Position numbers and translations under genes: made by a program. A stretch of 64,000 nucleotides of DNA from Massalongia carnosa (taxonomy: Eukaryota). Location of the stretch: contig OZ287067.1 in assembly GCA_965645245.1 (NCBI GenBank), positions 2,790,001-2,854,000 on the forward strand. Reading direction: 5' to 3'. The notes under the pieces were generated by a model that saw only the letters and a program-made list of their open reading frames with translations, had not been told where the DNA came from and did not search any database. Numbering within the stretch: the stretch's first letter is position 1; each line of letters begins with the position of its first letter. This document shows positions 1-64,000 of this stretch, one piece after another.

Positions 1-669
1 ATCCTCTACTCCATTCACGACTTTTCCGCCGTTGCCGCCAGCGGCACATATCCGCTCGCTGAAATTTACCGCCAAGCCACTGGATCCCGCGGCGGCGCCC
101 TGGCTCTCCTCATCCTCGCCTTCATTCCCACCTTGCTCACTCTGATCGGCTGCTATATCACCGCTGGCCGCATGTTTTGGACGCTCGCGCGCGATCGTGC
201 CATGCCCTTTAGCGCTACATTCGCCCACGTCAGCCATGCGCACCGAAATCCGTTTAGGGCCACCCTGCTCTGCGGCGCCATATGTACTGTGCTGGGCTGT
301 ATCTACGTCGGGTCCTCGACGGCCTTCAACGCATTTGTCGGTAGCTACGTGCAGCTATCCACGCTTTCTTATCTCTCCGCTATCCTCCCCCACCTACTCT
401 CGCGCCGCCGAAATGTGGTTCACGGATGGTTCTGGATGCGGGGGATGATGGGGTACGCGGTCAATACTGTTAGTTGTTTGTATATTGTCGTCTTCATCGT
501 CATATTTTCCCTCCCCTACTCGCTGCCTGTACATGCCGGGTCAATGAACTACACATCATTGATCACAGGCGGGCTGTCGCTATTTGTTGCTGCCTGGGGG
601 TTCGTGCGGAGGAGGGAGTACGTAGGGCCCAAGGGAGTGTTGTTGGAAAAAATGGCAGTCGCGCGATAG
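1..669 (+). CDS. APC-family amino acid/choline permease, 3' part (start lies outside the window)
   Basis: Open frame from the window edge with multiple TM helices and motifs typical of fungal GABA/choline permeases (GRMFWTLARDRAMPFS, LGCIYVGSSTAFNAFVGS, PV..GSMNY). Confidence 0.85.
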   Translation: MLYSIHDFSAVAASGTYPLAEIYRQATGSRGGALALLILAFIPTLLTLIGCYITAGRMFWTLARDRAMPFSATFAHVSHAHRNPFRATLLCGAICTVLGCIYVGSSTAFNAFVGSYVQLSTLSYLSAILPHLLSRRRNVVHGWFWMRGMMGYAVNTVSCLYIVVFIVIFSLPYSLPVHAGSMNYTSLITGGLSLFVAAWGFVRRREYVGPKGVLLEKMAVAR

Positions 670-1410
670 AAGAATTTCAAAACATCATATGTTAGTTAGA
701 GCAGAAAAACTGATAATGGGGATAAACATCGACGGGTCTTTGCTTGGGAAAGGGGCCTCGTTCCAATCCATTCAATGGATTTAATACAACAAGGTCAGCC
801 TTTTACAGTCCAATCCTCACACATTCGCGCTTTGAACCTCCCAATCTCGTTTCCGATATGTAGGCTGGTAGAAAAAAGATAAGAAAAAATACCCAGTTCT
901 CGGCCCAGTCCAGTAGAGAGGGTAGGTCAACCAATCAAACAGGATTCCGAACTTATACTAGAAGACAGACTTTGGACGTTAGGCTACAACCCCGATTTAC
1001 TTCCAGTCTTTCTGGTATGTGAGTCAGCCGCTAAGCTAAAGGAGAAAAACAGAGCGGAGAAATATTGATAAAATCATGTCTTGGCGGAAGAGAACCTCCT
1101 GTTTGCAAGACGAAGGACAAAAGAGAATTGTTTTTAGTATGCGGCTCTCGTTGCGTCAAGTCTTGAGCCGAGAACCTAATATCTTTACACATTTTTATTT
1201 CGGCAAACTATCACTCATTGTTCTCTTTTCCTCCTTGTTGGATCTTCTTGATAGGGGGATGAGGATATCTTTCTCGTGGAATGATAAAGGCATAAATATC
1301 ATGTGAGTGAGAAACTGAAACAGTTTGATATCCGCAAGATAACTTTGGAGAAACAGGCTCAAGATCACCGGGTGGGGAAGAAATCACAACATAACTGCAC
1401 ATTGGGATTT

Positions 1411-2776
1411 TCATCTCATGGCCTTGTGAAGGAGAGGTGCGACTTGCTTCCGGCTTTTCGACACGTCTTTCTGAAGCCAGATCTTCCGCGCTAGGAGTTC
1501 CTCGTCTCTTGACTGGGAATCCGGACCGCTGTTGAGAGAAATCCCATCTACATCCAAGTCTTCCAGACCCAGTTCCTCACCCGCGAGTTGTGAGAATCTG
1601 GATATGGCTTCGGAGCCGGGGCGCGATGCTGCCTGCATAAACAGTTCTCGGCGAAACTGTTGGTCAGGGGAGTGGGAGATGGTCATGATAGCAAAGATTG
1701 CGAGGTCTCTTGATTTTATGAAATTATTGATTGCGGCGTCGAATACACCTTCTTCATCGGGTTGTGAGAGTGTTTTTCGAACCTTGGTGACGAGAAAGTC
1801 GAGAGGCTTCACAACGGAACTGATGCCCAGTTTCATTCCATTTTCCGTCCATGCTTTGTAGTCTTTCCGTAAAATTTCGTCCACTTCCAAATCGTTGATG
1901 TTATTTTTTGCTTCGTTGATTTCATTGTAGAATTCATCCCTACTCCATGTCTTTGCATCTTTCGGTGATGACTTAATCTTCGCTTCAAGATATTCTACAG
2001 CCTCTCTATCTGCTGCTACGACCTTGCTTTCAGATTTCAGATTCAATGTATCTATCAAGATACTAGCAAGTGCCATTTTTGCAACCTGTGCATCCCAGGT
2101 CTTTCTAACCATATCATCGTCGGCGAGAGAATCGCCTTGAGCGTGACCAGCTCCGGATGAGAGGGAAGAGCTTGAAATGTGGTCCCACGCCGATTTAAGA
2201 TTCTGGACTACAAGGCTAGTGCAAGATCCGCATTTCTCAACCACACGTGGCTCGGAATCTGTATCCTGTGTAACCGCATTTTCTTCTTCGTGATGATCGA
2301 TTACACCCCGGACTCTAGTGGAGTAGATGGACCCAAGTTCTCCTTGCATTTTGTTATGGTCTACTAGAAGCCATCGCGTAGTAGCTGGCCTCAAGAGTTT
2401 CTCGATCTCATCAAACGGAGGCAAGTCATCGCGAGTAATGAGATGAGATTCAGAGATATTCGCATGGCAAAAGAGAGCAGTAAACTCAGGACGAATACGG
2501 ATATCAGATGCTGAAATATTGAGTAATGGAATGTAGAGAGGTGTGAAAGCTGTCCGGGGTGGACGTAATGATCGCAAGTAGGCGTATAGGAGGGACGAAC
2601 TAAGAGAATCAAGATCTAGCTAACTTCAGTTTCCCACGACAATGTATGAAAAGATGCTGACCTGCAGACTCGTTGCCAATCACTAATGTAACTTTGTGCG
2701 ATTGCTCAATTGCTGTACGGAGCGATGTCTTGGCATGAGACAAAAAAGCTCGCAGCGAGTTTGGTGGAAATGCCAT
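1411..2776 (-). CDS. PPX1: Exopolyphosphatase (DHH/DHHA2, prune family), 2 exons
   Basis: Exon 1 MAFPPNSLRAF...VIGNESA splices to DLDS, giving the GNESADLDS motif. Downstream motifs LVDHN, IDHH, CGSCTSLV, DTLNL, LRKDYK and SRKQVAPLL. Confidence 0.92.
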
Positions 2777-3178
2777 ATTACATGAAAATTCTTATTACCT
2801 TGGTGGTATTTGTATACAGAGTGACATTGGAGGAGCACTAAAAGTAATGACGTATGATGGAAAAGTGTTCCTGCAGTAGCCTTATCGATAAGGGTTTGCC
2901 ACTGCGAACAAACTTGATCAAGGTTGAGTACTCTCTGTATTGCGAGAACATAACTGCAGAATTCTTCCCACATTGTATTGTAGGGGTCTTTAATAACTAA
3001 TTGTGTTGATTGGTGACTTTCGGGAGCATGACCTTTCTTGCCTGTTTTGGTGTGGTAGGGAGCAGGTGGACTTGGTCTCCATAGGAGAATAAACCAACAT
3101 CTTGAAAGTCCTGCCACGGACACTAGCAGCGATTTCTTGAAATACACAGTAGAGACTGTTCCGGGCCCAGATGTTTGT

Positions 3179-4177
3179 CTAAATGTCTCCTGATTTACCA
3201 ACAATGTCCGTGAGCTTTGGGTTCTTATCTTCACCTATAACCCCAGCCTTTTGTAGAACCTCAATCGTCTTTGCAATCGTATCATCTCGGATAACTTTAA
3301 CGTTCTCTGCAAACTTGACAGTTCTCAGCCAGGTTGTCGCATCCTCCTTAGAATAGTCCAGTTCTGAACTTATATATGAGACCGCCTCCTCCTGATGGCT
3401 TAAGAAATAGTCCACCCCCTGATTCAACTTCTCAAATAGCGCTTCCAATCTTCCATCACTCGGGTTTCTCGCAGCAATCTTCCAAGAACTCCACGGCGTG
3501 TAGATTTCCCCTACTTTCTTGATCTCGCCATTCTCGAAGTAGCGCTTGGAGGTGAAGTGCTCCCACATGAAAAAGTCAGCAGTATTGTCATTGACAGCGT
3601 CGCGGAGCTTTTCAAATGTTTGCAGAGGCACGACGGTGAATGGTGGCTCTCCGGAAGGGTTGAGCCAATCAAACTTATCGGCGAGGACGAAGCCCATTAC
3701 GTAGGATCCACTGACATGGCCTGGCTTAGCTATAGCCACGCAGAATGAAAATGATGAGAAGTAGTAGAGTAATAGAATACCTTCCCACTCTACTAACCCC
3801 AATCTTCTTTCCCTTCAGTTCTTCGATATTCTGTATCTCTCGATCCGCGCCCGTGCTTATTGCCCAGCAAAGAGGTGTCTCCACATATGTCCCCACCAAT
3901 TTGAAGCCCGCAGCATAGCCATGGTTTCCGAGCGTGGCTATGAAGCCTTCGGTGAGACCAATGGCAACATCAAGCTCAAGAGATTGAAGCGACGAGATCA
4001 TATGGCCTGTCCCCGAAGGGAACGGAATGAGTTTTGCATTGAGAGAAAAGTGCTTAACGGCGAAATGGAGTGGAGTAGAAAAATGTTCTCAAAGAGATTA
4101 GCCACATACGAAAACGCTCATGAGGAAAGATTGGGGAACATACCAGGCACATAGCCTATCCGCAGAGGAGAGACCAT
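3179..4177 (-). CDS. Type 2 periplasmic-binding-fold protein (NMT1/THI5-like, Ca3427-like), 3 exons
   Basis: Spliced motifs LRIGYVPEHFSTPL, PSGTGHM, AIGLTEG, GTYVETPLCWAISTG, IGVSRVGSGSYVM, FMWEHFTSK and IYTPWSSW. Confidence 0.85.
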
Positions 4178-4576
4178 GTTGTTATAATAAAGAGGCTTTT
4201 TACTCCTTTTGCAAACTCCCCCTTACATGATTTTACGCCTTTCGATATTCTACTGCCCAATGCGGTTGGTTCAGTAACTGAACATAGGAAAAATGCAGAA
4301 AATGATAATCTTTAGGGCATATGGCAAGAAACCATAAGTTATCATAGTCTCGCTCACACGATAAGGGGTGTTTCAGAATATCTTCAAAGGATCGACGGAA
4401 CGTACAGAGTGCATAGACTTAATTTGATTTCATCAACTTACTGATTGGTATGGTTAAATGACTGCTGAATATCTGTGGCTTGCGGTGCTAATTGAAACTC
4501 AAACAAAGAACGCTCTCGGTGAAGATAAGAACCTTATCATTAGTCTTAGAACATAATCCAACCTATAAATTGTCGC

Positions 4577-5499
4577 TTGCTCCGCCTGCCACAAGAGATT
4601 CGATCAATGATCTATGACTATGTTCTTGGTGGCGAAATAATCCATAACATCTACAATAGCCATGTATATGACGATATTGGGCTGGCGAGGTTGAGGCTAA
4701 GTTACAAGGGAGCGGACTCTCTTACCACCTCTGTGTGTGTGAAGATTTTAGCCTGCCTCAATGCGAAGATACTCGTGACAAAGTACTAAAAGGGTACAAC
4801 CAAGAGCGTGTGAAATCTACCGCGTCTATCATCGTTTTGACGAACTGGCGGAATATGATGTCCCTGATACATGGCTTGGGCATTACAGATGTCTGCTCCC
4901 CGACAATAAGGCAAAACTCAGCATGGCTCTTATAGAGACTTGCAAGCAGACCTACCAGGAAGCAAGTCTCATACCATATCAGAAAAAACACTGTCTTTCA
5001 ATGACCCGTAGGCATTGAAGCTTTTTGTTAAGGGCCGGCATGGGGTCGATCGCTACTACCTTCAAGCCAGACTTGATGCAGTTCGAAGTCTTCCGTTGCA
5101 TGCCAAATATCCTGAGCGGTTCCGAATTGATTTATGGAATATCGTTAGTCGCTTCGCGGCTCCTCGACTTGAAAAGCTAGAGATACTCACCATCTGTATT
5201 GACTTAGTATTTCATGACTAAGGGGTAAACTTGAGGTGCATAAAGCAAGAAAGCAGGAAAGCAAGAAAGCAAGAAAGCAAGAAAGGAAGAAGACTCCATT
5301 TCCGGCTTTCTGTTGTTATTCACCAATCAAGACTTTAACGGTAGACGTTATTGCCCCTTCACTCGCTGCTTCTAGCATTGATGAGTTACAACGCTGCCGC
5401 AGGTGGAAAGTCGAAGAGAGGCTGAAACTTGCGAATTTCGTTTCTAGCGACATCATGGCTAAGGAAACCAGTCAGATAAAGTCAAGACCTAGGTTTTAG
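4577..5499 (+). pseudogene. Decayed F-box-like fungal hypothetical gene
   Basis: LLRLPQEIRSMIYDYVLGG and, in another frame, MALIETCKQTYQEASLIPY. Broken by frameshifts and stops and contains a microsatellite. Confidence 0.55.
5242..5290. repeat. (GCAAGAAA)n 8-bp tandem repeat, about 6 imperfect units
   Basis: aaagcaagaaagcaggaaagcaagaaagcaagaaagcaagaaaggaaga. Confidence 0.85.
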
Positions 5500-6201
5500 T
5501 ATTATTTACGTTGAGAAGAGCTTCTTGGTCATAGTCTAATGTTCAACAACAACAAGAACAATAACCACCATCATCGCTACAACTCCTGCGCTTCAAATCA
5601 CTTCTAAAGGTAACTTGGCTGAGCCATGAGATGCCGCTTTGGAAAAGTAATATATGACTGTAGTAAAGACATGAGAATAATTTCTGGATCAATCCAAGCG
5701 TAGAAAGGGATTAGAATTTGCCCTTGCTAATATGAGCACATTACGCTAAGGAATCAAAATACATAGTTCTGAGGAGGCAAGCCTTCTCTAGTAGGAGCTG
5801 GAGAATAAAGGCCTTTAGAGAAATACAGGCAGAAGTTTAACAACCATACCTTTCAAGATCTCCTCTACCCCAGTCGCAAATCTGGCCTCCGTCCAATAAT
5901 TAGCAGCTATTTGTGAGCATGGCTTCATTCTCTGAGGCTAAATTCCACATTTCTAAGTTTAAAATGTCCAGTCATGTGTACCGTATAGCGAGAAATGATG
6001 TCGGCGTGAGGAATTGTAGTTGGAGGTGCTCGCTCGATGAGTGATCCAAACGGCGCTGATGCAACGAGTAAACAAATATGTATCCTAATAAAGTTGGCTA
6101 CGTTAGAAGCGGTCAAGATATAGGCTGAATTGCCGTCTATAGAGATAATCATTCAAACGCCCCGCACACCACGTATGTTACATTGCGGTGTCGAAGTTCC
6201 A

Positions 6202-6954
6202 TTATGATTTCTTTCCTCCGCTGAAATCGCTTGCCTGCAGATTCCTTGTCATACTAGGCAGTCTTACCCGTAGCCCGTCCAGCTCTTTATTCATCTTCAC
6301 TTGGCATCCGAGCCTCGATGTTTCTGTCAACCCAAACGCGAGGTCCAGCATATCGTTCTCATCATCATCGGGTTCGGGCATCTTTTCATACATTTCGCCT
6401 GACTCGACTATGACGTGACATGTCGAGCAGGCGCACGAACCGCCACAAGCCCCTAAATGATGAGCTTAGAATTCATAATAAAAACAAAGCTGTACAGTAC
6501 CTTCCATCTCCAAGTCTTCGGACTGGGCAATATCCAACAGATTGTCGCCTTCCGCAACTTTGAACGTACTTTCCACTCCCTCCTTGTCGACAAACGTAAC
6601 ATGAATTCTATAAAAACAAGATTAGCAAAGTTTTTTGAAAAAGGCGCTCCTTCCATCAAGCCTTCAAAGAACTCCTCACTCTTCCCCAGGTTTGGGGGGC
6701 GTCAAATGTCCATGCATGGCAGTAGCTGAGGCGCAAAATCTTCGCCGTGCCCTTGAGAAATATTCGTAGCTTTTTGAGATCCTCGTTATCTCAGATGATC
6801 TCGTTCTCCCCGAGACTCTAGGTTCAATATAACTATAAGAGCTTTGACAACGGCGCAAGAAATGATTTCGCGGGGATACTGTAGATAATTTGGTCACATT
6901 CGCAATTCGAAGACATTGCGCGTGAGCGAATAACGCTGGACGAGCTATCAACAT
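6202..6954 (-). CDS. YAH1: Mitochondrial 2Fe-2S ferredoxin (adrenodoxin type), 3 exons
   Basis: Arg/Ser-rich presequence, then [25 protein letters not shown] and [20 protein letters not shown]. Confidence 0.95.
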
Positions 6955-7139
6955 GCTCTAGGAAGCTCAAGAAGGACCGGCGTTGACGTCGATATGTAAA
7001 ATATGTAAAATATGTAAAATCTGCAGATGCAAGTTGAGAAGGGAAGGACGAAGCGAGCCCGCCATCGCCGAGAATTGCCCTGAATGCGGAGCACTGATTC
7101 AATGCTTTGATTCCTCTACAGTAAAATATTCAACCAGGC

Positions 7140-8718
7140 ATGTCAGCATCTATGGAGGGGCTGAATCCTCTACGCCCCTACTATATACCACCATCAGTGG
7201 GCTCTCCATTAGAATATTCTCAGAATGTTGCCGCCCCATCCAGCATCAGCAGCAAACATGCAGCGTCCCCGTCAATGAGTTTCGGCGCATCCGCTCGAAA
7301 TATTCTGGCGGACATGGACTGCTCAGAATACCTTTCAGACTCGTCACCCACGCCTACAGAAGTTGTGAAAAAACTTCTCGAACAGGCAGTATGGAAATAC
7401 ATGAGCATTTTTCTTGCCCAGCCCTTTGAGGTTGCCAAAATTATCTTGCAAGTCCAAGTTTCGACTACAGGCCCACAGGCAATATCACAAGCTGGCATCA
7501 CCGATGATGCAAGGAGAAGACCCCCAAGTTATCGAAATGATTCTTATGAGGTATTAAAAAGAAGAACGTACATGACAGCTAGGCCTCCGCTAACCAGCAA
7601 CTCAGTCGCCCTCTGATGATTCCGACCCCGAGTCTCCCTCTTACTTTACCTCCGCCGCTCCGATTTCTCATACTCCTACCAGATCCTCTCGCTCTCGTCG
7701 CCGTCGAGGCTCCCCAGATTCTTCATCCAGATCCCGTTTATGTATATCTCAAAGCCCCCCATCAAACCATACCAAATCTCCTCACGTTCTCGAGCTCAAA
7801 TCTCCCTCGTCTTTGTTAGCCGTGCTATCGTCCTTGTGGGTAAAAGAAGGCTCTTGGGGAATCTGGAAGGGCACTAACAGCACCTATGTTTATTCGATAC
7901 TTTTTTCCACCATTACCTCATTTGCGCGCTCATTCCTCTCTGCTCTCCTTGCTCTTCCCGACCCAGGTCTCTCATTTCAACTCCCCTCTTCCTTTACTTA
8001 TGCTGGTGGGCTGGACGTATTATCATCGCCTTCTCCATTAACATCCTTGGCGGTGGCTGTTTCAGCTGCCGGGATTGCTGGCATTATCCTTACTCCCTTA
8101 GATACCGCCCGAACGAAACTTATTCTCACGCCGTCCACCCATCCACCGCGATCTATTCTATCAACACTCCATTCCCTACCATCTTGGACTCTACCGTTTT
8201 CTCTAGCTCCAGTAACCGTTTTACATTCTACATTACCCACCTTGCTCTCAGCATCAGCTCCTCTATTCCTCCGGTCGAAACTGGGTGTGGATCCATTGCT
8301 GACGCCCAATCTCTTTGCAATCGCGACCTTCTTAGGCCAAAGCCTTGAGCTGGGCGCAAAACTCCCCATTGAAACCGTCCTCCGGAGAGGCCAAGCGGAA
8401 ATAGCAAGCAATGGCTTGAAGTCGCGAGAGATGCAAACGGTAGTGGATATCGGGCCTTACAAAGGGCTTTTCGGCACAATGCATAGCATCATCTACGAAG
8501 AGGGGGAACGGGACGTGCGCACCGGAGCGGGGGCGAAAAATCCTCCCGACGCGGCGAAACACCTGCAGCACGGCAGGACTGCACAGCAGCGGAGGAAAAA
8601 AAAGGGGCAGGGGCTCGAAGGTTTGTGGAGGGGTTGGAGGGTGGGGATGTGGGGCCTTCTGGGCGTCTGGGGAGCGGCAACACTAGGGGGTGTGGGGGGG
8701 AAAGGCGGGGAGTTTTAA
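7140..8718 (+). CDS. UGO1: Mitochondrial outer-membrane fusion protein Ugo1 (carrier-like), with an intron near 7551-7605
   Basis: NPLRPYYIPP N-terminus, LAQPFEVAKIILQV, EGSWGIWKGTN, PLDTARTKLI, LPIETVLRRGQ, GLWRGWRVG and a C-terminal GGEF. Confidence 0.9.
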
Positions 8719-8954
8719 AAATGCACCCTTTGTTGGAACGGATGAATCAGGCAACGAAGGAGAGGAGTTTCAAATGAAACTAGACGGTTCTTGGAGTATG
8801 TATAACGAGGGGCCTGCCTAAACCCAGGCCATCGTCACAGCGCATCTCAGCTCTTTCCCTAGAATCGTCCTCTGTAGCTCCTTAACCATAGCAACAATCA
8901 TCTCCAAGCAACACCCATTCTTCCTATCCTCTTTCGCATTCATTCAATCCATAC

Positions 8955-9857
8955 TCAAGCCTCGTCCTCCTTCGCCTCCCCCTCCACGATCCCCTTGCCC
9001 CCCTTAGCAACCAACTCCAAAAACCCCACTTTACTCATCTCCCCCACGCGCTCCTTCTTCCTCCCCGCTGCGCCTCCCTTCCTCGCCGCCTCTTCGCCCT
9101 TCACCTGCGCCGCCCTCACCGCGTTAAAAAGTTTCACCACCCCCCTCTGCGCCGTCTTTCTCAATCGCGTCTCTTGTTCCTTTATTTCCGCCGCCGTCGC
9201 TCCCCCTCCCCCTCCCCCTCCTCCTTCCCCTGCCCCCTCCTCTCCTTCTCCCCATTTTCCTTTCCCCACCGAAACACCCGCACCCGCACCCGCACCGGGC
9301 ACATTCACACTCGCATCATCACCATCAGCGGGCTCACCCAGCAAAACATCCCTCACCCTCCCCTTTTCCATCTCCCGCCTGCGCTCCTCCCGCAGCTTCC
9401 GCCGCGCCTTGACCTCGAGCTTCGCGTCCGCGACCGCCGCGTGCGCTCGCGCGGCGGTGGCGCTGCGCGCGAGGACGGGGTCACCGCGCTTGGTGGCGGG
9501 GAGTTTAGTGGTGAGGATTTTGGCGAGGGAGGAGGCGAAGATGGTGGGGTCATTGCGTTTTTTGGGCGGGAGGGGGGCGATGTCGTTGTTGGTGGTGTTG
9601 GTGTTGGTGGTAGGGGGGGGGGTTGGGGTGGAGGAAGAGAGGGATGGGGAAGAGTCGCTTAAGGGGGGGTGGGGGGAGGCGCTGGGAGTGGGGCTTGGTG
9701 CGCGGGCGAAGGGGGGGGGGTTGGAGGGTGCAGTCGAGGGCGAGGGTGAGGGACTGCTGTAGGTGAGTTTTTTTCGGGATTTTTTGGGCGGGCGGGCGGG
9801 TTGGATGGGTTTGGTGATGGAGGACAGTTTGCGCTTTTGAGAGGTTGACGGAGCCAT
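8955..9857 (-). CDS. RRP15: Ribosome biogenesis protein Rrp15
   Basis: FASSLAKIL, DPVLARS, ETRLRKTAQRGVVKLFNAVRAAQ and MSKVGFLELV. Confidence 0.92.
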   Translation of the reverse strand: MAPSTSQKRKLSSITKPIQPARPPKKSRKKLTYSSPSPSPSTAPSNPPPFARAPSPTPSASPHPPLSDSSPSLSSSTPTPPPTTNTNTTNNDIAPLPPKKRNDPTIFASSLAKILTTKLPATKRGDPVLARSATAARAHAAVADAKLEVKARRKLREERRREMEKGRVRDVLLGEPADGDDASVNVPGAGAGAGVSVGKGKWGEGEEGAGEGGGGGGGGATAAEIKEQETRLRKTAQRGVVKLFNAVRAAQVKGEEAARKGGAAGRKKERVGEMSKVGFLELVAKGGKGIVEGEAKEDEA

Positions 9858-11584
9858 TGTGAAGAGTGGAGGGGGGAAGTAGGGCGTTGGTTGTAGGAAT
9901 GGGTTTTTCGTCCCTTTTTTGGTAGTTGGGTTTGAGATGGATTGATTTGATTCGGTTACATAACTTAGCTTAAGCTAACTTAGCACTCTTAGAGAACTTT
10001 TTTGTTTTGGTTGATTCATTAAGTGTACTCCGTATGCATTCTAAGGATATGGCGCTGTGGTTGCTGCTTAACTTATCTACATAAACAGTCAGGAAGTGAA
10101 AATCGGATTCTCAGAGTAAGATCATTTTCTAATTTCTTATTTATCGCTTCGAAAACGTTCTTCTATCACACGATGCATTACACTCAAGCGCTAGAAATTC
10201 TATAAACTCGATGAATTAGACAGCATCTTCAAACGTTCGCCAAACGTTTTCTTTCTTTTCAACGTTTTGATTCAATGAAGAAAAGACGGTTCGTGGTCGA
10301 GAACAGATTGTGATGTCTTTGTGAATAGATTTTTTGATGTAGTGAAAGGCTCTCGTCTAAAAAATGGTCATCATTTCGAATTGAATGAGCTTTGTATGTT
10401 TTTGAGGTGACGAATGATCATCGAGGTAGGCTTCCGCGTTGGCGAGGAACAGATATTGGCCATCTTCGAGGAGGTGTTGGTAGCCTGCACCACGCAGAGG
10501 TTTCTGACCCAGCAGGCCTTCTCTAACTATCAACCCGTCGAACGAGTCGACTATCAACGTTGAGGCTTTCTTGAATCTTGAACTGCAATATCTTCGGGTT
10601 TAGAAAACAGAGGAGGGCAAAGAATCGAAAAGGGATAGACGTCATGATCTTGAAGAGTTCTTTGATATTCACACGCGAAACCTTTTGGTCTCGATTGTTT
10701 AGAAGAGAGGATGGTAAATAATCTTATTTCGTGCGAACACTGCTGTGATTCCCCTATCTCGCTCTCTTTCCCAACGACAGCTGGGGCTTGAAATCGTGAC
10801 ATGTTTGCCTCAAGGCAACCACATTAGGCGGACGTCGAAGCCGCATTCAATGTTGAAAGGAGGGCCTGATCATCAGACACGTTGTCGCTAGGTCCGAGAG
10901 CATGCTGCTCTTCCGTTGCCATGCGATCACACAAGCCTATCATAAATAGAGCTTTGGCTTGTCTCTTCACAAACATCCTACGTCTTTGCCTGCACCCGCT
11001 GCAACTGTCCCTACACTTTTGCTAGTGAGACTAACTACAGTGTTCAAACCCTTCATTTTGGAAAGACGAAGTACACCGGAAGAGCTAAATCCTTCTTCAA
11101 CATTCCCTGCAAGCTCTTGATATCATTAGCTGGTTAGTCCCCAAGTAGAAGATATGCAATCCGAAAGAATGATTGTTTTTAGAAGCACCGAAGTTACTCA
11201 GCAGCAAAATATGAGTAGATATTTCTCATCCGCTGCGAGGGCGTTAACAAGACTGTTATGGACGTTTAATGGCACTACACACAACGTGGATGTGAAGCTT
11301 TAGAGGCGATCGAAAATGCTTGAATGCGGTTCCTGACCTCGCCGCGAAGGTTAATAAAAGCTTAATCAAGTAGGCGTTCCTCGATCTTTAATTTGGAAAA
11401 AGCAACACATTCTAATCAAACTTCTAAATGAAGCGGAGATCCACACGCTACCCCGCGTGCCGATGGCACCGTGGACGAGGCTCACTATTCCGGTGTGTTG
11501 GGGAGGGGGTTGAAGCGATCTAATAGGGAGACCTCGTTTCACTAATATCCAACAACTGGAGAAATAACATTCTCGAAAACGAGA

Positions 11585-13021
11585 TGCCTCTAATCTGACC
11601 TCCCTCGGGATCAATTCACGGTGGATGAATACATCTGTAGTAAGGATGTTAACGTTTTACTTTGTTTAGCGCGGTGCAGGAGGTTGGCATTAATTGTACC
11701 TTCCGTGTCGAAGAAAGGCCCTCCGTAATACTCATAAGCGGTATAACAAAGCTTGCCTTCTGCTGTCAGGATCCCATGACTCCAATTGACTTCGCGCCAC
11801 CGCTTTTCTTCCACAAGAAGAGCTGTTGGCGGGGGACCTAGTAACGCGATCATATCTGCTAGGTGTGCTCGACCATTATAAGTGCCTCGTTTGCAGCGAA
11901 TATTCTTGAATAAGTCTTCGTTCTCCATTAAGTTCCAGATCTGCTTATCACTGTCAGCACAATCCCATTCCATATGATAGAGGGTAGGACGCACCATTAC
12001 ACCGAGGTTCCAGATATCTGCTTTGTAGATCCAGCCCGTTCCTAGCAAAACTTCGGGAGCATGATAAAGAGGCGGCTGAATCGGGTGTCTCTGGGGTTCC
12101 AAAGTATCTCCCGGTTGTGCCAAACCAAAGTCCACTATCTTCGGTAACAAACGGAATGATTTCAGTAGACCGAAATCATTACGTGATTTGAAAATCGATC
12201 GGCCATCCTTGATATTTCAAGTCACAGCGTCTTCGACGTGTCTTTCTACAAAACCTTCGATCACCGAGGGGTGCTCGAGTCCTAACATAACATTATCCAA
12301 TTTGGGGTCTAGGGTACGGTGAGCCTTGAATCACTTTTTCATCAGGCGTAGCCTCAAACGCACCCGTGTGAATGAGGTGACATTCGGAATGAAGATAATC
12401 GAGACCTTGCAATAGAAACCTCAAGTATACCTTGAGAAGTTGTGGTGGGACTTTACCGTCCACCCAGCGCCGTTGGAACAGCCAGAGAGGTTCTCTCATC
12501 GGCTCATAGACAAGGTATAAGTGCGTGCCCGCGGGGCCCGTAACTTGAAAATGATCAAGAATAGCTCTCACGTAATGGAAGCCCACGTGAGATGGATTCT
12601 TTTTCAGGCGTTGACTGATGTGGAGCTCATGTTTTGCCGCATCTTCGTTAATCAAATCCGAGACGATAATCTTCACAGCCACGTAACGGTTGGGCTCCCA
12701 CCACCGTCTACGAAGGTATTAGAGGCAAAATGCATCAAGTCAGCTTACAGCGTACCATCGAGTATCTTGAGCAAGCCATACAGTGGAGGAAGCACCCCAT
12801 CCAACCTTCGTCACGGTCTTATATCTATTGTCCAAAAGATCCCCTGGGTGAACCTGATAAAAATGGTTGGCATTGTAACCGGGATTCTCCTCTCCCTCGA
12901 TGGGGGTCTCAATAGGTAGAACTTCAGTTGAGCGACTGGCAGTCGTGATTGCGCGTGAGGAAGCTGCAAGCGGTGCGAAGAGTTGGAGAACGCGAGACAC
13001 GACGAATTGACGCAATGACAT
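11585..13021 (-). pseudogene. SRPK-like (CMGC) protein kinase pseudogene
   Basis: KVGWGASSTVWLA, VAVK, HTDPKLDN (normally DLK), DFGLA, YHAPEV and DIWNLG. There is an in-frame TGA at 12217-12219, and kinase-like sequence ends before subdomain XI. Confidence 0.8.
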
Positions 13022-15098
13022 TAATAGCTTATTTCTTATTGGGGGAGAGGAGGTAGAAATTGAAGTCTATAACATGGAGGTCCTGCGATTGCTGTGTAGT
13101 CGCATCCATTTTGCTACATCGTCCGCCCGGATTTGTCCTTAGCATTATGATTCTTAGGTATGTAAGTACTTACCGCCCTACGAGAAGAGAGTTTAGTGGT
13201 GGCGTACAGACTGCATCTTGAGTACTTCGTACTCTTGTAATTTACTCTGCAACGAGCAAGAGATCCCATTAGGAATTTTCTTCTATCGCTCGCTGGCGCT
13301 TCCTGAACGAACAAGTAACTATCTACGTCACACACATTGTCGGGCCCAGTTGGAGAGATTCGTATTTTTGTTCAGGTGCTGAAAGCGACCCAACAATCCT
13401 TATGACTATTATTGTGCTTATCGTATGTAAAAATCTAAGGGACGGGAGGAATACTTAATCGCGAAAGTAAAACACCAGATTCACCAACGAGTTGTTTATA
13501 TTCCTCGCCGTAACAGAGCAGGGACTGTGTTTCTTGGCCGTCTGTTTCAACAGGGCGGTCCATGAGTCGCGATGCTGGGTTTATCACCATCATACTCCCA
13601 TCCACGCATCATAGGAATATTTCCCCGAAAGAGATCATCGTTGGCACAGCAACCCACTATGAATAAGCTCAAGGGTAGCAAACGTTGGAAGATGACAACG
13701 CTCGATATAGTGTACATCGGTGTTCCGACATCGAACTTCGTATGGGATTCGGAGGCTGCTGTTAGCGGTGTCCCAGCACCCACAGCCCCTACTTTGGTCT
13801 CGAAGGCGATGCAAGGGCCAAAATTTTGCTTTATGGAGAAGTGGAACAGGTCAAGGCCACCTTGATGTTAGCGATTGCATTGTGTACATGGAACGCCGGA
13901 GCGACGATGGTCACTTTGGAATAGTTCGTTACTATGTTCCACCAGTCATGGCTCGAGCTGCTCTCAGAAGGGTTGAATTCAAATACATGCACCCAAGTCG
14001 TTCTTTTCGATGTATTCTTCACTGCAAGCAAATTCTCCGGTTTTATTGGCTCTTTGTCGCCTATGATAGATACATGTATCATTGCGCTTCCTTTCACTAG
14101 TTATCGTCAGCTCTCTTGTGCATACACTACCGCAAAATCCGGAAGTCCGACTGATTCGCCGTTCACAGATACCCTAGACGCATCAACCAAAGCGTTCGTT
14201 TCAGCTTTAGAACTGAGCACTCTAGATATAGCAATCAGTCCAATCGATTTGGCTCGCACCACTACGGATGGTTCCTAGATTTCCACTGATGGCTTCGGAT
14301 CCGATACCCCTACCTACAAAGAAAGCCCGAGCGACACCTTGGATTCCACCCTTGTTCAAGCTGACCAGCCAGAACCTTTTGTAGACAGGTCGTCTCTGAT
14401 ATTGAGTTAAGCAAATGAAAAATTGGCTCCTTATATTCGACCAAAGAAATGCTCTTGGTTGTCCTTCACCGGATCACGTCCTTGAGGACGATGAGTACGA
14501 GCGAAGTTTTCAAACGGACGGAAGAAAGGGAGAAGCGAACGGAATCGGGGGCCACAACGAGTCTTTTAGGTGACTGGATAGGAATGACAATGTTATAAGA
14601 ATATTTCAATGGTATTTATAGATCAATAGGCAGGTTTCAAAACTGTCGAAGAGGGCAAAACACAACCTTTCTCGGGGCCTGATAAGTTTATTTCGATTAC
14701 ATCTTTGGATTTTTTTTATAGCTGTCTTTGCTCAGGATGCAAGTAGAGGGGTACATAAAGGGTGGAGTGGTGATGGTACCAGGAAGGCAATTTGTAAATG
14801 CTATCATGTTAGAGAGTTGCAGGAATCTCCGGCCACTGCACTGTTCCTTAGGCATACAACGTAACGTTTTAATGATAGGGAGTTCCTTGTGAACTATTGC
14901 ATTAGAAGTGCCTGGGAACTCGCTGTAAATCAATCAGGTTGGAAAGGGGAACTTCATGATTAGGTCATCCTTGACTAACTCATGCCGCTGCCCGCCCCCA
15001 CTAGTTATATGGTTTCTTCGACTTCATGCAAAGTACTCTCTCTGGAGTATTTTATACAGAATACAATCAGCCAGTAATTTCTCTGTATCTCTGTAAAT

Positions 15099-16744
15099 AT
15101 GGTTCTCCAAGATCTGGGGCGGCGGATCAATGCCGCTGTCTCAGACCTGACAAGGTCGAGCAACCTTGATGAAAAGGTGATCAGATTCACATTCTCCTAG
15201 TAATGTAGGATCTTCTAATCCCATTCGTGTAGGCTTTCGATGGCATGATCAAAGAAATATGCGCCGCCCTTCTCGAAGCAGACGTGAATGTCAAACTCGT
15301 GGGCACCCTCCGCAAATCCATCAAAGCTACGGTCAACTTCAAAGATATTCCCCCTGCTGTCAACAAAAAAAGACTCATTCAGAAAGCCGTGTTTGATGAG
15401 CTGGTCAAGTTGGTGGATCCACATGCTGAGCCTTTCAAACCAAAAAAGGGAAAGCCAAATGTTATCATGTTTGTCGGCCTTCAGGGCTCCGGTAAAACCA
15501 CCACCTGCACTAAACTTGCTCGTCACTACCAGACCCGTGGCTTTAAGTCGTGTCTGGTCTGCGCCGATACCTTTCGTGCTGGTGCATTCGACCAGCTAAA
15601 ACAGAATGCTACTAAAGCGAAAATTCCCTACTTCGGCTCCCTCACCTCGACTGATCCCGCCCAGGTCGCTGCAGAGGGTGTTGCAAAATTCAAGAAAGAG
15701 CGCTTCGAGATTATCATAGTTGATACCTCAGGCCGCCATCGTCAAGAGAAAGACCTCTTCGACGAAATGACCCAGATCCAAGCCGCAATCACTCCAGACC
15801 AAACAATCATGGTTCTGGACGCTACCATCGGTCAGCAAGCCGAAGCTCAATCCAAAGCCTTCAAAGAAACCGCCGACTACGGTGCCATCATCATCACCAA
15901 AACCGACGGCCACGCCTCCGGCGGCGGTGCTATTTCCGCTGTCGCAGCTACTCATACCCCCATCGTTTTTATCGGCACCGGCGAGCACATGCTTGATCTC
16001 GAGCGTTTCTCCCCGCAGCCATTCGTCAGCAAGCTCCTCGGCATGGGTGACATGGCCGGCCTAGTCGAGCACGTGCAAGCCCTAAAACTCGACCAAAAGG
16101 ACACGATGAAGCATCTTGCAGAAGGTGTCTTCACCGTGCGCGACCTGCGGGACCAATTGCAAAACATCATGAAGATGGGACCATTGTCCAAAATGGCGTC
16201 CATGCTGCCTGGTCTCGGCCAGATGATGGGCGGCATGGATGACGAGGAGGGCAGCGCAAAGATGAAACGCATGATTTACATCTGCGACAGCATGACGATG
16301 CGCGAGCTCGATTCCGACGGCCGTGTCTTCGTCGAGCAGCCGACGCGGATGACACGCATCGCGCACGGGAGCGGCACGAGCGTGCGTGAGGTTGAGGAGC
16401 TGCTCAGCCAGCAGCGCGTTATGGCTGGGATGGCTAAAAAGATGGGCGGCATGGGCAAGAACATGGCAAAGGCGCAAGGGGCTCTAGGCGGGGGCAATCG
16501 CCAGCAGCAAATGGCCGCTATGCAGAAGCGCATGCAGAGTCTTGGCGGTGGTAGTGGGGCCGGCGGAGCTGCGGGTGGAGCGGGCGGCATGCCGGATATG
16601 GCGGCTATGATGAAGATGATGGGAGGCATGGCGGGGCAGGGAGGTGGGGGGATGCCAGACATGTCGAGTATGATGAAGATGATGGGGAGCATGGGGGGCA
16701 TGGGTGGTGGGTCTGGTGGGAGAGGAGGCCGGAGCGGCCGATGA
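15099..16744 (+). CDS. SRP54: Signal recognition particle 54 kDa GTPase, 2 exons
   Basis: Exon 1 [11 protein letters not shown], then [27 protein letters not shown] and a Met/Gly-rich M domain. Confidence 0.98.
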
Positions 16745-17116
16745 AGGAAGAGCGGAACCAAACTCGTGGTTGGATTAGGAACGTCATCGATCATTTTCAC
16801 CTTTCCTGTTCTCATCTTTCGGGTTGGGGATCTCTGAGATGCATAGCGTTGGGGGGTTTTGGAAAATACGAAACCGGCGTTTAGTTAAAGGTTGGGGGGG
16901 TTCCCAATGGGTGAGGTAGAGCGGGACGGCGGCCATGGATGGGACTTGAGAGAACGAGCCGGGATGGATTTTCGGTAGGAGGAAAGGGTATATAGAGGAG
17001 TTTTGGGGTGAATCGTATCTCGGGCTCGGTAGTTCCAAAAGGATTATAACTCTGCATCCGATCCCCCAAAAAGCCTTCACCTCTTTCCCTCTCCTTGAAC
17101 ACCATCATCATCACCA

Positions 17117-18322
17117 TCATCTAAAAAGCCTCCTTCCCCCTAACCTCGCAGCCCCCGTCCCCGGCACCCCAAGCCCCAAACTCCACCCTCCTAGCCCCGC
17201 CCCTCCCCCTTCCCCATCGCGCTTATACCGTCTCAACGCCTCCCTCAAATGATCCGGCAGCAAGGGGCCGAGACCGGGGCTCCTGGGTTCTGGTGCCGTT
17301 ATCGGCGCTTCGGCGATGGTTTCCGCGGAGGAGCTGGGATTGGGGTTGACGGCCGCAAGAGGAGGAGAGAGAGCAGAGGGCGGGGGGGAGGCGTACTGGA
17401 GCTGGATTTCGCGAGCGCGCTCGATGAGGGTCCCGATGAAGATCTTGGTGTAGCCGTTTATGGTGGTGATGACGGAAGGGGGCACGGATTGGGAGAGCGT
17501 CTGGTTGGCGATCTGTGAGGCCCCCGGGAGGGGGGTTTGGTTAGGCATGTCTACAAAAGGAGGAAGCGGGTAAAAAAGGAAAGAAAAAAAAGGGGGGGGA
17601 AAGCAACGTGAATGGAGGAAGGAAGTGGAGGTTAACGGTTACCTTGCGGACGGTTTCTTTCTTTAGTTTGACCCGGCGGAACATATCGTAACGGTCGTTT
17701 TGCTCGTGGTTGAAGGCGTCGACGAGAACGCTAGGGGAAGGTAGGAGTGGGGGCTGTTAGCTAGAACGATTCAAAGGGGCCGGGATGCTGTTGCCTAGGG
17801 TACATGGGATATAGCAAGCGGTGATAGATAAACTCACGTCAGATTCTTCTTCTCGGCAGCTTTATCCACCTTCTCCCCATCATGCTCCAGTCCCTCGTCC
17901 CCCTCCCCATCCACGTCCTCCTCTTCCTCTTCCTCCTGCGCCTGCCCCGCCGCGCTCCCCTCCACGGCTCCCTTTACCCCGCTCTTCACACTCTCTTCTC
18001 CCCCTTTCTTCTTCCTCCCGGGGCCCCTCTTCCTCCTAGTGCCCGTCCCTGCGGTGACCACGCTCCGCCCGCCCGTCACGCCCGTGGCATCGCTGTCGAC
18101 GCTGGGGCTGCGCGCGCCGCCAGTCGTGAGGGCCGCTTCTTCGGGCGGGAACGATGTTTGCCGCAGCGGGTGCGACGTGCCCGGCGTCGTGGTGGCTGAG
18201 ACTGAGGTGGGTTTGCGGCGTTTGGAAGGGGGGGGTTGGGAGGTTACGGAGAGGGAGGGGCGCTTTTTGGGGTTGGGGAGGGGGTGGTAAGCTGGCGTGG
18301 GGCGGTGGGGTGGTGAGGCCAT
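17117..18322 (-). CDS. TAF11: TFIID subunit TAF11 (hTAFII28 histone fold), 3 exons
   Basis: HPLRQTSFPP. The middle exon reads VLVDAFNHEQNDRYDMFRRVKLKKETVRK, followed by IANQTLSQSVP...KIFIGTLIERA and GPLLPDHLREALRRY. Confidence 0.92.
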
Positions 18323-18689
18323 TGTAAGAATTGGAATCGAGGGACGTGAGCCTATCGTTGTTGCAAAGGTCGTTGCGTTGACTTAAGCTGATGTCCCATG
18401 CGGATGTGGTGGTTTCAATCAAGAACTGGGGTTGATGAAGGTGTCAATTCAATTTCTATTCAATTGAATTCGCTTGGCATAAGTAGAAAAGGTTAAAGGT
18501 GCGCATTTCCGGAATATGTTAATTACTGTAACATGAGGGACAGTCAGAAGATAGGTATTCCAGTATCACAACTCATAACGTGCGATCCCAATCTAAATCG
18601 CCTTCGGACCAGAATATCTTTCATCTATTCGCAAAACATACACTTAATAAACTCCCACCCTCAACCATTCAAAATATTGGCCTTGCACC

Positions 18690-19592
18690 ATGCAGAAATT
18701 CTACGTAAGCCCCTCCTCTCCCCCAACTTCACCCGTTCAACTCTCTAACTACCACCCCCCTCAGTTCGGCGACTCCGACTCCGACTCCTCCGACACCGAC
18801 CTCCCCTATCCCCAACCGCTCACGCGCGCCTCCTTCCTCGCGCCCGATTTCACACCTACCTCCTTCCTATCCAGCCTTCACGACCGGCATCAAACGCTCG
18901 AGGATCTGCGCGCCGAACTGTGCGCCCGCAGCCAGACGCTGCATAAAGAGTTACTGGACCTCGTGAATGAGAACTACGCCGATTTCCTGTCGCTAGGGGC
19001 CAGTCTGCGGGGCGGGGACGAGAAGGTGGAGGAAGTGAGGGTGGGGCTTTGGGGGTTTAAGAGGGATGTGGAAGGGTTGAGGGGGAGGGTGGAGGCAAGA
19101 AGAGAGGAGGTGGAGGGATTGTTAAAGGAACGAAAACGCATTCGGGGAGAGGTGCTGCTGGGACGAGGCTTGTTGGAGGTGGAAGAGAGGGTTAGGAATT
19201 TGGAGGAGAGGCTGGCGGTTGGGGATGAGAGAGGAGAGGGGGGGGATGTTAGCGATAGCGAAGAGGAGAGCGAGGGGGAGGAGAATGAAGGCGTGGTTTC
19301 GCCCTCGAGGCTGAGAAAACATGCGCAGCGGTACCTGCTTATTCGGCGGCTGGTGGAGCGCATCGGGCCTGAGCATCCATTTTTGGTGAAGCTGGAGGAG
19401 AGGATTCTACGGCTGCGGCAGACGGTCCTGCTAGATTTGAGCAATGCGTTGAAGGGGATGCAAGCGTCCAGCGATGAGGAGAAGGGGAGGGTAATGAAGA
19501 TATTAGGGATTTATAGGGATATGGGAGAGTCGGATGAGGCGCTGAAGGTGCTAAGGGCGTGGAAGCGTCAATCCTCAGTTATAGCGATTTGA
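18690..19592 (+). CDS. COG2: Conserved oligomeric Golgi complex subunit 2
   Basis: LPYPQPLTRASFLAPDFTP and RHQTLEDLRAEL...LLDLVNENYADFLSLG. Confidence 0.88.
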   Translation: MQKFYVSPSSPPTSPVQLSNYHPPQFGDSDSDSSDTDLPYPQPLTRASFLAPDFTPTSFLSSLHDRHQTLEDLRAELCARSQTLHKELLDLVNENYADFLSLGASLRGGDEKVEEVRVGLWGFKRDVEGLRGRVEARREEVEGLLKERKRIRGEVLLGRGLLEVEERVRNLEERLAVGDERGEGGDVSDSEEESEGEENEGVVSPSRLRKHAQRYLLIRRLVERIGPEHPFLVKLEERILRLRQTVLLDLSNALKGMQASSDEEKGRVMKILGIYRDMGESDEALKVLRAWKRQSSVIAI

Positions 19593-19930
19593 GATTGATA
19601 GTGTAAGCTTACAACGGATTTCCTAGAGTTGTCTCTGAAATCAGGTGAGACAATTTTTCGTGAGGAGAGCGTTATGATGCATGTAAGTAAAAACTTAAGA
19701 CGGCTTAAACGCGAACAGGTTCCTCGGGAGGATCGATTGCATCAAGCCATAGCTGTTTGCAGCTGACTGTATATTCATACGTTCATAGTCCATCTGTGCT
19801 CTCGTAGGTGAACCAGGGAAAACTTTCATCTTATTAACAAGAAAGACACGTAGCGTCTAAAGCAGCGCTTTGAATGGGACCCTCATTGTCTCATCAATCA
19901 GTAGGGCCTACGTTCCCCATAAACATGATC

Positions 19931-22193
19931 CTATTTGATAGCCTTTCCTGTGGGAATGTTAAACAACACAGCCGGTTTCCCATGAATAAAAGGCCGATCG
20001 ACCCTAAAATACCCCTTCCGCTCAAACTGGATGATATCGTTCTCCTTCAGCTCCGCAACATTACTGTCTGCAAGAGCTTCGGTGCGGAACTCCGTGTTCT
20101 TATTCAGAAAGTCCTCCACGTTATCTTCTTCCTCAAGCTTGTCCTTGGTGATCAGGTAGTCGAAATCGACAAGCTCCACAGGGATGAGCTCCTGCCCCTG
20201 GGTAGATAGCCATGTGATCTTCTGTTTAGTCTTCTTGACGTCGCCTTGGAGGTGTAGTTCGAGCTCTAGACCGGTGACGAGCCGGTTTAGCGGGTTGAGA
20301 GAGTGGGAGATCTTGCGGACCAAGGCGTTGCCCCAGGTCATGAGGGTGATTTCCTCATCTTCCGCAAAGTTTTGCGCGTCGGCTTGGTCGATTAGAATGG
20401 TATTACTAAAGGCAACTTTCTTGGTCCCTAGGTCGGGGTTTTTGCCATGCTTAGGCCTATCTTCGGTATAGGCCGCGACCCTCGCGCCCTTCACGGTCGC
20501 AGTGATGGCGTTTTCCTTGGTGACTGCTGTATGTCTGGGTGCCACCGGGTCAATGTATTTTTTGTTAGTGGCCCAGAAAAGCGTCCAGTCCAGATTGACA
20601 ATGTTCCTACTTGGACCTTGGTTCAAGATAAATTCCCGGAGAGCATCGATTGTCATGCCACGACGTCGAATTCCACGGATTGTAGGAAACCTCGGATCGT
20701 CCCAGCCCCAAACAACCCCTTCTTCAACAAACTTGGCTAATTTTCGTTTCGACAGCAGCGTACGGATGAAATTCATCCTGGCAAAGTCCCATATATGTAC
20801 ATTTCTCAGATTGAGAGCCTCAAGCATCCATTTATATTGAGGATTTCGATCTCTATATTCAATAGTTCTCAAGGCATGCGTAATACCCTCCATCGAGTCA
20901 ACTATGGGACAGCAGAAGTCGTAAGTGGGATAAATTTTCCATTTGTTGCCGGTTCGATGATGCGGTAAAGGATTGCAACGATAGATAACCGGGTCACGCA
21001 TGGCCTTGTTGGGATTATCAACAGACATTTTAGCTCTTACACACCATCTCACTCCCTCCTCGGTACCTTGTTTCATTTCCTCAAAATGTGCAAGGTTCTC
21101 CTCCTTACCCGCCTCGCGTCGCTTGCTTGCTATGCCGTTCATCCTTTCCTCACGCATAGTCATTTGATCGGTGTCATCAACATATGCCTTACCTTCTTTG
21201 ATAAGCCTGATGCAATATTGGTATAGTTCCTCAAAGTAATCGCTCGTATAGCTTGTCTTGTCTGGTCGAATTCCCATCAGCGCCAGATCCTCAACAATGG
21301 CATCTTGGAATTCTTCCTTCTCCTTGGATGGATTGGTATCATCAAACCGGCAAATCATAGTTCCCTTATATTTCTCATGAGCAAAAAAATCATTCAGCAG
21401 AGCTGCTTTCGCGTGTCCAATGTGCAAATAGCCTCTGTATATCAAATTAGAAGATGGTCTCCAATCCATACGTTTAGCATCGCTTACGATGGCTCGGGAG
21501 GAAATCTTGTCACAACTCCTTTCTCGGTGTCTGGCAAAGCAATGTCATAGCTCCCACCTTCTTTACTCTTGGCCGATTTTTTCTCCTGCGCTTGGGCGTT
21601 CAAAGACTGAAGTGCTGCCGTGATCCAGGGATTGGTCTCCTCGATGAATTTAAACCAACGGCTGACATTCAAAAAGCTGCCCTTCTTGATGGCAGCATAT
21701 GCGATCTTATTTCCCCGAAGAGTTCCCCATACAGATAAATCCGCAACGGTAATACTATACCCTACAACATACGAGCGAAGTGTCAAATGAGAGTCTAGCT
21801 CAAGTAAAGGCCCTTCCACGGATTTAAAGTCTGTAGAAACAAACATTGGAGTGCAGCTGAGCCATTCTTTCACCTGCGCGCTGTCAATGAAATCCCCCCC
21901 CCTCCAAGTATTTCTAGCCGGAATATAGAGCCTACGGAATTTTGATGCTTTCCTTGTAGTACAAGGTATGTTTCAAAGAGTTGCTCAATGGCCTTCTCAG
22001 AACCGTAGACTGGCGGACTGTTTTCAAATACTAATTGCACGGATGCACCATCACCGCATTTTACACCATCAACTTCCTCGAACTTGATAGTGACTGATGC
22101 GTTGGGATCCAATTCATTTGCATAGCTTGCAACCAACACGGCAGGGAGCGTTGTTGCTTGATTGGCCTTGGAGGCAACAGTAAGAGTAGCCAT
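19931..22193 (-). CDS. GUS1: Cytosolic glutamyl-tRNA synthetase, 3 exons
   Basis: GST-like N-terminal domain, TRFPPEPS/GYLHIGH (HIGH motif), RFDDTNP, LSKRK and WDDPR. Confidence 0.97.
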
Positions 22194-22411
22194 GATAGCT
22201 ACACCTGTCCTCTCAAGTTTCACTATCAAAACAGCAATATCACATGTAATTGGGGAGGAAAGCAAGATGGGAAGAGGTTACTCATGTTAGTACAGAGTAC
22301 ATACATCAAATGCTTCACTCTGATTGGCCGCGGCCGAACCCTTCAACAACCACCAAACAAAACAGTTCCGCCCTCAACATCATCAGCTCTCAAACTCTCA
22401 AACATCAAATC

Positions 22412-23552
22412 ATGGCCACCACCTTCAGAATCCCCCAGCTCCTCCACCGATCCTATCGTCCCGTAATCCAATGCCTGGCCAGCAACCCAGCTCAAACAAT
22501 CCTTCTCCCAATCCGTCACGCCTCTGGCAAAAGCGATGGCAAAGGCAAAGCTAAGAAGAAGAAGAAGAAGAAATCACGCTCCACCTTCCGCCAATATGAT
22601 CTTAAAGATGCCGAGCAATTCTCACTGTGTGACGCGATGCGGTAATCCCAACTCCCTTCTCCGTCCCTTCCCCCCCCGCCTCATCCTCAAACTCCAGCTC
22701 CCCAAAAAACTAACCCCTCTCCTTCCCCACCCAGCTACATCCGCGCCTTCGAAGTCGGCCACCCCCCAACCTCCTCCAAATATGACATAGCACTAAAACT
22801 GCGCACTCCAAAAAATGGCCCGGCGATCCGCAACCGGCTCCGGCTCCCCCACGCTATCAAAACGGCCCTCCGCATCGCCGTGATCTGCCCCTCTCCCTCC
22901 CCAATCGCCACCGCCGCCCTCGCTTCCGGCGCCACCATCTGCGGCGATGACGACCTACTCGCCCTAATCCGCGACTCACCCGCCAGCCTCCCGTTCGACC
23001 GGCTACTCTGCCACATGGACTCTGCGCCGAAGCTCGCCAAAGCCAACCTGGGCCGCGTCCTGGGGCCGAAGGGCATGATGCCCAACGCGAAGCTGGGCAC
23101 TGTAACGCGAGACGTCGGCGCCGCGGTCAAGAGCATGGTGGGCGCGAGCGAGTATCGTGAGAAGCTGGGGGTGATCCGCATGGCGGTCGGGCAGCTAGGG
23201 TTTACGCCTGAGGAGCTGCAGCGCAACATCCGTGTGTTCATGGAGGGCGTGAAGCGGGACGTGGCAGGCATGAGTGAGAGGGTCACCAAGGAGATTCATG
23301 AAGTGGTGGGTCTTTCGCCCTTTACACATTCTTCCCGGTCCTAGTATGAGGGGGTTAGCTCTCGTCCAGGGATGACAGGGTTACATTACAGGGGATCAAA
23401 AAGGCCTCGTTTTTTGCCATGGTTTTGATTGGTGGATAGTGTTGATCTGGTTCCCACAGGTCCTAAGTTCCACCAATGCACCGGGCTTCCCTCTCAATGG
23501 CGAATTCAGAAGCCCAATATCCCCGCCGACGCGAGACCTTTCTGTCATATGA
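22412..23552 (+). CDS. MRPL1: Mitochondrial ribosomal protein uL1m, 3 exons
   Basis: EQFSLCDAMR/YIRAFEVG, RNRLRLPH and LGRVLGPKGMMP. The last exon reads VLSSTNAPGFPLNG...*. Confidence 0.92.
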
Positions 23553-24025
23553 CGCTGGAAACGGAGCGGGTGACGCTTGATTACGTCAATCATACAAAAG
23601 CAAGATATACATGACAGAACTTGGCAAATCTCATTTTAGTTGTCTTGGGTTTAAGATTACCAAGGCAACACATTGAATATGGACGCCATCTATGTACTTT
23701 AACGGTATGGGTGTGCTGGTAGTGGCAGTGGAGGGTTGAGGAGTACTGGCCATAGAATCCTTGTTCTTTGTTCAAGCTTTCAATCCCATCGTACAGCGTA
23801 CCTCTGGGCTTCACACCGCAGCGTCAGGTAGGCAGCAAAGCAAGCAGCCCGGGCTCTTCTCCTTCATGTATGCAATCCCAGCAAATCCATGCTTCCTTGT
23901 ATGTACACCACAGCAAAACCCAGGAAAGAAACAACCCTTCCTTTCAGTCCGGTAAACCCCTTTTTCTTCCCAACTCCATGCTTTCTAGCTACAAATTCCA
24001 AAAAAAAAGCCCCCGACCCCTTAAC

Positions 24026-25474
24026 TCATGAGGTATCCCTTCCAAACCTCCGATCAAAGAACTTCAGGATCCCCATCACGCTCGCCGCCTCGACTTCAAG
24101 TGACGTCCTCTCAACTCCCCCGGGAACGGTGGTGAGTTTCGGCATCCAAGCTCCTAGCTCATCGCTCGCGCGATCAAACGCCGGGTGTCGGCTTAGAGTG
24201 GCAAAAGTATCCGCGCAGCTGAGTGTGATGCCCGGGACAGCCTCGGACGATAGCGTTGCCGCGGATCCAGTCGATGGGGCAGCAGTCACGCTTTCGTTCC
24301 CATTGAGCATTGAATTCATAGAAAGAGCTTCAGCAGACGGGTTAGACCACATGGCGGCAAGGGATTTGCAAAAGAGAGTGCTGGTGGGGCTCGCAAGGCA
24401 TTGAGCACAGGTCCCGGGACCATTGATACAAGGGTTTTGCTGTAACAGTGAAGGATTTCTGGAGGTGTCAGTAGCAAACGGCACTTGGATTTTCATGTCT
24501 GATTTGAACTCCGTCGACGTAGCCACTTCCGCGGCCATTTCGGCACATATACACACGGTGTCATCTTGACAGAAGCCGCAAGAATCTCTGCAAGCCATTG
24601 CTGAGATGGAGGAGCCAGACTCGGCAGTTGTGAGAGGGAGGGGACGCTTGGTGGCGAACCGGGCGGTAAAATCGATTTCGGTAGCCTCATCCTCGTTCCC
24701 AGCTTCATACGAAGCTTGACGTGAGCGCTTGATATCCGTGGGAGATGAAGGCGACGGTGGACGTTTGCTAGACGGAAGTGTCATGTCCGCAGTGATGTTG
24801 CCCATATCGAACGCTTGCTCAATGCATTCGCAACGGGAGTCCATACTACAGTTTCCGCATCCCATAGGGATTTCTTTATTGCCATCATTCAACATTACGC
24901 CATGTGACGGGCTTCCCTGGCCGAGATTTGAAGAAAGAGACATAACAACCGTTGAGGGCAACCTGATAGCATCGTTGTTACTCCCTCGCCCTTCCCTAAG
25001 CTCATTGACCTCGAACTCTGCATTCAATCGTAACTCCTTTTCTCTCTCCAGACTAGCCTCCAACTCCTGATATTGTTCGCGCCAAGATAAAATCAAGTGA
25101 CTGTATTTTTCCACATCCGCTTCTAGTTGCTGTATACGGCTTCGCAGTTCACTTTGCTCTTTCTCATCTTCTTCTTCCATCTGTTTCATCTGCTCTTCTA
25201 GATCCCCCACCCTGGCGGCCCGTCTCTCTCTGAAAGCTCGTTGCGCAGCCCGGTTTTGTGCTTTGCGCTTGGTGGGAGGCGTGTCGGCGGCGGGCTTCCG
25301 ACCAGGCTTTGGGCGGGGTGGAACAATCCATTCCTTTTTGGTAAAAATCGACGAGGTCTGTAGCGAACTCAATGCTGGTATGAGAGGTTTGTTGATCATG
25401 GAAGACGTTGCGGGAGCCAGAGGATGTGGAGGTGCAACCAGGGAAACTGGCGACGGGGTGTTTGAAAAGGACAT
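24026..25474 (-). CDS. hapX: Iron-regulatory bZIP transcription factor HapX
   Basis: Hap4-like KEWIVPPRPKPGRKP, bZIP KRKAQNRAAQRAFRERR, and Cys-rich regions CGNCSMDSRCEC, CGFCQDDTVCIC, CINGPGTCAQC and LSCAD. Confidence 0.95.
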   Translation of the reverse strand: MSFSNTPSPVSLVAPPHPLAPATSSMINKPLIPALSSLQTSSIFTKKEWIVPPRPKPGRKPAADTPPTKRKAQNRAAQRAFRERRAARVGDLEEQMKQMEEEDEKEQSELRSRIQQLEADVEKYSHLILSWREQYQELEASLEREKELRLNAEFEVNELREGRGSNNDAIRLPSTVVMSLSSNLGQGSPSHGVMLNDGNKEIPMGCGNCSMDSRCECIEQAFDMGNITADMTLPSSKRPPSPSSPTDIKRSRQASYEAGNEDEATEIDFTARFATKRPLPLTTAESGSSISAMACRDSCGFCQDDTVCICAEMAAEVATSTEFKSDMKIQVPFATDTSRNPSLLQQNPCINGPGTCAQCLASPTSTLFCKSLAAMWSNPSAEALSMNSMLNGNESVTAAPSTGSAATLSSEAVPGITLSCADTFATLSRHPAFDRASDELGAWMPKLTTVPGGVERTSLEVEAASVMGILKFFDRRFGRDTS

Positions 25475-25593
25475 AATGGATATTATGGTTATAAGGTTTT
25501 GAAACTGAATTTCTGAGTTCCAAATAGCATCTCAAATCCAAAGTTCAGTCCGAAGAAGATGATGAAGTGGGGGAGGGATTGGACTATGAAAGG

Positions 25594-25602
25594 ATCTGAT
25601 AA
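25594..25602 (+). promoter_or_regulatory. SreA-type GATA element ATCTGATAA upstream of hapX (CCAAT on the minus strand at 25578-25582)
   Basis: Exact match to ATCWGATAA, 120 bp upstream of the hapX ATG. Confidence 0.65.
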
Positions 25603-26148
25603 GCGAATGTGGTTAGAGCTAGCTAACTAACGTTAAACCTTATTTCCCTAATTGCGGTAGCTAAGTACTAGTAGTCGCGCTAGACCACTTCGGAACGGAA
25701 AGACATTTAGGCGAAAGGTATCTCACGTGCTGAATAGCCCTAAGCCTGATCTCAGGGTATTACGGGTATCATCCTGAAGTTGCCAAACGATAAAAATGCA
25801 TAGTAAAAAAAAACCTCTTTATCTTCAGTGTGCCAATTTCTGTATTTATAATCAACTTTCTACCAGATGCATTTTATCTACTATATAAACCTCTTGCAAC
25901 CCCTATTTCGAAAGCTAGACTAATTCGTTCTCTCTTACGCTAGGTTTATTCGGGAATATCTAAATTTCTCCGTTCGTTTCCATTCCACCATGAGAGCAAA
26001 GAATTTTAGGGGTAAGTTTGCTGGTGTAGTAATGCACACATTTCCAACAACAAGCCTTGGAAATAAAATACGAGACTCTACCTATATATTGTGTAACCCT
26101 AGAAGAGCTTCCGATAGAGCGGACACGAAGCTGGGATGCCAGACTCCT

Positions 26149-28337
26149 TCATCGTTGCCGTAACTCCATAACTTCCTTAATTCTAGCAGAACCTCTGGTC
26201 TTGAACTTCCGTGTCTCCTTCGGCACTGAACCGCTAACAACCCGATTCGTAGTATCCCACCACCACCACCCTCTCGCCATGGTCCTCGCCGAGGATTCAT
26301 TTTTGGCTTCAAAGCCCACCTTTTCCTCTAGCTCGAACATTGTCCACCGATGGCGACAATCCCTTCGTCGTAGGGATAAAAACAGCAGCCCCACGGTCGC
26401 CAGCAAGACCGCGACGCCGCCAACCACGGCTTCGGCGATTATGCTTAGCCGGATGTGGTGTTTGGCGCCGTCTTCAGCCATGGACGAGAATGGGGAGGAA
26501 GCTGCGGTTGCATTTTGTGGAAGAGAAGTGACTATGCTTAGAAGTTGCGTTTAGACTTCAGTATTTTGGTTAAGTGGTTGATTACCGGGAGGAGCGGAGA
26601 AAATGTACCGTTATTGACCATCAGATCTCTTAACTCGGGGGAGTTCCAGGAGCTGGGAAATGGGCCACTGCAAAACATACACTATTAGGATTTTCTCTTT
26701 TACATTTCTCGCTTTGCAAAGCGTAGAAAATACTTCCTCATAATGTAAAGCTCCTGAATCCCGTCTGCCCTCTCATATGGCGCAGCATTTGCATCATATC
26801 CAGCTGCCCACCTCCATTCACTGAGGTCGAATAACGCTAGTCCCTGAGGGGAGTGCGCATCGATAGTGGCCCAACTATCCACCAGGGACGCATTGAGGCC
26901 GCCGATGCTGAGCATTTGACGGTTACCAACTAGGTGGCAGGTATGACCGTAGCGACCACTGCTATAACTAGCATCGACGTGGAACCATTCGAAAGCTAGG
27001 AGTGTGAGGACTGAGGGAGAGGACTGATGATTAGTAACATATTACCGAAAAAAGAGGAAATGGAGGGCAAACCCCAAAGTTCATCGTATTGTGCTGCGTT
27101 AGAGCCGGTGGTGCCATTGTAGCCAGCGTAGAGAAAACTGATAGGGATTTTGTAAGCGGTTTTTTTTAGATCAGGATTTTACGTTGCAATTTGGAGTCGA
27201 TGTAGGGGAAGAGAAAGGCGAACCTACATTTCATACGAACCGGTGTAGCTATTCGGCAACGTCCTACGATCGTGCACCCCCACGGTGCAAAATCGGCTCC
27301 TGGCCGAAGGGATCGAAGACCCCGCTGCAGTTTGCTGATACCAGAACTTCGAGCCTGGATCGTACAGCGTGATCTGGTCCATCGGAGTTCCTTCCTCCCC
27401 AGGTATATAAGTTGTTGGATTCGACGTCTCGCCCCCAAACATCACAATCAGTCCATTTGGGCCAAAGGGAGCCCACTCCATTTCTCCCCATTGAAACAGT
27501 CCATTTTGCGGGATCTACGGCGGGTCCGTAGTATTCTTCCAGCTCCCGTCGCGGAAAGTATATGTTATGAGCCTAGGAGTCGGCACAAGGCTTTCGGCAT
27601 CCCTTGCGGAAAGACGTGACCGAGAGCTGGAATAGCCACCGAGATAGAAAGCTGGTTCACTTCTTGTGGCCGAAGCACCGCTAAAAGGGCTTATGATACT
27701 CTGAGAGAATGGCACGTCTTCAACGCTGCTATTCTGGTACCATGTTCCCCCAACTTTAGTGTCGAGATTGAGTCTCCAGGTCGACAATTCAGGCCGCGTT
27801 TCTTGGCTGAGCGATGATAAATCACCACCAAATGTAAAAATGCGGTTCGAAGGCTCGTCATACCAAAGTGAATGGAAGTTATAGACCGGTTGAAGCGGTT
27901 TGGTGATTATGTTAAATGTAACATCCAAAGAGTTCCAGCTTTGGTACAAGGGCAAAACAAGGGTACAATTCGCTGAGAATAATGCTAGTATTAACGCCTT
28001 TCGAGACAAAGCACGGAAACGACAGGAATGGTTTTCCGGGGAGAGCGTTATAAATGGATGCTAAATGAAATGCTTGATTCTTCCCTATCGTAATTCTAAA
28101 AAATTTACTGGCTAAATGGAAGCTTGGCAGGATCGCTGTCACGCTCGTATCTAACGGCGCCGCTCCAGACGTAACTTCTCCACCATCAATATAAATATAG
28201 TCGCCAGTGACAACAGCTAGAATAACTCAGCTTATTTTCTTGTCGTCAATGAGACAATATAGACTTACAGCTCTAATCCAATGCTCAGAGAACGCTGGCG
28301 CAAAGAGCGACTTCAGTGACGAACCTGATGTAGACAT
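26149..28337 (-). pseudogene. Kelch-repeat single-pass membrane protein pseudogene
   Basis: YIYIDGGE, FYLGG, LIVMFGG, RSRFCTVG, RYGHTCHLVGNRQMLSIGG and a TM segment AVVGGVAVLL. In-frame stops: TAG at 27515-27517 and TAA at 26551-26553. Confidence 0.75.
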
Positions 28338-29182
28338 CCTGATGTCCTGCTGCGCCAATTGGCTACATAATCCCTTAACAAAAATTACTGCATATTGCTC
28401 TGCTTGAAGAGAAAGAGAGTTGAAAAGGAAAGTAAATACTGACAGATGAGAGAAGTTATAGGCGAAAATCGAATGGAACATATGTCTCGTCGCAACCATG
28501 AGCCACCTTGGAAATGTACCCTCATTGGGGCCAGGGGCACTTCAACAAGAGCCCAGACCCGGTTTTATTTAACGGGACCCTGAATCTTGACAAGCTTGTA
28601 CGAGGTTATTTTCAGGTGGCCCTTTTATCTGAAAGAAAATTGAGCACCAGTGCAGCAAGCAGACACATGAAACAACCTACGGAGTACACAAAGCACTGAA
28701 GATAGAGATACAGGGCGGCTTGGATCCCAGGTCAAGATCTGGGTGTCCCTCGTCAATGCCGCTGACACGACTTGTTTCATATTCCACCCACTGTCCACCA
28801 GGCTTAAAAATAGATTCCCGTCGAATAGCCAGGATTTTCTTAATTTACACCAAATAGCGATACCTCTTTTGTTCAGATTAGAATTAGAAAAATGTGGGAA
28901 AAGAAAAAAAATCAGAAACTTGTAGTTGGCTAACATAAACGTCTTGTCATAAGAGCCCAAGAACTCCGATTTTTTTGAGCCGAAAAAACGTACCTTAAGT
29001 ATTGTCGAGCAATTTTGATTAATTGTCCAGAAGGCAAGTAACCTAAGCCCCTTATTCGTATACCCCTGAGCTCCAACAAATCCGAATAAAGTCGAATAGT
29101 ACATTTATCAGCCTAGTTGTCGCATAGCGGCGCTGATAGTATATGATGCTCTATTTAAAGTAATTCCTGCTATGCTGAATTG

Positions 29183-30720
29183 CTACTGTCCCCTTTGTCT
29201 CAAACTTCGTCTCTCCAATTTCGCGCTTAACTCCTTATCGGCTTTCAATTTCTCTTCAGCGATTTCACGCTTGCGTTTCTCGTCGTAAGCTTTGGCACGT
29301 TTCAGTTCGCCAGCCGTCCGCCGTTGCGCTCCGCGATTGGTTTTCTGGGCGTCTTTTACACCTCGCGCAGTCTTCATCCCTTGAGAGACGGCGCCTTTTA
29401 TGTCGTGGATGGCTCCCCCTATTATTCCTTTGGGAGCAGGGGGAGGCGATGATGGGGTTAAAGGAGCCTTGTATGTAGTTATAGTTCCGCTATATGATGA
29501 GGAGGTAGGAGCTTTGGGCTTCAAAAGTGGTTGAATTTTGAGAAAAGTACGCATCCAAGGCTGACGCAATAAGTACGCTTGAGAAAGCGACAGCATCGAT
29601 GTGAATGCAAATGTTAATTGCAGCGACCCTGGCCAATATACCATGAATACGCTGGTCATGATTGGAAGCCCATAAATGAATGTGGTCTTCCATCCATCAG
29701 TCATCATAGGACTCGCACCGAGTTCTCCCCCTTTCTACGTGGTGACTGATGTCAGCGAAAACCAATTCTCTCCCATATTCCGCGCACCCACCTTAAAGGT
29801 CACATGAAAAGCCAGGCCTGTCACTACAGGGAGAATAAAATATGGGTCCGATAGTGTTAAGTCTTGCAACCATAATAGGCCTCCATTCTCCAATCCTGGT
29901 ACAGGTAGATCTGACATGCCACGTAAAAGTCTGAAGGTACCAAAGCCAAGAGGGATCTGTAGCAGTGGAACGAAAACTTTCCAAATGTGGACGTCGGCCG
30001 ATCGGTAAAGAGCGCGAAGTTCTTCAGCCAGACGACGCATTTCGTCCACGTCCTTAACATGCCTAGCCGCATCAAGGCGATCTTTGATAGGTTTAATGTC
30101 CGGGTTGATTAATACCATGCGCGCCGAAGTATCCGAGGCAGTGATATATGATCTCAAAAGAGCGAGACGGACAAACAACGCTGTCAAGAGAATGGAACCC
30201 CACCATGGCGTGCCCGTATATACATGTACATGTTCAAGCAGGGTTTGCACGAAGGCTGTCGGACCCCAGCCGTAGTCTAGCCCCAACTCTTTAAGGTAAC
30301 CAATGTGTTCAGATATATGAGGATATTCGGCTGTTGTAACACTATCGAGTGGAGACGAGATGAATTCGTCGAGCGGGGCCTGAATATGTTCGGGAATAAA
30401 ACCAGGGGTAAGCTCAGTTTGCGTTGAAGTAGCAAGGTTTGTCGAAGCAAAGCGGTTCCATTGAACGGGCACTACAGGCGTAAAACAGAAAGGCAATGTA
30501 TGCCTGATAGGAGATTGTATGGATCGAAATGGTTTGGGAGCTTGTAATTGTAGAAGATCTCGCCGAATTGAGCTCGAAAACTAAAGGGGTTTTAGCAATG
30601 AGTGAGCGATAGAGGATCAAAAACAGGTACTTGTCTGCATATTCTGGATGCATCTCGCACTCGCCGCCTTTCGTGGTTTTGAATAGTAACGGACCACCGC
30701 AAGGGTTTGGTAAGAAGCAT
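29183..30720 (-). CDS. OXA1: Mitochondrial inner-membrane insertase Oxa1, 3 exons
   Basis: IGYLKELGLDYGWGPT, HVYTGTPWWGSI, LPVPGLENGGLLWLQDLTLSDPYFILP and a basic C-terminal tail. Confidence 0.93.
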
Positions 30721-31118
30721 TGTGAGTAGAGAAGATTCTGACAAGACTACCTAAGTGTTTTCTCTCTCCTAGTAAATTTCAGCCGCGGCATGTTTGGCGC
30801 GTGAAATATCTACTTTAACGTTACCGAAAACACAACCTGTACAAGGACAAACACCTATATCAATCCATGTATTTATCTACCTATCCTTATCTTTTTACCT
30901 CTAGCTCTATGTTCTACTTACTATCCCTAATCCTACCCTCTCATGTGAACCGGCACGGATGGTTATCAAACCCAGACTGAACTGCTTAATGTTGGGGCAG
31001 AAAGAAAATCCAACTTTCAGCTATCCACAAGTGTTAAAACCAACCTGAAGTACCGCCCATCAGGTACAGATTACCATATAAAGCATAATACGTCCACAAG
31101 TCTAATAGGGTCGTTCCG

Positions 31119-31659
31119 TCACTCGAGCGCCGTCATTGCTTCGAATTCCTGATCCTGCCGCCTGCGTGCGCCAGGGTCTTCTTGTACCTCTATGCCTGGA
31201 CCAACTGTCCTTGCGGTTCGTCCGCTTGGGAATATCTTTGCAAAGATTGTAGTTTTCATTAGCTTATAAACTATATCTTAATCGAAATTTCAGTTCATGA
31301 TTGAACGGGTCAACAGCAAGTAATTGAGCACTGCAATGAGGATTTTTAAACCCTCACAAGCAAAGCAAACCTACCTTTGTACCTGACCAGCCTAACCTGA
31401 AAGCTGCTTCATGGGCAAGCAATTCCCCGAACCCTAGCATCAAGCCATTGATAAATGGTAGGAGCAGATTGATGGCTGCTCCCCGTAAGAGTCCCCAGAG
31501 CGTCGGAGGAGAGTAAAGGATCAACGGAGAGCTAGAGGAGGATGGCAGTGAGGGTGATGGTGATCGATCATTGTTTGTCGAGTAATTCTCGCTGTCCGAA
31601 GGAATGGTGATGCCTGATGCAGCAAGATCTTGATGAATTTCCGTCGACTCGGAGGCCAT
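31119..31659 (-). CDS. MIM1: Mitochondrial outer-membrane import protein Mim1/Tom13, 2 exons
   Basis: LRGAAINLLLPFINGLMLGFGELLAHE.AFRLGWSGTK splices to IFP. Confidence 0.92.
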
Positions 31660-31973
31660 GATGAGTGCGTGTGCGCAGTCTCGAGTTGCTACCAGTATTG
31701 CCGTCCCATTCTTGGGCCTCCTGATAAATATGAGTAAAGTCGAGATCAGGTATCAAGAACATAGGTCATGTATGAGCGCAGTCAATTAAATAAATGTAGC
31801 GAAGCTTCTGAACGCCAGAAAGCATAGACTTGCCTAAAAGTAGCTTCACTACCCCTGCCCGCAACTTTATCTAGTTAATCTAATCTGATGAGAAACACGG
31901 TTACAACAGTAGACTCTAAATCTCATTATCTCCATATTGCCGAGAGATTTTGAAAGCCTTCGCTCAACCAGTC

Positions 31974-33344
31974 ATGGCCGAAGAGCAGATTGATCATGAT
32001 GCGCTCATAAGCCAGTTATCATCTTTGACAGGGCTTAGCCCATCAGAAGTATGTACTCTGTAGGCCATTGCATAGATAGAATTCTAGCCGAGTTGGTAGC
32101 CTTTTTGCTGACAAAAATCGAAGGCTCGCGATCATCTTGTTATAAACCAATGGAACCTCTCAAGTGCGGCCACCGAATGGTTCACATCCCTTGAAGAAGC
32201 TGCAGCTCAACCTTCCCCTCATGACCAGCATATAGAATCTTATTCAGACCAACATCAAGCTCCCGCACTCCTCGACTCCACACCTAGACCTATACCAACA
32301 TCATCAAGTATGCCTCCACCACCATCCGCCTCGCAAGAAGCTTCGAAAAAGAAAAGGTTTGCTACGCTGGGGGACCTCGGTGGAGGTGGAGGTTCCGCCC
32401 ATGCTGGCCATGGCCATGATGATGATGACAACGATGAAGATTTCGATCCAGATCAGGATTTATTCGCCGGGGGGGAGAAGTCTGGTCTTGCCGTTCATAA
32501 TCCTGACGATCTGAAGAAAAAGATTATCGAAAAGGCGAAGAAGTAGGTTATAGCGCAGTGAAGGTAACCAGGTCAAATTTACTAATGACCATGCAGAAAT
32601 GCGCGTCGGCCTGGAGGAGATGATCCAAGGGGACCGGCGTCCCGATTCACTGGAACTGCGCACACATTAGGCGGCGACGATACTCCCAGCCAAATCGTTG
32701 AAGATCCTAATGCATCCAAACCCCGTGAAAAGCCTCTTATCAAACGAATTTTACATTTTTGGGAGGACGGGTTCTCTGTTGATGATGGCCCACTTTATCG
32801 TTCCGATGATCCTGCTAATGCAGATACCCTTCGCATGATACGGTCAGGCAGCGCACCGTTAGCAATCATGAACGTGGAGAGGAGCCAAGAAGTAGACGTT
32901 GAGCTTCAACAACATCCTGGAAAATACGAGAAGCCAAAGACGAAGTACACGCCATTCTCTGGCGGAGGCCAGCGTCTTGGAAGCCCCACGCCTGCTCCAG
33001 GGCCTAATATAGAGGAGTCAAGACCGACACCTGCTGCAACCAACACCAACTCCGCTACCCAGGGCGACTCTACTGTTGCAACAGTCGATGTCAATGACTC
33101 AGAGCCTATCATCTCTCTACAGATTCGACTCGGCGATGGTACAAGATTAATGTCTCGATTTAATATCACCCATACTGTTGGGGATGTCTATTCGTTTGTG
33201 ACTGCATCAAGCCCCTCCAGCCAAGGACGAGAGTGGGTACTAATGACCACATTCCCTAGTAAGGAATTAAAGGATAAGGCGCAAGTGCTTGGAGATCTAG
33301 CAGAGTTCAAAAGGGGCGGGGTAGTGGTTCAGAAATGGCAATAA
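31974..33344 (+). CDS. SHP1: p47/Shp1 Cdc48 cofactor (UBA-SEP-UBX), 3 exons
   Basis: FAGGEKSGLAV, LHFWEDGFSVDDGPL, PFSGGGQRLGSP, LQIRLGDGTRL and TTFPSKEL. Confidence 0.93.
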
Positions 33345-33749
33345 TTCAGAATGGAGGTAGGAGGCTCTGTATTTCATGCTAATGGCGTTCAATCAGCTAG
33401 AAATAGACCATGTGTTCATGATTAAATCCATCAGCCTATAATTCTTCCACAGGAACCGAGCATCGAAGCGCTGGTTGGTATGAACCTAGCTAGCTTCACT
33501 GCGCGCCGACCCGCATGGCCCCGCATGGTCCCCTTACACGGTGACGTAATTAGTTAACATTAGTAAGCTCGAAATGCCGACGTTTATTCCTCGGCTAAGA
33601 ACGGCACAAAGTTTCGCGAGTTACTGAAACTTGCCCATAGGCGCTTAAAAAACCAAGGAGAACTTATGATCTACTAGGCAGGGAGTATAAGAGGTAAGAA
33701 ACCTGGCCACTGTGATTGTAGCCCATTAGGGACTCCCCAGTTCAACACG

Positions 33750-35604
33750 ATGGGGGAAGTTGATAGAGCGAGCCCGGAAGCCCCGAGTCACCGCTTCGAC
33801 AGTATTTTGGTGCTCGATTTCGGATCGCAAACCTCACAACTGATAACGCGACGGCTTCGAGAGCTAAATGTTTACTCTGAGCTCCTTCCCTGCACGCAAA
33901 AGCTCTCGGAACTGGCCTGGAGACCGACCGGAGTCATTCTATCTGGAGGGCCTTATTCTGTTTATGAGGACGATGCGCCCCATGTCGATCCGGCCGTGTT
34001 CGAGCTAGGTGTTCCAATACTAGGGATATGCTATGGGCTTCAAGAAATGGCTTGGCAGCACGGCAAAGCTGTTCTGGCTGGCGAAAAGCGCGAATATGGT
34101 CATTCCGCACTCAGTATACAGCGGCATTCTAGCGCTGCGGCGCATGTTGACCAGCTCTTCAGGGGTCTCAATGATGACCTAGAGGTATGGATGTCTCACG
34201 GCGACAAACTTTCGAGGCTTCCTCCGGGGTATTTGACGATTGCCACAACCGTAAATGCCCCCTTCGCAGGCGTTGCGCACGACATGAAACCCTATTTTGG
34301 CATTCAATTCCATCCCGAAGTGACGCACACGCCGCGCGGAATCGAGCTTCTTAAAAACTTCGCAGTGACAATCTGCAAGGCACGGCAAACTTGGACGATG
34401 GACGCATTCGTCGATACTGAGGTCGAGAGGATCAGGGCCTTGGTGGGGGAGAAGGGTCAGGTTATAGGAGCTGTGAGCGGCGGTGTGGATTCCACAGTAG
34501 CATCAAAACTAATGCAGCTGGCAATTGGTGATCGTTTTCACGCGGTTCTCGTGGATAATGGTCTCCTGCGGTTGAATGAAGCGCGGGACGTCAAGAAGAC
34601 GTTAGATAATTACCTGGGCATTGATCTTACCGTCGTAGACGCCGGCGATCGGTTTCATGAAGGGTTGAAAGGCATCGTTGACGATCCTGAGAAAAAGCGC
34701 GTAGTAATTGGTCACTTGTTCGTTGATGTGTTTGTGGAAGAGGCCAAGAAGATCGAAGCCGCAGCGGCCAGATCTCCAAAAGCCGGCAACATCGAATGGC
34801 TTCTACAAGGAACGCTGTACCCAGATGTTATCGAGTCAATATCCTTCAAGGTCTGTAGCATTTATCCTGCACATTCAACCCCTTGGAAATTACTGACTTC
34901 CAACTATACGCTAAAAGGGCCCCAGCGCTACAATTAAAACCCACCACAACGTCGGCGGCCTCAGCAAAACACTTTCGCTAAAACTGATCGAGCCGCTTCG
35001 GGAACTCTTCAAAGACGAAGTCCGCGAGCTAGGAACCAGTCTTGGCTTGCCCGAAGAGCTGGTCTGGCGCCAACCCTTTCCGGGGCCCGGCTTGGGCGTT
35101 CGCATCGTTGGCATCGAGGTCAACAAAGCCACGTGTCGCATTGTGCAAGAAGCGGATGCCATTTTTATCGAGGAGATACGGAATGCCGGGCTTTATCAAA
35201 GCGTTAGCCAGGCGTATGCAGCGCTTTTGGGGGTGCCCGTTGTGGGGGTGGCGGGGGATAAGAGGGTCCATACATGTCCTGTGGTGTTGCGAGCTGTCAC
35301 CACGAACGGTGGGTTGAACCCATTACAATTTTATTTTGATTCCTGCGCATATTTTCGATAGGCCAGCTTTACTAATAGGAGCCGCGAAACAGACTATATG
35401 ACGGCCGATTGGTTCTCCTTTGACAGCGCCTTTTTCAAAAAAGTCAGCACGAGAATCACCAACGAGGTGAAGGGTGTCTGCAGAGTTTTCTACGATAGTA
35501 AGTTTTTTCGCGTCCCAGATTTCAGTTTCTCGTAGTGGTGTAGAATGTCTCTGACTTGGGAGCTAGTTACCAGCAAACCGCCCGGTACAATCGAGATGGA
35601 GTAA
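33750..35604 (+). CDS. GUA1: GMP synthase (glutamine-hydrolysing), 4 exons
   Basis: [51 protein letters not shown] and a terminal [11 protein letters not shown]. Confidence 0.97.
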
Positions 35605-36311
35605 AGCCGTTGCAACTTTCCCACCTTGGCTTCTCCGGTAGATTTTCGGTGAGCAACGTTAGCATATCCAGTTAATTGCAACGACCGCTTCATAAACGCC
35701 AAGGAACTCCAATCACTCTCGAAATCTTCTCCACCCGAACGAACAACTAAGTCAGTCAGCCAAATACCTTTCCCCTATTCGAACCCTGCCTCATAAGTCC
35801 TCGGATTCCCCATCATCCTTCGAGATCCTCCGCTTACCCACAATCTTAGGTTCTCTCATCACTTGTCTATACATCCATCTCTCCCCAACTCCCCAGCTCC
35901 CATCAACAAACAACGATTTAGCTCTTCGCGCCTCCTTCCTTTCCTGCCCATCATCGACCTTAAGCAACCAGCCAATCAAACCCAACCCCTATCCTAGCAC
36001 CCGTAGATTTCCACATCATGCCTAGCCCTTCTCCACTTCCCAAAACCGCCTATCAGACAGATCTTTCAATTTAGAAAGCAAAACCATGAAACATCACCCC
36101 TGGGTTCTCCTCCTTTCCTCCCCTTCCTTCCCTATTTCTCATTCCAAGAACCTCTCCCACCTCAAAGCCTATTCGTCCTCATCAACCACCCCCCCATCCC
36201 CCCCACATTACCTTAAGTTGTCCTTGCCCCGTATTTAATTCGCTTTCCAGCTCCAACCAAACCTTTCTCTATACCTACACTTATCTTAGGATAGAGAAGT
36301 CATGGCTAGTA

Positions 36312-38174
36312 CGGAGGCGAATCTCAAAAGTAATGATAATACGCTAAAGACTAGCGCCGTAATTTAGATTTTCCATACCGAGCCTGAAATTCTACCAACT
36401 ATCTACAAATGCCATTACCAACCATCTAATCAACGTCTTTTTGGTCTGAAACTGGCTGCAGTACGAACCACCTTTTGAATGCGTGGGGGAAGGTGATTTT
36501 TCGGAGATAAAACGGCTCTTTTTCTCAATAAGGGGTGTCAATGGCTTCTGTGTAGGGGGCTCAGGGGTAACTGCCCTGACATTCAACGGGCTGGGTGTAT
36601 CATCATTTGATTGTCTGGATGATGGTCTCGTTGACGCCACAGAAGAAGAAGAAGAAGAAGAAGCTGGTTTTGCTGTATTACTGAGCAATTCTTCCCTCAG
36701 CTGTTGAAGTCGCATTTTTCCTTCTTTGGTCCGTCCATCAACGTCCAAACGTCCTTCGCAATACTCATTTCCACCTTCCAATTCAATGACTTTTGCAATG
36801 TGACGTGGAATTCTTTCAATCCATGCCTGAATATTCTCCTGAGGTAGATCGTCCCAAGTGCGATGCCACATAGATTCAGCAATTAACCGAGAACTAGGAG
36901 GACCTTTGGCAGTTGTACGTCGCTTCATCCAGGGCCAGCAGGGTTCAATCATGTTGAGATCAGGAGAATTTCCGGGCCATAAAAGACGCTCGATGCCATG
37001 ACGAGAGAAGATGGGAATCTGATGCTTGGAAGCATGAGACGGAGCCTTATCTTCCTGTACGATCATTTCAGACAATCCGGCTTCTCTTCTTTTTGCATTG
37101 CATTGCTGAGCAAAAGGAATCAGTTTTGGCAGAAGTATGACGTTTTGATACCGCCACCAATCAATGCCTCCTTTACCTTCTTTTCTGATCATCTTTCCAT
37201 GTTCCTCATCCCATTTCCATTGCGGCTTTTTTCCTGGTAAATTGCGAGTTGAAAGACGTCTCATTCCATTGGTCAGCTCCCAATTTAATCTCTCACTGGC
37301 TTCCAATGCAGCATTCATCTCGTCAAGCTTGGTTTTGGCTTCCGCTTTTTCCGCTTTTGTCTCCGGTTTCCAGCAAGGACATGGCCCCTTCCAATCGTAG
37401 GAAAAGCATCCCCAAAACATGAATTCATGAGCCCCATGCCACCTAGCACGTACGGTGGATTTGACTGGTCTTCTTCCTTCCTTGGTTGTACGCCAAATTT
37501 TGACAGCTCCGCGACGGTGACCAAGCACTATTGCTGTTTCATCTGACCAAATAACCCGCTTCCAATCCTCCACGGTCCAGTCTTTATACAGGAGACAAAA
37601 AGCCAGTCTAGCCGCTTTCATTTCAGGGGTAAGCCCTGGTCTATACGACGGTTTGACTTTTTTATAGCCTCTTTGTTTCAGGATTCTCCACACGGTGCAT
37701 CTGGACGGTCCAACTTCTCTTGCCAACTGGGCACTGGTTTTTTCACGGGCGTATCTGTCTTTTATGACTAGATCAATGACTTCATCTTCTTTCTCAGTAG
37801 TAGCCTTTCTCGGTCGACCAGATTTTTCTTCATGACGGGCGTATTTATCAAGCACCTGCAAAGAAATGGCGGGATCAAATCCTCGATCCCTGGCAATGCG
37901 ACGAATACGATAAATGTTGGGGACAGAATAACCTGTAGTAGCTGCAATAAATTCAATTGAGGCCGAGGTGCAATAAGACAACGTCAAGACCTGAGCCCGC
38001 AAAGAAATATCAGCTGATTTATTGACCATGATGATGATTTGATCAAATGTTGGTTCGTAAATGATTTGGGATGAGAAAAGGGGAAAGAAAAGGGGAAAAT
38101 TTGCTCGGTACGGAAATTTTAAATTACGGCACTAGCTTTTAGCGTATTATCATTACTTTTGAGATTCGCCTCTG
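36312..38174 (-). mobile_element. Tc1/mariner (impala-like, DD34E) DNA transposon, 1863 bp, with TA TSD
   Basis: 72-bp TIRs at 36312-36383 and 38103-38174 with 7 mismatches. TA flanks both ends (36310-11 and 38175-76). Confidence 0.93.
36392..38029 (-). CDS. Tc1-family transposase, intact 545-aa ORF
   Basis: GRPRK HTH linker, VIWSDE and QEDKAPSH...SPDLNMIE, with 34 residues between the second D and the E. Confidence 0.92.
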   Translation of the reverse strand: MVNKSADISLRAQVLTLSYCTSASIEFIAATTGYSVPNIYRIRRIARDRGFDPAISLQVLDKYARHEEKSGRPRKATTEKEDEVIDLVIKDRYAREKTSAQLAREVGPSRCTVWRILKQRGYKKVKPSYRPGLTPEMKAARLAFCLLYKDWTVEDWKRVIWSDETAIVLGHRRGAVKIWRTTKEGRRPVKSTVRARWHGAHEFMFWGCFSYDWKGPCPCWKPETKAEKAEAKTKLDEMNAALEASERLNWELTNGMRRLSTRNLPGKKPQWKWDEEHGKMIRKEGKGGIDWWRYQNVILLPKLIPFAQQCNAKRREAGLSEMIVQEDKAPSHASKHQIPIFSRHGIERLLWPGNSPDLNMIEPCWPWMKRRTTAKGPPSSRLIAESMWHRTWDDLPQENIQAWIERIPRHIAKVIELEGGNEYCEGRLDVDGRTKEGKMRLQQLREELLSNTAKPASSSSSSSVASTRPSSRQSNDDTPSPLNVRAVTPEPPTQKPLTPLIEKKSRFISEKSPSPTHSKGGSYCSQFQTKKTLIRWLVMAFVDSW

Positions 38175-38696
38175 TAAGGAAAAAGCCCATATGTACAGGG
38201 CCGTATTGTTTGGCATACAATCCCCGCCGTCGAGGACCGCTTTATTTACAAGTCATTGTCCCACGACGGGCTTTTAGTCTCCCCTATCATCATGAAAATA
38301 ACGTATGTTAACAACTACCTCTGCTTGTAAAATTGAGCCTCTTGGTTATTAAAAGCCCTGTTCCAAATGGCCGTTCTGGCGACTTGTTTGATTATAAGCA
38401 TTTCCGGTTACCACTTCGCAACCTGATACCGTACCTATGTAGATTATGTTTAGACAGCAAAACGTTTAACGAATGGAAAGGAATATAATAGTTGAATGCT
38501 AAAAATAGCTGACAGCTAGAGAATGAGACGAGTTCCCGTTAAACGCTGGGACTGTGGATGATTACCTAGTTATCGGCGCAGATAGCGTGATTGAATCCCT
38601 GATCATTCAAGTTCCGTCTAGTTTTTATACCATGATATGTGAGTCTTCTATCTTCATAAGTTGTTACTCCGTAAACACTCTTCCCCAAACCAAACA

Positions 38697-39965
38697 ATGT
38701 CACTGGGAAACGTAAAGCATATCATCCTCGTCCGTACGCCTTCTATCCTCTAAGAACCTTCCTCTTCTATATAGCAAACATGTTAACGCATCCCTTCCAA
38801 CCTCCGATTATAGGTCCTATCCGGCAAAGGCGGCGTGGGTAAATCCTCCGTCACAACCCAACTCGCTCTCTCTCTCTGTCTCGCCGGTCATTCCGTTGGT
38901 ATCCTTGATGTCGACCTCACTGGTCCCTCCATCCCACGTCTCCTTGGCGCGGAGTCGGCGAAAGTTACACAAGCACCAGGCGGCTGGCTCCCGGTTGAAG
39001 TCCACCCTGCACAAGTGCTACCTCACTTGTCAGACCCGCCGCCGATAGACCTCTCGACTGCAGCGTCAAACGACTACAGCAATGGGGCATCAAACGCTCC
39101 CCCTCCAGCTCCAAGCGCAGGCTCCTCCAACGGAGCTTCCCATCCTCCCAGCTTGCCTGTCACAATCGGCTCGTTGCACATAATGTCGCTAGGCTTCTTA
39201 CTGCCCTCACGCTCCTCGGCTGTTGTATGGCGCGGCCCTAAGAAAACGGCCATGGTCCGCCAATTCCTGACCGACGTGCTCTGGCCCCCAGATACCACCT
39301 ACCTCCTCATCGACACCCCGCCCGGTACATCCGACGAGCATATCTCGCTCGCCGAGACGCTGCTTACCTCCCTTCATTCTCCTTCATTCTTCCCCGTCTC
39401 TTCTGAAACGGGATCGCTCCAACCACAAAAAAACCACCAGCAGCAGCAACTAGCCGGCGCCCTCATTGTCACCACCCCGCAAGCAGTCGCTGTTAGCGAC
39501 GTCCGCAAAGAAATAAATTTCTGCCGCAAGGTAGGCGTGCGCATCCTCGGCGTGGTGGAGAACATGGCGGGCTACGTGTGCGAGTGCTGTGGAGTGAGCA
39601 CGAACGTGTTTGGGAAGGGGGGCGGGGAAGTCATGAGTGCGGAATTTGGTGTCAAGTTCCTGGGCCGCGTGCCGTTGGATGGGCAATGGGGGGTTTTGGT
39701 TGAGGAGGGAAAGAGGCCAAGGTATGGGGGAGCAGAGAAAATAAGGGGCTGGGAAGGGGCGAATAATGCGAGTAGCAGCGGTCTTGAGGCGGACCCACCA
39801 GCCGAACCATATCTGCATGCCTACAGCGCCAGAACTGCCGACGAGAGCAACGAGGACTATGATCGGCTTCTCGTGGATAAATACCGCAGCTGCGCGCTTT
39901 CGTTTACTTTCGCTGTGCTGGCTAGGGATCTCACGGCACAGGTTGCGGGAGCGGAATCCTCGTAA
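38697..39965 (+). CDS. CFD1: Cytosolic Fe-S cluster assembly factor Cfd1/NUBP2, 2 exons
   Basis: Short N-terminus [22 protein letters not shown] lacking the Nbp35 Cys motif. Also [26 protein letters not shown] and [11 protein letters not shown]. Confidence 0.93.
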
Positions 39966-40462
39966 GGGGGGAAATTCCCTGTGGCTCGGAATGTACGCTT
40001 GTGCTTTCGCATAGGTCATTTGGGTTAAGGAGGTTCAAACTGGCGGCTTATGATAAAAATTCTTCGATAAATTAATGAATTATGTTTTGCATGCGGACTA
40101 GTCTCTAACATTCGTGTCTTGTAAATGACTACATATGTTTATTCTCAACCGATTTACGTTTTGATATCTCATTGTGCTTTATTGACTACAGGTCCAATGT
40201 TGTTCACAAAATAATCCACTATGTTATCTACATCCAGTTGAACCTACGGGACGAACCTGAAAACACCATTGCCGGATCTCATTACGGCACCCCAGGCATA
40301 CCTATATACATAGCTAAGATGTATCCCTTAAAACACCATCGACCATCGACCATCACCCAAACACCGATAACAAGTCCTGAACGCCTCTTTGCATGTCCTG
40401 AGCGCCTTGCCTATGTACGCCATGCTTTGCACCCTCGCCCCTAACTCCATCCGGACGCTCCG

Positions 40463-41902
40463 CTAACTCTGCAAAATTGCCTTCACCAACCTCGGTCTGC
40501 CCAACTCCAGCACCTTTGCCGCCACCAGATGGCCGACCTTCTCCTTCAACCTCGACCTCACGCCCTCCTCGCCGTCGCCATCGGCAAAGCCGTTCGTGAG
40601 TCCGACGCTGTCTTGCTCCAACAGTTGTAGAGCCCCAACGAGCGCTCCAAGCACCATCTCCGCCTCCTTCCGGAGCAAGCCCTCGTCCTCCATCGCGTCA
40701 CGGATCAGAATTTCGTATTCCTTCAGGCTGGGCAGGACGATCGCACGGATGACTTCCACTCCACCTACCACCTGCAGGCCGATGATACCGCCGTAATTGA
40801 CGCCGAGTGGCTTGTTCGGGTCGAGGAAGAACTTGAGACACGTGCGGGCGAGGCGCGGTTTGAGCATGTGTGATGTTTTGGAGTATTTCTTGCAGATAGA
40901 CCCAAGCAGAGCCGCGGCAAGGTTGCGGAGGGGGTAGTGAGCTAAGGGGTCGGATGAGAGGCCAAGCTGTCGACCACCCAGGCAAGTCAGGATTGGAGGA
41001 ATAATCGAGGCAATCTAGATAACGAATCAGTGTTATATGGCTCAAATAATCTAGGTTTACCGACATAAGGATCTATGTAGAGGCTAACGTTATCGAGCAT
41101 TGCGGATGTAAGGTGAACTATTTGGGTGAGGACAAAAAGGTTCTTCAAGTTATGGGTAACTTTTTCCGCGATGTATTGCACAAAGTATGGGACCAGTTGG
41201 TGCAGACCTGGGTCGCTTCGTACGCTTGCCAGAGCAGCGAGGCGATATTCATCGTTGGTTTCGTCCAAGAGAGCGCTACATATTTTTCCAAAATAGAGCT
41301 GGATCTCATTTGATAAAACGTGCTTGACCAGTGGCTTGACCGTGACATCTTCGTTGCCACTGATAGCTGCGAGAGTTGGATTAGCACCGGGCCCTTTGGG
41401 TACCAACTCCTGATTCCTCGACTCTGCTGTTGTAGGATTTTGAGGTATTGAGGGCTGGACGCCTTCAACGGCGAGCCAGTGCGCTATCAACATCTTAGAT
41501 AGCGCTCTCCCTTGGTGATGATTTGGACCTACCGGTAAAGGAGATTTCTCGCGGGACTTTTGGCAGGGGTGCATTGATGAGTTTTTCAAAGTCCACCTCC
41601 TCGTCTTCCACGTAGAAAAGCGGTTGGCCTGGCCCTATCGATGCTTCCCCGAAACGCAGAGGCCGTGTTGATTCATATCCGTACAGCGGCTCCACATCCA
41701 GAACTCGGAGGGCCTGTGCAATATCCTGCGTTGATAATATGCTTCTTTTGCTGTGCCGCATGAACTTAAGTGCTTCTTCGAGAACCTGAGCAAGCCGAAA
41801 CTCGATATCCGAGCACAAGGGAAGTAGAATATCGTCGTGAAGCGAGGTAATACCAACAGACTCTGCTACATCTCTGATATTATCAGGATTCCAAACTGAC
41901 AT
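40463..41902 (-). CDS. TAF6: TFIID/SAGA subunit TAF6, 3 exons
   Basis: [18 protein letters not shown] histone fold, [24 protein letters not shown] and [11 protein letters not shown]. Confidence 0.95.
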
Positions 41903-42497
41903 TTTCGCTAGCAGTTTTGGAAGTAGTGTGATACGTGAAAATCAAAACGTAGCCAGGTCCAAATGATCCAAGAGAGGGCGAAATTCCCATCCACAGAAAA
42001 AGCACCGATCTTGTTCTCATTGGTAAGTGAGTCAGGAGGGGTGGAACGGAGTTTCATCAATGATTAGGCTTTGATATGAGGCTTGAGGTTGTGATCTGCC
42101 AATGTACCTCTGTCAAATCGATGATAGCTGACCGAAAACTAAGGCAGCCCTTGTACTCTACCAATCGTGATGACTCCCGTTATTGAAGCTTCGGATGTGT
42201 AGATAAAATATATAAGGATTCTTGACTCAAACAGATCCAATCGATCCTGAACGAATGACTCGTTTAAACGAATTATCCCATACTTACGAAACCGGTAACT
42301 AAACCACTCCAGAGTAGGTACTCGTGCCTGTCCCTATACCGCAACTCATCTGGCACTTGCGCATCCACAAGCTTATGCCCAAAAATTTACACTTTTTACT
42401 TAAACATCCATTGTAAGCTCGCCACAAGTGTGCGTTTGAAGGCAGAGGGGTCTCGCTCCAACTCCGTTCTTAACCCATAGCTCTCTACCTGCAAGAA

Positions 42498-43168
42498 ATG
42501 GCTACGAGGAGCCAAGATATTAGGTCACATGTGTTGAGCGTAAAGCAAACTACAACCCCCAGCTCACACATCTCTATATTTTCGCTTCCATTGCAACTGC
42601 GTCTACGCATTTACAACCTCGCGCTCATCTACGTAGATAGGGGTCGTAGGTCACCAGCCCCGATCCTGCTAAAAGACGTTAGTTCCCCAAAGCGCCTGAG
42701 TCCAGCTCTTTTACGTGTGTCCCGGGCCATTTCTCACGAGGCTGTGTATGGGACCAATCATTTCCATCTATAGTACCCGAAGCGGATGCTTCAATGGCTT
42801 AATAACATTAGTGTGTTCAACACCAGGTTTCTGCGGACTATGAGCATGTTTGTAGAGGGCAACGTCTCCCAGTCAACGACAAACAGCTGGCGCAAATTTA
42901 TCGCCAGGCTAGCGAGTGAGGCAACGGGGCTCCGGAATTTGGGTGTTTATTGGGATGCAGAAGGAGTGTATGTGGGTTTGAGATGTGACCTTGAGTTTGT
43001 CCTGGCCTTGGCAAAGATTAAAGGTTTGGAGAAAATGGAGATTAATGGTTTTTTTATGCAAGGGCATGGCCAGATTATTTAGAAAGAAATCTGGGCGTGA
43101 AAGTGCGGCATGAACAGCAGCAGTCTTTTTGGAAATGGCAGCGAAGGACTGAGAAGCTCATTCCTTGA
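42498..43168 (+). pseudogene. F-box-like hypothetical gene, disrupted
   Basis: FSLPLQLRLRIY and ALLRVSRAISHEA. There is an in-frame TAG at 42771-42773 and a T7 frameshift near 43049-43055 before ...YARAWPDYLE...LIP*. Confidence 0.65.
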
Positions 43169-45149
43169 TGTATACGGAGTATAGGCTGCATTTGAATACT
43201 TTGTAATTTGAACGAGCCATTTGTATTGTTTAGAGTCCCATACTGACAACGATAGTACACGAACAAAACGCTTCACTCAAAAGACTGGGAAGATTAACGG
43301 CACAAGGCAGTAGTGAACAGGCTTTGCGGGTTTCACTGTGCGGCCGAAGACATCGAGTTACACAGTCTGGCAGTCATAACAATACAGAGTAGAGTCGGAC
43401 TAAATTATGGGATGGGCGCTAAGCGCGCGTAGCTGCTGAAATCACTTCCATTTACACTTAACAAAGCTATTGTTTCCAAGGAGAGGAGAGGAACCGATTG
43501 TGTTGCTACAGCTACTTGGGGGTTTGTTTTCGAAGACTCCTCAATTCATCCTTTGTCCTGGGAATTTTGTTGTTCATACACCTTCACCGGACGGACGTAT
43601 AGGATTACTGGTTTCAAGATTGAGTCTCAGCTTAACGTTTACGCCACACCAAATCCACACCAATGTAACCGACGAGTCTCTGTAACGATCCCTACACCCT
43701 AAAAGTGGACTTTCACCTTCGGCTGCGGCTTCTAATCCGACGGGGAGTTGATCAATCGGAAAATCGCTCAAGTGCGCTTGATACTCCTTATATATTGCTC
43801 CTTCGGCCTATGCTTTGACTAACTTGGTCTCATATTCTTCTAACCATGTAGATACTGACAATAAAAACATCGATTATGGCAGAGAAAACCCATTTCGAGG
43901 AAGCCTGCACGTTTGACCATATGAAGAGGCAGATTCCTAATCCTTATCACGTACTATTTACTACTCGCCTTTTTAAAACACGTCGTTGACTAGATCTTGT
44001 TTGATCGGGCACCAATCAAGCATTTAGTGGTTGCGCCTGCTGCCACGTCCCGTTCTTTGGGCACCGACATCTATATCTTATTGATGTGTATATCGGAAAG
44101 GTTCCGTGCATTTCAGGGCTACTCCTGTTTCATCAAAGACTTCCGGAACACCTCATCCAACCTCCCTTCAGCTGATTACCATCAATACACGTATCTTTTT
44201 TGTTGTTATGGTTGCCGAGTATAGAAGCCCAAAACAGGAACAAATACAATCTATCCGGTCATCGTAAATATATGCTAGATTTCCCCGCAGATCGACTGAG
44301 GCACCCGGGAGCAATCCCTATTTCGAGGTCAGACAAGTCTCTTGAAAATGTATAAGCAAGAATAAGCTCGCAGATCCATCCCGCAGACATTCGTCGGTTT
44401 TCTGCAAAGGACACGAATAAATCCGTCTATAATCCTTGGTATATCTGGTGTACTTGATATAAACTTTGACCAGCTTGCTATTATAACATCTCCCAGAACG
44501 AGCATGTCCTGGACAGATCCGCCGTCGCCATGTCCTTCTCCTTCAGGCCCTCCGCCGAGCCCCGAACATCCCTAGAAGCTTCTTCGTCCTCTATCCAGCT
44601 CCCGGGGAGCCTCCGAAGCCAGATTCAAGTTGAAGATTTCTTGGACCCTTTCTGGTGGAGCCGCCCTGGTGTGTACTTACTCTTGATGCAAGGGCTGGTG
44701 ATTATACTGACGTGGTGTAGGATCTGATGGGAAACATACCGTGCGGTTCGACACTTGATGAATAGGGACAACAACTTTGGGGCTATGTACCGGAGGCTCC
44801 TTTTCGGTGTGCAATACGAGTTGGGTAGCTTGCCAAAGCCGGACTGTCAATGCCATAAGCTTGAGGAACAATAGATTTCGTTGAAGGGCCCGTTTCCAAT
44901 AATTCTTTCTTGGAAGGTTTAGTTCGTTTCGCTACTAGCATGTTAGCGTCTTGGGATCAGCACCTGGAAGGATCGCATGCCGAGGGAATACGCGATTCAT
45001 CATGATAGAGCTTGCGCGTGGCACTTGCATTGCGAATTTGTACTTGAATAGACTATAAATGGAGCCCTAATGCACCTCCGACCTACTTCGAACAAACCCA
45101 AATGCCCAATCCTCACGTCCACTGCGCCCCCTTTCCCCCTTTCCCCCTT

Positions 45150-45875
45150 TCAAACCACAGCCAAAACTCCCGAGCCCACCACCGACGCTCCCACAACCGC
45201 CCATCCCGTCACCTGTACCTGCCGATTACCCAACTCGCGCCCAGTATCCCACACCAGATGCCTGACCCCGTTGAACGCATGAAACGTAAACGGCAGCGCC
45301 ACCGCAAACTTGACCCCTACCTTCACCGCCACAGGCAGCGAGCCGAACGAAGCCGCCAGCGCCGCGGACTCAAGGTGCCATCCAAACAGCGGCGCCGCAA
45401 GGTAGGCGGCGCCGAAGATGTAGAACCCCCCGCTGAGCAAGCTGCCGGTGATGCGGTTGAGAGCGCTAAGGTACCAGGTGATTTGGGGGCGGTAGATGGA
45501 GAGGTGGGGGGAGACGGGGCGACGGAGGCGTTGGGCGGCAAGGAGCGAAGTGTCTGGGGGCGGGTTGGCGGGGATGGTCTCGGTTGCGATGGGTCTGTTG
45601 GGAGGTTAATATCGAAGGAATGTGTTTTTAGGGAAGGAGAGAGGTGATGGACCTGGTTTGGATAGGTAAGTTGGTTCTTGCGGTGAGAGTTGCTGGAGCG
45701 GCGAATTTGGGGAGGCGATGGAGGATGATACTGCTACTGCTGCTGCTGCGAGGGTGGTGGTGGGCGAAGACTTAGGTTGGGCTAGGTTAGCGGATGCTCA
45801 ATCGTCGCTTAGGGGGGAAGGCAGATGGTTTATACCTCGCCGCGCCGATTGCTGCGTAAACCTTTGGGCCAGCAT
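45150..45875 (-). CDS. SDH3: Succinate dehydrogenase cytochrome b560 subunit, 3 exons
   Basis: QRLRRPVSPHLSIYRPQITWYLSALNRITG and FHAFNGVRHLVWD. Presequence MLAQRFTQQSARR. Confidence 0.95.
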
Positions 45876-46006
45876 TGTGTTTTGCTAAAAGCGATAGGTA
45901 TGTGAGATTGACAGTTGCTCCTCTGCTTGTGGATCACCGACTGGGGGTGGAAGCCCAGATGACGTGACAGCGGAGAATCGGATAGAGAGAGTGAGGTGAA
46001 TGGCAG

Positions 46007-46026
46007 CCAATCAGGACTTTGTTGAT
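46007..46026 (+). promoter_or_regulatory. Bipartite CBC:HapX site (CCAAT-N12-GAT) upstream of SDH3
   Basis: CCAATcaggactttgttGAT matches CSAAT-N12-RWT, about 130 bp upstream of the SDH3 ATG. Confidence 0.55.
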
Positions 46027-46687
46027 TCTCGGCTAATTCTCTCTTGGCATTGATTTTCGCTACTCCGTACTTGCTCTTTCTTCTCTTTCTTTTTTTCATA
46101 TCCCAAGACCCCTAGCAATCTCATGCTCACCGCTGCTATCTTCTCACCAGGAATGATGCAACCAGTGGTATCCTAGCTGTATTGGCATTCTGTCAATAAC
46201 TGAAGCTGGGTTGGGGATCTGAGAGTGGAAAGGATTTCTTTCTACCTGTCGTTAATCGCGCATCGGTTTAATCAGTGGATTCGATGCGTTTCATATTCAG
46301 GGTTACATTTTGTTTGTGGGATATGTGAGAAAAGTGGCTTAGTAGTAGGGAGTTTTCTTTTGTTAGTGGAGGTTGGGGGTGCTAGTGTTGATCATGCGCA
46401 TTGGGTTCATCGACGGGACGAAGCCTAATGGTATCTATCATCAAGTTGGCTTTTAGAGATTTTTACTATTGGACTGAAGATGGTTCGGAGAAAACTGCAG
46501 CTATGATTCTGTTTTCATCGTCTACTTTCTTGCCTTTGCAGACCCTGTATTTTATGGGAAGCTATCGACCACTTTGCCCAATCAAGCTGAAAATCAGACA
46601 TGAACATGTCCGCGTAAGGATGCCTTTGGATTTCATTCTTCTACTTCGTTGTTTTCCTCGCTGCTGCAATTCTTGCTCTTACCATTT

Positions 46688-47593
46688 TCAGCCAAGAACC
46701 TGAAGGACAATTTTACCTGTGCTACGCCCTTTCGCCAAGAGCTCAAACGCTGCCGCTCCTTCCTCGAGCGGAAATATCTGGTCTACCACCGGCTTGATCT
46801 TCCCCTCTTCAATTAGCCTACCGATCGTACTGAGTTGGTCTCCATTCGACTTAACGACAAAATAACTAGACCGCAGACCAGGAAACCGCTTCTTGCTCTC
46901 CTCCTTCAACGGTTCCGCCACGCTCACTATGATCCCTCCTTCTGCGGTGCATTTCCACCCGCCTTCCTGAGTATCGCCGCCTACACAGTCCAGTACAATG
47001 TGGAATCTTCCTTCTACCTTGTTTTTCGTATAATCAACAACCTCGCTAGCTCCCAGACCCTCCACCAACCCAGCCTTTCCTCCAGAGCAAGTCCCCACAA
47101 CCCTTGCGCCCTTCCACCTTGCTAGTTGTACCGCCATCGTCCCAACGCCTCCTGCTGCTCCAAGGACTAAGACGGACTGACCTGCCTCCAAAGAAGCATG
47201 CACAAACAGCGCTTGCCAAGCCGTTAGCGTAGACAATGGCACCGCAGCCGCCTGGCTGTGATTTAGAGTCCTCGGCTTCGGCGCTAGCTCATACGGCTCA
47301 GCGAGCACGAACTCGGCAGCAGCGCCATCGCGAGAGAATGAGATGAGGGCGAAAACCGTGTCGCCAATGTGGAGCTCTGTGGAACCCTCAGCGGGAACAG
47401 CCACAACAGTACCCGACACATCATGGCCCGGAACTGCAAGGGGACGCTTTGTCGTTTCGGTCCAGGTGAGCTCGTTGGCGGTGATGGCGGTGGCATGGAC
47501 ACGGATAAGGACTTGGGTTGGAGAGGGAGTAGGGTATGGGGCTGTGGAGGAGAAGGAAATGGTCGCGCTGGGCTCAAGCTGGAGGCATCTCAT
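46688..47593 (-). CDS. MDR-family NADPH:quinone oxidoreductase / zinc-type ADH-like protein
   Basis: PGHDVSGTV, AAAVPLSTLTAWQAL, Rossmann motif VLGAAGGVG and GKIVL. Confidence 0.9.
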   Translation of the reverse strand: MRCLQLEPSATISFSSTAPYPTPSPTQVLIRVHATAITANELTWTETTKRPLAVPGHDVSGTVVAVPAEGSTELHIGDTVFALISFSRDGAAAEFVLAEPYELAPKPRTLNHSQAAAVPLSTLTAWQALFVHASLEAGQSVLVLGAAGGVGTMAVQLARWKGARVVGTCSGGKAGLVEGLGASEVVDYTKNKVEGRFHIVLDCVGGDTQEGGWKCTAEGGIIVSVAEPLKEESKKRFPGLRSSYFVVKSNGDQLSTIGRLIEEGKIKPVVDQIFPLEEGAAAFELLAKGRSTGKIVLQVLG

Positions 47594-48898
47594 TATTTAT
47601 TGTTTGTGTGACAGCAATTTCCAAAATGCAAGCGACGTTCAAATCTATGGAAAGGGATGTGAAGTTTGGAATGAAAGAAATGGAGAGGTTGACTCAGCTT
47701 CCTGCATAACAAGGTTGGTGCTATATGTGGAAAGGTACCCAAGTGGTAAGTATAGAGCACTGAAAATTGAGCACTGGGTACCTATGCGGACCTCATCGGC
47801 ATTCCTGCATCAAATTCTGGCGGAACAAGCCGTAGGGAAGCATGGGAATGCAAACAGAACCATTCTTGTCCTTTCTAACTCCCGTTTCTCCGCAGCTAGT
47901 TCAACCAAGGAGTTTCACTTTATCTTTGTTAAAGCTCGAGGTATTCTCCTAAGAAAAGTCCTGCTACGTGATTGAATGCGCTGCTGACGATACAAATCAA
48001 TACAAATCCAGCGTCTTCAGAGCCGCAGAAGCTTTGAATTTTGATCTCTTCAAAGCCCTGTATCATTAAGCTCTAGAAGAGCGACGAATCAATTCGAAAC
48101 TCATTGCGTGAAGCTTCTTTCCTCGAGGTTTGACTCGCTTCTGCAACTACGCGTGCGTTACTTTGGGCTTGAGTTGCTTTGAGAACTCTAGCTATGGGTC
48201 AAGAAATGACTGTCTTGTATCTCTGCGCTCATAGTTCTCTAAGGCTATGAAGCTCAAGGCTTAGAATCATCGACGGAGCTTTGTATTTCTGCACTGACGA
48301 CTTTGCCTATGCTGGGTCGATCATATAATGACGACCATGTGCAGCCTAACTTCCTCAAAAGGGGGAAGTGCTGAGTTATAGTAGGTTACCTTCAATCATG
48401 TAAGAAAGCGAATAATCTCATTTGTGGGCGGGAATCTCCAGTTTTCTTGGTAGATGAAGAAAGTTTAACTAGATATGCTAAGCTTCCTCCTTAACTATGG
48501 GCAGTGATTGCTAATAATTTCGGACTGGTGATGGGAAAAGGAACAAGACTTCACAAGCCGTGCGATATGATCACATTCACAAGCCGTGCGATATGCTGTC
48601 GTCCCATACCCGCGTGATAAGAATCAAGGAGTTTCAGGCTTATGAAACGCTTGGCAAAACATTCCAATACGTGTTGTTATTTTGCATCCGACACGTTGGA
48701 AAGAGGCTATTGCGTCAGGCAGTATTCGAGGTTGACTATCATCAATCCCAGCTAAGCAAGCCTCCTTCTAGCCCTGAGCAGAGAATGTAGCTATTGGGGA
48801 TATATAATGTAAAATACCCACCGCATCCCTCTACACCAGCTATTTAAACCACTACTCACAGATAAGTATTCATCTCAAACACTCTGATTCTCTATCTT

Positions 48899-49552
48899 AT
48901 GCATCACGTTGTTTATTACTTTTTGATCGGTCTGGCCTTGGTTACTTCGGCACCTGTCAGCGATTCAACATTTCCTTTCAACCCAGAGGCCTTCACGGTC
49001 AATTCTGCCGATATCTCTAGCGCCAACCCCGGGTCTACATCGACTAATGAGAATGCTGGACCACCTTCAGCCCCAAATTCTATCGCTATGGATACTGGCA
49101 ACGTGAACTCTGCTTTCAATGGCAAGACTGCCCTCTCCAGCAACCCTAATCCCCAACCATGCGAGTCAACGCCAACTGGATGTTCCTCCGAATCTAGTTA
49201 TCTTGCGGATGACAACTTACCCGATCAACTACCAAGTAGTTTTACCGCCAGGCCTCCGTTCGTGGTAGGAGATACAGCTGAATGTAATCGGAGAACCAAC
49301 AAATGCATGATCTGCTCCGTAGGATACCAATGCTATGAGATGTTGGCGTTGTGCGAAGAGGGAACAATATGCACAATGTGCGATTTGGTTAATCAAGCAT
49401 GCTGGCCAAGGGAGGTGGACATCTCGAAATTGCCATCCAAAGAAAATCCAGAATGCCAGCCCTGGGCAGAGGGGTGTCAAAAATTGCCTCAACAAGCAAA
49501 GCCTGCGGAACCTGAAAAAACCTGCATACCGCTAACCCCCATTTGCTGGTAG
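48899..49552 (+). CDS. Small secreted Cys-rich protein (effector-like), 217 aa
   Basis: Signal-peptide-like MHHVVYYFLIGLALVTSAP, a Ser/Pro/Asn-rich linker and 14 Cys. TATA-like elements near 48801 and 48841. Confidence 0.7.
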   Translation: MHHVVYYFLIGLALVTSAPVSDSTFPFNPEAFTVNSADISSANPGSTSTNENAGPPSAPNSIAMDTGNVNSAFNGKTALSSNPNPQPCESTPTGCSSESSYLADDNLPDQLPSSFTARPPFVVGDTAECNRRTNKCMICSVGYQCYEMLALCEEGTICTMCDLVNQACWPREVDISKLPSKENPECQPWAEGCQKLPQQAKPAEPEKTCIPLTPICW

Positions 49553-50625
49553 AAGGTACCGAAGAGGAAGTTTGAGATTATCTTGGAATCTTCAACTCCA
49601 TAAGAACCAGAAGATCGATGCACATAGCTGGGGGGACCACAGTAGGACGCAGGGCCAAGACATATTCAAAAGGTTGCGTTTTGCTAGCTGATGCGTTATG
49701 GATGGGTGTCTATTTTCCAATAAGGTTCGATTTCGCTCGTGGGCGCTCTGTCGGAGAAGTGGACTATGGTGAACCTTCAATCCATCAAGCTCTTCATAGT
49801 ACATCAATGAGACATTAGCGACCCAATGCCTCGACCATCCTACCCTCGCGCCCTAAACCCATCCATACGTGTTTTTCCCACCGGATTATTTCTCAAAGCA
49901 TCCCTGCGCATTACTTCCCCACGTTCCCTCGAAAGTTTTTTTTCTCATCAACCTCAACCCTCAGGAGATCCACCGAGTGGGTAATTGACCGCAGCTCTAA
50001 GAGCTTCGGAGCAGGTAATTTATATTTAGCCCCCTTACCGAGTTTGAACGCACGCAAATATCTAAATGAACCGAAGCAAAGACAAATCAATGATGAAATG
50101 AAGAAGAGACTTTAAAAACAAAACGAATTCAAATGAAAGCCGTCGCAATTGAACGGAATACTGGATGAAAGACGTGGACTAACATGTCATGTGACATTGG
50201 CGAATCCTTGTCTTGATACTAGTGCGTAGAGTACGTCATTATCTATTGTTCTGCAAGTCTTCCCGTCTTTTGTTCGGATCAAACACCGTGGGGTCTTGTC
50301 GAATAACGCAAGTCAAACGCCGGCCGTGTTTCAAGAGTTGTTCCGATGAACTTGGCTTTTCGGACCCACAGGGTGCCAACTTATCCATCCCTGCGGCTAT
50401 CCCGCTGCCGGGATGATCGACTTTCCACAAGCTCATACAGGAGTCGGTTTCTTGCGAAGGGTTTTCATAGACCACGTGGTTTTTTTGGAAATTACAAACG
50501 AGAGACTTTAGATGGACATGCACTACGGATGATGCTATTTTGTTCCATCTCCATAGCCTGACGCTGCACAAGCAGGATTAGGTTTAAGGATTGGACTACT
50601 CTTCTTGGGGTTGAACGGCCAGTTA

Positions 50626-52792
50626 TCCCTCTCGCTGTCATTCTAGCACCCCCCTCCCAAGCTAATCTATATTGGACTAGCTTCCGCACCGATGAGTCAT
50701 CAGAACATTAGTTTTCTCTAGAGTGTTTGCGCGTTTGTTTACTTTTCAAAGAATACTATTCGGTCATTCAATCAAAATAAATCACATAAATTACTATTCT
50801 TCTAGCTTCGGAATTGATATTATAAGTATGACGCTCAATGAAGAAGAAATCCCGAGTGTATCAGACAAATCTCCCATTTCAGCGAAGCAACATAAAATAA
50901 ATCGCAAAAGAAGTGTTCGGGATATTTTAATCGACCTTCCCCCTATTTCCTCAAAATATACCCCCATTCGGGTTGAAAACAGGCCTTTTGTTCCGCTCGT
51001 TGAAAACGATTCTCGAAATCCTTTGGGATTATTTCGGTTATTTATAACAAGGCAGCATTGTCGTATCATCGCAAATCATACCAATATCAAGGCAAATAAC
51101 TACATGGAAAAGGAGAAGGAGAACAATCATCGGGTTTGGACTGACACTACTGACTCGGAAATTGAGGTTTTTTTGGGCATATTAATTCTTATGGGACTCG
51201 ATCATCTACCTGCTACAGAGGATTATTGGAATCAACGTCCTGACAAACCAGTTATCATGCCTATTCTGTCCGCGATGTCGCTTGGTCGATTTCAACAAAT
51301 CAAACGATTTTTGAAAATCAATAATGGACAGACTGAGCCTATCGGACTTGGTCAAGGACCTGATTGGTGGAAGAAACTGGAACCGTTGGCTACTGATTTC
51401 CGAAAGACTTCATTGAAACATTGCAGACCAGGAAGTATGATATCTATAGATGAACAGCTGGTGTTATTCAAGGGCCGTTCTCGACATACCTTGCAGATTA
51501 CTACAAAAAGTGCCCATAAAGGATTTAAAATCTACAGTCTCTGTCAGGATAATTATCTGTTGTCATTTATGTTTGCCTCGAAGAGTAGCAGAATAAGTGA
51601 ATTGAAAACAGTCAGACAATTGGGATTTTTGCCAAAAGATAAACTAACTCCTAGTGCTTTGTAGTGATTCAGTTATGTAAAGAACTTCCATCCTCACTGA
51701 ATTATCATCTTTTCTGTGATAATTTCTTTACTAGTACGAAATTATTCAAGGCACTTCGATCAATCGGAATAGCTGCCAGTGGAACTGCTAAAAAGGGCTC
51801 GGGCTTTCCAGAAGAATTGTTGGCCATACGGGACGTCACTTCAAAAGGAAAAGACTGGGGTCTTCAGGCCCATATGGTGGTCGACGATAAGGTGCTTTGT
51901 ATGGGCTGGGTGGATAATAATGGTGTGCAGTACATGACCACCGGTCATTCTCCTCAGGACTTGTACGAAATGCACTATATAAATCCGCACAAGAGATATG
52001 GAATTCCCGAGACCTCTCTTCAACCTATTGTATCGTATTTCCCATCAACTCTGGCTCACTCCATTCCCTTGCTCAATCAAGAGGTTCAACGGCCCTTAGG
52101 ATTACCGATACCAGCCCCAATCAAAGAATATAATCTTCATATGGGGGGATCGGATGGAAACGCTCAGCAGCGAGCGATTTACTCATACAATCGTCGAACG
52201 GATCGTTACTGGTGGCCTTTGTTCATTTTTATTTTAGATGCAGCCGGATTGAATGCCTATAAACTTTACTCGCTGAACTCTTTCGATTCCGAGGAGATAA
52301 AATTTACTCGTTCTGAATTTCTTCGTCGGATTGCTCTTGAACTGATATCAAATCAAGCGGGCATCAGGCCCGGCTCATCAAAGATAAGCATCAATACCAC
52401 GATTGATGCTTTAGTACCATCTCCCATTCATCATTACGTTCGTCTTGAAGGCAGAAAAAGATGTGTGCAATGTAACGCCGAGAAAAAACGACCTTCAAAG
52501 CGGAAGGGAGAGCCACTGGCTGAAATAAGTGTCGATGGGCGTAAAAGAAGGCGAAGGGGTGCTCAGACTATATGGGCTTGTGGAGGATGTAATCCAATCA
52601 GGCCCTGCTGTAAGAAAGCCAGCTGTTGGGAAGCTATTCATATGATAGGGGACGAGTAAATAGGTATCTGATACTCCGTACAACTTCTTGTGAATAGGAA
52701 TAACATTGATTGGTCAAAAGTTTAAGGTTTAGCGCTTTCTAACCAACAATGGTTTAGCTTGGGGGGGGGTGCTAGAATGACAGCGAGAGGGA
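50626..52792 (+). mobile_element. piggyBac-superfamily DNA transposon, copy 1 (2167 bp, about 39-40 bp TIRs, flanked by TA)
   Basis: TIR TCCCTCTCGCTGTCATTCTAGCACCCCCC(T)CCCAAGCTAA at both ends. TA at 50624-25 and 52793-94. Confidence 0.93.
50828..52659 (+). CDS. piggyBac transposase (DDE_Tnp_1_7-like), split by a frameshift near 51660
   Basis: MSLGRFQQIKRFL, SIDEQLVLFKGRS, GFKIY, CDNFFTS, WVDN, YNLHMGGSD, YWWPLF and a C-terminal Cys-rich domain with a KRRRR NLS. Confidence 0.88.
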
Positions 52793-52815
52793 TATCGTTT
52801 ACGAATAACCGCCTA

Positions 52816-54982
52816 TCCCTCTCGCTGTCATTCTAGCACCCCCCCCCAAGCTAAACCATTGTTGGTTAGAAAGCGCTAAACCTTAAACTTTTGACCAATC
52901 AATGTTATTCCTATTCACAAGAAGTTGTACGGAGTATCAGATACCTATTTACTCGTCCCCTATCATATGAATAGCTTCCCAACAGCTGGCTTTCTTACAG
53001 CAGGGCCTGATTGGATTACATCCTCCACAAGCCCATATAGTCTGAGCACCCCTTCGCCTTCTTTTACGCCCATCGACACTTATTTCAGCCAGTGGCTCTC
53101 CCTTCCGCTTTGAAGGTCGTTTTTTCTCGGCGTTACATTGCACACATCTTTTTCTGCCTTCAAGACGAACGTAATGATGAATGGGAGATGGTACTAAAGC
53201 ATCAATCGTGGTATTGATGCTTATCTTTGATGAGCCGGGCCTGATGCCCGCTTGATTTGATATCAGTTCAAGAGCAATCCGACGAAGAAATTCAGAACGA
53301 GTAAATTTTATCTCCTCGGAATCGAAAGAGTTCAGCGAGTAAAGTTTATAGGCATTCAATCCGGCTGCATCTAAAATAAAAATGAACAAAGGCCACCAGT
53401 AACGATCCGTTCGACGATTGTATGAGTAAATCGCTCGCTGCTGAGCGTTTCCATCCGATCCCCCCATATGAAGATTATATTCTTTGATTGGGGCTGGTAT
53501 CGGTAATCCTAAGGGCCGTTGAACCTCTTGATTGAGCAAGGGAATGGAGTGAGCCAGAGTTGATGGGAAATACGATACAATAGGTTGAAGAGAGGTCTCG
53601 GGAATTCCATATCTCTTGTGCGGATTTATATAGTGCATTTCGTACAAGTCCTGAGGAGAATGACCGGTGGTCATGTACTGCACACCATTATTATCCACCC
53701 AGCCCATACAAAGCACCTTATCGTCGACCACCATATGGGCCTGAAGACCCCAGTCTTTTCCTTTTGAAGTGACGTCCCGTATGGCCAACAATTCTTCTGG
53801 AAAGCCCGAGCCCTTTTTAGCAGTTCCACTGGCAGCTATTCCGATTGATCGAAGTGCCTTGAATAATTTCGTACTAGTAAAGAAATTATCACAGAAAAGA
53901 TGATAATTCAGTGAGGATGGAAGTTCTTTACATAACTGAATCACTACAAAGCACTAGGAGTTAGTTTATCTTTTGGCAAAAATCCCAATTGTCTGACTGT
54001 TTTCAATTCACTTATTCTGCTACTCTTCGAGGCAAACATAAATGACAACAGATAATTATCCTGACAGAGACTGTAGATTTTAAATCCTTTATGGGCACTT
54101 TTTGTAGTAATCTGCAAGGTATGTCGAGAACGGCCCTTGAATAACACCAGCTGTTCATCTATAGATATCATACTTCCTGGTCTGCAATGTTTCAATGAAG
54201 TCTTTCGGAAATCAGTAGCCAACGGTTCCAGTTTCTTCCACCAATCAGGTCCTTGACCAAGTCCGATAGGCTCAGTCTGTCCATTATTGATTTTCAAAAA
54301 TCGTTTGATTTGTTGAAATCGACCAAGCGACATCGCGGACAGAATAGGCATGATAACTGGTTTGTCAGGACGTTGATTCCAATAATCCTCTGTAGCAGGT
54401 AGATGATCGAGTCCCATAAGAATTAATATGCCCAAAAAAACCTCAATTTCCGAGTCAGTAGTGTCAGTCCAAACCCGATGATTGTTCTCCTTCTCCTTTT
54501 CCATGTAGTTATTTGCCTTGATATTGGTATGATTTGCGATGATACGACAATGCTGCCTTGTTATAAATAACCGAAATAATCCCAAAGGATTTCGAGAATC
54601 GTTTTCAACGAGCGGAACAAAAGGCCTGTTTTCAACCCGAATGGGGGTATATTTTGAGGAAATAGGGGGAAGGTCGATTAAAATATCCCGAACACTTCTT
54701 TTGCGATTTATTTTATGTTGCTTCGCTGAAATGGGAGATTTGTCTGATACACTCGGGATTTCTTCTTCATTGAGCGTCATACTTATAATATCAATTCCGA
54801 AGCTAGAAGAATAGTAATTTATGTGATTTATTTTGATTGAATGACCGAATAGTATTCTTTGAAAAGTAAACAAACGCGCAAACACTCTAGAGAAAACTAA
54901 TGTTCTGATGACTCATCGGTGCGGAAGCTAGTCCAATATAGATTAGCTTGGGAGGGGGGTGCTAGAATGACAGCGAGAGGGA
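52816..54982 (-). mobile_element. piggyBac-superfamily DNA transposon, copy 2 (inverted, apparently identical to copy 1, flanked by TA)
   Basis: Mirror image of copy 1 (paired coordinates sum to 105608) with identical translated ORFs. TA at 52814-15 and 54983-84. Confidence 0.93.
52949..54780 (-). CDS. piggyBac transposase, copy 2, with the same frameshift
   Basis: ORF-track proteins are identical to those of copy 1. Confidence 0.88.
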
Positions 54983-55084
54983 TAGCTTGCGATAACGCTG
55001 TTCGCGCTTCGCGCAAAGCCACTGGGCAGAGGCTCTGATGACCGGGAAACACCCATGGCAGTATCAACTATTCAGATGGCTCAG

Positions 55085-55520
55085 TATCGATTAGAAGCAC
55101 TCATTTGGCGACAGCTGCGATGCAGCTCATACTGGAAGTGGTTGCTGCTAAATGGAGTCTCTATATTCTTCACATGCATCGCTACATTGCGTCCCTAGAC
55201 GAACGCATCTATGACCAACCCGCCAATGACATGCACACTATTATGTTATGGAGCATATCAAAGCAAACATTACCGGCTGGAAGCCTTCTCAGATTTCATA
55301 TCCTGTTGTCGGGACATGTACAGAATGGTTTAATGGTGATGCTGGAGACTGGCTTCGTCAGAACCTCGATGAGTTTACAAAGCCGAGCAAGCAGCGAGGT
55401 AGAAGAGACGCTAAAAAATATACAGCACATATGGTGGATCTCTCGGTACATATACACATACATGCCCTCGACGAACAAAGCTGGCCTTGCAAAACGGAAG
55501 CGATCTGTTGGGTAGATACT
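55085..55520 (+). pseudogene. Decayed fragment resembling fungal CorA-like Mg2+ transporter proteins
   Basis: KWSLYILHMHRYIASLDERIYDQPAND...LW resembles the LE..IYEQPADE..A.ELW segment I recall from fungal CorA-like proteins. Frameshifted and lacking TM helices. Confidence 0.4.
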
Positions 55521-56507
55521 CATCTTTCTTAGCATCCTATCCTGGAATCCCAATCCACCAACTCAAAACAGCACCTCTTCCCCGGCACCCTTCGTGATCA
55601 ACTACCTAACCAGCAAGGGTTGAGTAGGAAACCCCACACACCAAAAAGAAAGAAAGAAAGAAAACGCCACGAAATCGCCAAAACCGTCCCGTTTAGCCAA
55701 ACCCACCCAATGATGTTCTTTAGTAGATAACTGTACATAGGAATTCCAAGCCCCGGCACGCCCAATACCATGTTCCTTCATTGCTCCTCATTTGCTTTAC
55801 AGGGTACCGAGGGGGAATCCTAATTTTATGATGGAAGAATGGACGGATGGATAGATAATAGACGGAAGAGACTGACTGTACCGGATTTAGACTCCCCGAG
55901 TCCCCAACTAGAGTAGTTAGGCAGGCTAACTGGAGGCCTTTGATAAGGAGCTCTGATTTGATCGAGAATCGAGATCCGAGATCCGCGCATTCCCATATCG
56001 GGGGGGATGGTTGGGTAAAATCCCCCACGTATTATGTGGATATGCACCTCCTCGTATGCACTTCCTCGTATGTATGTGTGTATGTATGGGGACGGAGTGG
56101 TCCGTATGATGGAAAGCGATAGTGCCACTCTGAAGCACATCGCCAGGATAAACATACCTACCTAATGTGGATTTGTTGGTGGAGATAGATAGATGGATGG
56201 ATGATGGTGGGGCCATCGTTACAAGATATGTATCGTAGTTATGTAAGGAAGCTGCATTCAGCGAAACGGCAAGCAGCAGCAGCAGTAGTAGTAGTAGTAG
56301 CATAAGGGGAGGGGGGGGCCTAGAGGGGGTAAATAGATAGATAGATATGTTAAGTCACTCGACGACACGTATGGAAAGGGGGGCCATCTTCCCAAACCTC
56401 CAAACAAACCCATCCATCGCCACGTACGAGTACATAACCAGCTCTCTTGCACGACTCCACCACACCTACATACCATTCATCCCCATAGGCTGCAGCGGAC
56501 CACGGCC

Positions 56508-57143
56508 ATGAAACCCAATCCATCTCCTTCTCGCCCTGTTTGCCCCTGACGGCGGCAACGGCGGCAGCAGGCGTGCAAGAACTGTTGGTGCAGGATTCCT
56601 CTGGTTCGGTGGAGAGTAAATGTCCCCCTGGTCGAATGTCCTGGCACGGAATCACCAGCTGTACGTACATACAGGACCTTTTCGCTCTCGTTCAGTTCGC
56701 GCCTCTCTCCTCCATCCCATTCCACCCAGCCCCAGTCTAAACCTACAAACAGACCGTCTACTACCACGAAAAACAACCTCATACCACGGTTCGCCAACTA
56801 ACTAAACCTCCTTTCTCTCCACCAAAATTCTAAACCCTCCAAACCAGCATTGCCCCCCCCCCCCCCCCCCCCCCCAATGCCGACGCGCATCCTTTGCGGT
56901 AGCCGCGGTCTCCCTCCCTGCCGCGTGGGCCTGAAATGCGTGCCTAACTCCGAGCATGCTGGCTGCGACCCGGCGCTCGATTGTCCCGGGTTATGCGTCC
57001 GGCTAGACGGGCCTGTCTGCCTTGGGTTTGGGGGCCTGCGGTGCCCCAACAAGGACCAGCACTGCTATATTAGCCGTGCGTGCAACCATCCGGATTGTTC
57101 GGGGACATGCTATTTCCTGGATGGCCGCTCATCGCGGGAGTAG
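56508..57143 (+). CDS. Small secreted Cys-rich protein (frameshifted as given, exon structure uncertain)
   Basis: The last exon has paired CG.RGLPPC / CLGFGGLRCP Cys modules. A signal peptide MKPIHLLLALLPLTAATAAAG is recovered by removing two homopolymer bases. Confidence 0.5.
56853..56875 (+). repeat. Poly-C tract (23 nt) encoding poly-Pro
   Basis: Directly visible C23 run. Confidence 0.9.
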
Positions 57144-58481
57144 AGCAGTGAGGAGAGGAACGAGGGGAGCGGGGAAATAAAATGTAAACTGGTGGGGATG
57201 GAGTGGGGGCGATTTTGGTTTGTTGCTTGACGGGAGAGAGGGAGGGGTGAGTATGAGAAAGGGGGTAAAGCAAGATTAGAGAAGGCGCCGGAGTGAGCTT
57301 GTGCACTGCTTAACGGGTTCTACCTTCATGCCTTTTTAAAGCCGAACTTTTAAAATTGATGATGAAGGATAAGACATACTTAATAGCATAACGCTAATAA
57401 AGAATGCTAATACTCGAGGCTTGTATTCCTGCGGAGGGAACTCGCATGGTACGAAAGAATGGGTTAAGCATCGAAGAGATCAAGGTCTGAGAACAAGACT
57501 AACCATTCAGGGAGAGAAAGAGGGATATCATGTGTAATAACTGAAGACGCATTGCAAATAAAATGATGTTGGAAGGGGTTTATATATATTATTTGTTGAG
57601 GAAAGTCATGTAGCTAGGTTACGCGTTCCGCAAGTCATTCAAAACAGCATAGGATGAAACACTATCATCAAAATCCACCTTCGTGATTTACCTCTATACC
57701 GGAGATGCAAAACAGAAAAACTCCAAAGAAAATTGAGTAGTTGAAATAACAAGCCAGTCAGAGAAATAAATAGAAAATATTGACCTATGAAATTTAACTG
57801 GCTCAATATTATATACCGTAGGGATCACAGCCACACATATTAAACTTGTATATGATATGATGTACATGTATTTCTTCCTTTCTTTCTATGGGCCGATCGT
57901 CACGTTGAGCAAATACCTTTTGTGGATGAAGACTTCCGAGATTCGGGCTGAGAGGTATCTTTACCTCCGTGCTGGGTGCTTCTAGAGTGGTAGAGGTGCG
58001 ACTTGAAAGGAGTGGCTGCCTCTTAGTTGCAGAAACAAGTTCGGAATTGCTGGCCAGAGCTACTCCAATGACTCGGCAAAAGGGGCGGCCTCAAACCCCT
58101 CAGTAGAACAGCAACCAGCTCGTTAAGAGGATCCTCCTCGGCGAAGTCCAGAAGGGTTTGCCTAGCAGACAGAGTGATAACTGGAGGCTGAATACGGGTT
58201 GCAAAGGTCTGGTGGAGTGAATGGTTTGTTGAGCAACTTTGCCCTCGATGTCTCAATTGATCTGCTCAACGTTTTCGCTACCACTCAACGGCTGGAAAGG
58301 CGCGCCTTAGGCGTAAGCGCCCTTGCCTTACTCTCGTTGGATAGCACCAGTCCGTCGCACGTTGAATGCCGCAGCTGAAAAATGACGAAAGCTGCTCAGA
58401 CCGATTGTTTTCTGGTGCAATGGGCTTTATGCGTGCGACTCCAGAGAAGACGCGCCGAGTCGCCAATCTCTAGATGCTTTA

Positions 58482-58710
58482 GGCCCCGTTTGGTAACCTC
58501 CTTATTGTCAACAAGGAGCCTCCTTCTTGAAAAGATGGAACCTCCTTATAATGAAAAAGGCCTTCCGTTCGGTTCGGCCTCCTCCTTATTTTTTAAGGAG
58601 TCTCCTTCGCGGCAAGTTCTATAATTAATATATTGCGCAGGGTCTGCAGGGATTGTTGTAGGGGGCCAAAAGAAGGTGGTCGCGAGGTCCTTTTTTTATT
58701 AAGGAGGGTT
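58482..58710. mobile_element. Possible PIF/Harbinger (Tourist-like) terminal remnant with subterminal CCTCCTTA repeats
   Basis: TTA|GGCCCCGTTTGGT followed by several CTCCTT(A) motifs in both orientations. No partner TIR was found. Confidence 0.4.
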
Positions 58711-59897
58711 CTATTTGCCTCCACCCTCCGTATTCGACGATTATATGTCTTTTAAATATGGAACACTACTTGCAGCGACGATCGCAAACAGCGACGGTTA
58801 TCAATTTAATCTTGATGAGAATTGTTACCAATCTAATTCTGACTACTCAGCATGAGTCGAATAGAGGCAAAGAATATACGACGAGTTTACTTACTTGTCA
58901 ATAGCTTCTTATTGTAGCCGCGAATAAGTATGTACATGTATTATACTAGTACATACAAAATAAGTAAAACCAACACAGTGAGAACTTGAGTTCACGATTT
59001 GCATCACAACACATTCACACGCGATTGAAGAAATCACTGACCTCTATTCTACCTCAGGCATCAGATTACAGTGGCACACAGTCACATTGATGTTTTCACC
59101 CGCTGTGACGTTGAATATTGCGCAACCTCGAGCAAAACTCATAAATCCTAAGTACCTAGGACTTGACGATGCTATCTCGTCCTCGGTTCTTCGTTCCAGC
59201 CCTGTTTCTATACCCACCCATCCAGGAGATCTTTGACCTTGCAAATGAGCTTATTGTCTCTTTTTCGGATCGACTTTGGTAGTTATTTTACCGTCATGAA
59301 AATCTGCCTGAAGTTACCTCCCTCTTCACCTGCTCTAATAATCATAAAATTTCTCACAAGGCCTGGGCTACAATTTCATACTTCTTGCCTTCCTGCGCTT
59401 TCTCCAATTGTCCAGCATGAGCATAAAATTCATTTCCGGGAACTATCCATCTTTTTCACACCTCGTATCATCAGGCGTCAACGATCTACCTTGGAGGGTT
59501 GAAATTTCTAGTTGTCGGAAAGGTGTCGCTCAAATTAATTCTCTTCAGCCTCCCTTCTTTGCTATCTAGAATTCTTTCAATCCGAGGGCGCTAGCCATGT
59601 CTAAAACAGCTTTCAATCAATGAGACGAGACTAACCCATTCTTTCATTCATTCCTTTCCTGTTACGTTTCCGTCATCTTTCATCGTTTCAGCAGAAGAAC
59701 AACAATGCCATCGCCTCATCATGAAATTTCAATATAAATCTGCGCTTATCTACCCTCTTCCACTTATCATCATCACGAGCGGCATCAAAAACCTATTCTA
59801 TAACAAACTCAACACCCTAATATATACTCCTCCCATCATCACTGCCGCCACCAGCCTTCTCTTCCTCACTATCTAGCTCACTTTCCCCCCCCCTAGA

Positions 59898-60208
59898 ATG
59901 CCTCACTGGTCTTGCTGCCTCTGCTCCGAATTCAACCAGCCCACTCAGGAGAACTGCGGCGAATGCGTCCACCGCCGCTGCGGTTCCTGCAGCACCCACT
60001 ACGCGGTTCACTCCCGCCGCAGCAGTGCCTTTTGGGTATCTTTTTCTTCGCAAATGGCATTACCGGTACGTTTTTCTTCTGTCGGAGCCGCGCTACCGGT
60101 GTGCTAACGCTTAATGGGACGGGCTAGGATGACGACAACTATGACGACGATAGCCGTTTGAAGAAGGCTTGCGGGCATGTGGGGAGAGTGGCGTATGAGG
60201 GTACTTAG
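59898..60208 (+). CDS. Small Cys-rich zinc-ribbon-like protein (about 82 aa, 2 exons)
   Basis: W-S-CC-x-C...C-x2-C-x-H-x2-C-x2-C. An in-frame intron at 60066-60127 reads GTACGT...GCTAAC...TAG. Confidence 0.5.
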
Positions 60209-63117
60209 GTCCTGTGTGGGAGTTGTCGAGTTTCTGAGGCCGTTGATTGCATGAGCATTTCGTCGATGAGTTAGGGATAATGTCATGGTTTTTTTGTTGG
60301 ATCCCAGAGCCTTGGCTGGGAGTTTTGTTGTTCTTTTTTCGTTTTCCTTCTCTAGGGTATAGTTTAAAGAGCTAGATGCTCTTTATCCAATTACCGTTTT
60401 CAGCTACGAAAGGAAAGAAGAGCTAACCTAAACAGGAAAGAAAGAATAACCAAATAGAAGAGGGAAGAAAGATCGAGATGAACATTCGTCGTTCATGGTG
60501 ATGATGGTGAATTCATATTCCGTTGTGACATCAATCGAAACCTGGCTCGTTATGCGAGCTAAACTACCACATGAAAACCCTCTCCCAAAAAACCCCCCTA
60601 AAAAATCATATAACCTTGATAGCCTTCCAAGACTCCTTCGAGATCACCCTCGCATGATCCAATGCCAAGGACAACGAGACCCCGAAAGAAAGGAATAGAT
60701 GAAACGAAGGGACTGTTGACACGATATTTTGTACAGCCAATGAAAATCGAATCAGCGTGCCCTGTTCTTCGTTAGCCAGGCGGGTTAACTGATAGTTTGA
60801 CGAGTATGAGTCGATAGTCGATAGTTGTTCGTGCCCGCGGCGTTCATCTTTCGTCTTTCGCTTTTCATTACTTACCTTCATAACATCCCCACAGCCAACC
60901 AGCTCCTTTCCCATTCAACTAGGCAACACTGGCCACCTTTTGTCTCTCCAAGCAATATAATGAAATGAAATATAATATCAACTAACCGCCCGACTGATTG
61001 AACATTAGTTATCCCCTTCAAACGATCCCTTATTCTCTCTCTTTCCTTTCCACCCCCTCGAAATCGAACTCGAAACCGAAATCCATACCCTAGCAAATAA
61101 AACGCCTACCTTGCTTTTTTTCAAGGCCAGACTACATAAATACATAAATACATACCTGACTAATCTAGGATAATTTGTAGCGAACAATCCATAGAGATAT
61201 AACCAGAAAGGAACTCCAGGCTGTGCTGTGCGGGTCATCGGTCTGAGGTATTGATTCATCTCCCAATCAAGAAGTGGGTTTTGAGTTGATTTTGGGCCTC
61301 CAATCGCTCTAAAAAAAATCACTCAAGAGAGGGAAGGGATAGTTGAGGCCTGCACGCGGTGAAGTGGACTATGTTCTCCGAGATTTTATCTCCATAGAAT
61401 CTCCTCCCCCCTCCACCTTTATTGTCATCATGATCCCGAGGTTTAGAATCTTTGACGCTAATTATGAGCTTGGGCTGCTTGACAAGATATTCAACCTCCC
61501 TGTTTCTTTCTAATCTTCAAAAGTAAATGGGTAGGGAGATGGAGAGGTGGAGGTAGCAAAGACGGTAAAAATAGGTAGATGAGGCCGAGTTTGAGAGTGT
61601 GAAAGGAGCCTACTGTTGATTTTTCCAGTGTAAATAATAAACTTCGCACCTACACTAGAAACCTGACTCATTTCACTACCTACGTATTCTCATTTTCAAG
61701 CATCAGACTACCATGCTCCATCACTAGCATATAAATTTGCGATTCAACGTGCTGCCATCCATTAGATTAGCATGAATTCCTAGTCTCCCTTGTTAGAAAC
61801 CCTGCTTGGCTTTTACCTAGCGACGAGGCCCCCGAATCCCTATACACCCCCTACATGGAAGACGTTGTTCCTCGGTATATCCGCATCATTAGTCATCCGC
61901 ATTATGTGAAAATCTTCTAAGCCACGAGGTTCGTATATGTAGCTTCCGTAACCTCCGCCGTCTTGAATCGATCTCTTCCGTCTCAGACACCGAGACTGCT
62001 CGTCTTCTGCACAACAGCTCTCGCAAGGATTTTTCTAGCTTCACGGTCTTCGCGTTGATAAGCGGCACATATCGTGATAGGCTACTGAGATGACTTAGGA
62101 GTTAGAGGTCGAACGTCCTCAAGCCTTCAATCTCCAGAAACGGCCTTATCCAGAGCTTTTCTCGCCCGCCATAATGCTGGAGGGGGTCGGTGTCGCTCAA
62201 TGACGCCTTGAAGTGTCTTAGCCCTAGTAGTTTGGTCGCTACGATATGGAAAATACGGCGCCAGCCTTTCGGGCTGGCGAATTCGTCGTATTGAGGAAGA
62301 TAGCGACGTTGCTCGAAGTAAAAAACAGCCCAGCTGATATTTAACGTGGAGATAGTCGCAAATTTCGAGGGAGGATGTGTCGCGAGAAGTGAGAGAGGGT
62401 TGGCAGATGATCTATATCATGTTTTTTTCGCATAAATGATACCAATAGCTTCAATATATTTGCTGGCAGATTTGCAAAATGGACGTACTACACTCGAGAA
62501 ATATTCATAAAGCCGCCGCTCCAGATGGGATTTGACCACCTCGCTTGTTATAACCTTAGGGATGCTGTCCCCCAACCCAGTGGAGTCGTTCTGTGTCAGA
62601 GGACAGCATAAACGAAAGTAATGTGTTGATTACATGGAGTGGCAACTCCTATGCACAAGCCGTCTAGGAATGTAAAACTTATGTAAAGGGTTCCCTCCGA
62701 GCACATACGTGTAAATCTCCAAGCGCAACTCTGTAGGGAGACGATTAAGAAACAGGCAGTCCGCATTGAGGGTATATGGTAATGAGGTAGACAATCTTCC
62801 TCGTATTTTGGATGCTTTCCTTGGCTTGGTGGCTCACCTTTTTGTGTACACTTTGGTCAAGAAAGTTGCGTGAATCCATGGCAAGAACGGAAAACAGCAA
62901 CCCATGAAGCACATGAACCCCCCACCAACGATAAGCCCAGAGCATGCCATTTCAGAAGATGCAAGTCTTGAAAGATAAGAATACCACCAACAAGGAAATG
63001 CATATGTTTAGGTGCTCAATAGGTGGGAAGGTCGAGAAAAGCAAGGATGCCAAAAGCAACTGGACGTTTTAATAGAACTCTATTCGTGCCCCACACTTTC
63101 GCTCGGTCGACTCGCTT

Positions 63118-64000
63118 AGTGCTAGCCAGCCATACAGCCAGGACCAGCCATACAGCCAAAAATCAACTATCCTACATACATCGAGGTTTTTTTCAGCAAT
63201 TCCTTCATGATCATCATCCATCTTTTGTGACTATTCATGCTTCTAGTCATAAGCATCTTTCTATGCGCTTTTGACTGCCTAACCACTTTGGTAAGAGCCG
63301 TACAATAACGCTTTTCCCATGCGACGTTTCGCTCTTTCTCCCTTATCTCCTCCTGCTCCTCCCTACCACGAACCATTGAACGGGCCTCACCAACAGTAAG
63401 TACGCCTCCGTGATGAAGAATCTTATTGGCCTCTCGTTTACGAGCTTTCCGAGCAGTTTGGGCCTTGATTTGTTGTTCCCAGCGTTGTTCCAGAAGATCG
63501 CCTTTTCGAACCTCGGCAACAGCTCCCTTTACAAATTTGCTAACAATTTGTACGAGGTCATCCGAGCAAGCTGAATGCGTCATGATTTCTGTGGCTACTG
63601 TGGCCAACTGTCGCACGGTTCGAGGGGTTTCTTGTACAGATAGGGGGGCTGTATGAGACGGAGTTGACTCACGAGGAGGGGGAGGAAGAAGTTCTCGAAC
63701 TTTGTCGAGAACAATGCCTGGATTGAACGGAATCAAGCCTGTTTTTCTCCAAGCAGACTGTATGGTGGAAGGTTTAAAAGCCAGCGATCGAAACTTGCTA
63801 AATGCATTCAGAAATTCGACTTTGGAAAAGGTTTGATCTCCATTCTGAATTGCTTCATTGACGGCCTCCGAATGCCAGTGTTTCAGAGGTTGAAAAACAC
63901 ACACATCCAATGGTTGTAAGAGATGTGTGGTGTGAGATGGTAATCCGAATGGAATGATGTTTTTCGTTTCACAATATTCTAGAAATTCTCGAGTATGATG
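63118..64000 (-). mobile_element. pogo/Fot1-like DNA transposon, 3' end (continues beyond the window)
   Basis: Transposase C-terminus followed by a putative TIR at about 63118-63163, which contains a 15-bp direct repeat CCAGCCATACAGCCA (63126 and 63144) next to TA at 63117-18. Confidence 0.8.
63167..64000 (-). CDS. pogo/Fot1 (DDE_1) transposase, partial
   Basis: FLEYCETKNIIPFGLPSHTTHLLQPLDVCVFQPLK and IQSAWRKTGLIPFNP. Confidence 0.88.
   Translation of the reverse strand, partial: HHTREFLEYCETKNIIPFGLPSHTTHLLQPLDVCVFQPLKHWHSEAVNEAIQNGDQTFSKVEFLNAFSKFRSLAFKPSTIQSAWRKTGLIPFNPGIVLDKVRELLPPPPRESTPSHTAPLSVQETPRTVRQLATVATEIMTHSACSDDLVQIVSKFVKGAVAEVRKGDLLEQRWEQQIKAQTARKARKREANKILHHGGVLTVGEARSMVRGREEQEEIREKERNVAWEKRYCTALTKVVRQSKAHRKMLMTRSMNSHKRWMMIMKELLKKTSMYVG

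Follow-up and report, generated by a model that had tools for sequence, protein, structure and literature searches.

Twin copies of a piggyBac-type element with TA at every junction in the Massalongia carnosa genome: a probable 2-bp target-site duplication

Can an element with a piggyBac-type transposase duplicate TA at its target, where piggyBac itself duplicates TTAA? The question is raised by the window analysed here, a stretch of 64,000 nucleotides from Massalongia carnosa (GCA_965645245.1, contig OZ287067.1, positions 2,790,001 to 2,854,000 of the forward strand), in which two copies of such an element are bounded by TA on all sides. TTAA specificity is treated as a piggyBac hallmark, and as one that limits use of the system in genome engineering, in the accounts given in PMC13461360 and PMC7351741.

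The two copies occupy positions 50624–52794 (plus strand) and 52814–54984 (minus strand) of the window, are 2171 bp long each including the TA, differ by 0 mismatches and lie tail to tail, 19 bp apart. Their parts are as follows.

50624–50625, no strand: TA bordering copy 1 at its 5′ end, one of the two repeats of a proposed target-site duplication (TSD) of 2 bp; the identity between the copies stops here
50626–52792, plus strand: copy 1, element proper, TCCC...GGGA, 2167 bp
50626–50665, plus strand: 5′ terminal inverted repeat (TIR) of copy 1, 40 nt
52754–52792, minus strand: 3′ TIR of copy 1, 39 nt
52793–52794, no strand: TA at the 3′ end of copy 1
52795–52813, no strand: host DNA spacer between the copies, 19 bp, not palindromic
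52814–52815, no strand: TA bordering copy 2 at its 3′ end; the alignments of five contigs from other insertions begin at 52814
52816–54982, minus strand: copy 2, the same as copy 1 including the frameshift, in reverse orientation
54983–54984, no strand: TA at the 5′ end of copy 2

With a length of about 40 bp, the 5′ and 3′ TIRs match at 39/40 positions with one gap within a C run. A 23-nt terminal motif occurs four times in the window (at most 3 mismatches) and 0 times in 100 shuffles, and no further copies or fragments of the element were found elsewhere in the 64 kb. The junctions of copy 1 read ccagt-TA-TCCCTC at 50624 and GAGGGA-TA-tcgtt at 52794, and those of copy 2 read ccgcc-TA-TCCCTC at 52814 and GAGGGA-TA-gcttg at 54984. 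Identity between the copies ends exactly outside TA-TCCC...GGGA-TA, with immediate divergence on all four sides. These four junctions are exactly as an earlier note on this DNA had written them, and none of the four flanks is TTAA; its remark that ends placed at CCC/GGG would leave 4-mers without direct repetition (TTAT/ATAT and CTAT/ATAG) was also confirmed.

The tail-to-tail pair could in principle be an assembly artefact, a palindromic mis-join with a single copy at the locus, which would leave the TA question unaffected. Its arms are 100% identical, inverted and only 19 bp apart, as can happen when long reads are mis-assembled, and the bridging by contigs described below covers the left junction. 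We nevertheless regard a mis-join as improbable: the outer flanks and the 19-bp spacer all differ, the spacer does not read the same on both strands, and a fold-back artefact would have duplicated the flank as well. When the stretch 48600–52850 (left flank, copy 1, spacer and start of copy 2) was compared with public contigs, the passage from left flank into element was bridged with 0 differences by independent contigs of two runs (X2 record 9, 48600–50652; X4 record 19, 49222–50649), and 0.97 of the words sampled from 48600–57000 are present in run X2.

The call of a piggyBac transposase made in the earlier note is borne out by the reading frame of the element, which in copy 1 is laid out as follows.

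50828–51664, plus strand: first part of the transposase ORF, starting MTLNEEE..., with a PF13843 match at 3.4e-31; the TAG at 51662–51664 results from the frameshift
51446–51460, plus strand: IDEQL, first-Asp motif, in the first part
51661–51662, plus strand: position at which 1 nt is missing compared with most of the family (other copies have a C behind 51661), frame broken
51655–52659, plus strand: second part of the transposase ORF, with a PF13843 match at 2.9e-17; stop at 52657–52659
51715–51729, plus strand: CDNFF motif
52147–52161, plus strand: GSDGN motif
52462–52641, plus strand: Cys/His-rich C-terminal region

The two halves score 109.3 and 63.4 bits against PF13843 (DDE_Tnp_1_7; cut-off 22.4), which is the sole Pfam match at E up to 1; a Tc1/mariner-type transposase domain is absent at that threshold. 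Intact relatives match profile positions 1–349 of 349, with 177.8 bits (4.8e-52) for P0001 and 180.8 bits for P0170, a 610-aa protein of the window family. IDEQL, CDNFFTS and GGSDGNAQ align with ltIDEQL, CDNWFTS and GGVDTLDQ of Trichoplusia ni piggyBac (6x67; E 5.9e-17), and we take the aligned Asp motifs to correspond to D268/D346/D447 of that enzyme. At the C-terminus C581, C584, C620, C630, C635 and H640 are invariant in a four-sequence alignment, and no Pfam zinc-ribbon family matches there even at E up to 1. The intact ORF has 610 codons and is intron-less, and intact proteins read ...PSALLVIQLCKEL across the deletion site. The 1-nt deletion is shared by the two window copies, so neither can make its own transposase; their ends are intact. 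They may well be non-autonomous passengers mobilised in trans.

By the evidence of public contigs, the same genome contains tens of near-identical copies of the window family, many of them with an intact ORF; most have the C that the window copies lack. This C accounts for all the contig depth behind 51661 in runs X1, X2 and X5 and for part of it in X4 (27904/82270, a depth ratio not convertible into copy counts). Contig depth of element versus flank is about 6700 versus 126 in X2 and about 497 versus 26 in X1, figures that are a rough guide to copy number only. Clustering of the proteins at 90% identity places 56 in one cluster, and several of the 15 listed are 645 or 610 aa long and lie on Mb-scale contigs. 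An exact TIR scan of JGI metagenome contigs gave 0 matches.

Contigs from other insertions of the family also bear on the element's boundary. Among the matches listed, five such contigs (two from X1 and three from X5) align from the T of the TA onward, and the alignments of two diverged X1 copies end before the TA, at 52790 and 52792, the loose letters of the first beginning ATG...; thus a clean GGGA-TA is not shown by every old copy among these matches. A 39-kb contig of X1 follows the left flank to 50626, after which 50 letters do not match the element; it could be an unoccupied allele, and it counts neither for nor against a TA duplication. The family looks young: its copies number in the tens and are nearly identical, intact ORFs are present, and strains may differ in an insertion.

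The four window junctions alone cannot separate a TSD from the tip of the TIR, since TA is its own reverse complement, and the argument is carried by related elements. We tabulated 18 independent two-ended insertions, namely the two in the window and 16 of metagenome relatives (25–46% amino acid identity, several TIR families). All 18 follow the pattern N-TA-TCC(C/A)...(G/T)GGA-TA-N. None is flanked by TTAA, and a direct repeat of at least 2 bp beyond the TA is found in 0/18. On its 5′ side the TA is preceded by G or C at 14 of them, and a conserved T/A sets CCC/GGG apart from the TA in 17, the remaining site (L018) having TCCA. The same search found a control, L064, with canonical TTAA-CCC...GGG-TTAA ends, and a quickly built tree separates L064 and a beetle protein from all rows labelled TA by a branch with SH-aLRT support of 97%. 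The table leads us to reject the other TSD registers, i.e. 4-bp NTAN, 3-bp TAT and repeats beyond the TA. Taken by itself, L033 would be equally compatible with CCC...GGGA ends and a TAT duplication of 3 bp, which only the other sites exclude, window copy 2 among them (TAT versus TAG).

Uninterrupted target sites come from one of these relatives. When 22 flank pairs were compared by BLAST with all loci, only the L033/L054 element had paralogues of its flanks; the window flanks have none within the window. This relative, which is mutated in a RIP-like manner and has 37% amino acid identity, sits in a 205-bp tandem array. Its occupied site reads ...gacg-TA-[TTTC..GAAA]-TA-tatgag, and the uninterrupted unit boundaries of the array (4/4) read ...ga(t/c)g-TA-tatgag, with one TA fewer, so the net gain is the element plus 2 bp. 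Two other candidates for an empty site proved to be of a different nature. The contigs of L012 and L013, considered as an occupied and an empty allele of a 220-bp MITE, merely diverge at that TA into unrelated sequence, and a 225-bp insertion in L059, absent from L061 and L062, is an element of a different kind with a 6-bp CTCTTT duplication.

The array bears directly on the reading in which TA is the outermost two bases of the TIR (element TATCCC...GGGATA) and insertion occurs without a duplication, or with one too short to see. In favour of that reading, the TA is a palindrome and does not vary among the 36 ends of the 18 insertions, as would be expected of a conserved TIR tip. That reading predicts core plus 4 bp at L033/L054, whereas core plus 2 bp is observed against all four uninterrupted boundaries. 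Cut-and-paste transposases of the DDE/DDD type generally join their ends to the target with a stagger, and a TSD is therefore to be expected. For Ti_tr1 of Tuber indicum, moreover, a TA TSD is reported from a presence/absence comparison of idiomorphs in the account given in PMC3864998. We consider a TIR tip very unlikely; the empty-site evidence for a duplication consists of the L033/L054 relative and this paper on another species. That the elements are canonical TTAA-duplicating piggyBacs with mutated flanks, the explanation given by Bouallegue et al. (2017; PMC5381638, in its treatment of TSDs) for rare TTAT/ATAT/ATAG/ATAA 'TSDs', is already contradicted, since the window copies are identical and their family young and yet TTAA is at none of their four flanks, it is equally missing from every clade site, G or C precedes the TA at most sites, the base adjoining CCC is always T, and the canonical L064 was recognised by the same procedure.

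We therefore favour, with a probability of roughly 0.85, the reading that the window pair are sister copies of a cut-and-paste transposon of the piggyBac superfamily (DDD RNase-H-like core) that duplicates TA and not TTAA. The proposal of TCCC...GGGA termini with a 2-bp TA duplication in the earlier note is supported by the 18 sites and by the four array boundaries, as is its suggestion of a piggyBac lineage with altered target specificity by the combination of a PF13843 enzyme with TA, and never TTAA, in the table; the 4-bp TSDs (TTAA or ATAT) that it named as contrary evidence are found at none of the insertions, nor is any longer direct repeat. Under TA duplication, the transposase would join the two 3′ ends to target phosphates staggered 2 bp around the TA, a change in cleavage stagger that we infer because the duplication is 2 bp. 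One window copy may have derived from the other by a short-range hop, in opposite orientation, into a second TA 19 bp off. If excision resembles the seamless mechanism of piggyBac, a single TA would probably be left behind or restored. If TA duplication is the correct reading, an empty allele should read ...CCAGT-TA-TCGTTTACGAATAACCGCC-TA-GCTTGCG..., or one copy should be missing with a single TA in its place.

By its published description (Belfiori et al. 2013, PLoS One; PMC3864998), Ti_tr1 is the closest precedent: it combines a PF13843 transposase with TIRs of 52 bp and a TSD of TA, and one MAT1-2 idiomorph carries it where another lacks it. The TA was termed a TSD by the authors, who considered the classification 'unclear'; GenBank entries KF318361–KF318366 are given in that paper. 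As described there, it shares with the window family an ascomycete host, a length of about 2.2–2.35 kb, a PF13843 DDD transposase, TA and not TTAA at both ends, and long TIRs (about 40 bp in the window family). It differs in belonging to a member of the Pezizomycetes where the window family is, going by nearest named relatives, in a lichen-forming Lecanoromycete, in a gene predicted to have three exons where ours is a continuous ORF, and in being described as a single insertion against tens of copies. A TA TSD on an ascomycete piggyBac-type element has thus been in print since 2013 in that article, and the caution about novelty in the earlier note holds. We take the window family to be a new member, and apparently an active one, of a kind that is obscure but already known. 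Our search of the literature for TA-duplicating piggyBac elements found only the Tuber paper, and the supplement of PMC5381638, with its TTAT/ATAT/ATAG elements, may bear on the number already catalogued.

Canonical piggyBac has a TIR of 13 bp by the account in PMC5381638, against about 40 bp here. T. ni piggyBac (6x67/6x68) and its canonical relatives share with the window family the PF13843 fold family, the three aligned catalytic Asp motifs, the CCC...GGG core of the ends, the presence of TIRs, a single ORF and perhaps a Cys-rich C-terminal region. They differ in duplicating 4 bp (TTAA) and not 2 bp (TA), and in that their CCC/GGG abuts the duplication, whereas the window family has an extra T/A in between. 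The TA target and TA duplication recall Tc1/mariner, but the transposase of that group is unrelated and the window family has PF13843 only. Tc1/mariner ends also differ from the TCCC... ends of the window family. A different parallel is PiggyMac of Paramecium, a piggyBac-derived nuclease that excises IESs bounded by TA on each side and leaves one TA. PiggyMac is a domesticated host enzyme that acts in excision only, making 4-nt overhangs centred on the TA that are repaired by end joining. The likeness lies in the TA-bounded segments, the window element differs in that it integrates, and we draw the relation at the level of the superfamily only.

The TA trait is probably a property of a deep ascomycete piggyBac-like clade with conserved TA-TCCC(T/C)T ends and not peculiar to the window family. 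It is conceivable, though we hold it only tentatively and think the odds somewhat against it, that an old Pezizomycotina-wide piggyBac clade switched wholesale from a 4-bp TTAA to a 2-bp TA, went unrecognised in the superfamily literature with its flanks read as mutated TTAA, and has the window family as a currently active member. Were this so, the intact 610-aa enzyme would be directly testable as a TA-targeting, possibly seamless, piggyBac; since the family looks young and includes intact ORFs, both the enzyme and the ends that go with it are at hand for such a test. A natural clade that combines the piggyBac catalytic core with TA duplication would bear on how the enzyme measures its stagger and reads its target, and on whether excision stays seamless with a 2-nt overhang. 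Transposable element pipelines that require TTAA will mis-bound or misclassify TA-flanked piggyBac elements, and annotation has precedents for this in the published accounts, Ti_tr1 having been left 'unclear' and similar flanks having been taken as mutated TSDs in the 2017 survey.

The two copies of the piggyBac-type transposon, their junctions and the transposase reading frames are placed in the window as follows.

50624-52794, + strand: copy 1, 2171 bp including the flanking TA
52814-54984, - strand: copy 2, 2171 bp including the flanking TA
Copy 1 left junction: ccagt-TA-TCCCTC
Copy 1 right junction: GAGGGA-TA-tcgtt
Copy 2 left junction, at the spacer: ccgcc-TA-TCCCTC
Copy 2 right junction: GAGGGA-TA-gcttg
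50828 (ATG) to 51662-51664 (TAG), + strand: transposase ORF, first frame
51655 to 52657-52659 (stop), + strand: transposase ORF, second frame, offset by one base

All four junctions claimed for the 50624-54984 element in the earlier note are right to the base. The copies have no differing position over 2171 bp and lie tail to tail around a 19 bp spacer that is not palindromic, and their likeness ends directly beyond the TA on all four sides. The element's terminal 23-mer (≤3 mismatches) occurs four times in the window and never in 100 shuffles, and no additional copies or fragments were found elsewhere within the 64 kb. Five public sequencing runs from three studies contain the stretch (lichen metagenome X1, organism A X2-X4, organism B X5), and window 48600-52850 was compared with contigs of X1, X2, X4, and X5. 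Contigs cross the left junction without differences in X2, reaching 50652, and in X4, reaching 50649; the inverted tail-to-tail arrangement is that of the assembly. Within one copy, 39 of 40 nt of the TIRs match as an inverted repeat, the single gap falling in a run of C. This C/G run (50649-50657 and 52761-52769) differs in length among copies as well as between the left and right TIRs, one base being absent in X1 and X4 both at 50655 and at 52761.

Because TA is palindromic, the window junctions cannot tell a target duplication from a TIR tip, and relatives were therefore brought in. An alignment of four database transposases (P0001-P0004) was used as query and gave 73 loci in JGI metagenome contigs; inverted repeats were searched by script around each transposase match and the ends then inspected. 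This yielded 16 more independent insertions with both ends, belonging to several TIR families with 25-46% protein identity to the query, and these were tabulated with the two window copies. All 18 sites read N-TA-TCC(C/A)...(G/T)GGA-TA-N, one of them RIP-like mutated to TATTTC...GAAATA, and none has TTAA flanks; G or C stands 5′ of the left TA at 14. Beyond the TA, a 1-bp direct repeat is present at 5/18 sites vs. 4.5 expected by chance, and direct repeats of 2-6 bp at none. The same search found L064, an environmental contig locus of 23% identity with TTAA-CCCTC...GGG-TTAA ends (112-2558, 2447 bp including the TTAAs), and thus the procedure does pick up canonical piggyBac ends. At another locus (L030 4962-4975), the right flank TATATCCCACC follows straight after GGGATA, which could be a second, different element abutting or a TATA target.

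The insertion represented by loci L033 and L054 supplies the equivalent of an empty site. The element sits within a 205-bp tandem array, with three units downstream and more upstream (L033 2449-2784 and 5292-6123). Its occupied boundary is ...gtgtgtgtgacg-TA-[TTTC...GAAA]-TA-tatgagttgc; at the four boundaries without an insertion, one upstream and three downstream, the sequence is ...gtgtgtga(t/c)g-TA-tatgag.... The occupied site has thus grown by the core and exactly 2 bp. CCC...GGGA ends with a duplicated TAT (3 bp) would fit L033 too, since T chances to follow TA in the target there, but window copy 2 (TAT vs. TAG), L001, and others contradict this register. If instead the TA belonged to the element and nothing were duplicated, as the palindromic window junctions would allow, the gain should be the core plus 4 bp, and the 2 bp seen at L033 exclude this. 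A 4-bp NTAN duplication fits hardly any site. The proposal of a piggyBac lineage with TCCC...GGGA ends and a TA duplication is thus supported by 18/18 sites and by the net 2-bp gain at L033. We also note that stop codons riddle the ORF of the L033 element and that its CCC ends read TTT, as would be expected from RIP-like C-to-T mutation.

Evidence for TA duplication from the window's own family is thinner than that from the relatives. In five contigs of other insertions (two X1, three X5), the TIR match begins exactly at 52814, the T of TA, and what precedes it is unrelated. Speaking against the duplication, the match in two diverged X1 copies (3-4 gaps over 57-70 aligned nt) ends at 52790 and 52792, short of the TA. 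A 39-kb X1 contig matches the left flank to 50626 and continues with 50 letters foreign to the element, and might represent an allele that lacks the insertion.

Both ORF halves match PF13843 (DDE_Tnp_1_7, the piggyBac transposase domain; Pfam, 3.4e-31 and 2.9e-17). Protein P0001 (645 aa) is 99% identical to the first half and reads uninterrupted, ...PSALLVIQLCKEL; P0170 of the same cluster has 610 aa and the N-terminus MTLNEEE, as in relatives P0002-P0004. Among known structures, P0001 aligns with T. ni piggyBac (6x67; 5.9e-17) and piggyBat (9c0f; 8.5e-15), and in the 6x67 comparison its motifs IDEQL, CDNFFTS, and GGSDGNAQ fall on three piggyBac stretches that we take to be those with D268, D346, and D447. 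A C-terminal Cys/His pattern is kept across four aligned relatives, and Pfam zinc-ribbon models do not match this region.

The window copies, exact duplicates with intact ends, have a common frameshift. An extra C behind 51661, which restores the reading frame, is carried by all contig depth in X1, X2, and X5 and by 27904 of 82270 in X4; position 52170 is A in all four runs vs. G in the window, a synonymous difference. Element vs. flank contig depth is ~6700 vs. 126 (X2), ~497 vs. 26 (X1), and ~178 vs. ~3 (X5), which, contig depth being no copy number, we read only roughly as "tens of copies", in agreement with a protein cluster of 56 members at 90% identity. Among the 15 members listed, eight are 607-658 aa long, including five of 645 aa and one of 610 aa, all of them on contigs 1.4-3.8 Mb in length. 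The window copies are probably broken passengers of a young, apparently active multi-copy family. In the simplest history, one would have been born of the other by a hop to a nearby TA, 19 bp off, presumably catalysed in trans by an intact family copy.

A quick maximum-likelihood tree of 28 rows (10 ORFs from the loci and 18 database proteins; rooted for drawing only) has a branch with 97% SH-aLRT that separates L064 (TTAA), beetle transposase P0006, P0007, L052, L072, and L073 from all six TA-labelled rows. It is compatible with a single TA clade, scored TTAA being represented by one tip. The clade is sizeable; the second ORF half as query finds 369 cluster representatives at E ≤ 1e-10.

Judged from sequence, the host is a lichen-forming ascomycete, and the closest named relatives of a flanking gene (46688-47596, - strand) are Lecanoromycetes (Lobaria immixta, 71%). 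This gene is NADPH:quinone-reductase-like, with 49-71% identity in lichen-forming fungi; many of its next best matches (~50%) are Ktedonobacteria proteins rather than those of other fungi, a possible sign that the gene came from bacteria long ago. Window 48550-48601 is a 26-bp tandem duplication, 85% alike. An X1 contig stops matching at 48613, its overhanging letters being similar to the repeat, and the array length may differ between strains.

The earlier note's caveat that a TA TSD might already be described is borne out by the truffle element Ti_tr1, which has 52-bp TIRs and encodes a PF13843 transposase; this 2351-bp insertion occupies the MAT1-2 idiomorph in one Tuber indicum strain and is missing from another, and its authors called the TA a TSD while leaving the classification "unclear" (Belfiori et al. 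2013, PMC3864998). The trait being in print for one truffle element, the window family adds a new and apparently active member to a known but obscure kind; what is new here is that the TA-TCCC architecture extends to every relative examined. Bouallegue et al. (2017, PMC5381638) surveyed 157 piggyBac-like elements and recorded a 50-bp TIR in a fungal element; TTAT/ATAT/ATAG/ATAA, listed in that survey as rare TSDs and ascribed to mutation, are exactly the NTAT/ATAN 4-mers of the TA clade if CCC/GGG are taken as ends. The TTAACC filter of a 2025 mining study (≤2 mismatches; PMC13461360) would admit NTATCC, the difference passing unnoticed. PiggyBac is recorded in Pezizomycotina (Muszewska et al. 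2017, PMC5751038) and in a lichen fungus (Umbilicaria TE study, PMC8773270), in passages that do not mention the TSD. Full-text literature searches yielded no report of TA-duplicating piggyBac besides Ti_tr1.

A mechanism can be sketched from a piggyBac-type DDD transposase gene, TIRs of ~40 bp, and TA flanking each examined copy at both ends, all established, and from the net 2-bp gain seen in one relative. The transposase would bind the TIRs, excise the element, and attach the 3′ ends of the element to phosphates of the target that lie 2 bp from each other around TA. If the piggyBac hairpin mechanism (PMC7351741) is a guide, the excised ends may bear a 2-nt TA overhang, which would let the donor reseal precisely to a single TA. 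Canonical TTAA-CCC and the NTAT-CCC of the TA clade both retain the central TA; in the latter the inner base would now be fixed as element sequence, and the outer base would be free.

Two other insertions were seen at the relatives' loci. One is a fold-back deletion derivative (~1.5-1.7 kb) in a related family, the same insertion in three assemblies (L049 2845-4355, L051 1227-2912, L053 2821-4506); it has normal TATCCC...GGGATA ends, and its two halves repeat the 5′ part of the element in inverted orientation (arms 400-520 nt in L049). A 225-bp insertion (L059 6138-6362), missing from the orthologous L061 and L062, begins GTTGGAAACGGGGTACG, which is also the end of the part common to L012/L013; it is flanked by a 6-bp CTCTTT duplication and is a different kind of mobile element.

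Follow-up and report, generated by a model that had tools for sequence, protein, structure and literature searches.

A perfect 4361-bp palindrome in Massalongia carnosa, probably a recent tail-to-tail insertion of two copies of one defective piggyBac-family element

The window, i.e. the whole analysed stretch of 64,000 nt from Massalongia carnosa (contig OZ287067.1), contains two copies of a piggyBac-family element that lie tail to tail and together make a perfect palindrome of 4361 bp. Direct comparison of the left arm (50624-52794) with the reverse complement of the right arm (52814-54984) gave 0 mismatches over 2171 nt each. The arms are separated by a 19-nt spacer, TCGTTTACGAATAACCGCC (52795-52813), which occurs in the window once on the + strand and 0 times on the − strand. 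The two identical arms and unique loop described by the sequence-only reading were thus borne out, as was its statement that the symmetry ends exactly at the outer TA on both sides: the first outward position is unpaired, and pairing at the next 29 positions (7 of 29) is at chance level. The left and right flanks of the palindrome show no relation to each other. An alternative arm length, 2177 nt, is obtained if six flank positions, four of them paired by chance, are added to the 2171. Outside the two arms the window has 0 element 20-mers. The features of the locus are listed below.

50624..50625, no strand: outer TA at the left copy, a putative duplication of the target site; the symmetry ends here
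50626..52792, + strand: left element of the piggyBac family, 2167 nt with the TAs not counted (arm comparison and Pfam match)
50626..50672, + strand: 5′ terminal inverted repeat of the left copy (end-to-end alignment)
50828..51664, + strand: first half of the transposase, from ATG to a premature TAG, with the first catalytic Asp (IDEQL); PF13843 positions 1-183
51661..51662, + strand: 1-nt deletion (C missing behind 51661) at codon 314 of the intact 645-aa protein, present in both arms
51664..52659, + strand: second half of the transposase (shifted), with the second and third catalytic Asp and a Cys-rich tail; PF13843 positions 196-349
52746..52792, − strand: 3′ terminal inverted repeat of the left copy (end-to-end alignment)
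52793..52794, no strand: inner TA of the left copy (duplication scan)
52795..52813, no strand: spacer of 19 nt, found once in the window; presumably the original target DNA that lay between two TA sites
52814..52815, no strand: inner TA of the right copy (duplication scan)
52816..54982, − strand: right copy of the element, the reverse complement of the left with the same frameshift (arm comparison and reading frames)
54885-53944 and 53944-52949, − strand: transposase frames of the right copy
54983..54984, no strand: outer TA of the right copy (arm comparison and duplication scan)

Each arm is a complete element bounded by inverted ends of ∼47 nt. The first 29 bases of the element are identical to its 3′ end; a 1-nt difference in a run of C follows, and similarity extends to ∼47 nt. 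A search with the 24-nt terminal repeat (up to three mismatches allowed) returned four matches in the window, namely the four element ends, with 0 expected from 100 shuffles. The terminal-repeat 23-mer had 0 matches in metagenome, genome and viral contigs. As for the target site, TA is the sole direct duplication of at least 2 nt that is consistent at both copies (AT was also listed as a duplicate; this results from reading the TAT/ATA ends with a shift of one base). Insertion into TTAA is the defining trait of the piggyBac family. Neither TTAA nor a 4-bp duplication was found when the boundaries at the four ends of the two copies were shifted by −3 to +6. As a target for piggyBac, TA would be unusual, provided that these flanks hold family-wide.

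The assignment to the piggyBac family comes from the transposase frames. The two halves of the gene match PF13843 (DDE_Tnp_1_7) with E-values of 2.2e-31 (profile 1-183) and 2.5e-16 (profile 196-349). The intact family protein, P0004, matches positions 1-349 of the same profile (E-value 1.1e-52; 180 bits, cut-off 22.4) and the solved Trichoplusia ni piggyBac structure 6x67 (E-value 4.3e-17). If the frameshift is disregarded, the protein of the window copy is identical to P0004 (0 amino-acid differences). The catalytic aspartates of P0004 are D243, D333 and D478; the frame break falls between the first and the second of them in both window copies. Hence three catalytic aspartates in one uninterrupted protein are present in the family and absent from the two window copies. 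The frames do converge, as had been described; still, to speak of two transposase genes overstates the content of the locus, because both genes are broken by the identical 1-nt deletion, each being split into frames of 313 aa and 331 aa. As judged from its reading frames, the palindrome appears to encode no working transposase.

An intron of 68 nt (51597-51664), whose removal would put the two halves back in frame, was considered as an alternative to the frameshift. This candidate was rejected, since intact family members read straight across the stretch, and the deletion site itself lies within an unbroken ...TPSALLVIQ... in these copies. A distant relative, P0003, also speaks against the intron, with a similar run of residues there (compared by eye, with no alignment).

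Like T. ni piggyBac (6x67) and piggyBat (9c0f), the family has a full-length DDE_Tnp_1_7 domain in a single gene between inverted ends. The acidic motifs align with those of 6x67: IDEQL, CDNFFTS (CDNWFTS in 6x67) and GGSD (GGVD in 6x67). Further shared traits are CCC...GGG near the ends and, putatively, a Cys/His-rich C-terminal tail. In this family the last 85 residues carry the Cys/His clusters CVQC, CGGC, CC and C..H, and the alignment with 6x67 stops before them. In contrast to piggyBac, the four ends of the two copies are flanked by TA rather than TTAA, with no 4-bp duplication, and an extra T/A stands between the TA and the CCC/GGG. The kinship is distant; 6x67 matches in two stretches only.

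The family is multi-copy and nearly uniform in sequence, with several intact copies. Its protein cluster has 56 members; contig records were read for 40 of these, and 15 were listed, of which five are full-length transposases. P0004 is the commonest intact protein and is present on five contigs, while the truncated products P0018 (313 aa) and P0012 (331 aa) were each found on one contig only (3,767,895 nt). Further frameshifted copies with additional changes could exist among the 56 members. Beyond the 90% cluster of the family, the nearest proteins are one that shares 80% identity across 72% of the query, followed by others with 36-50%. The dinucleotide indices of repeat-induced point mutation (RIP) in the element are close to those of the whole window (TpA/ApT 0.70 vs 0.74; (CpA+TpG)/(ApC+GpT) 1.33 vs 1.26), and by the usual thresholds for these indices the element has no RIP signature.

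Contigs of four samples (X3, X4, X5 and X6) were aligned to positions 48000-52860, i.e. to the left flank, the left arm, the spacer and an adjoining 47 nt of the right arm. Being built from short words and breaking in repeats, such contigs can neither confirm nor deny the palindrome. The extra C behind 51661 is carried at full depth by the contigs of X4, X5 and X6; those of X3 carry it in part, where it accounts for only 27,904 of 82,270 in summed contig depth, a quantity not equal to copy number. Taken at face value, the X3 depth would make the frameshift common in that sample, at odds with the one-contig result for the truncated products. Word depth was much lower in the flank than in the element: ∼880 vs 86,000-239,000 in X3, ∼26 vs 414-815 in X4 and 0-8 vs 164-238 in X5.

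The junction of the left flank with the element is spanned by an X3 contig (49222-50649), which enters the arm by 26 letters, fewer than the 31 set by the bridging rule. In X4, a contig of 39,002 nt follows the left flank to 50626 and continues with 50 letters not matched to the element. Because these last letters found no place on the element, we take the contig as a hint that the left flank is not joined to the left arm in the X4 sample as it is in the window. Among the 30 pieces listed (there were 1521 further pieces) none lies over the spacer 52795-52813, and no joints were reported. The spacer with its two TAs had 0 matches in metagenome contigs.

No gene appears to have been hit by the double insertion. 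A Pfam search of 14 stop-to-stop frames from 47.2-50.6 kb and 55.0-59.5 kb, to either side of the locus, gave 0 families. In the modelled empty site only two short frames, of 64 and 47 aa, cross the junction, with fewer than 30 residues to each side of it.

The reading that we favour, with somewhat better than even confidence, is that the palindrome is a real double insertion of very recent date, made when one defective element in a fungal chromosome, probably that of a lichen-forming ascomycete, re-inserted tail to tail beside its parent copy with the help of an intact transposase acting in trans. A copy of the commonest variant of the family would have inserted at one TA and would then have lost one base, so that its transposase became split between the first and the second catalytic aspartates. 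An intact transposase, available in trans from full-length members of the family, would have moved or copied the defective copy into a second TA, 19 bp off and in the opposite orientation, with the donor site restored from the sister chromatid. The two arms are probably sister copies, because they have the frameshift in common and the records of the truncated products are confined to one contig. It counts against this reading that, in yeast, long perfect palindromes are strong sites of breakage when their spacer is short (PMC8053094, PMC7999016 and PMC10164571); the palindrome in the window could have survived only if it is very recent. The locus is expected to be a hot spot of breakage and rearrangement at the DNA level, a likely break-prone site within a chromosome-scale assembly.

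In a different history, two family members from elsewhere would have inserted independently at a favoured site, and the inverted arms would have become identical afterwards through gene conversion, frameshift included. Such conversion between the arms of palindromes is established, and in a family with so little variation (five contigs share an identical P0004) the identity of the arms says little; the far greater depth of element words than of flank words in X3, X4 and X5 would also fit. P elements are known to insert beside a resident copy, according to the portion of PMC2577343 cited. We consider this history unlikely, however: an insertion within 19 bp and a later conversion, both of them rare, are required where a single local hop would do, and the data bear no sign of conversion. 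Unlikely, too, is an assembly artefact, in which a single copy at the locus, or two alleles with one insertion each, would have been folded back by the assembler. Several observations agree with an artefact. No contig lies over the spacer among the pieces listed; a high-copy, near-identical family is hard to assemble; a ‘private’ mutation is common to both arms, as if one physical copy had been written twice; and the sample may be a mixed thallus, since one of the data sets that contain the sequence is labelled as a lichen metagenome.

Yet a fold-back chimera predicts symmetry that runs on into the flanks and an axis at a read end, whereas here the symmetry stops at the TA and the terminal repeat. 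The inner ends are complete as well, each with its own TA, and the spacer, an unremarkable 19-nt sequence that is unique in the window, does not seem to resemble known sequencing adapters. An overlap of 19 nt would, moreover, be too short to join long reads. The preference of the sequence-only reading for two real insertions (a local hop) over a fold-back chimera therefore stands, given that the copies have inverted ends of their own, a duplication of TA only and unrelated flanks.

A close parallel in arrangement is the singed-weak locus of Drosophila, where two inverted P elements lie 8 bp apart and each can be excised, as the cited part of PMC2577343 describes. In both cases two complete DNA transposons of the same family stand inverted within a few bp of each other, those in the window each with a target duplication of its own. 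The loci differ in that the P elements of singed-weak are described there as defective and its 8-bp spacer is the target duplication, while here 19 bp lie between two TA sites; the superfamily and the kingdom differ as well.

If the locus is real, a cut-and-paste transposon has been caught just after building an inverted copy of itself. In maize such an event is held to start the silencing of an active family, and the palindrome would be a natural fungal test of this idea. From its geometry the locus could feed RNAi: a transcript not stopped within the 135 nt after the stop codon would fold back on itself. A working trans-silencer like Mu killer or Ac killer would produce a read-through hairpin of up to 2.1 kb, starting at the promoter of either copy, from which Dicer-cut small RNAs would repress all copies. 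The layout is suitable, as the genes converge with only 135 nt between stop codon and element end, and a search for seven A-rich hexamers (AATAAA and close variants) found none in 52657-53100. The central piece of 599 nt folds at −594.6 kcal/mol, as compared with −168.7 ± 7.6 for 100 shuffles; an energy this strong is due to the palindromic sequence itself. There are precedents in the cited parts of the literature, both for inverted duplications of transposons acting in this way in maize (10.1101/2020.01.07.897926; PMC3440606) and for silencing of genes by hairpin RNA in an ascomycete (PMC4515635).

Nevertheless, we regard a working silencer as improbable. Several intact, near-identical copies persist without decay of the RIP type, which argues that the family has not been silenced for long, and the palindrome looks younger than the spread of the family. 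Mu killer and Ac killer 1 resemble the locus as inverted transposon duplications able to give long hairpin RNA. As far as the cited excerpts describe them, they are partial or fractured duplications that came from rearrangement or alternative transposition, driven in part by flanking promoters, with siRNA and heritable silencing demonstrated; the window has two whole elements without duplication of flanks. A natural ‘piggyBac killer’ of a lichen-forming fungus, in which a dead inverted pair would supply read-through hairpins for RNAi against a family whose copies are still increasing in number, together with a piggyBac lineage that inserts into TA and duplicates 2 bp, would make the most of these observations and is a long shot. 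As the evidence stands, the locus is a neat oddity of structure that has an ordinary explanation.

Elements of the piggyBac class have been recorded in lichen mycobionts, Umbilicaria pustulata and tripartite Peltigera (PMC8773270; 10.64898/2026.06.16.732702). The cited parts of these accounts deal with counts and genome shares, with ends, target sites and inverted pairs unmentioned there, and they report low to moderate copy number with high identity.

The window contains a perfect inverted repeat. Its two 2171-nt arms, 50624-52794 and 52814-54984, match as reverse complements without a single mismatch and are separated by a 19-nt spacer, TCGTTTACGAATAACCGCC, that occurs once in the 64-kb window. 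The sequence-only reading had described such a palindrome, with a unique spacer and a symmetry stopping at the outer TA, and its observation is confirmed: outside the arms the first position is unpaired, and 7 of the following 29 positions pair (chance level). No 20-mer of the element recurs outside the arms in the 64-kb window, and a 24-nt terminal repeat matches at the four element ends alone (0 expected by chance).

Features of the palindrome
50624-52794, + strand: left transposon copy
52795-52813: spacer
52814-54984, - strand: right transposon copy
50624-50626, 52792-52794, 52814-52816, 54982-54984: element ends, TA-T-CCC... / ...GGG-A-TA

Each arm is a DNA transposon, complete in itself, that belongs to the piggyBac superfamily. 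Two frames of the arm match Pfam DDE_Tnp_1_7, the first at profile positions 1-183 (E 2.2e-31) and the second at 196-349 (E 2.5e-16). The inverted-repeat ends are identical over the first 31 nt (TA counted); a one-base difference within a run of C follows, and similarity persists to about 47 nt. The hallmark of piggyBac is TTAA, whereas all four ends of the present element are flanked by TA, the sole direct duplication of at least 2 nt at both copies (four ends, with no empty site for comparison). At these four ends there is no TTAA, and a 4-bp duplication is absent at every boundary shift from -3 to +6. Among the matches listed from the public sequencing runs X4 and X5 are five contigs from other copies that start matching at 52813; therefore, C-TA precedes TCCC in those copies, which may hint at a CTAG-like target. 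In one X4 contig the match begins at 52792, preceded by 27 letters that are neither element end nor left flank; in further X4 junction contigs it ends at 52790-52792, before the TA.

The transposase frame is interrupted by a TAG stop at 51662-51664 and continues in a different frame. Since the related protein P0002 (645 aa, 99% identity) is uninterrupted across the break site as ...TPSALLVIQLCKEL..., and contigs of X4, X5 and X6 have an additional C behind 51661 at full depth there, both arms carry a 1-nt deletion at codon 314. A distant relative, P0003, has a similar residue run at this site (sequences compared by reading alone). A 68-nt intron mending the frame was rejected, as P0002 reads straight through. 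In a further public run, X3, the additional C accounts for 27,904 of a summed depth of 82,270. This split could mean that the deletion is more frequent than the protein look-up implies; depth summed over contigs does not measure copy number. The three acidic motifs of the intact protein (D243, D333 and D478) align with the solved T. ni piggyBac 6x67 (E 4.3e-17). The frame break lies between the first and second motifs, and neither arm is able to yield active transposase.

The 90%-identity cluster comprises 56 distinct proteins from a single source (ENA); 40 of the 56 were examined and 15 listed, five of these 15 being full-length (645 aa). Sixteen listed members are located on large contigs (1.4-3.8 Mb, ten distinct sizes). 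Frameshift aside, the window copy and P0004, the most widespread listed member (5 contigs vs 1 for each of the other listed members), differ at 0 amino acids. P0018 (313 aa) and P0012 (331 aa) are the truncated products of the window copy, each recorded from one 3,767,895-nt contig only. The family is multi-copy and fresh.

Word depth in public runs
X3: flank about 880; element 86,000-239,000
X4: flank about 26; element 414-815
X5: flank 0-8; element 164-238

Dinucleotide indices of the element show no RIP-type skew relative to the whole window (TpA/ApT 0.70 vs 0.74; (CpA+TpG)/(ApC+GpT) 1.33 vs 1.26). Relatives beyond the cluster were few in the protein search, with 28 protein clusters at E 1e-5 or better; one of them has 80% identity across 72% of the query, the others at most 50%. 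The protein P0019 (465 aa, 80% identity) fits a second subfamily. Loose ends recur in X3, X4 and X5 at internal break points 51053, 51354-51360 and 51393, which may point to a sister family that has diverged, or to a derivative with a deletion. In X5 and X6, runs labelled as other organisms, the listed pieces of 50994-52743 have 0 other letters; flank cover is thin and partial in X5 and entirely absent in X6 (6 contigs, depth at most 2). The explanation is either that this fungus occurs in those samples too or that several species share the element.

The anatomy favours two transposition events: none of the four ends is truncated, a TA pair frames each copy, and the outer flanks are unrelated. 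In a fold-back read or an assembly chimera the symmetry would extend into the flanks, which here are unrelated, and the axis would not lie 19 nt away from a genuine transposon end. The earlier interpretation as two real insertions is supported; in addition, a shared frameshift has left both copies dead. Contigs of the four runs, all built from short words, show no joint in 48000-52860, and 0 of 30 listed pieces (1521 more exist) cross the spacer. A 1428-nt X3 contig joins the left flank to 26 letters of the arm, the bridging rule being 31 letters. In X4, whose flank differs from the window at 20 positions plus indels, a 39,002-nt contig matches the left flank up to 50626 and has 50 letters beyond; with 31-letter words, a total of 50 would result from 18 nt of the spacer, the TA and 30 nt of the terminal repeat, by arithmetic and not by observation. 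If so, X4 would have the right copy and an empty left site. Sequence searches gave 0 matches for the spacer in metagenome contigs and 0 for the terminal repeat in metagenome, genome and viral contigs.

The arms are probably sister copies: most simply, the deletion arose once, at or near the locus, and one arm served as the source of the other. Most likely an intact transposase acting in trans re-inserted the defective element, in opposite orientation, at a second TA 19 bp away, and repair from the sister chromatid restored the donor site. Passages of one paper on P elements describe local hopping near donor elements and singed-weak, likewise an inverted double insertion a few bp apart (PMC2577343). 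A less likely alternative to copying of one arm from the other is that two insertions occurred independently and gene conversion later made the arms identical.

A transcript passing the 135 nt from stop codon to element end would fold back on itself. A central piece of 599 nt has a folding energy of -594.6 kcal/mol vs -168.7 +/- 7.6 for 100 shuffles, because it is itself palindromic. Seven A-rich hexamers (AATAAA and close variants) are absent from 52657-53100; fungal signals of this type are loose. In maize, inverted duplications of transposons do initiate silencing (10.1101/2020.01.07.897926; PMC3440606). We nevertheless consider it improbable that the locus silences its family through hairpin RNA, as the sequence-only reading had proposed; many intact near-identical copies imply that the family has not been silenced for long. 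The type of structure is already known, and its interest is modest unless RNA data reveal family silencing.

According to three yeast studies, chromosomes break strongly at long, perfect inverted repeats whose spacers are short (PMC8053094, PMC7999016, PMC10164571); instability of the locus is therefore expected, again pointing to a recent origin. The whole 4.36-kb unit could possibly be mobilised by its two outer ends, since the element's 5' and 3' termini closely resemble each other over about 47 nt.

The palindrome sits in a stretch without a recognisable gene: a profile search of 14 flank frames gave 0 Pfam families. The surrounding ~13 kb (49553-63166) is without frames of at least 150 aa except the transposase halves. 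The window is eukaryotic, and apparently fungal; genes for SRP54, a class I Glu/Gln tRNA synthetase, Rrp15p, COG2 and a bZIP protein with a Hap4 Hap2/3/5-binding motif are present. One public run containing the 64-kb stretch is labelled lichen metagenome, and piggyBac-class elements were annotated earlier in lichen-forming fungi, as sections of two reports state (PMC8773270; 10.64898/2026.06.16.732702). A second DNA transposon, unrelated to the palindrome element, has 74-nt inverted ends that are 91% complementary:

36310-38176, - strand: Tc1/mariner-type transposon, 545-aa uninterrupted frame with HTH_Tnp_Tc3_2 and DDE_3 domains
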